From contig JAAILG010001570.1 in the NCBI GenBank assembly GCA_012026655.1, positions 1 through 64,000 of the forward strand: 64,000 bases of DNA, read 5' to 3'. Positions 1 through 64,000 of this stretch are shown here, in pieces. How positions within the stretch are numbered: position 1 is the stretch's first letter; the number at the start of each line of letters is the position of its first letter. A program made the translations under genes and the position numbers. Under the pieces are notes generated by a model that did not search any database, was not told the origin of the DNA, and saw nothing but the letters and a program-made list of their open reading frames with translations. The DNA is from Hydrolagus affinis (Eukaryota).

Positions 1-674
1 AATTAGGTTACTGTATTGGCACATTTCTGCTCCAATAAACTGTTCGTCTAAACGATTTAAATGCAACATTTATTAACAAGCACAAGATATGTTGATGTTA
101 AAGGAAATGCATCTTCAGTGTTCAGTAAACAAACTATATAGGTCCACATTTGCTCAAATGTACACTTAATATAAGATGATTTATTTTTTGCATACTTTAA
201 TGATGGAGGTTTCTACTATGTGTGTGGAAAGGCAGACAATAATTACAGGTAAAATGCCTAATTCGCAAGTTCAGTCTGATCATGACTTGGGAATTGTGGT
301 TATTGCATTCCTGCACTTGCACAGTAAGGTCTATTTATAATAAATCCTTTATACCAAATCCAATAAGCATTGTGTCCAAGTTTCCCAAGGTTGAACTGGA
401 AATATTGAAGCATTTGCTGAGCAATTTTCTAGCTGTCAGGTCTGTTGAGAATGAGAAGACTTGTTTAGTCAATACACAAAACTCTCTCCATCAGCTCTTT
501 GTTCTTCAATCTATTCCCAGTCACTGTACCATGCCCAAACTTCCTCCTTCCTCGATACATATATACAGTGTATAGATAACAATGACTTCGCTTGAAATAA
601 TACATCTTACATTGTGCGTCTTGTATTGTCACCACCTGACATGTCACAGTTGTTAAATAGGTGTAAAATTAAGT

Positions 675-988
675 GGAGCTCCTGTAGCTCAGTGGTTAGA
701 GCACTCGCCTTACAAGCGTGAGACCTGTGTTCGAATCAGGCCGAAACCTTGGGTAAGTTTCCTTACTCCACATGCCTAATAATAATCCGTGCAAAAACAA
801 CACAATAATAAAAATTGGTCATTTCAATCCACGACTGTTTGTGGGACACTGCTGTATGCAACTGGCTGCCGCGTTTTGCCCACAAATATGCAATCAATTC
901 ACTTCACAATACATTCTGTGAAGCACTTTGAGATGTCGATAAGATGTGAAAAGCTCTACATCAAATGCAAGGATTTATTATTTATTTG
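675..988 (+). mobile_element. tRNA-derived SINE, dominant family, near full length
   Basis: Head GGAGCTCCTGTAGCTCAGTGG (A box) and GTTCGAATC (B box); body CTGTTTGTGGGACACTGCTGT; tail AAGCACTTTGAGATGTC...TCAAATGCAAGGATTTATT. Recurs about 40 times in the window. Confidence 0.95.
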
Positions 989-1371
989 AAAATAAAGCTG
1001 TTAGAATATTGAAAGACTTTTTTTTGCCAGCCTGAGAATGCGCAGACAATGCAATGGAAAGTGTTGCTTTGGTTTAATGACTTAATTGCCAGTTGGACAT
1101 TCACAATGAGATACAAGCAAGCATAAAAGGATTCTGGAAGAGAATGAAAGTGTAAGGTTTAGATAAAGGAACCTGGGAATCAAAACTGTGTTTAGGATTT
1201 ACAGGAAACTTGGCAGATTGTTCTAGCAAAGGACTTCATTCTCTGCATGCCTTAATGCCTGTGGAAAGTTTCGCAGAGATTCTCTGAACCTCAAAGGCTA
1301 TCAAATAAATCCTCCAGAACATTCATTGCAGCCGCAAAAATTCCTTGCTCTGATTCAAGTGGTTTCTTAGT

Positions 1372-1970
1372 ACACTGACACTCCAGGGCAGGTGTGAGAG
1401 AGCGCTGCTTTGTCAGTGGATGAGACTTGAAACCGAGGTCTTGTTCAAGTGGATGTTGAAGATTCTACGCCACTACTTGAATAGGGGAGTTTTCTCTTTA
1501 GTTGCCCTTGATAGAATTGGTCATTCACAACATGATTCCTGGAGCTCAGTGGTTAGAACGCTCGCCTTACAAGTGTGAGACCTGTGTTTCGAATCCAGGC
1601 AGGTCAAGGTGAAACCTTAGGCAAGCTTCCTTACACCTGATAATAATCCGTCAAAAAAAACCTATAATAAATTGGTCATTTCAATCTAAGACTGTTTGTG
1701 GGACACTGCTGTGCGCAATTGGCTGCTGCGTTTTGCCCACAAATATACAGTCAATTCACTTCACAGTATATTCTGTGAAGCGCTTTGAAACGTCAGGAAG
1801 ATGTGAAAAGCGCCTTATCAAATGCAATGATTATTATTTATTATTATGATTGTGGCCTACCAATGGGCTGCCATGTTTGCCTATAAATACACAGTCACTC
1901 CCCTTTATATTAAATCCTGTGCAGTGGGCAGAGATGTCATGACATGAAAAGCACTATACCCAACGATTAT
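1372..1970 (+). mobile_element. Old Deu-type SINE (SacSINE1-like), split by a younger SINE
   Basis: CTGACACTCCAG..GAGCGCTGC..TGTC..GGATGAGAC..AAACCGAGG..GTGGATGT..AAGAT resembles the recalled Deu domain; the element resumes at ~1850 with GGCTGCCATGTTTGCCTA and a tail. Confidence 0.75.
1538..1848 (+). mobile_element. tRNA-derived SINE, dominant family, nested in the Deu-type SINE
   Basis: Same head, body and tail as 675-988; ends in (ATT)n. Confidence 0.95.
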
Positions 1971-2147
1971 TGTCATCAGATAATTGATTGCACAAAACAA
2001 GAGGACTTTTGTTCACATCCTTTCCAATCCTAATCAATTCTATTTTTAAAAAAATATTTACTGATCAATCTTCATCCTTGTTTGGTATTCATTACATTAC
2101 CATCTTCTGGCAAGTGAACCGCTCATTGTAAACTCTATTCTAACACT

Positions 2148-2483
2148 TATAATAATATAATAATAATCCTTGCATTTGATATAGCGCTTTCCACATTTTA
2201 TCAATGTCTCAAAGCACTTCACAAAATATACTGTAAAGTGAATTGACTGTATATTTGTGGACGAAACGCAGCAGCCAATCACTCACAGCAGTGTCACCAC
2301 AAACAGTCGTAGATTGAAAATGACCAATTTTTATTATATTGTTTTTTTTTGGAGGGATTATTATTAGGCGTGTGTGTGGAGTAAGGAAACTTTCCCCAGG
2401 TTTCGCCCTGGTCTGCCTGGATTCGAAACACAGGTCTCACGCTTGTAAGACGAGTGCTCTAACCACTGAGCTATAGGAGCTCC
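2148..2483 (-). mobile_element. tRNA-derived SINE, dominant family, full length
   Basis: Reverse complement of the family, from (AAT)n-CCTTGCATTTGAT to CTGAGCTATAGGAGCTCC. Confidence 0.95.
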
Positions 2484-5065
2484 AATTCTTACGAGGTTCA
2501 TTAAAAAAAATTACCATTCATTTCTGTCACCTTAGAGAAAAGACCACCCAGTTATTGTTGTGGTCAGGTCTGACTTGTTTATTCCTCAATATCAGAGCCA
2601 ATAAGGCAACCATTCCTCTGAATTCATGATTTCAAGATTTATTCAGATTGGGAAAAATAACCGTGATTCTTTTGGTAAATTCAAGGAAACAATTTCATTT
2701 ATATTATCAGTTCTCTTCAATTGCATTAGCTGCTCATTGTCCTTGTTAAGCCTATGTAGCCGTTTGGTCCCTTTAATCTTCTTTGCAAGTTCCTTTTTGT
2801 TCTCCTACATTCTTTGTTCCTTCGGGACATTAACGCAAGGCCATTCATTCTGTATTACACACTTTATAGATTTACCAAAATGCGGTGGTATTAACATCGG
2901 AACTTTTATGTTCTCCCAAAAAGAACCATTCTCCCTCTATTACTGTAGTTTGCAAAGTACACTTTCTCAGCAAAGACATTAAACCTTTTATTAATCACAG
3001 TTAGCGATATTCAACATTAAATTAAGTGGAGCCTGGCCTGAGATTATACAACAGCCTAGCTCCGCAGCAATAACTTGCTTGGTTAATTCTTTAAAATAAA
3101 AAAAATAATCAATATGATAACAGCCAGCAAGCTTCGAAGAATAGCAGCTAAAGCCTGGCTCCATTGGGTACATTAATCATCAAATTTAATGTAATCACAT
3201 ATCCCCAGCCTAATTTTTAATGCATATAATGATTTCATACTCACAGGGTCTTAGTTGGGAATCTGCTCAAGACCGTGCTTTGGTAACACTTTTATTCCAA
3301 ACCATAGGGTTGCTAATATAATCCATTAACATGCTGTTAAGATTTACAAGATGTTTGCATGATTGGAAGAATAAATGTTGACAATGGTAGAATTCCTGGT
3401 TCAATTTCTTCGTGCCAGGATTTTTGACACATGAGTAATGGGTGGATCCAGGATTTTATTTCTTGAAACCTCAATGTTGAAGAAAAGGCTGTAGGATCAG
3501 GGAGTGGGAGGACATGGGCTCGTAGATAACAAATTGCTGACCTTGACCACGTCAACTGAAAAGAGAATTAATCCTTGTGCCTTATTACCTTGTTGAGACA
3601 TCTCAAAGAGCTTCGCAAAATATAATGCTAAGTGATTTAAGTGCTCTGAAACTCCGACTGGGATGAAGGGTACTATAGAAATCTAGGTTGGTTGATGTGA
3701 CTGTACAGAGTGTAGTTTGTGAATGATTTTTATGTTCCTGCTCCCTGTAAACTAAATATTAGAAATTCATCTCCTCAGAATTGGTTACAAAAGTGTAGCA
3801 AAAAGCCAGTGTCTCTTCTCAGATGAGGAAAGCGATCTTCAAAATAGAGATTCCATACAGAGCTTGAAAATCACACAAAAAGGTCAACTAATTTTCCAAA
3901 AATATATTTAATAACCACACCTGCAGTTTTATTGCTTATTTCTCCAATAGATATTTCCTGTCGGGAGAGTAATATGTGCGAGTACTTTGGTTTGTTTATT
4001 CGGATGATTGATGTTTGATGATTCATAATGCAACGTGTCTAACTTTGTACTGTTAGTATTGTATTGACAGACACAATACTAATGCAAAGCTGACTCAATG
4101 TTATTATCGTGTTTGCATTCTTACCTCTAAATATTTCAATGAGATTTATTATTCCAATAGTTTTCAGAAATAACATGTTGTTTTCATTTTTCCTAACCAA
4201 AGGGTTTCTCTACTTCTCACCCTTTAATATCTGATGTTGACTATGAGATCTCTCATTCTGACTACCTATTTCCATGAATTTGAATCAAAAGCGGTTTGGA
4301 AGCTAACCTGGTAGGAAGACAGGATAGACAGAGTGAATAACGTGTTTGACTAGAATGATGGCAGGGATCACAAGTCCATTCATGCAGTGATTTCATTACT
4401 GAGTTACTGTCATATGGAAAGACTATAATTAGAGTTTCGAAGGCAAATAAAATAACTTTAAGAGGGATTTTGTCTTGTCAGTTGATAGTACAAAAAAATC
4501 AGTCATCTTTTCTAGTTTGGAGAATTCATATCTTTTGATTTGCAATGGTAAATATGATTTGATGGTTGATATACATTATGCAACTGGAAAGTAGAAAATC
4601 CCACAGCAGAACTTTTGTACTACAATAATATCATTCGAATCAGTTATTGGATACTGACAGCCTTTCTGCTATGTGGTTTTTGTACACACCAGAACTTCTG
4701 ATTTACAACCACACAAAAATAGAGAATTAAAATGGGAGACCATCAAAGAGATGGGGTGGGGGGGAAATCAAGATAAGAGCCTCCACACTGATGTCATACT
4801 TTGCCACAAACTAAATTTAAATTGTGTGGGAAAATAGGAGAGGTTTGTAATGGGGGTGGGGGGTTGTGGGGTGGCTTCCTTCTACCGAGAGGGACCCTGA
4901 GTTAGTTAACTCTGATTACAAGATAGTTTTGAATGAAAAAGGTCCTTTGGCCCATTTGATTTCATTCTTCCAGAATACCCACCCTCCTGTCTTCCCTTCA
5001 CAGCGTTTTTTAATCTGTTCCAGTTGTTAATTAGCCATGAATTGAATACTTGTTAATTATGAGCA

Positions 5066-5272
5066 GTAAACTCATGGAACAGGCTCCCCTAGGGAGATTG
5101 TGGAAGCAGAAAAATGTTATTTGTTTCAAGAACAAATTAGACAGATTTCTGCTGAAAAATAACATCCCGGGATACAGTATATAGTACGAGCCACAAACTA
5201 GATGGATCTTCTTTCGACTAGCAAATTCTTATGTTCTTACCCTCTGGGTAAAGAAATACTTCCTGGTGCATT
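5066..5272 (+). mobile_element. CR1 LINE 3' end with an inverted upstream piece
   Basis: Plus strand reads VNSWNRLP-EIVEAE..FKNKLDRFLLKNNIPGY* (frameshifted), then tail TTCTTATGTTCTTA. Minus strand 5272-5239 reads RKYFFTQRV, the CR1 ORF2 motif that normally directly precedes VNxWNxLP. Confidence 0.85.
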
Positions 5273-5370
5273 GGGAAGTATTTTTTGCGATCCCACTGTT
5301 AGAAATGACTGATACTGAACTCGAACGGAAACTCCAGACCTGGGAGATTAAAAAGGGAGCGGAGCACATC

Positions 5371-5387
5371 AGAGAGAGAGAGAGAGA
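5371..5387. repeat. (AG)n microsatellite
   Basis: Seen directly. Confidence 0.9.
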
Positions 5388-6112
5388 TAATGAAGTGAAT
5401 GAGAGGCTTCCGAAAAGGAAACCCATTGATGTCCGGAGGTGCCAGAATCTCAACACGTTGGAAAATATGTTTGTGCCATAATAATCTGACAATTATCGGA
5501 TGGCCTGAGGAATAGTGTGCGTCTGATGTAGTCCACGTCTCCAAGCTGTGAGATTTCCCACTGAAAGCATGCGTGCTCAAACATATATGCAAATCCGCAT
5601 CAGTTGAAGGATACATTTGATTAAATATTTAATCAGTGACTAAATTATTCAAGAGCCACTCTACTCGCTAGGTTTACATTTGTGTGATGAGGTACCGGTG
5701 GCTTGCGCTACATTATCGCTGATTCCCAGCCCTGGCACTTACTGATCAATGTTTTCAACCAAACCTTGGTTTCTTCAGACACATTTGACTATTGGCCTAA
5801 TGCCTGTAGTTTGTGTGCAATTCTAAAATAATGACTTGATTTTATTGTTTAAGATAACTGCATATTTCTAATGCAGCAATTACACACCCATTCACAAACT
5901 ATTTAACCTTTAGGTGACATTTACGACACACGGATGATATTTAATGACTATTGATGTTACTTAAAATGCTACCAGTAATGTACGTGTCTAAAAAATGGCA
6001 CCTGACATAGAAATGTTGTATTTCTTCCAACTACTATACACGGTACATAGATGCTGGATAATCAGCTGTGGTGTAGAGGCGATGTGAAATGAGGAAATTA
6101 TATAATTTGGTG

Positions 6113-6210
6113 GTGTCAGCCAAGCTCAGTTGGTAGCACTCTCGCCTGTGAGTCAGATAGTGGTGGGTTCAAGCCCCATGTCAGAACATTGAACTCACAT
6201 TCTAGACAGA
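6113..6210 (+). mobile_element. Head of old Deu-type SINE
   Basis: GTCAGCCAAGCTCAGTTGGTAGCACTCTCGCCTGTGAGTCAGA..GGGTTCAAGCCCCA: A/B boxes, matching the recalled SacSINE1-type head. Confidence 0.75.
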
Positions 6211-7192
6211 TACAATCACATGAAATTACATGCATTTTGTACTTTGCTGCCAGGCTTTGCTACCATGTTAGCTGTTTTATGAGTGGGTGGGAGTTTTCAC
6301 ACCACCCCGCTATGGACATCGCTGGAGGGACCATAGCAGACTTTGCCTCTCCCGCAAATTATTTGTGCAAATGGCTAATTTTGTTTAAGCAGCTGTAAAT
6401 TTCTGATAGATGCAAATTTCCAACGGTTATAAACAGGAGTTAAAAGATTAAAGCCAAACAAATCCCATGTGTTTACCTTTGAAGTTGCATGATTGCGGGA
6501 AAAATAAACATAATTTATTTGACATCCTGCCTCCTCCAATCATAAATAAGATAAGTATCTTGCTATTCTTCCCCACAGGCACATTTGTTGAGAAATGACT
6601 GTTATAATCCACAACACAATATTTTAATATATCTAAACTCTGGATTACCAAGCATTAATAAGTGCGTTGGTGGATTTGTTATGTCTTTTGGTGCTGATCT
6701 TAATTCTTAAACAAGCAAAGTGCACAAGCGAATTCCCCCAAATAGTATGTGTATTGAGTGCTTGACAGGGATGATAGTGTTATTTTAGGGGGAAAAGTGC
6801 CAAAGATAAAGCAAGTGGGAACTGCCATAAGACGCGAGTTTGCATTAATCAATGAGTCAGAGAATCATTTGTTTGTGGAGTTTCAATAACAACTTAGAAC
6901 CAGTTTTCTGAGATAATTTTTTTGCAGATGAGTATAAAGTGCCTTCAGTCAGGTCAGATTGTTAAGGGAGTATAGATCGCACAGTAAAAATATTAAGGCA
7001 GGAAGGGGCACAAAAATATTCTATTGGTTTCCATTTCCAGCAGCTAATTTTGCCTTTGACAAGAATCTTTTCCAAAGCATTCATTTTACATGAACAAAAT
7101 AATAATCATTGCATTTGATATAGCACCTTTCATGTCAGGAGGATATCTGAAAGAGCTTCACCTCCCGATGTGAAAAGTACTCTATAAATGTA

Positions 7193-7360
7193 AAACAAAA
7201 AAACAAAAGTTGCTGGGAAAACTCAGCAGGTCAGGCAGCATCCATGGAGAAAGGAAAAGTGAGTAAACGTTTCGGGTCCATGACCCTTTGTCAGAACTGG
7301 GGCATGTTGGGAGGGAGAGGTTTTTAAGGACAAGTTAGAGAGGGGGTGGGGGGTGGGGGG
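7193..7360 (-). mobile_element. Penelope-like element terminal fragment
   Basis: Minus strand TTCTGACAAAGGGTCATGGACCCGAAACGTTTACTC...GATGCTGCCTGACCTGCTGAGTTTTCCCAGCAACTTTTGTTTT, the recalled typical terminus of chondrichthyan Penelope-type repeats. Confidence 0.75.
7261..7300 (-). ncRNA. Decayed minimal type I hammerhead ribozyme motif
   Basis: CUGACAA (consensus CUGANGA), stem II GGGUC/GACCC, GAAA, palindromic AAACGUUU stem III; one core G is changed to A. Confidence 0.6.
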
Positions 7361-7634
7361 TGGGGAGGCAGGACAAGGAAGACAAAGAAGACAAAAAAGA
7401 CAGAAAAAGGTAAATATAACAAATATTACATTTATAAATGTAATCTTGTATACATCCTGTTACCCTTCACACATTGAGACAAACTGTGACAGGATTTACT
7501 GTTATCCAAACTCAATACGTTAGAGATCAAATTGTTAGGCTTATATACTGTTGCTCACCAAAGGCAGTGTCTGGAGATTGCACCCGGCTCCATTGCTTAT
7601 CAGTTGTTGTAACTGATCATAGTGGAGTACTGGA

Positions 7635-7790
7635 GTATATTGGTTAGAGCGCTCGTCTTGCAATTGACAGGTTTGATTCTGGGCGAAACCTTAATCAAGT
7701 TTCCTTACTCCACAGGCCTCTGTTTACCCAGCAGTGCGTAGGATACTGTTGTTAGTCGATTAGTGAGAGGGAATTAAATCAATTCCAGAT
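7635..7790 (+). mobile_element. tRNA-derived SINE, long-form subfamily, 5' part
   Basis: Head remnant plus the extra block GCCTCTGTTTACCCAGCAGT..TAGG..GTTGTTAGTCGATT that short copies lack. Confidence 0.8.
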
Positions 7791-7816
7791 GACTCCACAG
7801 TAAGGAGATGAGAGAA

Positions 7817-8215
7817 AAACAATAACAACATAAATTGCATTTGTAGAGCACCTTTCATGTTGGGAGGATGTCCAAAATCGCTGAACAGTCAGTGTTCAGG
7901 ACTAGACTATGGCGGTGAGGGATGGGGTTGGGGGTACCAGGATTGAGATGAGGGAAAGCAGAAAGGTAGAGGGGCAGCTGAAGGCATGGTCGAAAGGGAG
8001 GGTCTTGAGATGGGCCTAGAAGGAGGCAAGGGAGGGAGTAAGGTGAAGGGATTGTGGGATGAGTTCCAAAGCGTGGGGGCAAAGAGGCTGAAAGCCCGGC
8101 TGCTGATGTTAAGGTGGGAGACATGGGACAGGCTAGAGCCTGCTGAACAAAGGGAGCGGACAGGTTGATAGGGGGTCAGCAAGTCAGAGAGGTACGGGGT
8201 GTGGAGGGTGGGGGA
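7817..8215 (-). mobile_element. L2 LINE 3' end (RT C-terminus, UTR, tail)
   Basis: Minus-strand peptide YLSDLLTPYQPVRSLCSA...RAFSLFAPTLWNS is typical of the L2 ORF2 end; followed by a C-rich UTR, a stem-loop tail and (GTT)n. Confidence 0.9.
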
Positions 8216-8589
8216 GATGGAAACAAGGAGTCCTAGACTGGTGTACAGTTTGCTGAGGCAGTTGGAGGAGACTGTCTCACGCTGTTCTTTTATCGGAGTC
8301 TCTCCACTTCATTTGAAGCTGATTTTCAACAAACGTGGATCAGTGCTCCCTGAGTGAACTCTCCTTTATTTCACAACAACCTACCATAGCTGCCGCTGAT
8401 TCGCACATCGCCTGCTGGGGGACTGGTGTGGACTTCTGAAAGATTTTATAGATCTCCTCAAACAGTTCTAATTGCCCTTAACAGGTGGGGGTAGAAACAG
8501 GTTACATTTCCAAACAATTTTCCAAGCTGTTATATTGAAGTTCAATTTGCGCTCTTTCTTAATGGATTTGTTAATAAGAAATATGTCAG

Positions 8590-8910
8590 CCTCGAATTTC
8601 TACAAGGTTGGATGTGCTGAAGTGTGCTGGATCCAGGCTGATACCATCTTATAGCCTCTGTGCAGGGGATGTAATGCTCTCAAGCAATTTGCTCAGTTTA
8701 CATCATAGGCTAATGGGTCCACAAATTCTAAGTTCATAGCTCATTCCTTTTTGGAGTAACAGAATAAGATTTTCTATCCTGTTTTCAAGTCTGGCCCGAT
8801 TACTTGTATTGCTCCAAAACATATCAAGCAATGCCTCATCTATTTCCTCTCAAAGTGACTTTAACATTCTAGGGCAAATCCCATCTGGCCAGGTTGACTG
8901 GTACAGATTA
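8590..8910 (-). mobile_element. Decayed CR1 ORF2 (RT N-terminal region)
   Basis: Minus strand STWPDGICPRMLKSL*EEIDEALLDMF...QKG...GPISL*CKLSKLLESI, versus CR1 consensus KSPGPDGIHPRxLKE...KKG...YRPISLTS..KLLESI. Confidence 0.8.
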
Positions 8911-8954
8911 AATTCCTTGTGTTGCTTTATTGCACATATATGTGCAATGCAAAC

Positions 8955-9090
8955 TCCTCTGATCAGAACGTTGTGGGTTCAACAACAACAACTTGTATTT
9001 ATAGAGTTCAAATCCCACATTTGGATTTGAGCTCCTAGCCTCGGCTGATCGAGTGCTCTATTGTCAGAGGCGCATTAAACCAAGATTCCT
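8955..9090 (+). mobile_element. Old Deu-type SINE 5' fragment carrying a 23-bp insertion
   Basis: CTCTGATCAGAACGTTGTGGGTTCAA[insert]GTTCAAATCCCAC...ATTGTCAGAGG..TTAAACCAAG. Confidence 0.65.
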
Positions 9091-9954
9091 TTTCCAGGGA
9101 ATAAAAATAAGTCCACAAACAGCCTGCATTTTCCATGCGTATTTGATTTTCCTACAGAAACTTACCATTTTTAAAAAAAAAACTGTCTTCACTTAGATAT
9201 CCTCAGCAGTTGGAGTTGACGTATAAAGTTTGCAGCACTCTAATCTAAGGTTTTACCCTGCTAAAGATTAGCAAACGCGAATGTGCATTGATCATTTAGA
9301 TTTATATTGATAGGAACCGCAAATGGAACCTTTGACAATTTCAAGGTTAATTGCTGGTGTAAATTCAAAAAAACTCGATACAAAGTGACAAAATTAGCTG
9401 TGTTGCCTCATCCGTCTGCGGTCCTGTTGAGCAAAGGACAAGTAGAATCTTTCAAGTTTCACTAAAAGTTTGATAGAATTTTTAAATTGCTCTATCGGCT
9501 CCATTTATCTTATAAGGAAGGTGAGTGACACTCTGCTTGCTAGCTGGAGCAATTTTCACTCTAATTGTGTGCTGTAATGGGAACAACAACAAACAAACAA
9601 CAAATTATATTTATTTCATGCCTTTCATGTTGAGATGATGTCCCCAAATAAGAAACTTGGTTGGTTTCATATCATTTCGCAGGAATTCTTCGAAATATCT
9701 CACTGCGTATGTATCTAGGGAACACAATATTCAGTAGTAAACTCAAAGGAAGATTCTCAGTAACGAAATGGGCAGATTTCTCAATCGCCCTTAAATTACC
9801 AATATTTTTCCATTATCCCCTTAATTTAGACCTCGTCCCAGAAAGAGAAATGAGGAAAGAATCGGAGAGTGTTATGAATAAGGAAAAGTGACATGACTTA
9901 TGACTTATTAACAACAAAATGACATTTGTGTAGCGCCTTTCACATTAAGTCAAA

Positions 9955-10165
9955 TAATAATACTAATAATGATCCTTGCATTTGATATAGCGCTTTTCAT
10001 GTCTTCTAGACATCTCAAAGCGCTTCACAGAATATACTGTAAAGTCAATTGACTTTATACTTGCAGACGAAATGCACCAGCTAATTGCGCACAGCATTGT
10101 CCCACAAACAGTCGTGAATTGAAATGACCAATTTTATTATTGTTTTTTTTTGGAGGGATTATTAT
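9955..10165 (-). mobile_element. SINE, dominant family, 5'-truncated
   Basis: Tail and body match the family; no head. Confidence 0.9.
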
Positions 10166-10289
10166 GAGATTCATTATTATAAATGGCTTAATTATGTGAC
10201 AAGCCTCCCTTGAGTACTTTTCTGCTTCCGATGCTGTCCATCACATTCAGGGCCTTGACTCCAACATGAAATCTATTTCAGGAATTTGG

Positions 10290-10865
10290 GAACAAAGGGA
10301 CAGGAATGGCCATTCAACCCATTGAGCCTGTTCCGCCAGTTGATTAGATCTTGGCAGAACTTTTAATTCCATTTCTCCATACACCTTTAATATCTGTAAT
10401 AGCCAAGTAACTGCATCTATCTAAAGAATAATAATATAATAATATAAATAATAATAATAATTAATAATAATATAATAAAATAATAATAAACTTTGCATTT
10501 GATATAGTGCTTTTCATGTCTTATCGACATCCCAAAGCGCTTCACAGAATATTCTGTAAAGTGAATTGACTGTATATATTTGTGGGCGAAACGCGGCAGC
10601 CAATTACGCACAGCAGTGTCCCACAAACAGTCGTGGATTGAAATGACCAATTTTATTATTGTGTTTTTTTTTGAGGGATTATTATTAGGCGTGTGGAGTA
10701 AGGAAACTTGCCCAAGGTCCCTATTGGTTCCATCTTTGCAGCTTCTGGGACAGAGAGTTCCATTTTCACAACCCTTTGGGTGAATGAATGCTTCCTGGCC
10801 TCAGTGTTAACCTTCCAAGCCTGTGTCCTACTTGCATTGGATCCCTCTATCAGAAGAAAGATTTT
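10290..10865 (-). mobile_element. CR1 3' end interrupted by a SINE
   Basis: GGCCATTCAACCCATTGAGCCTGTTCCGCCA (CR1 3' UTR, reverse complement). After the SINE, CAGAGAGTTCCA..CACAACCCTTTGGGTGAA..TGCTTCCT corresponds to RKH.FTQRVV..WNSL on the minus strand. Confidence 0.8.
10425..10717 (-). mobile_element. SINE, dominant family, 5'-truncated, long (AAT)n tail
   Basis: Family match from the tail to GGAAACTTGCCCAAGG. Confidence 0.95.
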
Positions 10866-11336
10866 AGTAAGGAAATGAAGCTCTTGGCATCACAAAAACT
10901 CCACAGGTCAAATTACACAAAGGCCTGCTTCAGGGGAAATTGGTTGAATTTTCATGCTTGCTGTCCTGCCAAAAAAAAGGGCAATATTTAATGGCAATGT
11001 TTAAACAGCTTGTGGAATAGCAAAGCACCATCGCACATGCAGGCTGCTATTTTTATAATTTATTCCACAATTATTTTTTAATTAAACATACGGCAGACTT
11101 TGAGAAAATTTCTTTTACCCTTGTATATTGGAATCTCAACGATCACATATGGGACAGATTCAAATTGTCAGCACAAAGCAGATGGCCGGTTAATCATGGG
11201 ATAGGTTTAGGTTAGTTATATTAAGCAGCCCTTTAAAAGTAGCAAAACTATTGGTCTCCCATGGATAACAGACCAATACAAAATCATGGAATTAAATAGC
11301 AAAATAAATATTGCTCTTGAACTGTATCATTTTTGT

Positions 11337-11655
11337 GGAGTCCTGTAGCTCAGTGGTTAGAGCACCCGCCTTACAAGCGTGACACCTTTGTTGAAATCCA
11401 AGCAGGTCAGGGCGAAACCTCAGGCAAGTTTTTTTTACTCCACACACACGACTAATAATAATCCCTCCAAAAACACAATGATAAAATTGGTCATTTCAAT
11501 CCACGACTGTTTGTGGGACACCGCTGTGTGCAATTGGCTGCTGCGTTTCGCCCACAAATATATTTCTGGACAATATATTCTGTGAAGCGCTTTGAAATGT
11601 CTAGAAGACGTGAAGAAACACTATGTGAAATGCAAGGATTATTCTTATTATTATT
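11337..11655 (+). mobile_element. tRNA-derived SINE, full length
   Basis: Head, body and tail match the family. Confidence 0.95.
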
Positions 11656-12159
11656 TCCTCTCACAGTACGGTAAGAGGCTAAAAGACTTTAGCTCTCATG
11701 TGTTTAAACCGGCCTTTGACGCTCTGAAGACTGATTAGTGGTAAGATTCCAGTGGCTTCCTGTTGCTTTTTTTGAACCAAAATTGTCACTTCCGTCTCAT
11801 GCAAACATCTAAACAAATACTACTTGCCAACTGTACCTTGGGCCCTGTAGCAAAGGTAGTTCATTCAGACGTTAGGTGGAGTGAGAGGGAGGAAGGAGCA
11901 TTCAAAGCCTGTTGAAACGAACGGGAGGAAAAGATGTTATCTATTAACTGGGAGGATGTTATTGCAAACGAGTTTGGGAAGGCTCAATATAAGCCCAAGC
12001 AAAAAAAAACCTACCTGTCATTTAGCGCAATTGCCATTGAATTGCCAAGAAGCAGAGAGAGAGAGAGAGACAGTGTTATGAAAAGATTGGACTGAAAGGG
12101 TTCTAAAAAACCAACCATTGACAAATGGAACTTGTTCTGCGGTGAAACAGCTCCATTTA

Positions 12160-12711
12160 CAACAGTGCAATCTCTTCCCAACAGCCGTGGGTCTTGTCGC
12201 TAATCTCTCCCAATTCCTTTTGGTCCTCTTCAAGTTCTTTCAGATGAAACTTTCCCCTTTCATTTTTGATCTGCCGTCTTGACGCTTGGCAACATTTCAA
12301 TGAGATATGTACAATTTGACTGCAAGTTACGTCCTTTCATTGCATAGAATGAATGAACGAATGAGTGATGCTGGTGTCAGTTCCAGTTGCTATTTCATAT
12401 CTTATAGCACACTTCACACCGTTATTGCAAATCAATCTCAAAGGATAGATAACAGAATCTCTTGACTTGGCCTTCTGCCTTGCTACATCCCATTTTATTA
12501 AACTGGCTAGCAATTCAATTAGTTTAATGCCAACAGTCTCTGTTCCGATATCATTAGAGTGGTTGCCCTTTTCAGTGAAATAATCAAATAATCCCTTTGC
12601 TATCGTTAAAAAGAAAACTATTCTAATGCTGTCAGAGTACCCTAGATTGATGGTCAAATAACATAAAGCTGCAGCAATTGCCTCACTGAAGCATGTCATT
12701 AAACAGGCCAA
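12160..12711 (-). mobile_element. Highly decayed CR1-like RT remnant
   Basis: ORF 12337-12711 has RIVFFLTIAKGLFD...GIKLIELLASLIKW..RQK, loosely following CR1 DxVFLDFxKAFD...GIxGxLLxWIxxWL.xRKQ; no intact motifs. Confidence 0.5.
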
Positions 12712-13299
12712 GATTTGAGCAAGGTATAATTTTGCATTGGCGTTATCAGATGCATTAATTGCCTAGCATTAGTGTTGTTACGTCTGAAGTACAGTTTTTT
12801 AAACATCACGTATTGGATGTTCAACCGTCTCCTCTGCTGGCTCTGTCACATCATCTCATTCACTTGTTGACAGCCATAGTCTCAAATGTCTCAATAATCG
12901 CAAATGAACATATCGTAGCTGTGACTGGCTTCAGAAAGGTTGTTTTGCCTTTTCCACGCCAATTATATTTTGAATGTAGTCAAAATTTTAATTGCATTCA
13001 AAGATAATTTTTAATTTACAGTAATTAAAAATATCATTATGACGAACCTTGAACTCTTACATATCCCAACTCCATCCACGCTCCTGATGTGAAAAGGCGC
13101 AATAGCAAATGCAAGGATTAGTATTGGTTATAATAATACAGTCCGTGAATACAAGACGTCTCCGATATCTGGGCACATTTTGTGCCTTCTTATGCAGGGA
13201 GCAAGAAAAACTTGTGGCTTTCACAATTATTCTTTTTTGTCTTTAACTCTGCCTCAGTGACTCTATTACAAACACTGAGTGTCAGTCTAGTTATTTAAC

Positions 13300-13525
13300 C
13301 ATGCCATGGGAGGGAGAAGGATGTAGAGTTGAATCCCACCTTATCCTCACCTGCTCCTCCAGATATAAACGCATGAGCTCTTGCCGAGCACTCGGCTCAT
13401 TGTAAATCAGGACTAGGGAAAGCCCGGTTGATATTTTTTGGACTCCTGTCCCAAGTCAGGAGGCACCAAATCTGATTGCAGCAAACCTGACTGCCGTTGC
13501 AACTGAGATCAGCGAAACGAGCACA
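13300..13525 (-). mobile_element. Probable old unclassified SINE
   Basis: CCCACCTTATCCTCACC...CTGAGATCAGC.AAC..AGCAC resembles an old shark interspersed repeat, from recall only; single copy here. Confidence 0.35.
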
Positions 13526-14164
13526 TTTTGTTCTGAATGCGTCAAAAATCTGTCTATTTACCAGCAACGTCGAACTCTCCACTTGTCAATAAATTGAGAA
13601 AATTGTCCATGAGTCCTCTTCCTATTCATTGATAGTTATGCTGACCTTTGAGAGTGCTCCAAACAATATCGTTCAGGTGTTTCAATCTTTCCAGTAAGGA
13701 ATCTCCTGACACATTTCTGAACGCAAAGCGACAATTGCCTTTCAATTTACTGGAGTGATATTTGGAATGTTTCAAAGAGGAATATTAAAAGGATGACTTT
13801 GAAGTTTAATGAGATTGGCCTCATCGTACAGATGATGGGTTACCATATCTACGTACAACATTTAAAACTAATTATAGGATCCCTTGAACTGCACTGTGTG
13901 TGTGTTTTTAATTAATTTAAAGCTTAAGAACTTAAGAGAAGTTGGGAGATGAGGAAAAGGCCAAGCAGCCTACACAAGCTTATTCCTCTAGTCCATTAAC
14001 GCTTATTAAGTCCATTAACAGCACTCAATTATATGCATGTAAAAGAAGGAGAATCCTGTTCATTCACCATCAGCAGTATTTGAATAGGGGAAAATCCAAA
14101 CCACTACTACTATAACATGTATTTATAGAGCGCCCTTCACACTGGTGAGGGCTCAGAGTGTTTT

Positions 14165-14365
14165 AGTAATAATAATAATAATCATAATCCTTGCATTTGA
14201 TATAGCGCTTCTCACATCTTATCGATGTCTCAAAGCGCTTTACAGAATATTCCTTAAAGTGAATTGACCATATATTTTGAGACGCGGCAGCCAATCGCGC
14301 ACAGCAGTGTCCCACAAACAGTTGTGGATTGAAGTGACCAATTTTTATTATTGTGGTTTTTTTTT
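14165..14365 (-). mobile_element. SINE, dominant family, 5'-truncated
   Basis: Tail and body match; preceded by a different short tail at 14100-14165. Confidence 0.9.
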
Positions 14366-15334
14366 ATGCAAGGACTCTTTGAAGGTTACCAATGGCAATA
14401 AAATAAAATGGAATAGGAATACGGGAGGACGTGAGGGTGGACGGTCCGGAAAGGATGAGATCAAATGGGTCGAGGGAAAGGGTCCCGACCTCTCGCTCGC
14501 AATAACTTTGTTAAACGTTGAAAGATTTCTGTGGAGGTTCGATTATAGATTCAGGGTAATTTAACCGGGGGATCAATTCCATTGAAGCGTTCGGCTGTGT
14601 TCTGCACGGCTGCATCGAGCGCTAGACCTTCGATGGGAGGAAGATTAATTCCTGGATTCCATGACGTCCGTCCCCGGTGACATGTGCGGAGATTATCCGT
14701 GATTTACTTCACTTTAAATCGACGACAGCCAGCAAAAACAACCCGTAAAAATCCGACTCCACTTTTTACACCGTTTACACAAGCCTTGACCATAAATGAA
14801 ATGTCCCCCATGAATTATACACTAATAATTACTGTTCTACCTTCCCTCCCACACTCCTCTCCGGGCACTCATATTTGACAACTAATCTCGCGGTGTGCTT
14901 TTATTGCTGGTTGGTGCGATTCTTCAGAGAATTCTGAAATGCACATGTAATTCAAGAGTATTTATAAACAAACTACAAATGGGATGACTCTAATCTAAAA
15001 AGGGAGAGAGAGAGAGCGAGAGCGAGATGAATCTAATTTACTGCATTCCCAAGCTAACGAGATAGGTCGGAGATAAAACAGATTGTGCAAAAGAATTTTG
15101 AAAGTGTTTGTTAAGCTTTTGATCTCATAATTGCAATGTCTTCCAGCTTCATTCGTGGCATATGGACAGAATTGATTTACAAATAAAAATTTCTTAGGCA
15201 GAGTTAAAAAAAATTCATATTCACAGACCCAGAGATGCCGTGCAGTACTGTAAGTCTCAGCACATTAACATTGATTAAAAAACCTATTAGAAATACCAGG
15301 GATGAAATATCGGTTTACACCTCCTGTATTAAAA

Positions 15335-15565
15335 TTCTCATAGTTCCTCCATGGCTTCACCCCACATTACCCTCTGACCTTCTAACCAACCACCATTGGA
15401 GGGTGAGCCTTCAGCCATTCTGCACCCAACCTCTGGAATTCCATCCCGTAGTCCCTCCGCTTCGCCTCCTCCCTGGCCTCCTTCAAGTCCCTCCTCTTTG
15501 ACGGATCCATCGGTCACCCCTATTCCCCCTCTATCCCCCACTCTCCCCAGCTTGGGTCTGAGGCG
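15335..15565 (+). mobile_element. L2 LINE 3' fragment
   Basis: GAGCCTTCAGCCATTCTGCACCC..CTCTGGAATTCCATCCC...TCCTTCAAGTCCCTCCTC (RAFS..AP.LWNS.P...SFKSLL); similar to 58055-58258. Confidence 0.85.
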
Positions 15566-16099
15566 CGATAGAGAAGAGAAATCGAGCCATTTCTCATATC
15601 ATATGCAATGCGCTGTGTGTCTGAGATGCTCTGGATTTAACAGGCTTCCTGTCTCTGGTTAAAAAGTACAGATATGCATTTTCACATATCCTGCGACACG
15701 GGGAAATAATACTGTAATCCGCCTGATATGTTCTCATGACACGTGGAGACTACGTAATTACTTGCAAGAGCATTGATTAGCTGTTAGTTTTCTGGCCTGT
15801 CTGGATCCCGATTGTGACCAGTTGATGTGTAACGTTCCACCACTTTGATTGACAGCAGGAAAAGCAGATGATGGAACACATCATGACTTTAGGTTACTGT
15901 GGTATCATACATCGAGCAGGCTCTGTGCAACTATGAGCATTATCAGGTAGAATTCTGGATGGTTGGGGTGAATTTTCAGTGCCCAAAAGGCACAAATGTA
16001 ATCTACCAGCAGTGATGGTTCCATAAACTACATTAGAAGAGTAGTTTCACACATCCAGGACTGCAAACTAAACTTCCATATTAGGTTTCAGTGAGGACT

Positions 16100-16320
16100 T
16101 TCTTTATATAGAAACATGACAGGCATTTTGTGCACAGTAATGAGTCATGAGGTGTATGACTGTCTGTGGAATTGTTGGCCAGGGCACCAGGAGATGTGAC
16201 CTTCTCTTCAAATAAAGTCAGAGATTTTTAACGTTCCCTTGAAGAGCAGGCATTTGATATCTTGGTTTATACTTTTTTTTTATCTGAAGGATTGCTTTTC
16301 TGACAAAGCAGCACAGGAGT
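16100..16320 (-). mobile_element. Old Deu-type SINE
   Basis: TTGTTGGCCAGGGCACCAGGAGA..CTCTTCAAATA..GATTTTTAACGT..TCTGAAGGA..TCTGACAA.GCAGCAC is the reverse complement of the Deu-like domain. Confidence 0.7.
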
Positions 16321-17104
16321 ACTGGGTTGGATCATAATATCACGTTACACCCTTGTATTTGCAAAACCAATGAACAACGATGGCTGGTAAATCTGACTGA
16401 GTTGGGAATAAATTTATAATTTTTTTTCCAATGGAGCACATTCAGAAATGATCTTGTGACATATGCAGTATTTAGGGAGTAAGTAGATATTATGTATTGC
16501 AAAGTCCCAAATGTATTCTTACATGGAATTGTACATCAGAACAAATCTGCCGGATTTACTACATTAAATTTGTATTGATGCCACAGTATTTTTGTCTACA
16601 AAAGTGCCTACCTGCCAGACATTCTGGCAATGAAACCAGACAGAGAGAGCATCAGTGGGTCTAATGCTACACATTCATCAAGTTCCAATGACGTACACAA
16701 AGTGTAGTCAATTTAGTGGGTAGGTACGTGAGATAAATATTGAAAGAATTCTCAGGATTAAGAGATTACCATACCTTACTTCACCAAACAAGGGATAACT
16801 GGTCTGATTTCTAAAACCTTGCTCTGCAAAATATGAATTGGCTCAAAGGCTTATTGAGAGTTGAAGAGACAGAGAAACTGAGGATGGAATTTTTTGATTG
16901 CTGCTACAATTCCTATCACGTAGTTAGTACTGGACTTTTAAAAGACTTTCTAAGTGGCGGTTTTTGTACTATAAATTCCACTTCTGCCTCTTTCAATACA
17001 CATATTGTGACCCCCATCCCTTTTCTCCCTTGCTCAGTGTCTAAACCCATCCCTTTAAAGCGCTCTGAGATATTACTGTACGTGAAAAGCACTATAGTAA
17101 TAAT

Positions 17105-17255
17105 AACAACAATACTCCTTGCATTTGATATACTGCCTTATCAAGTCATTGACACGTCTCAAAGTGCTTCACAGAATACACTGTAAAGTGGACTGTGTAT
17201 TGGGTTGATGAAACGCGGCACCTAATTGCACATAAACTTGATCTGTTCCACAAAC
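17105..17255 (-). mobile_element. SINE 3' part, tail-to-tail with a plus-strand tail at 17058-17100
   Basis: Family tail and body match. Confidence 0.8.
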
Positions 17256-17819
17256 AGCCATAAATATGGATAAGGTAAATATATCAATGCAAGTTGTTGT
17301 AATGGAGATCAGTACATAATGATTACTTTTGTTTAAAAGAAGGATATAAATAATATTGTTAAACAGCAGAGAAACCAAGGGTAACCTGACAAAACACATG
17401 CAATAACAGAAGAGAACGGATGAGTCATTTGCAGCTTAATATATGTTCAGTGAATCCCACCTGACAATTTCCCTGCAGAATCCATAACATGAAACACTGC
17501 TCTGCATTAGATGTTTAATTAAAACTTGAGTGTTTATATTGCATCCTTTTTCTAAGAAATATGAGGAGTTCGGAGCGCCTGGTTCCATAATGGATCCGAT
17601 TATTGCACAAACACGCATAACTCAACAACTGATCAAACCCACTCTGTAATTAAGGATGGGAGTTTGAGAGTTTTAGAGGCTTGATTTAACCAGCCTCTAA
17701 AACCATCTCCATTCATCTCAACAGATGAATTTTCACAAACAGTAGAGATCCTGTATATGTGTGGGATGCAGGGTATTATTTCCCTACATTCCAAACAATT
17801 AATTGCTGTGCTGATGAGC

Positions 17820-17980
17820 AATAATAATAATCATAATAATACTCCTTGCATTTGATTTACTGCTTTTCACATCTTCCAGACGTCTCAATGCGCTTCACAG
17901 AATATTCTGTAACGTGAATTGACTGTAGATTTGTGGATGAAACGCGGCAGCCAATTGTGCACAGCAGTGTCCCACAAACA
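17820..17980 (-). mobile_element. SINE, dominant family, 3' half
   Basis: Family match. Confidence 0.9.
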
Positions 17981-18011
17981 ATGGTTGGAGGGGAGTGATG
18001 AATTGTCAGAG

Positions 18012-18085
18012 GTTTCAGCGCCTTGGGACATCCTCTTGACGTGAAAGGCACCACACAAGCGTAATTTTGTTGTTGTTGTTGTTGC
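18012..18085 (+). mobile_element. L2 tail-only insertion
   Basis: TTTCAGCGCCTTGGGACATCCTCTTGACGTGAAAGGCACC...TAATTTT(GTT)n is the same tail as the L2 at 7817 and 58195. Confidence 0.85.
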
Positions 18086-20183
18086 TTTGTTCGCAATCTT
18101 ATAACAAGATGTCTCAAATTAGCACATCCCCACCACTATCACTTCTCTTTTCAAATAGCGCAATAATACATTGTGTGTTGTGTTAATGCATTGGGTGTGT
18201 TTCATAGCATCAGGTGCATGTAATGTCATCGAGTGGCAGTAAATCAAGGTCGTTGGCTTGCATATTACAGACTAGCTGGTGACGCTAAGAAATCATCATC
18301 CACTTGGCACTTTATTAAAAATAACTAGATTACAAACACTCATTCCTCACACAAAATCAGTTTTCAAACCATGTCGAGGTAATACCAGTGAATATAGTGA
18401 TGTATTTTTTTAAAAAAAACTCAATAATTCCACTGCTGTGGATTAGGTGGCAATAGAAATTTCTCTAATTTTGCTGAGAAGCCTTCAATGATAAATAAAT
18501 CTCGAATGTTGTGATTCAGGGTAACTTTTATTTGACATCTGAATGAGCAGCTATGAAAAATGCCAACCCAATGTGAAGGGCATCCTAGCTTATCTCATTC
18601 CTGTGTCAGCATTGGATAAATGATAGGTTACCCTATAAGTAACTGAAGTGGAAAGACTGATGGCATGTTCTGTGCAGAGTTTAAATAAAGGTCATCATAA
18701 AGTCACTGGCGGCTCCTATTTACTCTGAGGGTTGCTTGGATTAACCGATTATGGTCAGAGAAGCAAAGATGGCAGCTTCCGTGGTTACCTATGAGACAAA
18801 TGTAATTATCCATCTTATTTATTTTCCAAGAAAAATAGGCAAACGAGATAAAAAGTGATCACTGCTGTTCGTGTTGTTTTCTTTAAAAAAAAAGCTTTTG
18901 AAACAGAAGTGGTGTCCTGCTTCATCCACTCTGCTGCTCTGCGCATTGATTGTATCACGATTCAAACGCTGTTATTTTCATCTTCGGCAAAGAGATAGAT
19001 TGCCTCAACATAAGGTTTCTGAGTGTCTTGTCCGTGGCTTCATGCAGAAAGTGGAATAATAAGTGCGTCTCGGTGACCCAAGGTCGCAAATGAGATAATT
19101 TATCACGTTATATTTGCAAGTCTTGACGGGTAAAGTGTGGTGAGCCCCAATAACAAACACTCACACACACTGACTGCCCTTTCCAAAATACCAGCCGAGC
19201 TTTGTTCATTAAAACATTGACTGGAGATCGCACAGTATTCACTGGTTTTTAATACAGGGAGCATCATAAATCAGTGCTGCGACTAACTTTTAAAGCGCAG
19301 TGAAGTGCAATTAGTTTTCCTAATAGTCAGGGCACTGTTGCTTCTACTGTCAATAAAATGCGCCCCATCAACTTCTCCCTTGCATGTGGAGGGTGGGACA
19401 TTGTTTGGTGTTGGCCACAATTTGAACTTTAAAAGCCCAAACTGAACCTTAAGAAGAGTGAAATTCTCTGCATCTAACAGTGCGTTACATTGAATGCATC
19501 GTAAAGAATGGGTTACAAGACTCCATTATTTCCCAACCATTTAATGAGGTTTCAGTTTAGAAAAAAAAGACTTAAGATATATCGAAAACATCAGTTAAAG
19601 CAGCCCGCATTCTGCATTTAACATACTGCGTCTCAGTGAATGGTCTCAAACCAGCATTAACGGTGTGCAGCAAAACTATAAGGTGAGAATAAAAGCTTTG
19701 CACTTTGGTGAAATCAAATACTGAAGCTGTTAATTGCTGCAGATTTATGTACTTTTGGAAAATGATGCCCTAATTAGACGGCAATAAGATTCACGCACAG
19801 ATGATCAACATTTTCATACGGTTCAGTGTTGCTCACTGATCTGTGGTCTGTCTATTCACGTGTTCAGCCATCTCTAAGCCCAATCTTTTACAATCGCGTC
19901 CACTCAAGCGTACGCATTATAGCGATCGTAACCTACCTTAAGGTGCCACTTTCAACATTGAGGCTTTTATTGATTTAAGCAGGATTAAAGATATTGAAAA
20001 CAGCCAGAGTGTGACAGTGCTGTTAATAACCCATGAATATGTTTTCAAAGTGATTAATTTAAATGAAGTTGCAGTAGTTTGGTGTGGGGAATTTTAATTT
20101 TGTTGTTCTCCGGTTTATTGGAATTGTACAATTTTTCAATTGGGTCATGGAATCTTACACGTTATTTAAGTTGGATGCTATTT

Positions 20184-20510
20184 GGAGCTCCTGTAGCTCA
20201 GTGGTTAGGGCACACCTTGCAAGTGTGAAACCTGTGTTTTGAATTCAGTCAGAACCGGCGAAACCTCGGGCAAGTTTCCTTACTCCACACGCCCAATAAT
20301 AATCCACCCCACCCCAAAAAAAAAATTAATCGGTCATTTTCAATCCACGACTGTTTGTGGGTCACTACTGTGTGCAATTGGCTGCCACATTTCGCCCACA
20401 AATATATTGTACAGTCAATTCACTTTACAGTATATTCTGTGAAGTGCTTTGAGACGTCTAAAAGACATGAAAAGCACTCTATCAAATGCAGGGATTATTA
20501 TTATTATTTA
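20184..20510 (+). mobile_element. tRNA-derived SINE, full length
   Basis: Family match. Confidence 0.95.
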
Positions 20511-20860
20511 ATAATAATTACCAGCCATCACCCCAGAGTGACAGCCAACCTAATAACCACAACAGCAACTTGACAAAGAAGCTGCACTGATGGAGAAAGG
20601 TGAGCACTCATTTATTGATACAACGATGTGGAGGTGGCAGGCAAAGAAACAAAGACATCGAAGGTGTGAGAGGGAGTGTTTATATGCTTCTTTTCCAGCC
20701 TCAGAAGGAAATCAAAGGGAATAATTGCTTACAGCTATAAAAATCACCATCGGAGACAAAAATATCCTAAGAAGAACAACAGTAGCAGCAGTAAGTAAGC
20801 CTATCGGCCAATGCTATTAGAATGATATTTCTCTGATAACAGTATGAACCATGGACTTGT

Positions 20861-20940
20861 GGAGTCCTGTAGCTCAGTGGTGAGAGCACGTCGCCTCACA
20901 AATGAGAAATCTGGGTTCGATTCCCGGCGGGGCCAAATCT
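20861..20940 (+). mobile_element. SINE tRNA-like head only
   Basis: GGAGTCCTGTAGCTCAGTGG...GGGTTCGATTCCCGG; body absent. Confidence 0.85.
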
Positions 20941-20971
20941 CTGGAATCATTGTTCACAGTGACTGAGATTT

Positions 20972-21279
20972 ATAATGATAATAATAATAATCCTTGCATT
21001 TGATGTAGCGCTTTTCATGTCTTCTAGACATCTCAAAGCCCTTCACAAAATATAGTGAAAAGTGAATTGACTGTATATTTGTGGGCGAAACACGGCAGCC
21101 AATTGCGCACAGCAGTGTCTCACAAACAGTCAAGGATTGAAATGACCAATTTTACTATTGTGTTTTTTTGTTGGAGGAATTATTATTGGGCATGTGGAGT
21201 AAGGAAATTTGTCCAAGGTTTTGGCCTGACCTGCCTGGATTCGAAGCACAGGTCTCACGCTTGTAAGGCGAGTGCTCTT
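20972..21279 (-). mobile_element. tRNA-derived SINE, near full length
   Basis: Family match. Confidence 0.95.
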
Positions 21280-21654
21280 ATGGTCTATTTTGTAAAGCAT
21301 AACAATTCTGTATGTTTGTCTCAAAACAGGACTAGCTGGAGCCAATTAACTGGGAAGACTTTGGAGGCAGGCAGGATTTGGCCAGCTGGCAGTACACTGC
21401 TGATTCTAAATCAATGGATTTGCTGCTGTTACCAATTAAATGTTACGTAATGAGCGAATTGGCTCCCACAAGGTGAAGGTCTTGGCAAGATTCAGCTCAG
21501 TTTCCTTGGAATCCTCGAACCAGCCGACCATTGTTCCTGACAGAAATCTGAGGGTCTCTTTGGCTCACGAACAAGAGGAGAGTTTGTCAGTATTTTGTAC
21601 ATTTCTTCACCTCATTTCAAACAAGTGATTCCTGTGAATCCTGGAATTGAACCT

Positions 21655-21995
21655 CCTGCAAGTGAGGTTCGATTCATGGGCAGGGCAAAATCTTAGGCAG
21701 GTTTCCTTATTCCACCGCCACTGTTTACCAGGCAGTAAGTAGGAACTTGGTTGTTAGTCGATTGGTAGATCGCCTTCTGGGGGATAATAATTCCTTCCAA
21801 AAAAATAATAATAATAATTTGGTCACTCAATCCGTGGCTGTTTGTGAGGACAATGCTGTGCGCAATTAGCTGCCGCTTTTCGTCCACAAAATATACAGTC
21901 AATACATTTTATGGTATATTTCGTGAAGCTCTTTGAGACGTCTCTCAACGACGTGATAAAGCTCTATTGAGAATGCAAGGATTATTATTGTTACT
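21655..21995 (+). mobile_element. tRNA-derived SINE, long-form subfamily
   Basis: Contains the block CTGTTTACCAGGCAGTAAGTAGGAACTTGGTTGTTAGTCGATTGG. Confidence 0.9.
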
Positions 21996-22554
21996 GTTCT
22001 TATTACCTTTATTAATATAATCCTTAATATTCTTAACATCATTACTATAAGTGTAGTGACTCGTTCAGAGCAAGTGGAACACCTAAATAGTCATCTGTAC
22101 CTGGTTAAAAGGATATAGGTCTGTCTCTGTACCACTCCGGTTTGCAGTTGAAGCACAACTGACCAATAATTTACACCGCTGCAGTCAACTTTTGAATCAA
22201 GTAGCTAATTTACGAGAAGGTATCATCTTTATTTTGGCTAATCCACTTTCAGTTCAAGCAATAGGAAACTTTAGATTTAGCGTCGGAGGTCTTGTATTTG
22301 AAAGGGAGGCAATTTATTCCACGTAATTTTCTATCATACATTTTTGTGACATTAACTAACCTCCGATAATGGATTTGTTTCACCACCTGACTAAAATGGG
22401 AAGCGGTGTGAATATTGTTCACCTAGCACTCCCATTAACAACACATACTTAAATGGTGCTAAATGAATGTATGTTTTATTCCTGTGGCACACAGATATGT
22501 TGGGGCTTGCTATCTTTTTAAAAAATGTATTTATTTCCACGATAATGGTCTTTA

Positions 22555-22830
22555 ATAATAATGCTTGCATTTAGCAAAGTACCTCAATACATCATAATGT
22601 CTGAAAATACTTCACAGGAAATTATCGTTAGGTAGTTAGGTATAATGTGATTTGTAGGCAAGTATGCCAATTTATACACACCTGTTTGTTTCACAAACAG
22701 ATTGGTATTTTCAAATAGCACTGTTATTTAATACCTTCCTGAGCAGAAAGATGGGACCTTGTTTTGTCTCCTCCAACAGACTACACCTCTGACAATACAA
22801 CACTCCCCAACACTGCCCTGGAGTGGAGCC
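22555..22830 (-). mobile_element. Old Deu-type SINE
   Basis: Tail, then CACAAACAG, TTCAAATAG, CACCTCTGACAATACAACACTCCC..CACTGCCCTGGAGTG (reverse complement of the Deu-like domain). Confidence 0.7.
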
Positions 22831-22892
22831 TACAACAAAATTACATTTCCATAGCCTTAATGCATGTAAAACTTAATATGCATTGATAATAC

Positions 22893-23105
22893 CCAGGCTT
22901 GACTATGCAAACTCTTTACTTGTCGACCTCCCCAACTCCTTCCTCCATAGACTGTAGATCATCTAGAACTTGCAGCCTGTGCCCTACCCCCACCACGAGG
23001 CTATACCCCTCACCCTCGCCTGACCTCACCGGGCTCCCATCAAACAGAGGGATACAATTCAAGATCCTGGTCCTCACCTTCTCATCCCTCCATGTCCTTC
23101 CTCCC
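22893..23105 (+). mobile_element. L2 ORF2 remnant
   Basis: RLDYANSLLVDLP...LP..RGIQFKILVLTF.SLH across frameshifts; typical L2 RT C-terminal motifs. Confidence 0.85.
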
Positions 23106-24353
23106 CAGCTTGAAACAGTCCGACCGCAAGGCAAGAAACTGATCAAAAATCTGTTACTGCCAAATCCCACTGGTTCCCGCTGGCAATTCCGTACAGCGTC
23201 TCCGACATTCTCATCAAAGGTAACATGTAGTTTTGATTTCCACTGCTGTGTTGTGACATTGCGCCTGTCAATCCGTTACCCCACAGTCCCAGAGTGGCAA
23301 ATTAATATCAGCCGACAAGCTGGGCTCCTCCACCGTTCCAAGTCAATATAGACATGAGCTGTTAAGCGAGTACTGATGGATGTATATTGAGTTTTAACAG
23401 TGTGCTTGCACAGTGTTAGACCTTGAACATTGCGGGTTAGTGCAAAATAAGGATTACAGAGCAAATAGATGCAAATGCATCTTTATAGGAATACAACAGC
23501 CATTGCACTTTACAGTAAAAAAAAATCCAGTGAAGCGCTTTGAGATGTCCTCTCCAATGTGAAAGGCTCTACATCCAATGCGATGAGTTATTGTTATGAA
23601 TTGTTATTATTATTATGATTATTATTAAAATTAAACCAATACAAATGTGCAGCTGCACACTGGGGCTATTTGCTACACTTCAGCAAACGGAAGCTAGCTT
23701 TGAAAAGGCAAGATGGAAAGGCTCCAGGCACAATGTTCAAATGGCTCAAAGAGCATTATCAACAACAAGAAAACTGACACTTGTATAGTGCCTTTCACGT
23801 CAGGAGGACAGTCACTATCACGAGGAAATTTGAAAGAAATCGAGACGGTAGCGAGCGGGACTGTGTGTGTCAATCTCGGGAAATTTGTCTTACGTCTTTT
23901 TATATATAAAAAGTACCCAACAAAATAAGTATTGGGCCTTAGAATTGATGGCACCCAAATCTCCACATCACATCAAGGCCGGGAGGTATAAGATGAGAAA
24001 AAAATAATTGGTCAAACTTTGAATTTTTTTTAATGAAATAAAATGTTTAAAAGTCATATTAAGCCCATAGGCTTAATGATATGGGTCAACGCTTTTCAGT
24101 TTATTAATATCATGCATCTTCAGATTATCAGTGATTCTGTTTGCTGTGTTCTCCATCAATTCTGTTTGGTTCTCCATCAAATCCGAAGCACACGGTCACT
24201 ACACTTTATAGTATATCCTGTGACACACACTTTGACATGTCCTGCCGACTTGAAACGTACCCTGTCGAATGTGAGGATTCTATTATTAAGTTGACGAGCG
24301 AGAGGTTCAGATGAAGAAACTCCTTTTGAGTCATTTGCTTTTATATCGACTGA

Positions 24354-24374
24354 CTGCCTGCCTGCCTGCCTGCC
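24354..24374. repeat. (CTGC)n microsatellite
   Basis: Seen directly. Confidence 0.85.
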
Positions 24375-25037
24375 ATCATGAGTATAATACAGACTTGCCA
24401 TTGCAAACTTGCAAACCTCAGGAATCAACTCTTATAAAGGAATAAGATGGTGCAGCACTAAGCCATTACTGATGAGGCATTTTCAGTAACTTTGGAAACC
24501 CAGCAGTCACAATTAATCCAACGAATCTGCCCAACTAATTTTATTTTAAACTGCTCGCACTTTTTTGAGGTGATTCTCAACTCAATTACAGTATGGGCAG
24601 GGGTTACACAATCAGTGTGTTAACAGGACATCAGCGTCAACCTGTAACAACAAAAATGTATGGTCTGCATTCTCTTCAATAAGCAAATGTTGCTTTACGT
24701 GTAGAGGACTCGAAAATACCTATTACAGGATTCAATCTATCTTTTTAAATCAATAATAAACGGTGTAATGTATCTGAAAATAGAAATAGGGCAGAAACCT
24801 GAAACAGATTAACGCAGCGAGCTGTGGCTTAGTAATCAGATCTCTACTCCCTCTGCCATATTACTTACACAGGTCGGGAAATTCTAAGAATTTAATTGAC
24901 TGACCAGCATTTTTTTTTCTCTTTGGTCAGCCACGTGTGGAAACCGATTATCATTCTCTATTTGGTATCCAAACCAAACTGAGAATTCCATATAATTTTC
25001 ATATACATGGAAATTCCCGAGATATTTATTAGCCTTG

Positions 25038-25113
25038 AAGCACTCTGAGACACCGTCCGGCGTGGAGGGCGCTACATAAATCCAAGTTGTTGTTGTTGTT
25101 GTTGTAGTAGTAG
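25038..25113 (+). mobile_element. Tail-only insertion, second L2-like tail type
   Basis: AAGCACTCTGAGACACCGTCCGGCGTGGAGGGCGCTACATAAATCCAA(GTT)n; same type as 59758-59827. Confidence 0.8.
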
Positions 25114-26022
25114 CCCAGAGAATAAATTAAAAGGCGCACATTCAAGAGAACCTCCCAAACTAGCATTCTGAAAACAATCTTACAAATATCGAATACCAAT
25201 TGGGAAAAATAATGCAGAATCAAAGTATTTACTTATTACCTAAAGAATGATTTGCTACATTTAATAACAATCATTTATTTCCTTGTCTTTTCGCCCGAAT
25301 GTTAGCTTTAAATGTACTGATTATATTACTGCATGAAACTTTGGGTGATTTATGAATGTGGAGTTGGCTGTCAAATCTGCAAAATTAACGCATGTACTTA
25401 TTTGAACTATTATGGATGTTTGATGTGCCTTTGGTAAAGGCTTCACACAAATCTTTTCTGACTTGAAACTTGATGAAAGGTTGACAGACCCAATGGAATG
25501 ATCAAACAAAGCAACTTGCTTGTTTTCGCTGGGAGCAGCAAATCCCGCATAACACGGTCTCAATTTCGAAGTCAGTTTTCTATTAGTTTCTTTCAAGAAG
25601 CACTGGGGAAAAAAACAACAACTTCAAGACTAAGGCTGAATTCACCCATTTGCCAGATTTGGGATATTTCTGAAATGCTAAGAAAATAGAGTAAATCTGA
25701 AGCCCCTTTGTGTTGGGTGGAATCTTGTGTAATGCAAATACGCTTGCTCTATCTGCTCCTTTTGTACGCTGGCAAAAACATGAAAGCCTAGTGATGAAGA
25801 CATGTGGTGCTCAGTGTAAACATGAGGGGAAATATTACATGCACACGAGTGAATCTGAAAAGAATTTCCGATGAGAAACTGGACTGCATTGGCTTCAACT
25901 TTTCAATTGTTACTTTGCTGGGCAACAACAACATAACAACAACTAAACTACATTTGTCTAGCGCGTTTCACAAGTATCAGAAAATCAGATTACGAGATTG
26001 GTTTGGAGGAAACAGACCCTTT

Positions 26023-26136
26023 GGCCCACAAATATACAATCAGTTCACTTTACAATATATTCTGTGAAGCGCTTTGAGACGTTGATAAGATGTGAAAAGC
26101 GCTATATCAAAATGCAAGGATTATTATTATTATTAT
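26023..26136 (+). mobile_element. SINE 3' fragment
   Basis: Family tail match. Confidence 0.9.
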
Positions 26137-27049
26137 CTGATTTCATCCCTCAGAACACACAGTTTACCATCCTCCCATCAGCAACAACAACCACAACAAC
26201 AACAAAATTACATTTGTATAGTGCGATTTACTAGTGGTTTTTACAAATGACTCCCAGAGTCCTGGCTTCAACCATGATTGGCCTATTCGAAATACCTGTT
26301 GCCTGATTGACTGAAAAAAAAGGAATGTTTTTCGAGCCCCTTAGAACCAAGAGGAAAGGCAATAAAAACACTTGTGTGAAAGTGGTTGCCTGGGGTTTAG
26401 CAATGCTAGTTGCACAAGGTGAGCTGTAAAAACAATTGTTGCAGATAAATTACCGAAACAAGGTGAGTCTGCACAATAATCCTGTCACCTTTATGTTTTG
26501 CGGGATAGTGAAGGACGCAGTGACATATTACAGCAGATAAAAAAAAACATCGTATCGCGATAACTTTGCTAAGGATTTACAGCTCAGCGTTTTTAACAGG
26601 CTGCCGCGATTCTGAGTTTGCACGGCATATAAAGCGACAGAAACAAAACACGTGAAATGCATTTGCTGAAACAATGGTCAACAATGGCAGGGTTAATTAC
26701 AAATAATGCACAGACAGGTGCGAGAAAGTGTTTGCTAACTGAATGAGGCTTGGGCTTGTTTTCACTGAGCTGTGCAAAACATAATTAGAATTCATTTCCA
26801 TATTTTAGTTAATGATTAAAACCCATAGCCTCAAAAAGAAGGTACGAGATGTCACACAGAGTCCTCTGTATAACACGCAGAGCTCCATTCAAAATGGGTT
26901 GAGGGATAAGACATTCAAGGTATAATTCATATCTAAGGAAATTGTATTGCGGGGAATGTGCTGTGTGGTGGATAAAATGTCACATATAGCTCAGGGCTTC
27001 CTACAATAGATTCACCAATGCCCTGACTGGGTTTGTATTAAAACTAGGA

Positions 27050-27140
27050 AATAATGACAATCCTTGCATTTGATATAGCACCTTATCACATCTTCTAGAA
27101 GTCTCAAAGCTCTTCACGGAATATACCGTAAAGTGAATTG
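27050..27140 (-). mobile_element. SINE 3' fragment
   Basis: Family tail match. Confidence 0.85.
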
Positions 27141-28292
27141 ATATAATGTATGTACGTTTTCTTTGTTACATCTGAACAACAATTGACATGCGATAGATCT
27201 GAAGCACTTCCCTGTCTCCTTCGCTCGTCCATTCTGACTCTAAAGGGCGATTTTCTCATAGTTGATCAGTTTACTCCTGTTGGAAGACAAGAAATTTTGA
27301 CTCACATCTGGTCAGTAAATATTACTGCTACTACTACTAATAATAAGAAGCATCCTTGCACGGGCAAGTTAAGGGTCCCATTATAATCTCAGAGGAACCG
27401 GCGGAAATTCCTTGGCATTGGGGGATATTGACTTTCACTACAGTCCAAAGTTACTTCTGTAATTCAAAGAACTCCATGACTCACACTCTGGATGGAGATG
27501 GAGGGACTCCTAGTGACTCGATTCAAATTAGGATTCTTCACTTTATGTATATAACCATTTTTATGGAAAAATAAGTCTCTATTGACATGCAGCAATTTGA
27601 ACACAATGTACTTATTCCCTCTAGACCCAATCTCACTTTTATTATTGGTAAGGAAGGTGTTTATCTAATGCTTATTGATGACACTTTGTTATGCGCTCAA
27701 GCGGTCAGCACTTTGTAGAGATATTACTAGCTACCTGGGTATCCACATGCTCTGGGGTTAAACACTCTCAGATGTTATCTGAGAAATTGCCTTAGTAAAT
27801 GGTTTTATTGGAGCACGAAAACGTGGCATCTCAAAGCACTAAAGGCTCGAAACACTCCAAGTGCCTCATCACATTCGAACGCACCCGAAAACAGAATAGT
27901 TCATACATAATTTAATGCTTGTTATTCTCTCCATTTAGCTGCATCGTAAATCTGAATTCAGTATTTAATGCTGCAGCAGAAATGCTATTCTAAAAGCTCG
28001 GAAGGTTAAAAAGCCTGACAAACATTTCATTTTACACAACAGGATCACAAGCCACAGATCACACACATTGTGTACAGTAAACACTGCAGATACATTTTAA
28101 TTTAACAATTTACTAAGTACTGTACTTACTACTTACCAAATCGGAATGGGTTTAAGATGTATGATAGGAATGGTTTGGGTTACCCAGTTGAGTTAAGTGC
28201 ATATGTGGAATATTAACACCTTTATTGCAACTCTGCAAGCCATTGAAACCATGGGCTTTTGAACACTGTGGTAGAGTTAAAGTTCGCTCACT

Positions 28293-28332
28293 GAGAGAGA
28301 GAGAGAGAGAGAGAGAAAGAAAGAGAGAAAGA
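28293..28332. repeat. (GA)n / GA-rich microsatellite
   Basis: Seen directly. Confidence 0.9.
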
Positions 28333-29507
28333 ATAGAAGTTTCCACCTTCTTGACACCCACCTCTGCCAATAAATTGGCCGTTCAATTCAGATGCGAATG
28401 TGACTTGCAACGTTGGAACAGGTCATCTGGCCATCAGTGTCTCAGCTGGTGGTTTTCCTTCACATGACGCATCTGATCAAATCCACCTCTCACTCAGTCC
28501 TCACATCTGGAAGCGTTTGATGTTGACTCTGGGTGTCAGTAGCTGTGTTCCGCTGTGCTGACAACTCTCTCTTGAGGAACAACATAAAGGCAAAGTAATG
28601 TTTTATGAGGCAACACAGCAGCAATTTTATACCACAGCTTTGGCCAACCCAACATTAAGATCCATCTCCATGGACTCCAATTTCTTTTGAGCCACTAAAA
28701 CTGTGCTTTATCCAGTTGGGTAAGTTATGTAAAATCATATGCAAGGCTAATTGATTCCTCATATTATAGACAACAATTTGTCACCTTTCATTAATTGAAT
28801 TGATTTATTTAGTACATTTATGAGACAAAAATGTATTAAATGGGAACGGTCCCTCAAACACATTTGTAAAATAGCTGAACCTTCTAATGAATTGTCCTAA
28901 TGTACAAGTTATTCTCTAAAATGCTGCTATTATATAAAAGCGCTCAGTTACGTCTTTACACAGCAGAGACACACAGGAAAAACCCAAGACGAAAGTCACA
29001 GTGAGTATTCTGTAATCTTTTGCTCCATTGCATTAGATAGAAAGACAAACAAGGCTTGAAATTGCCATTTTTAAATATACAATTGATGCTTCTAATATTT
29101 AGCAAACATTTCATCAGCTCAAAAACACAAGTTTGGAGGGTATCATTATGATAAAAAATATCTTAAAATATAAAGCAAATAAAACAATATGGAGACATTT
29201 TCAGAAATGTAAGAATTCCTGTATGCAAAACACACAAAAAAACAAACAATTTTAAGACACTTTTTTGCTTAGGGCGATACTATTTACATTCATACCACGC
29301 CTTTCCCGTTGGAAGAATGTCTCGCTAGACATTGAGGAGGGAGTGTGGTGGAGTGGGGAGGTGACACTAAGCACTAACACAGTACTACCGTTCAGCCAAC
29401 TTGGGCTGCGAGAGAAAGAGCGCATTAGAGTCTCTGGGCACCCTTCACCTTCGCATAAAGAAATGTAAGGTAGTGTTAGGAATAAAAGGCGTCAGATGTT
29501 TACATAC

Positions 29508-29812
29508 TAATAATAATAATCCTTGCATTTGATATAGCGGTTTTCACATCTTCTAGATGTCTCAAAGCGTTTCACAGAATATACTGTAAAGTGAATTGAC
29601 TGTATATATGTGTGGGTGGAACGTGGCAGCTAATTGTGCATAGCAGTGTCCCACAAACACTTGTGGATTGAAATGACCAATTCCTTTTTTTTGAGGGATT
29701 ACTCTAAGGTGTGTGGAGTAAAGAAATTTGCCCAAGGTTTCGCTCTGCCTGGAATCGAACCCAGGTCTCCTGCTTACAAGGCGAGCGCTCTCACCACTGA
29801 GCTACAGGACTC
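29508..29812 (-). mobile_element. tRNA-derived SINE, full length
   Basis: Family match. Confidence 0.95.
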
Positions 29813-32164
29813 TATATAGGGAGAGGTTGCTGTTTGTGGAGAAGGGAAACAATGTGTACTTCTAACAACATTGAAAAGGATTCTTCCCACTCTTTCAGAT
29901 TGAAAGGAGTTATTATCTGAGGAGAGCATGAATTTATACTGTGACCGGGTGCTAAATTGCTGTGCTAGTGAAACTGCCTTTCCACTTTCAGACAACTAAT
30001 GTTGTTCATTTGTACAATTTGCCTTGAGAAGCAGAGTCCAAAGTGAGCAACAAATGTGTTCAACTAATCCTGTTTGTGTGTTGTAATTATTGCCAACCTC
30101 TTTCCTCAGATGGTCTGAAAATTAGCACAACTGCTGGTATTAATTAACACACCAACTATATTTCCCACCCCTGCTTTCATGACCGGCAAGAAGAAAAACA
30201 ACCATTAACTTTAATCAGATCTACAGTGATTTGGATATTCTTCAGTATTCAAACAGTCGCTATCTCTATTTCGGTTCCAACCACTTCACAAAGTTTTCAG
30301 AATCTTAAATAAGCAATTTGTCCAGTCTGATCACGCACGAACATGTTGACTGCACTCGAATTAGAAATCTAATAATGAACAATTCCCAAGAGGAATGAAT
30401 CACGGACGGTACTTTAATATGGGGCAATTCATCAACTTTTTACAGTGGCAAAGTTTAGCTGCACAGGACTTAATTTGCCATTATGGATGGAGCTTGTATT
30501 GCCAGCATGTGCAATTTCACTTGCTTTTATTATTTAAAGCACAATATTGATAAATTAATATAGCAATGAACACTGCCCTCCCATGGGAACCTGATCGTTA
30601 ATGATAACTATATAAATGTAATTTTGATTGATCGATAGCCGCACTGGCTACACAGAAAATAACTTTGAAATTGGAATATTCAGGAAAGGCAACCTCTTGA
30701 AGAGATGTGAAGTTTACAACGGCAACCACAACAACAAAACTGCACTTGTACAGCGCCTTTCACATCAGGAGGACGTCCCAAAAGTTTAGAAAAGTGAAAG
30801 TTTAGAACTCAAAGCACGTGAAGCGTAAACTAAAATGCTTTTCTAACAATATTAATATCAATTCTTTCATGGCTCTGTAAAACTTTGTATGCAACACATT
30901 TTGGAATATAGATATAGGAATGATAGCTATATTATTATTATTGATGTTTTGTGATTCCCGTGTGTGATCACAGTATGGTCTACATTCGAATTCCGTCCAA
31001 TGTTCTTCTCTCAACAACAACAACTTTTGTGTAGCATTTACACAGCAGCCTTCACAAGGGTGAGCATCTTGGCGCCTTTAACAATGGCCGCAATCGAAGA
31101 GGAAGGTCCCCGGGTGTGATCGGAAGATGGACAAGCGAGCAACTGAGGCAGAGAGTTCCAGAGTGAGTCATCCAAACTGTCCAAAACAACAGATCAATAA
31201 CTCATTCATCACATTCATTGCTATTTCTGGGATGTTACTGGTAAAGATTAGCTTCAGTTTTTGTCGATATAACACTTGTTACACTTCAAACATACTCCAC
31301 TGGGTGAGGACCTTTCAATGACTTATGACGCTGTATTCATTGTTGCCTTATTATTCGCCGGTTGCAAAGCATGAAATCCGTGCTCGTTTGGAAAAGCCAG
31401 GGTTAAGATCAATTCATTGCCAAAGGAGAAAGAAAACTTGAGGTTTATGATTTTCGCAGGACATTAATACACTTTCTCCCCATGCGTTCTTAGCAAAATG
31501 TCAAAGCAGGCCAATTAAATAAAACACTTACATTAAAAACAATTTCAGGCCTTAATTACACAGTATATGCCCAGCGTTTACCGTATGCTGGTGTCTGTTT
31601 CAGTAGGAAGTAGGAAGAGCTGATGGTAGAAAACTGCCAATCTGAATGAAACAAATGAGTTTATAAAAGTTGAATCACTTCCCGAACGATATTGCAGTCA
31701 TCAATCTCTGAAGGAAACTCCACAGCCCAACGGCACAATACTTTACCATCTGGGGAAAGGCACACAGAGATTCCCCTCCCAGCATCTTAAACGTGTACCC
31801 ACTAAGGCATAACAGTGAGATTATAACTTGAAGGATATCAAGCAGGACATCTTGATTAAACTATTCTATATTGGAACATGAGTAGGACGAGTCAGGAAAA
31901 GATCAATGTGATCAATTTGGCCCTTCCCAAAGTGTTTTAATATCTACTCTGTGGCTTATTTATGTTCTTGTGTGCTGTCTTCCTGCACAAACGGTAGTAT
32001 GATATTCCAGATTTGTCCATCATTTTATTTTGCTGGGAGAAACGAGCGTTTTGTTACGTTCTGTTGCCTTTGAGAGCAAACTGCACAGTAAAAATAAATA
32101 GGATTTAATGTTTGGTGTTTTTCCTTTCTTAATGTCTGCATTAAATTAAACTAACTAGTCATTA

Positions 32165-32474
32165 AGTCCTATAGCTCATTGGTTAGAGTTTCCTCACTGT
32201 CGATGCCTCTATTTGTCCAGCAGTAAGTAGGAACCCAGTTGTTAGTCGATTGGAAAATCACTTTTCCAGAGATAACAATCCCTCAAGAAAAAATAATAAT
32301 AATTTGGTCACTCAATCCACGACTGCTGTGCGCGATTGGCTGCTGCGTTTCGCCCGTAAAATATACAGTCAATTGACTTTACAGTACAGTATATTCTGTG
32401 AAGCGCTTTGAGACGTCTAGGAGATGTGAAGAGCGCTATATCAAATGCGAGGATTATTATTATTATTATTATTA
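32165..32474 (+). mobile_element. SINE, long-form subfamily with a head deletion
   Basis: A box, then a jump to TTTCCT..GCCTCTATTTGTCCAGCAGTAAGTAGGAACCCAGTTGTTAGTCGATTGG; tail intact. Confidence 0.9.
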
Positions 32475-32844
32475 AACTTTACCACAGAATCATTCAAAGC
32501 ACAAGTTGACACATGAAAGATGTGCCATTCAGCAAATTTTCTTTATAAGAGATGTCACTAAGTCACCATCAATTCCAAGTTGATTCTGACTTTATTATTA
32601 TGTCCATGGATTTATCATTGAAGTCCCTCATCACCCGAGCAGGTGACAGTTTTGTTGGCAGTTGCTTCAGGGATCAGTTTTGACACCGTTTAAAACAGTT
32701 TGAATCTCCAGATCAAATTTAAGCTACTGCTTCTTACTGCAAGACGATAGGCGTTGCAAAGGTATTTTGTTCTTCTGTGATGAATTGAACAATAATGTTG
32801 AGCAATAATAACTTGCTACCAAATGGTCACCATTCAGCAATCGT

Positions 32845-33153
32845 GGAGTCCTGTAGCTCAGTGGTTACACACCGCTCGCCTTGCAAGTGAGAGACCTGGG
32901 TTCAATTCCAGGCAGGTCAGAGCGAAACTTTGGGCAAGTTTCCTTACTCCAAACGACTGATAATAATCCTTTGAAAGAAAAAACCCAATAATAAATTGGT
33001 TATTTCATTCCACGACTGTTGGTGGGACTCTGCTGTATGCAATTGGCTGCCGTGTTTTGCCCAACAGTATACAGTGAATTCACTTTGCAGTACATTTGAG
33101 ATGTCTAGAAGACCTGAAAAGTGCTATATCAAATGCAAGGATCGTTATTATTA
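32845..33153 (+). mobile_element. tRNA-derived SINE, full length
   Basis: Family match. Confidence 0.95.
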
Positions 33154-34507
33154 ATCTATGATGAACAGACAAAGGACACTTTCTAATCTATATTGAAAGA
33201 TAAAAGGCATTTCCGAAGTGTCTTGTGAAATTTAACATTGGCAAATAGTCATTTACTCAGCGACTATGGGAACATTGGTAACATTGGCTTATTATAGCGG
33301 CAGCAATGGGAAAAGGAAAACAACCCATTCTGGTTATTTGCTTAAATGTATAAAAAGACTTTAAGTGTATAAGTGAAGGGACAGATTGCACAAAACCCAG
33401 TAATGTGCTCCATCACAGTTGTGAGTGCTTAACATGGAAACAAAGAAGGCCATTTCAAAGCTATTCTGGATTCCTTCCTTCCCCTTAGAGAAAAACGCTC
33501 AGTCACAAATCTAAACTAAATATTCTGCTATGTATGAAACTATTGTGATTTATAGAAATATAATTTATTAATATGATGTAGTCGCAGTGAAGATTTTAGG
33601 ATTTGTAAGTAGTGTAATTTTTAACAAGCTAACTGCATGTTATATGGTATACTTAAAATCATAGCAACAGGAACACAGAGGGAAACTACAGCTGTCCAAT
33701 TATTCATGATGAATTCCTTTTCACTGGGCAAGCCATCTGACTATATTAATATTGTTTATTGAGCACGTTTGACAGTGAATTGCTGCCGATTTTAGAGGCG
33801 ATTTGCCACTACATATGCGGTAATATAATGAAAATCACGCATGTCGCCCACATATATACAATCAATTCACTTTACAGTATATTCTGTGATGCGCTTTGAA
33901 ACATTTTGTCAAATGTTATGTTTTGTCAAGGATTATTATTATATTTATATTATATTATATTTCAGTGACAACGCCAGGCACCCATGGAAATCAATGGGGA
34001 TGTAATGCATTATGAAGTACTGTACTTGGTTGCTGTACTGAGTTAGCCTCTTTTGCAATGCTTCAGCAACATTCCATATACAATCCCACAGTTATATATT
34101 GTGACCCTGCATAATTGTTCTCCAGAGCCTAATTGTTCTTTAGGAAGGAGCTAATACGAAGTTCACAGCAGTAGTGACTACAGCTACAAGTATGATTTCA
34201 ATTGCAGGGAGGAATTTGCAATTTGTCTTGAATTGGTGACTCACACCACCGAGAACATTGCGACTTAATTAAAGAACTTCATCTCATAAAGACAGATTAA
34301 TTTATTTGTAGCTGAACTCCTTTGCAGTGGGTAAAATGAGTAAAGCCACATTCTCTTCCTCAATTTCCCTATCTGGAATTCCTCAGACATTACAAGCTAC
34401 TGGCAAAGCAATGGAAATGCCAAAGGCCCTGCTTGATAAGCAACAATATTACTGTCTCTCGTCATGGTTTGGAGTTCTGCCCTTGGTGGTTTTAAACTTG
34501 GGTGTTG

Positions 34508-34850
34508 ATAATAATAATAATCCTCGCATTTGATATAGCGTCTTCTCGATGTCTGAAAGTGCTTGGGACATCCTCCCGACGTAAAAGGCACATGTAAATG
34601 TAATTTTTTTTATGTTGTTGTTGCTTCACAGAATATACTGTAAAGTGAATTAACTAGATTTTGTGGGCGAAATGCAGCAGCCAGTTGCGCACAGCAGTCG
34701 TGGATTGAGTGACAAAATTATTATTTTTATTTTTTATTTTTCTTGAAGTGTGTAGAATAAGCAAACTTGCCCAAGGTTTCACCCTGCCTGGATGGAACCC
34801 AGGTCTCTCGCTTGTGAGGTGCGTGCTCTAACCACTGAGCTACAGGACTC
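34508..34850 (-). mobile_element. SINE with an opposite-strand L2 tail inserted at 34565-34621
   Basis: Family match interrupted by GGGACATCCTCCCGACGTAAAAGGCAC...(GTT)n, flanked by TGCTT repeats. Confidence 0.9.
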
Positions 34851-34968
34851 TACATCCTTGATGCCTGGAATAAATTAACAGCGTTGAGTATGAGATTATG
34901 CTATAAATAATCTTAACGCCCAGCAAGTCAATTTTGCAATAGGTGGAAGAATTCTGCAAGATGATTCT

Positions 34969-35207
34969 CCCTTGGGCAAGTTTTCTTACTCCACACGATT
35001 AATAATAATCCCTCCAAAACAACCACAATAATAAAAATTGGTCATTTCAATCCACAACTGTTTGTGGGACACTGCTGTGAGCAATTGACTGCTGCGTTTT
35101 TCCCACAAATACACAGTCAATTCACTTTACAGTAAATTCTGTGAAGCACTTTGAGACGTCTGGAAGATGTGAAAAAGCTCTGTGTCAAATTCAAGGATTA
35201 TTATTAT
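34969..35207 (+). mobile_element. SINE, 5'-truncated
   Basis: Family match from CCTTGGGCAAG. Confidence 0.9.
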
Positions 35208-38200
35208 AGCAACAAAAACCAGCTCACTTGGTGTAATTATAAAAACTTTCACTTATTAGTTTTGCTCACCAAGTTAGAAAACCGCTGACAATCTTTCTGT
35301 TAAGTTTATTACAGTCTAATTTTGTTTTCTTTCGTAGCTTTATACTCCCCCCGCGGACAAGGAATTTCTGTGGATACTGCAGACTCTTTGCTGCTTATTT
35401 GATTACGTGTCAAATAACCAGGCAACTAATCTGGAGGGTAGCCAAGTGGATAATTTATTCATGAGAGAGATGAAAGAAAAGAACCTCGTCTTTGTTGTTT
35501 GGTCTCTGTAATAAACCACAACGACAAATAGAAAGAGAAAGCTAGAACAGCTGAGGAATTTTAATCTGAAGGACAATGCATGAGTATTTAATAAAAATTT
35601 GTATGCCCTTCTTATTTATATTGTATATCTCTAGATACGATGTACAATTTAGCACACAACATGCCAACCAACTGCCAGAATGGTGGAAAAGTGAAATGGT
35701 GGACTACTCAGTCAACTTCCTTGCGCCTAGCAAATCCTTACACGATGTTCAAAATGCATTCACGTATAATTTAAGATGGGTGCCATACGGGGAGCAATAT
35801 TCGAGCAGAATCTGATGATTTGGTATGAATGTATTTTGAATTCAGCCATCTTTTCTGAACGCTGATTTGAATTAATGTCATCTCAGGGTTGCGGATTCAG
35901 TTACGCTTGTATTCCTGCATTGAACGGCTGGAATCATTGAATAAACTTAAGGCACAGATGGGGGCGGAAGGCGGAATCACTAAATAAGTGATTTATCATT
36001 CAATAAAACATGGGGAGGCTTTCTTGGTTTATGGTAGATAAGTTCGGCCAGACAGACCAAATTTGATAGCTGTAAACTACGTTAGGATGTAACTCAGCAC
36101 CTTTGAGGAGGCAATAGCAAATGCACAGATAATAAAGAAAAAGTTAATGGTCAGGTGATCATCTGGCCAAAGTCAAACTGGTGTTGATTCCGCGATAAAT
36201 CACGATGGACGCAGTAAGCAAATTCTCAGCACCTTTTCTCAATGTGATACCTCGTTCCAGAACCAGCGTCGCAAAGCGACCACCTAATGAATACACCTAC
36301 AAACCAGACATTATTATGCTGGTTGCTCTAAAATCGGGCCTGTTCTTAATAAGTCAGACCCGGTGGATGATCGATTGTGGAGCTCTGTTTGCCAAGTCCC
36401 ACAATCAATTGTGCAGTTAGCTTTGAAGGCTTTAAAAACAAGCAAAGGCTCTTACGGCAATGTTTTATTTATTTCCTTTATTGGATTACTGAACTGTTGC
36501 GTTGTGGAACCTCTGCTGTTCGACCTGTCTATTGAAATGGGTGAGCGTCTGTCAGTTTCCTAACCCTCGACTTTACGGTTTAGGGGGAAATTTCAGAATG
36601 TGGCGTCTCACAGTCTAATCCCTTCTGTGTAATCCCAGATTGTGAAATATTTTGGTCACAATTGATGCAGAGTATTGCAGTATTTTGTCTTGTATAAATT
36701 CCCATTCACCTTGATTTGGTGGAAATGTACCATCAACTTCTTGTAGACACACAACTGGAGCTGCCAGTGGCCTGGGTTTCGGGACTGTGTTTGGATCTAT
36801 TTTGGCTGCTCCTAGATCCCATGCCACCTGTTAGCGCAGGAATGCGACCACTGGCCATTTTGATAAATGGCGTCTTATCATGTTGTTGAGGCATCTCAAA
36901 GCGTTTCACAGAATATACTGTAAAGTGAACCGTGGCAGCCAATTGCGCACAATGCAATCTCAAATGCAGGGGTTATTAAACGGTCATGTAACAGTATTTT
37001 CCCTATCAGGCATCAAAAGAGAATATCAATATATATTAATCGTTGCATTTGACATGACATATATACATGCCTTGTCACATCATCAAGACGTCTTAAAGTC
37101 CTTCACAGGATACACTGCAAACTGACTGTGTGGATTTTGTGGGGGAACGAAGATAGAACGTCACGTTTTGAAATCATTATTAAACAAGTCACAAACGCTT
37201 TTGCTCGTTTTATGCCAAAAATGAACACAAAAAAAACCACTTCCAGTTGGCTAATCGCTTTAGCACAGATACATTGTTTTATAATGCATAATTAATTGTG
37301 TTCACATAGAAAAAAAAAATCCTTGTGTTCACCATTTTTGCTTTGTAAATATTTATAAACACTTATGAAGCTAATAACAATCCTTTGAATGTAATTCAAG
37401 ATTCATTTGATTATTTTTGTTTCATGGGAAAAATACATTGGCTTGGAGCTTTTAATATTGTTGGCTTAACCCTTTGATTCCACAAACTCTGTGTAGTCGT
37501 GTAGCTCCGAGGATTTTTTTTTAAAAAACCTAACTCAATTCTGTGAAGTTTCATTGTCCCCAATTTTTCAGAATTAAAACATTGAACCATTATTAAAAAG
37601 TAATAACAATTCTTGGAGTTGACACAGTGCTTTTCACTTCTGGAGGATGTCTCAAAGTGCTTTACAGGATTTACAGTAAAGTGTAGCGACTGTGTATTTG
37701 GCAGGCGAAAACACCTGTTAATTTGTGCTCCAGCAAATTGGGTTTTACTATGGACTTCAATTACAGTGTCTGCAATAGCTCCTCACGTTTGCTACAATAG
37801 GGGGAGGGGTGGGGGAAAAGAGGATGGGAAGGGGTTATGGCTAATCTATAGTTGAATGCGACAGATTGCGATCACATCACGTGTGGCATTTTGCACCCAG
37901 TGTTCTCTTGCTCTGTGAAAGTGTTTCTGTTTAAATAGAGTGACTTGGTAAATTCAATATTTGTAATCCATCTGGCCTCAGGGAGATGTAGGTTTCTCCT
38001 GGCTTTCAAGGATTAAATAATAGAGGATCTGCATGATTTACTGGCAAGTGGAGCTTGATGGCCTTTGCTCTTGTTCGAGAAAGAGCCAGTGGTGTCTGAA
38101 AGGGAGACCAAATGATGGGGAAGTCTGTTCGAGTTAAGCTCCCTGTTCTCAATCCTCCCAGGTTTCTGTTTAAATGCCTCACTCACTGCGAACACCATCA

Positions 38201-38304
38201 ACTGCCTCGGTTTGAATAGGGAGCAATTGGTTTGTTTCTGTTTCATTAAAACACTTCCAGAATGGCACACATCCAAACGCCAGTTTGAGTTCACATCATA
38301 TCTT

Positions 38305-38760
38305 TATTGGTAATTCACTGCACTGTTTGTAGGGTAATGTGCTGTGCAAATTGGCTGTTGCTATCGCCCACACAATACAACAACAAGAAAATTACATTTA
38401 TAGAGCGCCTTTCACGTCGAGAGAACGTCCCAAGGCGCTGGATGAATTGACTGCATGTGGGCGAAACGCGGCAGCCAATTGCGCACAGCAGTGTCCCACA
38501 AACAGTCATAGATTGAAATGACCAATTTATTAGGTTTTTTTTAGGACTATTATTAGACGTGTGGAGTAAGGAAACCTGCCCAAGGTTTCGCCTTGAACCT
38601 GCCTGGAATCGAACACTGTTCTCATGCTTGTAAGGCGAGTGCTCTAACCACTGAGCTACAGGACTCCAAATACACAGTCACTACACTTTACTGTACATCC
38701 CGTGATGCGCTTTGTGTCTTCCTGACAAGAAAGGCACTGTATCAAATGCAAGGATTTTTT
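38305..38760 (+). mobile_element. Old SINE 3' body hosting a younger insertion
   Basis: CTGTTTGTAGGG..GCTGTGCAAATTGGCTG..GCCCAC[insert]AAATACACAGTCACT...TCAAATGCAAGGATT. Confidence 0.75.
38373..38667 (-). mobile_element. SINE whose tail is replaced by an L2-type (GTT)n tail
   Basis: Head and body of the dominant SINE joined at CAGTCAATTCA to CAGCGCCTTGGGACGTTCTCTCGACGTGAAAGGCGCTCTATAAATGTAATTTTC(TTG)n. Confidence 0.85.
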
Positions 38761-39294
38761 TATTCTTACGCATATTTTATTTCATACTTGGAGACGGATG
38801 CAAGACAATAGATCTATTGTTAAACATTCAAAATTACAACACTTCGGTGTTATTTTGCATCAACATTCATAAATCTACACTGTACATCGTACCCATAAAA
38901 TCTGAATCTACGGAAAAAAAAGCCACACTCAAATGCTTTCAAGTGTATAGAGGATTTGATAAATATTCCCAATATGTAATATGAAATTTAAATGTAATGG
39001 GGCAAAGAAATACTTAATTAGGCTCTTTATTTATGTGCAGGAAACATGAATAAAATATCTTGTATTCTGCTGCATCCATCTTTTTTGTTCTACGCTCTGC
39101 TAACGTATTGCATTTTTTTTTAAACCAAAGTACAATTTAAATATGATTGCTTAGCAGTAGACATATCTTTCTTTGATGTGAATGACACAAAGAATTTGGG
39201 GGTTACGAGGCGATTCAACTTATTTTAAGCTCAATTCCATGTCCAAAACGGCATGACCGAGGCACACAAACAGGAAGAAATCTGTGTCTCTGTT

Positions 39295-39648
39295 GTCCTG
39301 AAAGAGATGAAGGATTATGGGGTCAAGCCCGCACACCGGGACTTTAATGAACACACTTTAATATAGGGGAGCACGGCATTGTCAGCTATGCTGTCCTCTG
39401 GATGAGATATTGATCCGAGGTTTGTTCAGGTGGATGTTAATGATCACCTGGCGCTGTTCGAGAAAGAGAGAAGGGAGTTTCTCTTCCTCCTGGCCAACAA
39501 ACCACTGGATAAAATTGGTCACTCACTTCACAACTGTTTGTGCGGACGATTGCTGAGTGCAAATTGTCTGCTGTGTTCACATTCGTGCGAAGCGATTCGA
39601 GATGTTGTAACCACACGATAAAGTGCTGTATCGAATGTGAGGATGACT
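39295..39648 (+). mobile_element. Old Deu-type SINE, near full length
   Basis: GGGAGCACGGCATTGTC..GGATGAGAT.TT..CCGAGG..CAGGTGGATGTTAA.GATC..TGGC.CT.TTCGA..AGGGAGTT..CCTGGCCAA, then body and tail. Confidence 0.8.
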
Positions 39649-39831
39649 TGATTATCAGGGGGTAAATAGGGGAAAATACAATGCATGGGTAAGGATGGAA
39701 AGCATATCAATGAGTGGGAGAGGCGGGGGGTGGCCAAGAGAAGTCATTAATTCAGTCACCAAAATGGTTTGGACCAGGTTAACGGAGGTTAGCAATAACC
39801 GCAAGAAATAAATTGTGATACTTGCATTCAG

Positions 39832-39931
39832 NNNNNNNNNNNNNNNNNNNNNNNNNNNNNNNNNNNNNNNNNNNNNNNNNNNNNNNNNNNNNNNNNNNNN
39901 NNNNNNNNNNNNNNNNNNNNNNNNNNNNNNN
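39832..39931. other. Assembly gap (100 N)
   Basis: Run of exactly 100 N, the conventional placeholder for a gap of unknown size. Confidence 0.99.
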
Positions 39932-40938
39932 CAGTGGACGGGTTTGTAGCTGGTTTGTCGTTGTCGATAGTTTTGTAATCTTGTACTACAAACTCAAGGT
40001 TCAACTGCGAACGACGCCCAGAAATTGTAACTCGACATTGGTCTATTGACGAGAAAGGTTCTGACAGTTGTTTTACTGGGAAAATAAATGGCCTGGGATC
40101 AAGCACCTAAAAAAAATCAGTCACGTATCCCATTTGAAAGCTTAGCAACATGTGTCCGATAAAGGAACTCAGAGATATGTTGCAGAATTTAAATCACTTT
40201 GACCTTCTCTCAATTGCTTCCTTGGGGATCATCAAATAGAAGCTTTCACTTTTCAAAGCACTAATGTGAAACAATTAGCATCTTATTTTATGGAACTAAA
40301 GCAGAGGAGATGAAAGTCAGACAGAAAGCAGATTGGCATCGTTGAATCTAACTCTGCGGGAATGATTATTGAAACCTATAGCTTCTGAGCTGACAGGAAT
40401 TGCGGCAGAACAAGACGCTACCTGCCCTTCATAAAGCATTAAGTATTTGCATCAGTGATGTTGTTTACAATTGTAGGCAGATGTTCCTTCAATGGGTGGT
40501 AAACACTTCCTGAAGCCAGTTTAGACTGTGACTATAACGAGACATATTTTACAACCATATTCAAACCTGTGCTAAAAGCTTAAGTGAAAACTCTGCTGGT
40601 TAAGGTGCAAGCTAACTCACTGTGACTTACACTGTGACCCAGGTCTGGAACTCAACTTAAGATAGTCATAATAAAACTAATGTTTGATATAACAAATTTC
40701 ACATCAGGAAGAACGTGGGGAGGCAGGATGTCTCAAACTGCTTCACAGTAATGTCTGTTTATATTGACGTCAAACCAATTGAACAAACTCACAAAGACTG
40801 GGATAGTCTGCACCCGTCCCAGCGGGACTCAGACAATCACCTTGATACAGAGCTTTGCTAGGCATTGGGTTCAGGCTCCTCATCCCCAGTCTCTCCTTGT
40901 TGGGCATCGGGATCTGACAGTTCAACAAGAGCGCTGTA

Positions 40939-41332
40939 GAGTCCCGTAGCTCAGTGGTTAGAACACTGAGCTACAGAGCTCGGGATGTCCTCCCAATGTG
41001 AAAGGCGCTCTATAAATGTCATTTTGTTATTATATTTTGTTGTTGTTAGAGCACTTGCAAGAGAGAGATGTGGGTTTGATTTCTGGCAGGGTGAAATCTT
41101 GGACAAGTTTCACTTACTATTACTCCACACGCCTGATAATAATCCCTGAAAACCCCCCCACTAATAATTTGGTCACTTTAATCCACGATTGTTTGTAGGA
41201 CACTGCTGTGCGCTGCCACGTTTCGCCCACATATATACAGTCAATTCACTTTACAGTATATTCTGTGAAGCGCTTTCAGGTGTCTCGAAGACGTGAAAAG
41301 TGTTATATCAAATTCAAGAATTATTTATTATA
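40939..41332 (+). mobile_element. SINE with a composite insertion in its tRNA head
   Basis: Head interrupted at 40963-41044 by a fold-back copy of the head plus an L2 tail, flanked by GTTAGA. Confidence 0.9.
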
Positions 41333-43449
41333 ATGCCTCATCACAAACTGTGTTAAAGCGATTCTCAGTATTTACTTTAGACCGTATCTTGTAGATCGAT
41401 CCAGTGAGGGAGTAGGCACTTAAACATAATGGGTCAAATGGCTCTTTCTTGTGCTCAAAATATGATCTGATTACTTTTATCTTCACCAAAGACAGCAACT
41501 ATAACTTTGATAAATATAATGATTGAAAAATAAAATCACAAGTTGAAACGTTAGAATTGTGAATAAGCATTTGAGGCTTTGTGGTTAAGGCAAACTTTCA
41601 CAATTCGTGCAAAATAGGATATAAAATTACAAGGCAATTCAACAGCTGATATTCTTACATTTTAGCCATCTTTACAAATAAAGCTCGTCCCACTTAAGAG
41701 AAACCATGAGGTCCATATTGATTTAGTCTTCTGGTATATTTTGTTCAAGGTTCCATTCTTTTACAAACCTGAGCTGGGAACTATTTGTACTTATCCACTC
41801 AGTCGGGAGCTCACATAATAAAAAACAGCACTGTCCGTGCTTCACACAAGTGCGAAAAAAGTGAAGAGAATAAAATGTATGTGGTTTCCAGGCAACACCG
41901 CAACTGGTTGGATAGTTAGTTATTCCTGTCATGCAGAGGAAAATGGTTTGAGGACGGCATTTATTTCTCTCTAATTCCTATAACTCCCGCGGTGATTTTT
42001 TCCCCCTTGTCCTGGACTGACAGCAGAATTACAAGCCTCGTCAGGATTATTCTGATGATTTGAAGTCATTTCAGTTATGCCCCGGAAAAAGAATAAAGTC
42101 ATAGTAATCCTTGCATTTGATATAGGAGCTCATCGTTGAGATGTCTCAAAGCGCTTCGCAGAAAGTGAATTGACTGTATATTTTGTGGGCGAAATCTCAT
42201 TGAAATAGGTCTGTGATAACATTCGAAAACATGACTGGGGGATGAATTAATTAAGCGAAATATGGTCTACTGCAAAAATACTGACATTTTAATTTTATAT
42301 AGTTCCTGGTGCATAGAGATGGGTTCGAGGAAAATGCGTCTAAAAAGGTGTTTATTTCAGGAACAAATCTGACTCGTTTCATCCGTTAAAATATCTATCT
42401 TGCAGGCATTTGAACAGTTCTGCAGCCACATTGAGATGTGCAGCTGTGGTTTAGTAATGCAGATATCATATTATAAGCAGCTGGAATCAAATAAACAGTT
42501 TGGGAATTTACAGAGCATTAGCATATTTCATGCGCTCACGTGCAATTTGTAATACTCTTGTCTGAATGGATTTTAAATGCAACGCGATCATACTTGGGTA
42601 GCCTACAATTTTCCCAGTAAGGTTTCAATCTGGGAGCTGTTGAAATGGTTATTAAAAATTAGGGTGAATGTAAACCGATATCATTGTGCATCAACGTGAT
42701 AAGAGACGCGTAATATGGGATTGGAAACAAAATAAGTGAGAAGTGAGAAGGCCATTTCAAATCGAAACGACTCGAAACGCTTCACTGGATGTATTGTAAC
42801 GTGTGGTGACTGTTAACCAGGATATCTGGAGAAAGTCCCTTGTCAGACAAGTGCATGGGAGTTGCTAAGTTACTCTCAACAATCCACTTACTTTTCCTAC
42901 ACTCTAGTTTAGGATGAGGGAAGAGGGAAGTTGCTTCAATCTATTACAGTGCAGTATTTTGTTTAATAATTTTCGCATTAAGTGTTGAACATCATCATAA
43001 GGATATCAGTCATGGCTACAATTTTAATAACGTCCATCTGAGCTTGTGATAATTCTACCTTGTGTTGAAATAAAATCTCGGCTTTAATGATTTAACTTTA
43101 GCTGCAGGATTTCAGGATCATTAGTCCTTTGTATCAATGTATTGTTGGAAATGTTAGAATGTTCAGCATTGTTACACATAGCAGCTAATTAATGGTAATA
43201 GATTTGCATCCCAAAGAAAATCAGTGACATTAAAACCTAGATCATTATCACAAACCATTACAATAATCAAACATGCCACTGCCTGAAATCGTTCCACAAA
43301 AGATTCCAGTTAAAAAAAAAACAATGAATGTCAACTGAGTAGGTTAGCAGTAAAGTGAACAATGGAAGCTGGGTTCACCTTCCGTGGTGAAATGTGTGAT
43401 ATTTCATAAAGCATTTCATGACCCCTATATATGTAACAGACCTTTGAGT

Positions 43450-43560
43450 CATTCTCTCTGCAACTCCCATCTTGGTCTCTCTCCACCTCACCCCTTCCCT
43501 CCCATCTTTAAAGCTTGCCTTGAAAGACCTATCCTTTCAACCTTCATCATGCTTTCAGGC
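43450..43560 (+). mobile_element. Decayed L2 3' fragment
   Basis: CTCTGCAACTCC...TTTAAAGCTTGCCTTGAAAGACCTATCCTTTC resembles LWNS...FKA.LKTYLF. Confidence 0.55.
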
Positions 43561-43659
43561 ATCTCTCTCCCGCCCACCCTCGTAGCTCTTCCCCTTGTTT
43601 GGGCACCCATCCAATTCAATCCTGAGGTCGATAGATTTTTGTTAAGGTCAGGGTATCAA

Positions 43660-43786
43660 CAACAACTAAATTACATTTTTATAGCACTTTTCACGTCGAG
43701 AGGACATCTCAAGGCGCTGAAAGGGTGACATCCTTCGATCCGGAATCGAACCAGCGACCTAAGGATACCTAAGGATGCAGCGACCC
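43660..43786 (-). mobile_element. Chimeric retrocopy: tRNA-Tyr 3' exon plus L2 tail, TSD ATCAA
   Basis: ATCAA at 43655-43659 and 43787-43791; removing the insert restores contiguous CR1 sequence. Confidence 0.85.
43731..43766 (-). pseudogene. tRNA-Tyr(GTA) 3' exon fragment (positions 38-73)
   Basis: ATCCTTAGGTCGCTGGTTCGATTCCGGATCGAAGGA differs by one base from the recalled vertebrate tRNA-Tyr 3' exon (..CCGGCTCGAAGGA); 5' half absent, no CCA. Confidence 0.9.
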
Positions 43787-44588
43787 ATCAAGAGATAAGG
43801 CAGGTAAATGGAGTTGAGGTGCAGATCGGACATGGTCTAAAGGAATAGACCATGTCAAGGGGCTATATGGCATATTCATGTTATTATGTTTCATCCAGCA
43901 CTGCGCAGTGCTTTAAAGCAATGTGAAACACTCTGCATGATGTAAATTGTTGTCGTATATCATCAGGTGATCATGATCACATAAAACTCTGCAAATTTCA
44001 CCCTTACATCTGATGTATCACCTCCTCTCTAAGCGACGTTCAATAAAGTCAGATTGTGAAGCTGTCAGTAGTAAAATGAAATAAATGTCCCTGTAGGAAG
44101 CAAATCATGATTACCAGCTCAAAGTGTCATAAAGAATTTGTCTTCCTGTGTTTGTGAAGCTAATCGGAATTGAAGCAGCGCATCCAGTGAGAGTACAATT
44201 GATTTAGGGAAAAATATTGGAGAAACGATTTCAAGACTGGGACAACCACACAAAAAAATAAACCGGTAGTACAATACAACACAATCAAATTTACATTTAT
44301 ATAGTGCCTTAACATTAGTAGGCCATCCCTTGGCATTTAGTAGGAGTGCGACATGATTCAAAATCAATACTATATGGTTGAGGGGCAGGAATTGTCTGAT
44401 CACCACTAAATAGACAGAATTCTGAACTCACGCTCAGAAAAGTTAACAATCCAATACAGTGCTGGAGGATAGTGACATGAGACATGTGATGAGATAATAA
44501 ACCTCAGTCCTATCTGGCTGTTTAGGTGGACATTAAACATCTTGGCACCCAGAGATTTGTCTGCCCCATTTACAGGTTCTACTTCTTG

Positions 44589-44657
44589 TTTCAGCGCCTT
44601 GGGACTTCCTCCCGATGTGAAAGGCATTATACAAATGTAATTTTGTCGTTCTTGTTA
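44589..44657 (+). mobile_element. L2 tail-only insertion
   Basis: TTTCAGCGCCTTGGGACTTCCTCCCGATGTGAAAGGCATTATACAAATGTAATTTTGTCGTT. Confidence 0.85.
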
Positions 44658-46009
44658 TCCCCTCCAAAAATCAGCTTCTCGGAAGATCTACAAATGTTTT
44701 ACATCTGTGCTTAGAGTCCCTCAAAATACCTCAAACGTTCCTCAAAATACAAGCTGTGTTTTATATGGAGTGCATTCGGTAATGACCGGGGTTAGTTGCT
44801 GGCCTGTTGGAGGTGAAAGCCCTGTATGGAATCACCCGCCGTTGAGTTGTTGTCTGAGCAATGACATGCTATTTTGAGATATTCAGCGGCGTAACGCAAG
44901 GCAGTTCATCTTTTTTGTTAAAGAAGATCTTAAACGAAAGTTAATCTCCGAATAGCTGTCTATTTTAAATCACTGATATACATGATTGTGATTGCTGCGC
45001 AGGTGATTTCACTTCAAGAATTGTAAACTGAATTAATCCTGAATGTACGTTCGACAAGATGATAAAATTCTTTACACACACCCAACCCCCCCTCACCCCC
45101 TTTCCCACCCCACACCGCCACTTAAAGAGAACCTTTCTCCACACTACAGTATCGCTAGGCTAAGCACAATACACTCAACAACACTGCAAATGTCACTTTT
45201 TGATGGATCCTCTCTCAAATGTGTACTTAGGAGCTGCAGTATATGGTAATGTGTTTCATTTTCACCAAAGAATCATCTGGGTGCAATTTACGCCTCAAAA
45301 TTGCTTGATTCACCAAAGTTTATTTAAACTTTGTGGAAATAAAAACAAAACACCTGCATTTCTGGGATAAGAGTCCGAGGATGTGACACCTGGGGTATGG
45401 CTTTCTCTCTGAACAGGTTTGTTTGTGAGACTATTGCTCCAGAGTTCCACACAGCATGAGCACCACCAAACATTAAATAATTGAAAGCAAAAAAGGCAAA
45501 GGCCTTCGGTAACCTCAGACATTATTTATAACAGAAGCCACCTGACAATAACCAACTACACGTGGGTCTGCCTCAGCTCCTATTTTGATGCATTGATTAT
45601 TATTGTTAAGGATTAGTTATTTATAATAATAATAATAATCCTTGCATTTGATATAAGGCCTCATCAAGATCTCTGAGACATTTTAAAGCGCTTCCCGGAA
45701 TATACTGTAAAGTAAATTGATGGTATTTTTTCTTCTTTGTTTTGCTTGTAAATAATCAAACTCATCCAGCAGCACATCTGCTCAGATATTCCTTTTTGAA
45801 ACAGGGGATTATGTTGTTGGGAGTTGGTGTAATCTCTTTTGAAGTTTTTGTAGCCATATAGTTAATGAGGTCTCATCTGAATACTAAAGAAAATACATTG
45901 TACATCTTGAAAAAGGGAATGTGATACAACAATTTCTGTCTGAAATATTACACAAACTCCCTTTTTTTCCTCTGCTATGCAAGAGACCGACAAGCAGACT
46001 TTGTAAAGG

Positions 46010-46305
46010 TAATAATAATAATCCTTGCATTTGATATAGCACTTTTCACGTCTTCTAGACATCTCAAAGCACTTACAGAATGTACTGTGAAGTGAATAGA
46101 CTGTATATAGGTGGGCGAAACGTGGCAGCCAGTTGTACACAGCAGTGTCCCATAAACAGTCGTGGATTGAAATGAGCAATTTTTTTTTGAGGGATTATTA
46201 TTGGTCTTGTGGAGTAATGAAACTTGCCCAAGGCTTTGTCCTGCCTGGAATTGAACCCAGGTCTCTCGCTTACAAGGAGAGTGCTCTAACCACTGAGCTA
46301 CAGGA
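46010..46305 (-). mobile_element. tRNA-derived SINE, full length
   Basis: Family match. Confidence 0.95.
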
Positions 46306-46364
46306 TGCTAAACCCCAAACAAAATCAATGAATAATTTCTGGTGACTATAAAACATTACAAAAT

Positions 46365-46600
46365 AATAATAACCCTTACATTTGTTGTGACTCATTATCA
46401 CGCGAATTCACTGTGTTGGGTAGTGATTGTATTTTTTGGGTGAATGAGGCAGACAAGCAAAAAAGTCCTACCGATATGAATGCCCAGTTTTTTTTCTGAG
46501 GGAAAATAACTGTTGGCCAGTTCACAGAAAGAACCTCCATTTTCGTTTCAAATAGTGCCTCGGGATCTTTAACATTCAACCTGAACAGATAGATGGGACT
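46365..46600 (-). mobile_element. Old Deu-type SINE
   Basis: TGAGGGA.AA..TGTTGGCCAG..CAC..TTCAAATAGTGCC.CGGGATCTTTAACAT.CA.CCTGAACAGA.AGATGGGAC. Confidence 0.75.
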
Positions 46601-46603
46601 TTT

Positions 46604-46813
46604 GAACCTTGGGCAAGTTTCCTTACTCCACACGCCTAATAATAATCCCTCAAAAACCCCCAATAATAAATCAATCCCCGACTGTTTGTGGGACACTGCT
46701 ATGTCCAATTGGCTGCCGCGTTTCGCCCACAAATATGCAGTCAATTCACTTTACACTCGATTCTGTGAAGCACTTTGAGACGTCCAGAAGATGTGAAAAG
46801 TACTATATCAAAT
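46604..46813 (+). mobile_element. SINE, 5'-truncated
   Basis: Family match. Confidence 0.9.
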
Positions 46814-47782
46814 TTCTCTACCCCTTTTTGTATTCAGCTGCATTTCTCTGCCAGTAATATTGTTCAGGATGCAATTATATTTTGCCAATTCTTTTCTCTC
46901 GCCGTCACTCTATTGCTTCTCTCTCTCTGTAACGGAATCCCTGACTGTTTGGCCTCAGGCTTTGTTCTGCTTACATTGATCAATTTCCGTTAAATATTTC
47001 GCAATTTCCACTGTATTCAATTTGCCGCCCATTCTGCTGAGTAGCCTCCCACCCTGTTCAGCTCAGCCATGCTTACGTTCCATTTATGTCTTTGAGCCAA
47101 CTATCTGGTTCCACGGTGAGGGCTATCATTATTACAGAGGGTAGAACCAGCATTCGAGCCACGGATAAGATCTCTCTCTCCCCACCCCCAACACCCACAA
47201 AAGTGATATTTAATTCATCGAGTAGAGAAGAAGCAGGTAATTGGTAATTATTTGGCTAATTTAAAATGCACTGCAAAATACTCTGGTAAATGGAACAAAA
47301 CTCATTAACAACATAGCATTGCTAATAAGAACTGGAGGCATCTGCTCCTGTGCCACAGTCCCTTCCTTCAAGGGAATAAGCAAGTTAACCCTTCCATCCT
47401 TGTACACATGCCAGGATTTCCTCCTTCCATTCTCATCTGTTCATTAGTCCCTTGGCAGCATATCACAATATCATTTCCATAGCACATATCATTGTCACTT
47501 TGTTACAATCAGATTCTACCATTGAAAAGAGCTCCAATAGCCCTGGGCAGACTGGGAAGGCTATCAGTGATCGGGTGCTAATTACAAGAGCCCCACAGTG
47601 AAGAGGTTTGATCTACCACTCATTTTCACTTCATCTTTGCTTTGTTGTCACAGTGTCTTAAGCAAGCTGTGATTGGCACTCAGCCTAGACTACAGCTCGC
47701 TGTCTTTGGCATCTTTGAATACTGCAATGATTATTCTCTGTATGACTGATGTGCCATCAGTCAGTCAGACTTTTTTTTGTGT

Positions 47783-48010
47783 GGAGTCCTGTAGCTCAGT
47801 GATTAGAGCACTAGCCTTGCAAGCGAGTGACCCAGGTTCAATTCCCGCAGGGCGAGCCTCCTTACTCCACACACCTGATAGTAATCCCTCGAAAATAAAA
47901 CAATAATAAATTGGCCATTTCAACTGTAGGAGACTGCTGTGCGCTATTGGCTGCTGTTTCTAGAAGACATGAAAAGCACTATATCAAATGGAAGGATTAT
48001 TATTATTATA
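47783..48010 (+). mobile_element. SINE with internal deletions
   Basis: Head and tail match; parts of the body are missing. Confidence 0.9.
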
Positions 48011-49034
48011 ATAAAAATTGAGCATTTTATCGCACTCAACTTTGTTCCACAAATTTTGCTCACCACAGCAACAGGAAAAGCCGTGACTGTGATAAAATCT
48101 CAGGACTATACAATATAGGATAATATAAATTTACATCATGAAATCCTTGCATTTGATATATTGCGTCTTATCATGTCTTCGAAACATCTCAAAGCGCTTC
48201 GCAGAATATACTGTCAAGTGAATTGACTGCAATATTTTGTTGACAAAATATTTTGCGGCAGTGAACTTGGTTGAACTGGGCTTGGTTGAACAAATGAAAA
48301 CTGAAGCTGATACATGTGGGAAACACAGCACAATGCTTGTGAATATCCTATCCAGATTGCCGGTTCCACTTAAGTATGAGTAACCCATTGTGCTTTAGAT
48401 TCTTTCACTGATTTTGTCAATATGGGCAGCCATGACTGTCTGCTCTCGCTTCACCCACTGGCCCCTTCTGTATTCTTGTGCATGGGAATCACTGTAAATG
48501 GTTAACCACCACTTCGAAATATGTGGATAAATGTGGAAAGTGAAGGCAGTTAGCCAAACTTGGATTAGTACATTTGGATTAACCTTCTGGGCTGCTTAAC
48601 AAAATCAATGCTGATTAAATTCAAAGCATTTCCAAATCTATAAGCTGACTCGGTATCCAGCAACCAGTGAACTTCAGAGTACTTTAAGAAAAGCTCAGTG
48701 TACACTGAAGATAAAGCAGTGGACAAATCGGAGAGATTGTGGTGAAAATTAAGGCAAAAAAATTCTCTATGTTACACTTCTCAGATGCTCTGTTGAAACA
48801 AGTGCCATTTTAGTTCAAAATACAGTACCACCACATGTATATCATGACGCTTGTTGAAAATAGGACTGTACTTTGGGCTATTGAAGATTTGAACCAAAGC
48901 TGCCAGTGTTATTTCAGCTTACAATGTCTATAGGAGCTCAGGCATCTTTGGATAAAAGCAGAGGAGATAGCAAGCACTGACAAGAAGCTTCAGTGAGCAA
49001 TCAATTTAATAAACGCAAACATGCCAGCAATATT

Positions 49035-49225
49035 ATTATTAACAATAATAATCCTTGCATTTGATACAGCGTTTTTCACGTCTACCAGAAGTCCCAAAGC
49101 GCTTTACACAATATACTGTAAAGTGAATATTCTGTATATTTGTGGGCAAAACGTGGCAGCCAATTGCACACAGTAGTTTCTACTACTGCACAAACCAAAC
49201 AGTCCTGGATTGAAATGACCAATTA
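49035..49225 (-). mobile_element. SINE 3' half
   Basis: Family match. Confidence 0.85.
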
Positions 49226-51107
49226 TATTATCTAGCCACAGGTACAAAAGGAACACACAGCAAGGTCTAAAGTGAGCATTAATCATGTGAATGTGGGGAT
49301 GGTATTTAGGGCAATTTCTTAATTGAAAAAAACAGGAGTTTGTGATGTAGATCCACCTGAATAACCTTCCAACTCAACTCTATTTTAGGGGTAAATTGGC
49401 TTCACTCACTTTTGGCTATTGGTGGTCTGCACTCAATTTTTTTTCCCCAAGAAATGTTACAACGTTGACCCCAATGCTAATATGATTCACATCTAACCAC
49501 ATAATCCACAACAACTACTTGCATTAACATAGCGCTGTGCATCCAGGGTAGCGTCCCAGAGTGTCTCCCGGTCACCGGTGAGTTTGTGCACATCCTGCTA
49601 TCTGCCCAGTTCACGTATTTTGTAGGGTTCAATAAAAGCCACAGTATAATAATAATGATAATAATCCTTGCATTTGATATAGCACTTTTCATGTCTCAAG
49701 ATGTCTCAAAGCAATGGAGTTTGAGGCAGAAACATGGCTCTGGGGCTCAAGTTTTATTTTAAACTACTGTGCACTTCTATCTTATTAAAGGCTGCGGCAT
49801 TCTTGCTTGATGTCCAACAGAGTCAAATTCCAAAGTGTTCAGAATGCCTCAGAAAACCTTTTGGCTGAATGGAGCTCACTCTTCCTGAAATGTCATCAGG
49901 AGAATTACTGACAGAACCAGTACAGCAGATAACATCACTTAAAGCACTGACATTTTCAGCTGCCGTCTTTTCCTTTCCCGCGTTTAGTACAGAATTACGC
50001 AGGACCAACCTTCTGCCTTTTGCTACATTAACACAATCAGCCGAAAACAGTAAGGCTGCAATGAAGAGATCATTCAGAGTGAAGTCGAGATAATGAAGTC
50101 AAATCAGTGGCAGGCTGCTAGCAAAAGAATATTCACCTTCTCAAACAGTCATCTGTATCATTAGATTCTACTCAGATGGGCGAACATTCATTGAAATGAT
50201 GTGGAAAGCCTTCAATGGGATACTCAGTGGGTCTATAGGTCAGAAGGACATCAGCACACACTCTGGGGTCCCCAAGCCTTGGCTCTTGCCAATCAGGGCC
50301 TAACACTTACCGGAATTGGGAAGGCAGAATGTGTCCATTCAAGGAGAGAGTGCGTATTCCATTACAATCATCTGTCTCTGGGATTTCCATGTGTAGGTGG
50401 GAGGATGCATGGAATTCTCAGTTTGGTTTGGATGCACTTAAGCAACGGTGTTGGGTTTGTGCATGTGTCAGACTGACAGGCTGACCCAAAAATAAATTGC
50501 ATAACATTCTTAAAAGTCCATCCTTAGTTTGTAAACTACTTACGTAAAGTACTGTACTGTATTCAGGAATTTTCCACAATTCAGCACGGTCCTTAAATGG
50601 TGAAGACGAAATGGTCTGATGGGGGTGGAGAGGGATGGCAGAGCGACAGGGAGGGGGAGAGTGGGGGAACACACTGACTCAAGATGTCAAGCGAGTAGTA
50701 GTGACTGTCAGTCTTGTGTCAGTCTTGTGGGAATGGAATCAAACATACAGTGCAATTATAATACTGTAATAATAATAATTCAGGGCTGTTGCAAAACCCC
50801 GGCTATCCTTTTACTTTATCATCTGTGAAAAATAACTTCGACGACCTGGCCTTCCTCTGAGCTAAATTTAATTGTGGATTTACAGTGCCCTTGGCTTCGC
50901 TATGCCCCTCTCAATATAACTAAGGAAAGACGAGAGAGATCAGATAAATCTTTTTTCTTCAGAAATATAGACTTCGCTTTGTGTTTTCTTGACAGACAGA
51001 CATTCAGACAGGCCATTGGGTTAAACGTCTCAATCAGTTTTTGTATTTCGCATTGAAAAGAGGAGACACATTCATCTGAGACAACATGGTTTGGAAATCC
51101 AAAAGGA

Positions 51108-51418
51108 TGATAATAATAATAAGAATCCTTGCCTTGTATACCGTCATCACTTCGTCACGACACCTCAAAGCGCTTCACAGAATAGACTATAAAGTGAATT
51201 CATTGACTGTATATTTTATGGGCGAAATGCGGCAGCCACTTGCGCATGACAGTGTCCCACAAACAGTCATGGATTGAGTGACCAACTAGTATTCTTTTTT
51301 GAAGGGATTACTAGCCCCGGAAAAGCAATCTGCCAATTGATTAAGAACTGGGCTTCTACTTGCTGCTAGGTAAACAGAGGTGTGTGGAGTAAGGAAACTT
51401 GCCTAAGGTTTCACTCTG
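51108..51418 (-). mobile_element. SINE, long-form subfamily, head missing
   Basis: Carries the reverse complement of CCTCTGTTTACCTAGCAGCAAGTAGAAGCCCAGTTCTTAATCAATTGG. Confidence 0.9.
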
Positions 51419-52099
51419 CGACTATTTCTGGCTTGGTGATAGAACATGTTGTGGGAAATAAAGCCGTGGCAGATGGAGCTACGTTATCTTATTTAAAAAG
51501 TGCTGGAACAAGTGGAAAAGCAATGTAGGGACGTTCTCAGGGCGATTTGCAAGTGTTTTGATATATTTATTCTCTAATTGTTGCTGGTCCTAGAATCTGC
51601 ACAGTAATAAAAATGGATTTTGAAAAAATAAGGTGAACATAATTTGCATTTATTAATTAATGTGAGTGTTAACATAACGATTGTTTCAAATTGACACGAG
51701 TCAGAATCTGACCCATCTGATGTTCTCGCCCTTATTTAATACATTGAGTTTAGCAGATAATTAGGCAGCCCACAATAGTGTCCCAACAGCCTATGATTCA
51801 TTCATTCTTTGTCAGTCTGCCAGATGGTAGGATTCAGCAACTGTAAACAAATAAGGTAATGCATGATCTTCACGTGTAGCGAAATGCTAAAGAATCAGTG
51901 GTATTGGATGAGGGTGAAGGGGGTCTAACACATGGGGATTCCTTAATAATGGCTCCAATTGAGAGATCCATGTTGGTAACTGGAAATATTGAACTCCCAT
52001 CGGCTCCAAATAGATCTACTTTCAGAGCACAGGTCACACTGAGTCATTGTAACGTACATTTGGTTACCACTGGAGATCCCCACAAATGCCCTGCTCGGT

Positions 52100-52300
52100 T
52101 TATTAATAATAATAATAAATAATAATAATAATTTGGTCACTCAACAATCAATCCATGACTGTTTGTGGGATTCTGCTGCGTTTCGCCCATAAAATGTGCA
52201 CTTTATAGTATTATTTAGAGTAAACCCTGTGAAGTGTTTTGGGACGTCTTAAAGATATGCAAAAGCGCTATATCAAATTAGCAAGAATTATTATTATTTG
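52100..52300 (+). mobile_element. SINE 3' half, decayed
   Basis: Body and tail match. Confidence 0.8.
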
Positions 52301-52642
52301 TTTGCCCCAAAATAATAATCATAATAATAATATCTACACAGTACAACTGATAAATCCTATGATGTTCTGATTGGGAGAATTGCAACATAGTACGCGGGCT
52401 GCAATGACACTAAGTAGTATTAAGAGTACAAATCATGTCAATAATTGTAGTTAAGTGGTGAAAGATCAGCGATTACATTAATGCGTTTCACTGCATTTGA
52501 GTTCACTGGCAGCCAATTCCATCGAACGTGCCGAGAGAGTCATCAACAATCGGAAACATACCTTTAAAATAGAGATTGGAGATTGCTGGGCTGCTCCTCA
52601 TCCATTAGTGAGCGGCGAATGCGGTTCATAATATGATTAAAA

Positions 52643-52659
52643 ACACACACACACACACA
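52643..52659. repeat. (CA)n microsatellite
   Basis: Seen directly. Confidence 0.85.
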
Positions 52660-53935
52660 AGCCATTGAACAGCAGTGAATGTCCAGCTACGTTAAAAGGA
52701 ACCTGTAATACCATGCGCTTGTCAACTTTACAGATTAAACTTGTTTTCGATTCAATTCCTGCTTCTTGTGGATGGTGACCCACGTGAGAACTCACTCAAA
52801 GGGGTTCCCTGGGCAGGTGTAGAGGTTGATAAATAAATCTATGCTTTGATATACTGTTGAAGTGCATTAGGCTTTGGGACTGGCTGCAGTCTGCACATTG
52901 AGGACAGCCTTTGGTGGGTCATTCTCCGCAACTATTTCTGGCACAGAAGCAAGTGGAGGCAGCGATATATCTGGAGCACATTTTCACAGAGTGCGCCTTA
53001 AAAAAACATAATTAGTGTAACCTCCGCCTAAAACGTAAAGAGGCAGAGGTTGGTCTGCTCAAGCGCGCGCTTTGAGACGCTAGCAGGTGTGGAGAGCGCT
53101 GAATAAGTGCAAGTTTTTGTAGTTTGTCGTCGTTAGGAGAAGCAGCAAAAAGCAACCTTGTGTTTACAAGAGTCACCGCTGGTGCAGAAAGCCACAAGAC
53201 CCACTTCTTCTCTGTCTCCCTCCTGCTGCTATTGAGTGCTATACTCGGAGCCTGTGCAGTAATTTGCTGCAGTGCCCTTTCTCCCTTTTCCCAGCAATAG
53301 CCTGTCAAGCTGAAGTTTTGACCTATTTGTGGGAGCGTTGTACGCTCCTCATCATTAAGCTATTCGCTACCAGGAATTTCCTGATTGGGAGTCAGCCCAC
53401 ATTGGCAGAAGAAAGCAATTTAACACAATGCCAGCCAGCCTCCCGAGATCTATCAATGACAGAATGCAGCTGGAGGATACACCGGGAGCATAAATGGGAT
53501 ATGGATTTTATTTCATGTGGCCGAGAGCTATTAACTAATGGATGAGGAGGCATAGGCCAGCAGGCCGCAGACTCCAATTTCTATTCCGAAAGGCGGGTGT
53601 ACATATTTTCGAAAGTTGCATGTCTCAGCAGGTGTAATGCAAGAGGAGCTGAAGTACTTAGTGTACGCAGTGAAAGACATTTGGATTAAACTGGCCACCA
53701 CCAACGAGCCACCACTAAATACAATTACTGACACAATTTCGCGTCTCCTATTACTGCTTAATGTCACGCAGAGTCAATCCTGTAATGCAATGTACTTCTC
53801 CCCAAATCAGAACAGCAGAAGCTAAATCCCTTACCCTGCTCTTACAGAGAGGACGCCAAATGAAGAAACGCCAAAACAGCAGCAGCCAAAGCAAAAGCAA
53901 CGGTTCCTATTTTAAAGGCAAGAACAACCATGGCA

Positions 53936-53992
53936 GCAAAATTACATTTGTGTAGCGCCTTTCACGTCGGGAGGACGTCCCGAGGTGTTGAA
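53936..53992 (-). mobile_element. L2 tail-only insertion
   Basis: CAAAATTACATTTGTGTAGCGCCTTTCACGTCGGGAGGACGTCCCGAGGTGTTGAA. Confidence 0.85.
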
Positions 53993-54931
53993 GGCAGACT
54001 AAAAAGCAATATTGTAGCTTCATTATTCCATTTGCCTAACACTACATTTACAGCCCACCGATTCTCTCAATCAGTAGGAATTTTAAATACATTTCCAGCT
54101 GTTCTTTGTAATCCTCGCAAAGGTTGGAGGAGGCTTGGTAACCTTTTAAACACCTGTATTGTTTGTGACTGCTTCTCTTTATGCTTCACATGAGCCTCCA
54201 CTCCTCCTGATAACAAATGGAGAATATGTATTAATCAGCTAAAGCAATGTTATTTATTATGACGATATCCTTATGTGTTATTATCCTGGTTATTGCTCTG
54301 TGTTCTGCATGCTCCGATGTGATTGTCACCTTCATGGCCTTTCTTCTTTCTGCCCGTCGCTTGCCATCACCGCGCGTCAGTAGTAATTTGACTTTCTGCA
54401 CGCTGTAATTCTTCCGCTGATTAATTCCCTTCCGGAATATTGAGTTATGATGCCCTCACCGCCTCTGTCCTCTTCTAATTTATTGCTTGTTTCAATCTTC
54501 ACATCAAACTCAATCAGCTGCAGTCATCAACCGATAAAACTTCCTGCACATCACGTGATTTTTGGGATAGGGTTGGCAGAGAAGCGTAGTCTCCTTCTCC
54601 ACAAGCCCCTTGTAGTTGTGTTGTCACTGTGGACTAAGAATTGCTCTGTTCTTTTCAATCATCCAACATACTTCTCATTGTGCTAACTAAATGCAATTTA
54701 AACTTCTTGTTACATTTTGCGTTTGTAACGTTAAAGGCTTGTCTCGTTTACAAGGTCACGTTCGCTAATGGGAGACAAGATTCCCTCACAATCCCTCCCT
54801 CAGGTCTTACCGTCCTGATACAAAGCATAAAAAACACACTGACACAGGGCTCCTATTTGAGCTTAGGTACTGGCTTTGATTCAGTGAGATTCCCCCTGTC
54901 ACTCATTTAAAAATGTACTTGGAGACATTCC

Positions 54932-55049
54932 ACGTCTCGCCCACATATTTACAGTCAATTCACTTTACAGCAATATTCTGCAAAGCGCTTTGAGATGTCC
55001 AGAAGACGTGAAAAGCACTATATCGAAAGCAAGGATTATTATTATTATT
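54932..55049 (+). mobile_element. SINE 3' fragment
   Basis: Family tail match. Confidence 0.9.
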
Positions 55050-56248
55050 CTCCTATCTTGAAATAAGTGTATCAAATGCAAGGGATTACATTTTATATTT
55101 AATTCCATACATCGTATCTTTGTTGTTTACTTCTCTGCGATTCCTTCTGCCAACGGCAACTCTCTTTCATCCTGGAGGAGGGCGTACAGGTTGATGGGGC
55201 CAAAGGTGATGGTGGTTAGGAGAGTTGGGCGGGTGGGGGTGGTGGGGGGGTGTAGAGGAGATGTCCTCCAGTAGAGAAGGCAGCATGACCTTAATGTCAT
55301 TTGGTTTCTCTGGAGGGGAGAAATCCCACCTAGCATCCCGGTAAAGAACTGACAAAACCCATTGCACATTCCGTTGGCTGATGTGAGCACGAGGCAACAC
55401 TGAAGCTTCAACCTGTGACCAAAGGGATGTTAGCACTATTACTCACTGAACTGCAGGTCCCTGCACCAAACACAAGTAATAGCTGCCCCCACGCATGTCA
55501 TCTGTCATAAAAAAACACAGATAGACAAAGGACTGACGGTTGAGACCAGAGGTCGGGTACATCAATCTTCTGATCTACTTCATTTTGGCACGTCAGTAAT
55601 ATACACACTGAACTGATTGTTGCAATCAACTATCGACTATTCTCCCAGCACTTGCACAGTCAGTTACCTTTACAGTATAAAGGCTTTGAGATGTCTCGAA
55701 GATGTGGTGTGGTGCTATAGCAAATACAAGGATTATTATTACTATTATTATGACACAGTAATTTTAGGCATTTTGGTAAAAAAACACCAGGAGCTTCTTT
55801 TTTGTTTCACAATCATCACAAAACTCACTGAGTTTTTGTACACGTTTCATCCCTCCTCTGCAAACCAGCCCTAGAATATATATATAAGCGCAGAAATTTT
55901 AATAGTTACAGGGAGAGCGAGGTGAAGCAAACAGGTTTGTAAAGTCACATTTGAAGGATGGATGGAAATGTCCAACAAAGCACCTGCCTGGAGAGTCAGG
56001 CTAGATTACAGACTCGTGATCTGCTTTAGGATTTGAAGCTGCCAATTTTGTACCCAGAAGTAAGAAGTTGACATGTTACCAGTCAACAAAAGATACGGCA
56101 AAACAGTTTCTTTCCCTAATGATATTTTATGAGGTTGGACTTGCTCTCTCCCATTTATTCGCCATTGGAGAAGACTAGTGAGATACTTCACTGGTCATTG
56201 AGTTGGCACTTTCCACACAGGGTACTTGCCAACGATACACTTTATCTT

Positions 56249-56579
56249 TAATAATAATAATAATCCTTGCATTTGATACAGCGCTTTTCACATCTTATCG
56301 ATGTCTCAAAGCAATTCACAGAATATACTATAAAGTGAATTGACTGCATATTTGTGGAAGAAACGAGGCAGTCGATTGGACACAGCAATGTCCCACAAAC
56401 AGTCGTGGATTGAAATGACCAATTTTTATTGTTGTGGGTTTTTTTTGGTCAGAATATTATTAGGGGTGTGTGTGGAGTAAGGTAACCTGCCCAAGGTTTC
56501 GCCCTGATCTGCCTGGATTTGAACACAGGTCTCACGCTTGTAAGGGCGAGTGCTCTAACCACTGAGCTACTGGAGCTCC
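56249..56579 (-). mobile_element. tRNA-derived SINE, full length
   Basis: Family match. Confidence 0.95.
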
Positions 56580-58054
56580 ACATCCCTAAGAATCCCTACA
56601 AAATCAATGACGGCTTGCCAACCAATACATATCTGTTTAAGTGATGAATAAATCTTTATAGCAAAGATGGGACTACGTGTTGAACTCTTGTTAAACATTG
56701 CGCTCAGTTTCCAGTTCCTCAAACTACTGTAAAATGTGAGGGAGTTTAGAAATGAGTGCTACTCTTTCTGGTTAGTGGAAAACAGTAAATAAAATGTGTT
56801 CTGGCACCTGGGGCGTGTTTGGGTAATTAATAGACTGAACTGGCTAGACCTCTGTACCGTTCTTGCAACATGAATCTTCTTCTTCCTTTCCATTCAGCTA
56901 AAAGTTGCTTTTCACAGGCTGTCAGTTTTCCCTTGTGTAGTTTTCCCCAACGACGTTAGTCCTTCTTGATGCTCGCGAGATATTTGCGGAGATTGGAAGT
57001 GGCAGAGGCAATCAAAGAACCTCAGTGAAATTATTACACAGACACCATTGCATTAGAAGTTTCAACTTGATGAAAATCAGATATCTAATTAGTATTTGAA
57101 CACAAGACCCAGGTCACACTAATAAAGTTACTGTTGGTAGTGTTTTGTATCTATCAAATGCTAGTTTCAATGCAGTTTCAACTACTGGATCAAATAGATG
57201 CTTGCAATGTATCATACCTAATAATTCCTCAACACACTGCTCTCACAATGGCCAAGTAGAATTGAACATTGCAGTAGTTTTGGTGGAAAAAATTGCCATT
57301 GCCTTGAGCCATTGTACTTTAAGGCATATCTTGTGAAATGCTTGGAGATAGATACCTTCCCTATTATTATTATATTATTATTATCTTTGAAAGCTGCGGA
57401 CAAAGCCAATTCATAAGCATCACACTCTTTGAAACCATATGAAATGGACAGCCCATTGCGTCTTCTTTGAAACAACAAGACACAATCTTTTTAAATTGAA
57501 AGCTGCGAAGTCGAACAAAAGACATTCTTGAATTGAAACTCACATCATTTTCTTTTTAATTGACAATCAGCAAATCCTAAAATGGCATCCGAAGCAATTT
57601 TGTTGGCAATCAGAGGCCAAAAAAATAAAACATTTAACACTGGGACTAATGGGCTCGCTTTTGGGGTTATCACTTTAATAATAGGATGCCTGGAACGGCA
57701 GCCAGCAGCAATGACAATGATCTTTCATCATAGATCATGAAATCAATCAGAACATTTGCTAATAATCCATTACAATGATGATCCACAAGGGACTCCTTAG
57801 CGTAAACGAACTCATTTGGAAATCTAGCGATAAGCCAGCGACAGCAGTTTTGCCCTGATTCAACGTGATAGCGATAGCTTGGCTTGAGGTGAGCCAAAAC
57901 CCAGGAGACCAGAGCCTGAATTTGGTCGGAAGGATTTTGCGATGAAGGTGACACGGAAAACAACATACGGTTCCACCTAAAGTAGCCATCAGAGACAAGA
58001 AAAAGTTAGTATTGTACATTATAAAAGTTAAAGAAGGCATGACGCCAATTTTGT

Positions 58055-58258
58055 CCCTGTGCCTGGCCCCCCTCCCTGTCCTACTTCAAGTCCCGCCTCT
58101 TCGACGGTTGCATCGATCACAGCAAATCCCCCCCTTTCCCTCCACACTCCCCGTCCCCACCTCAGCTCGGGTCTGAAACAATGACTGTCCAGTGACTTGG
58201 GACGTTCTCCTGACATGAAAGGCGCTATACAAGTGTAATTTTGTTGTTGCTGTTTGTT
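58055..58258 (+). mobile_element. L2 LINE 3' end
   Basis: TTCAAGTCCCGCCTCTTCGAC, C-rich UTR, then GACTTGGGACGTTCTCCTGACATGAAAGGCGCTATACAAGTGTAATTTT(GTT)n. Confidence 0.85.
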
Positions 58259-58270
58259 CTGTGGTGATGT

Positions 58271-58550
58271 TTGCATTTGATATCGCGCTTTTCACGTCTT
58301 CTAGACGTCTCAAAGCGCTTCACAGAGTATAAACTGAATTGACTGTATATTTGTGGGTGAAACTCAGCAGCCAATTGCGCACAGCAATGTCCCACAAAAA
58401 GTCGTGGACTCATTTTTTTATCATTTTTTTTAACTTTTGAGCGATTATTACGGAGACAGGAAACATGCCCAAAGTTTAGTCTGCTGGGAATTGAACCCAG
58501 GTCTTTCGCTTGCAAGCTGAGTACTTCCCAAACACCACGCTACAGGACTC
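58271..58550 (-). mobile_element. tRNA-derived SINE, tail-to-tail with the L2
   Basis: Family match. Confidence 0.9.
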
Positions 58551-59554
58551 CATGATGGAAAAGGAGAGAGATGAGAACAGTCACCCACACGTTACTGGCA
58601 TAGAGCTTCATGGTCTTTTCACCGTGGCCTCGCTGTTGCTTTTAGAGCCACAATTGTCCACAAAATTCTGTGTCACATTGCTTGCAGTATGAAAGCTTCG
58701 GGGTTTGGAGTTTGGCGAGGGTTAATCTGTTACAAAAATAACAATCCTTGCATTTGATATAATGCCTTATCACATCGGAAGGATGTCTCAAAGCAATATT
58801 TTACTGTGAAATGGAGTGATTGTGCATTTCTGGCAGGACAACGTGATAAGACGTTCTATCAAATGCGAGGATTGTTATAATTCTTGCGTTTGATGAAGTG
58901 CCTTACCATGTTGTGAAGATGTCTCCAGGACATGTTGTGTCAGATTACTGTGAAGGGAAATGACTGTGTATTCTGTAGGCGAACATGGCAGTCAATTTGC
59001 ACACAGCAACCCCCACAACGACCCAAAAAATATTGCCTCGAGTGGAATTGATTCTTTCTGTTACAAAATGTTGCTGTAGATGATATTTTTTTGCACACTT
59101 GATGTTTAAACCTATCAAGATTGATGATTCCTCACTCACCAGGCCACCCAACCATCAGGACACTCCAATCTATGCTGCTTTCACAAATAAAAACTGCGCA
59201 GCTCTACGCTCAGCAAAAAAAAACCTGTACCATATTTTATTTTGCCAATGGAACTCAAGAAACTCAACCAAAGCAGTGTATTATCTACTTGAAAGATGGT
59301 ATACCATGACATGATCAATGAGATTATACTATCTGAGGCTTTGCAGAAGGAGAATTAATCTGGAGCCATTATTTGGCTACTTTCAGGAATTTAATTCACC
59401 TCCGGATACAGAAAAGTCTGAGAGCCACAGCAAGCTGATAAGCAAAGGAATTAATTTAGAGCAATTCAAAGCCTGGTCCATATAAAGTAGAAATCAGAGA
59501 TCAGAAAAGTTTAGTATTGCACATTATGGAAGTTAAAGAACAACAACAACAACA

Positions 59555-59930
59555 AGAGCACTCACCTTACAAGCGAGAGACGTGGGTTTGATTCCTGGCA
59601 AAACCTTGGGCAAGTTTCCTTACTCCACACCCCTGATAATAATCCCTCAAGAAAACCCCCCAATAATAAACTGATCATTTCAATCCACACCTGTTTGTGG
59701 AAAACTGCTGTGTGCAAATGCCTGCTGAGTTTCGCCCACAAATATACAGTCAATTCATCAACAACAACAACAACAACTTCGATTTATATAGCGCCCTCCA
59801 CGCTGGACGGCATCTCAGAGCGCTTCCACAGTCAATTCACTGTACCATATATTCTGTGAAACACTTTGTGACATATCGAGAAGAGGTGGTAAGGCGCTAT
59901 ATCAAATGCGAGGATTAGTAACATCATCAT
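59555..59930 (+). mobile_element. SINE carrying a 70-bp insertion (59758-59827)
   Basis: Family match, with ACAGTCAATTCA duplicated on both sides of the insert. Confidence 0.9.
59758..59827 (-). mobile_element. Tail-only retro-insertion with a 12-bp TSD
   Basis: Minus strand GGAAGCGCTCTGAGATGCCGTCCAGCGTGGAGGGCGCTATATAAATCGAA(GTT)6GA; TSD at 59746-59757 and 59828-59839. Confidence 0.9.
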
Positions 59931-60374
59931 TATTCCCTGTTCTGTGAAATTGAAATAATTACCCATTACTCTTAACTAATTAAGCTGGATCAATATGATG
60001 TAAAATTTCTCTTGGATATGGGCAAACTACTGATTACTGCAGCCCAGCGGGCATTCTCTGATTCATTTTGCACATAACCTTTGCGATGTCCTTTAAAATG
60101 GCAGAATCGTGCAATCGAAATGCGCCAAAACGTAACCAAATCATTCATCAATGACTTCTAACTGATGAAGGAATCGTTGATACCCGAGCGATTGATGAAT
60201 GAGATGTTGTGCCCTTTGGCTCTTGGCTTCAGAATAAATCACACCGATGAGTTACAACTGAGAAAGACTTGATGCAGGCAAATCTATGCCAATTAATTCA
60301 ACATCTGATTCAAACAACCTACTGGAACAAGGCAGCAGTGTCATTGGCCATTTGAGAGATGGGCGTTAAACAAC

Positions 60375-60691
60375 TAATAATAATCCTTGCATTTGATATA
60401 GCGCTTTTCACATCTTATCAACGTCTCAAAGCGCTTCACAGAATATACTGTAAAATGAATTGACTGTATGTTTGTGGGCGAAACCTGGCAGCTAATTGCG
60501 CACAGCAGTGTCCCCACAAACAGTCGTGGATTGAAAATGACCAATTTTTATTAGTGTGTTTTTTTTGGGATGGATTATTATTAGGCATATGGAGTAAGGA
60601 AACTTGCCCAAGGTTTCGCCCTGATCTGCCTGGATTTGAAACACAGGTCTCACGCTTGTAAGGCGAGTGCTCTAAGAGCTACAGGAGTTCC
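60375..60691 (-). mobile_element. tRNA-derived SINE, full length
   Basis: Family match. Confidence 0.95.
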
Positions 60692-61916
60692 ACTGGAAAC
60701 AGTTCCCAGAAATAATTGGGAAATGAATAGTTTTTAAGTCAGCTGGGGTCACATTCTTGTTGCAATGTGAGTTTCAACACTAATTATTACTGAGATACAG
60801 TACTTCATCGAATTTTGGTTAACCATGAACTAACTCTAAGTCCTTCTCAGTCAAACATAATCAATGCTCACTTTTCAAGGCCCTCCTTCTAGAGGCTGCC
60901 ACAGATTTCCATTTGGGATTTTTCTTAGAGGGAACAAAACACACAATCTATCTAGAGCGAAATTCCACCTGGGTCTGAAATTGCTCCATTTATGTAGAGT
61001 TTCATAACGACCAGGATTCCTCATTTAGTTTTAGGAAGAAGAATTCAACATAGACCATCAATCCACTTTACACTTTATATCCCGTGAAACGCTTTAAGAC
61101 ATCTCAATGACGTGATAAAGCACTATATTAGGATTAATATTATATTATTATCACCCAACAAGAAACCAGGGGAAGGTGACTTTTGGTTTCAAAAAGTGGG
61201 AATCGCACAATCTACGAACGCATGAAATGTGAATGACAAGAATGATCACATGCAGCTAAAATCAGATTTGTTTTTGACTGCTTCACCTCTACTGACGGTA
61301 AGATTCTTCACATGGAAGACAGCAGGGCAGATATCAGCAGCTCTGTGCTGCCCGAAGCAAGTGTCTTCAGACCGTTTAGCAAATGGTAGGAAACCTACTG
61401 TGTTTCCTTCACTTCCAACGCACTTTCCCTACAGCTAGTGCATGTTTTGTCCCCCCTGAAAATACTTGCATCAGTAATATGGAAGGAGGAATTAGCTGGA
61501 ATAGTTGTTAATAAAGGCTGTAGACACACAGGGTCTGATTATGTGCTTTGCCTGTTGATCGATTCTTTCACTTTGTTTGAAGGTTAATTCAATGTTGGCG
61601 TCTAACTTGCGTTATTTCTTAATTATGAATTCCGAACAAGGACTGCTTCTGTCACGGGCTGTGCATTGGGTTTGTATATACCAACTCAAGAGATTCTCTG
61701 CTCTAAATCTAAAGATAGCATCAGGTTGAGTGAAGTTCCCGCTTATCTGTGTCACAGACATAGATTTTGTAATTAAGAAACCTTGAAGAAATGCCACAAA
61801 TTAGATGCTTGTGTTTCAGTTTAATTCCATGTTTCATAAAACATAGGTTATTAATTAAATTTGTATAGACTTCTGTATTTGTCTTTAATATTGCGCATTT
61901 TGGATTTCATTTTGCA

Positions 61917-61985
61917 TTTCAGCGCTTTGGGATGTCCTCCCGATGTGAAAGGCGCTATATAAGTGCAATTTTGTTGTTTGTTGTT
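61917..61985 (+). mobile_element. L2 tail-only insertion
   Basis: TTTCAGCGCTTTGGGATGTCCTCCCGATGTGAAAGGCGCTATATAAGTGCAATTTTGTTGTT. Confidence 0.85.
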
Positions 61986-62584
61986 CATTATATTAATTCT
62001 GGTAAAAAGGTATTTTTATTTGTTCTTCGGACAATGTCCTCTTCGTGACGTTGCGCTAAAGTCACCTTCAAACAACTTCAGCTCTTACATTGGCAACTTG
62101 TGTCACCTTCATTGATGGAATCTGCCAAACATTTTTAAGATGTTAACTAGGCAGTTCTTTTTAACTAGTAAATGACTTGTGGCTTGAGGAAGAGAAATGG
62201 TGGTTACATTATATCCTCTCCGTAAGACTAATCTGTTAGGGGGGAGTACAGAAACTGATGACTGCATCAAGTAGCTACCACGGATATCCACATCAATGCA
62301 AATGGTTGCTATTTGATCTACTTCAAGAACACATTCAAACAAGAGATCACGAGACAAAACGAACTGACTGAAGGCTAGGGTCATTCAGGAATAGCAAAAC
62401 TTGTCAATATATCTTTTCTTTATTGTCTCTCTTTTATTTTCACAATTAGAGGATCATTTGTTGTGCAGGAAAGATAAGCTCAATCCAGATGAGGTATAAT
62501 CAGTGGAGCACACGTGGATAATGAAGTTAAGACTTTTTGTATATCATGTAAAGCGACCCAGATAAATAATAAGAAGAATCAAAG

Positions 62585-62727
62585 TAATTCTTGCATCTGA
62601 TATAGCGCTTTTCATGTCTTCTAGGCGTCTCTAAGCGCTTCACAGAGTATCCTGTAAAGTGAATTGACTATATATTTGGGCACGAAACGTGGCAGCCAAT
62701 TGTGCACAGCAGTGTCCCCACAAACAA
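62585..62727 (-). mobile_element. SINE 3' half
   Basis: Family match. Confidence 0.9.
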
Positions 62728-62884
62728 ATCATAAATCCTAAAGAGAAAAAGCATTTCATTCCCCAGCACTAAAAATTAATATAGTTATGGAAGAACACTT
62801 AAGAAAGTGGAAAAGATTACCGGTAAAAAAGAGAAGTAATGAACAGACCTGTAGTATATTTGACCTACAAACAGGCGAGAGACC

Positions 62885-63190
62885 AAATAATAATAATAAT
62901 CCTTGCGTTTGACATAGTGCTTTATCACATCATCAAGACGTCTCAAAGCACTTCACTGAATACACTGTGAAACTGATTAACTGTGTATGTGTTGGACAAA
63001 ACGCAATAGCCAGTTTGGCCCAAACCAACATTCCACAAACGGCTATGGAGTGAGCGATTAATTTTATTTGAGGGATTGTTGGCCAGGATACCAGGTGAAT
63101 AGAGGCAAGGGATCTTTAATATGGCTACCTGAACAGATGGGACCTCAGTTTAATGTCTCATTCAAAGGACAGCACCTCCTACAATCCAAC
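62885..63190 (-). mobile_element. Old Deu-type SINE
   Basis: Tail and body, then TTGAGGGATTGTTGGCCAGGATACCAGG..GGGATCTTTAAT..ACCTGAACAGATGGGACCTCAGTTTAATGTCTCATTCAAAGGACAGCACCTCC. Confidence 0.85.
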
Positions 63191-63676
63191 AGTCCACCCA
63201 GTAACAACTAACTGTATACATTTGTAAAGGAACATAGCAGCCAATGTACAAGATACACAGTCACTACTCTTCACAGTAAATCCCGTGAAGTGCCTGGTGA
63301 GGTGTCGATGGGTGACAAGACGCTAAATCAAAACGCAGGGATTATTTAGCACCATTGATGGTCAGAAAAATGCCACAGAGATGTTGAGTCAAATAATGTA
63401 TTTTGTAACGTAGATACACAATGCCAAAAAACAGCCACCTCCAGCACTGAATGATTACTCCCCCACATAATTCGTCTGCTGAAAATAAGGTCTCCACCAC
63501 AAAGGAAGTTTTCACAGTGAAGACATTTTGCTAATGTATTCTGATCACAATATCTCAAGATTCACTCTCACCACTACACCCACAATGCACTTAGCACCGT
63601 ATCTGAACCATAACTGAAGGCAATACTGCTGTTTGCTCAATCTGCACCAACCATTCGACTGTTCTGCCCATCTCCG

Positions 63677-63697
63677 TCTCTCTCTCTCTCTCTCTCT
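63677..63697. repeat. (TC)n microsatellite
   Basis: Seen directly. Confidence 0.9.
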
Positions 63698-64000
63698 GTA
63701 TAAAAGCATTAAATGGAGGGAAAGCATGATTTGCTGTACTTGAAGCATTTCAACCTCATGCTCTGATTCATTAACGATAGATGCTAATTGTTGCAAACAT
63801 CATAGACCTGCAGTTAGAGACCCTCCCCCCACTGTGATAAATAGAGGGAGAGGAGTGTAATCTATCCATCATTTTCAACAGGGCATCATGTTAGTGGGGT
63901 GGTGCATGTTTATGGGATTGTTATTGCTGATCTAGATCACTCCCTTGTGTGTAACATAGCTCAACCAATAAAATACATTCGTACAATGGCCTCTGCTTTT

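Follow-up and report, generated by a model that had tools for sequence, protein, structure and literature searches.

A tRNA-Tyr 3' exon joined to an L2 tail in Hydrolagus affinis: the probable DNA record of a cut pre-tRNA

In a 64,000-nucleotide stretch of Hydrolagus affinis DNA (contig JAAILG010001570.1, positions 1 to 64,000; hereafter the window), we found an insertion of 132 bases that is a dead retrocopy, in which the 3' exon and trailer of a pre-tRNA-Tyr are followed by the tail of an L2 element within a 5-bp target duplication. Both parts of the insert are in sense orientation within this one duplication. We think it probable that a TSEN-cut, trailer-bearing 3' half of pre-tRNA-Tyr was captured when the L2 reverse transcriptase (RT) jumped onto its U-run end. 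For the wider claim, that L2 RT takes nuclear pre-tRNAs of the germ line through their U-run ends and has left a fossil series of one gene in unspliced, TSEN-cut and m1A58-stopped forms, we see somewhat better than an even chance.

Between two 5-bp repeats, the insert (43655-43791, minus strand) has 20 extra bases, then a tRNA piece of 36 nt, a trailer of 8 nt, TTT and the L2 tail. This layout, with ATCAA on both sides, no CCA and a trailer ending in TTT, is as an earlier sequence-only reading had described it. The ATCAA at the insert's 5' end is found at 43787..43791, and the copy at its 3' end (43655..43659) overlaps the GTT repeats of the tail. The insert interrupts the 3' region of an element that we take to be CR1 or CR1-like, on the plus strand; the left part (43605..43654) differs from the majority of its paralogues at 7/56 bases, and the right part (43792..43860), which has a short deletion near the insert, at 17/78 bases. 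When we looked at the corresponding site in 29 paralogous CR1 copies, we found ATCAA in 25/29 and a second ATCAA within the next 12 nt in 0/29. Because the paralogues have a single ATCAA that is never repeated, the flanking ATCAA is a true 5-bp target duplication. The same CR1 position (43655-43659 in the window) holds other L2 or SINE inserts in L025, L112, L265/L266, L272, L276 and L280, which suggests that it is a preferred target.

At the 3' junction, a contig from run X4 (organism A) spans 43330-43698 with 5 letters different and a contig from run X7 (organism B, another study) spans 43330-43697 with 2 letters different, so that each covers the left flank and 38-39 bases of the L2 tail; no contig bridging this junction was found in runs X2 and X3. 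Since bridging contigs come from two other organisms, the 3' junction is real and shared and is no assembly artefact. For the tRNA part and the 5' junction, the evidence is the assembly together with a word share of 0.98 in run X1, which may be the source. An Rfam scan of 42500-45000 returned zero matches. The copy retains only positions 38-73 of the tRNA, with a B box and no A box; it would be silent for want of the A box and is almost certainly without function.

The tRNA piece (43731..43766, minus strand) corresponds to positions 38-73 of tRNA-Tyr(GTA). Read from 43766 to 43731, it is identical at 35/36 bases to the tRNA-Tyr(GTA) genes of this genome that contain an intron, with the sole mismatch at position 65. 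The exact 3'-exon pattern has 28 matches in the genome, and the pattern with 3 mismatches allowed has 44 (control 0), which, aside from the copies treated further on, are tRNA-Tyr(GTA) genes. In 38/38 distinct gene contexts, an intron of 17-21 nt with G at –3 precedes the exon start, confirming the earlier statement that both exon pieces begin at A38 of an intron-containing tRNA-Tyr(GTA). This G corresponds to a described anticodon-intron pair (PMC10275265). The window exon carries the G57 allele of the dispersed genes, which is present in only 3/38 gene contexts.

The 20 extra bases comprise a repeat of tRNA positions 38-47 (43767..43776, minus strand, 10 nt, assigned by sequence) and a further 10 nt (43777..43786, minus strand); the exon restarts twice at exactly position 38. 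We considered whether the outermost 10 nt are the end of an intron and rejected this: they have T at –3 where 38/38 gene contexts have G, and their identity to the two closest introns is 4/10 and 2/10. They contain (43786-43777) an exact 8-mer from the exon middle, for which the chance expectation is about 1.3e-3, and are copied from the exon rather than an intron. In zebrafish, about half of L2 inserts have extra bases at the 5' end, often templated from the insert or its flank (PMC4245944, PMC4760211). Because templated 5' extras are common in L2 inserts, the 20 bases are accounted for without RT re-priming; the repetition that had been noted earlier is present, but the re-priming proposed for it is not needed, as templated L2 extras suffice (PMC4760211). 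Long 5' repeats are uncommon in this genome, and 5' repetition of at least 8 nt occurs in 0/77 SINE heads. Whichever mechanism made them, the 5' repeats show that the strand being copied ended at A38.

Downstream of the exon are the 8-nt trailer (43723..43730, minus strand) and the TTT at the joint (43720..43722, minus strand), which has the form of a Pol III U-run end and of which TT is shared with the L2 sequence that precedes the stem. We found no source gene with the window's exact trailer, TGTCACCCTTT, in the assembly, which is fragmented (245,464 contigs). The expectation that a tRNA-Tyr gene with this trailer would be found thus failed in this assembly, and it is rescued only by the sister copies described below, whose trailer, CGCCACACTTTT, is identical to the window's trailer and T-run at 8/11 positions; the trailer of one gene (L033) is a close relative of CGCCACACTTTT. 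We also considered that the trailer is a piece of an L2 variant and rejected this, as six other near matches have unrelated DNA upstream. The unit as a whole is single-copy, with one full match in the genome, and the six other junction matches differ wholly upstream; it is no piece of a tRNA-Tyr SINE.

The last ~60 nt of the insert (43660..43719, minus strand) are an L2 3' end alone, which runs from the first paired base of a stem-loop to TGTAA and (GTT)n. The LINE to which this 3' end belongs is very abundant (3212 candidates, of which 40 were scored). Longer copies of the tail extend into an ORF whose homologues carry RT and endonuclease domains (PF00078, and in several also PF14529/PF03372) and whose best matches are Callorhinchus milii proteins. 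We provisionally assign the LINE to L2 from the form of the tail and from a C-terminal motif of ORF2 that is presumably an L2 mark. In a young tail, a stem-loop with an internal loop starts exactly at the joint (z = –3.99), and the aged window tail takes the same fold but does not outdo its shuffles (z = –0.65). L2 proteins bind a stem-loop of this form, with an internal loop and then a short repeat (PMC4176376, PMC1636434), and a short target duplication (3-5 bp) with templated 5' extras is an L2 trait (PMC4245944, PMC4760211); the window's duplication of 5 bp falls within this range.

In 377 kb not selected for tails, automatic calling gave tail-only copies that start at the stem base in 23/70 tails, and TTT precedes 6/23 of these calls as compared to a background of 3%, although several automatic calls were wrong by eye. 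The window tail differs from young tails or the local majority at 7-8/57 positions, as compared to 1/36 for the tRNA part (Fisher p 0.11, or 0.02-0.04 when the repeated pieces are counted). Within 3 mismatches of the window tail there are 0 other genome copies, as compared to 2053 for a young control tail. An aged L2 tail is permissible, since the host CR1 is itself old (12-22% off its majority).

To identify further copies of the tRNA-tail union, which the sequence-only reading had proposed to look for, we searched with the 22 nt at the 3' end of the tRNA (55 matches, control 5) and twice with the exon end plus trailer (11 matches, control 3; 14 matches, control 7). As these patterns permitted up to 3 mismatches but no indels, the tally of chimeras is a lower bound, and the other matches of the exon-end and trailer searches are at the chance level given by the controls (3 and 7). 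We found six sisters of a related trailer lineage, which with the window make seven chimeras. L282/L455 starts at 39-42 and joins an L2 tail at the same stem base as in the window, with A58 read as T and a target duplication of 5-6 bp. L456 starts at 38-41 and also joins an L2 tail at that stem base; its T-arm is skipped between short repeats and its 4-bp duplication is weak. L074/L084 starts at 37-42 inside a 5-bp duplication and continues into a whole SINE from its first base; L074 was first detected by the whole-exon pattern, and the 3' 22-nt search also recovers it. Whole SINEs from the first base, with no target duplication found, likewise follow the tRNA part in L460, which starts at about 62-63, in L474, which starts at 59, and in L466, which starts at position 3 and keeps the intron. 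A copy of a second tRNA-Tyr gene, L452, is unspliced, begins with ~24 nt of 5' flank and is joined to an L2 tail; its outer flanks are unrelated and no target duplication was found.

None of the seven chimeras is spliced. Four begin within 38-42, where the 3' splice site is, two begin near 59-63, and the remaining one is unspliced. No start falls within 43-58, within the intron or within the 5' exon. For the three exon-start sisters, which are found through their 3' parts, this clustering has p = 3e-4 if starts are uniform upstream of 59 and p = 0.013 within 38-58. An exact start at 38 is seen only in the window; in the other three exon-start copies it is blurred by overlap with the target or by extra bases. 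The joints vary among sisters, with two partner types and at least 4 different joints, of which four keep T4 or more and three carry 2-4 extra bases. No spliced tRNA-Tyr copy is present among the 44 matches of the whole-exon pattern or the 55 matches of the 3' 22-nt pattern. L466 and L452 are unspliced, and the existence of such copies means that RT is able to pass the anticodon region when the precursor is uncut.

Several other matches were left out of this count. In L286, a degenerate copy of the intron is followed ~54 nt later by a tail; L283, L287, L288 and a broken copy in L048 are array remnants; and L285, L289 and L458 are ambiguous or SINE-derived. L284 (G000:C5334 near 118-153, minus strand), with L290 and L291, has an aged Tyr 3' exon without a LINE partner that abuts an old L2 ORF end. 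We rejected it as a partner-less exon-start copy, as the upstream bases are 8/10 like the array intron end and the 3' flank is array-like by eye; it is probably a DNA-level join through ~10 nt like the array intron end.

Other tRNA types were sampled one by one. For tRNA-Arg(TCT), no exon-start copy was found: 11/11 matches are genes, and the 30/60 matches fetched in a looser search are genes or SINE heads. For tRNA-Leu(CAA), the pattern gave 5/5 whole copies and no exon-start copy, and for tRNA-Ile(TAT) there was none among the 33/130 matches looked at, all of which are genes. For intron-less tRNAs, no 3' half fused to L2 or SINE was found in 45 contexts from 57 matches for Phe, 48/213 for Lys-CTT and 34/163 for Leu. 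As a cross-check of a TSEN cut versus an m1G37 stop, which covered part of the Ile, Leu and Lys matches, these samples gave no fragments either way.

Based on these observations, we propose the following path. At a nick in CR1, L2 ORF2 would prime copying of an L2 RNA from its (GTT)n end, in keeping with the structure observed; target-primed copying is established L2 biology. RT would then stall at the base of the 3' stem-loop, the observed position and a common start of tail-only copies, and may jump from there onto a nuclear pre-tRNA-Tyr at its U-run 3' end, with TT microhomology aiding. Trailer and 3' exon would be copied until run-off at A38, where the RNA backbone was cut, as four copies suggest, and 20 extra bases, for which the end of the cDNA served as template, would be added as the 5' end was joined, giving the two restarts at A38. 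The differing joints, T4+ runs and extra bases are what independent jumps onto terminated transcripts would be expected to leave, and a jump of RT onto U-run 3' ends is favoured by the varied joints, the extra bases, the SINE partners that begin at their first base and the lack of 5'-exon fusions. A TSEN cut would explain both the window's two exact restarts and the cluster of four copies. In mouse cells, 3'-exon fragments of pre-tRNA-Tyr that reach into the trailer have been seen (PMC12239594).

Four other explanations have to be weighed. In one, which the sequence-only reading had not taken up and which we consider unlikely, the template jump is onto a spliced, trailer-retaining precursor that is uncut, and RT is halted at A38 by m1G37. 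Position 37 is G in these tRNA-Tyr genes and we assume that cytosolic tRNA-Tyr carries m1G37. Such a stop would explain why starts at 38 are found in Tyr only and none in Arg-TCT, which has A37, and there are modification marks in the chimera family, with A58 read as T in L282 and a start at 59 in L474. In many zebrafish tRNAs, m1G37 disturbs reverse transcription (PMC11417395). However, yeast Trm5 modifies only spliced tRNA (PMC10275265), and because Trm5 acts after splicing, this explanation needs an RNA that was spliced and methylated with its terminator end still on. No spliced copy that reads past 37 was found, whereas unspliced ones were; the sampled matches hold no 3' half with L2 or SINE from intron-less Phe, Lys-CTT or Leu, and a whole Leu-CAG copy with G37 precedes a SINE in L319. 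A little less likely still is a history with no joining of RNAs. Here an L2 tail would first have inserted into a tRNA-Tyr gene at its terminator; the read-through transcript made by Pol III would have been cut by TSEN, and its 3' half copied by L2 by way of the built-in tail. Genes of this form exist for tRNA-Glu(TTC), where 77/78 readable array copies (79 fetched) have an L2 tail after a 6-nt trailer and TTT; both T-runs in the window are three long, which permits Pol III read-through, and the window tail, for which there is no close sibling, has diverged further than the tRNA part. In contrast, no tRNA-Tyr gene with the window's trailer and a fused tail was found in the assembly, from which the source gene itself is absent, and no dispersed copy of the tRNA-Glu tail genes was seen among the 78 read. 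The seven chimeras have two partner types, which one gene cannot yield, and at least 4 joints, and four of them have T4+ that would stop Pol III. About 18/53 unselected tails are also without T4, and in L282 the tail and the exon are about equally diverged.

Ligation of the tRNA piece to L2 or SINE RNA by RTCB before retrotransposition, which the sequence-only reading had offered as one way of joining the two RNAs, is in our view very improbable. RTCB is present at tRNA splicing, and the chimeras end in U-runs like those of U6-L1 chimeras. A Pol III trailer, however, ends in 3'-OH, and a whole SINE RNA begins with a triphosphate. For U6/L1 such ligation is established, but the upstream partner must carry a cyclic phosphate and the downstream one a 5'-OH (PMC6789731). 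TSEN leaves the cyclic phosphate on the 5' exon, and among 44 matches to this exon, one of them unreadable because it lies where a contig ends, none is joined to L2 or SINE; extra bases are also present at several joints. Of the earlier proposal that a TSEN-cut 3' exon was joined to L2, a trailer-bearing 3' half copied with an L2 tail is supported and its start recurs in three sisters; RTCB-type ligation is not supported. The least probable of the four is an ordinary 5' truncation of an uncut, unspliced precursor that matches the splice site by chance or through pausing at the bulge between intron and exon. In its favour, L466 and L452 come from unspliced templates, L460 and L474 are short truncations and annealing-type joining can trim a cDNA end (PMC4760211). 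Against this, four starts are in 38-42 with none in 43-58, the intron or the 5' exon (p 3e-4 to 0.013 for the three independent ones), exact restarts at 38 occur twice in the window insert and its upstream bases violate the 38/38 rule of G at –3.

The capture of a cut 3' half by template jumping, which we prefer, has counterparts among U6 sequences in the same genome. Among 15 matches to the U6 3' end, 9 (8 of them distinct) are 5'-truncated U6 fused to an L2 tail, a SINE or CR1. The partner is an L2 tail at the same stem base in L115, the first base of a SINE in L106, L108 and L112, the middle of a SINE in L104 and L107 and CR1 in L103 and L109/L110. The U6 part starts at position 73 in L103, L106 and L108, at 68-69 in L109 and L112 and at 89 in L115. 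In L100 and L101, U6 fragments are followed by GGGTTA-like repeats.

By its structure, the window insert belongs to the small-RNA/LINE chimeric pseudogenes and is no SINE. U6-L2, U6-Mon-1 and U6-AnolisSINE2 in platypus and Anolis likewise join a 5'-truncated Pol III RNA in sense orientation to a short L2 or SINE 3' partner, with duplications of 1-9 bp and template switching proposed, and the same U6 class is present here; in contrast to these, the passenger in the window is a trailer-bearing pre-tRNA whose 5' end is at the 3' splice site rather than scattered (PMC4476161). The 21 human loci of tRNA-half/LINE-1 chimeras also unite half a tRNA with a LINE in one event, and their authors infer that the RNA was cut before copying (bioRxiv 10.1101/2025.02.02.635956). 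Those are mostly 5' halves (1-37) in antisense orientation, with duplications of 9-19 bp and twin priming and with RNase T2, angiogenin or RNase L named as the source of the cut, whereas here we see 3' halves in sense orientation, with a trailer and with L2 or SINE as partner. The main text of that report makes no mention of pre-tRNA, trailer or Tyr, and its locus table may hold a Tyr case. The U6/L1 chimeras made through RTCB resemble ours in that a Pol III U-run abuts a 5'-truncated LINE; they need a donor with a cyclic phosphate, however, and the tRNA half that would be this donor was not found fused here (PMC6789731). Tailless tRNA retropseudogenes, processed or unprocessed, are also nuclear tRNA precursors copied by a LINE, but they are L1-made, 3'-truncated, primed inside the tRNA and have no LINE partner (PMC5322556). 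In tRNA SINEs with a LINE tail (SINE2-1_CM/CR1-2_CM, SacSINE1, HE1), a tRNA part is likewise followed by a LINE 3' stem-loop, but the window copy is without the 5' half, A box, body and daughters of such elements (PMC3747384). The architecture of a nascent SINE, which had been suggested for the insert, does not hold for a single copy without an A box, and the head of the resident SINE differs from the insert. We found no report in the open-access literature of sense, trailer-bearing 3' exons that start at the splice site, or of such exons with L2. Small-RNA/L2 chimeras as such are known.

Other unions of tRNA genes with LINE or SINE tails were seen in passing. L466 (G000:C13430 near 3890, plus strand) and L452 (G000:C4868 near 18050, minus strand) have an intron, a trailer and both promoter boxes and are better candidates for proto-SINEs than the window copy, though degenerate. 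In L319 (G000:C1487 near 50700, minus strand), an intact-looking tRNA-Leu(CAG), and in L446 (G000:C4866 near 2490, plus strand), a degenerate intron-containing tRNA-Leu(CAA), has a whole SINE directly after the T-run; these are either SINEs inserted at terminators or whole pre-tRNA chimeras. Beside Ile-TAT genes there is a tandem array of tRNA-Glu(TTC) (L137:1934-2075, in G000:C24968, and L170-L248), in which an L2 tail replaces the terminator in 77/78 copies. The first T4 is within the tail, so precursors would carry the L2 stem-loop, and in L225 a different, longer L2 piece is at the same spot. An apparent target duplication at the L137 gene was dropped, as other array copies are without it. 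In the window, seven ARAGORN tRNA calls (672-982, 11335-11655, 20859-20935 and others) fall on the heads of a tRNA SINE that is abundant, ~320 nt long and ends in a LINE-like tail; a tRNA gene count in this genome would be inflated by them. Back-to-back inverted pairs of LINE/SINE tails are found at 7090-7200 and 34505-34620 in the window, at L075:2690-2790 and in L077 near 3747.

The window insert is the probable DNA record of a short-lived RNA intermediate. If our reading is true, splicing can precede 3'-end trimming in a vertebrate germ line, and retrocopies would record the order of tRNA processing, and modification, in the germ line of a species where no biochemistry exists. Template jumping by L2 would be widened from U6 to intermediates of pre-tRNA splicing. 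The chimeras offer a natural contrast, in that RTCB ligation predicts 5' halves while RT jumping predicts 3' halves with U-run ends, and the data favour jumping. The long-proposed first step of SINE birth, in which a tRNA gains a LINE tail, would be countable in one genome and by two routes, and the whole pre-tRNA-SINE fusions, together with an array of 77 or more tRNA-Glu/L2 genes, would be a snapshot of the raw material of tRNA SINEs.
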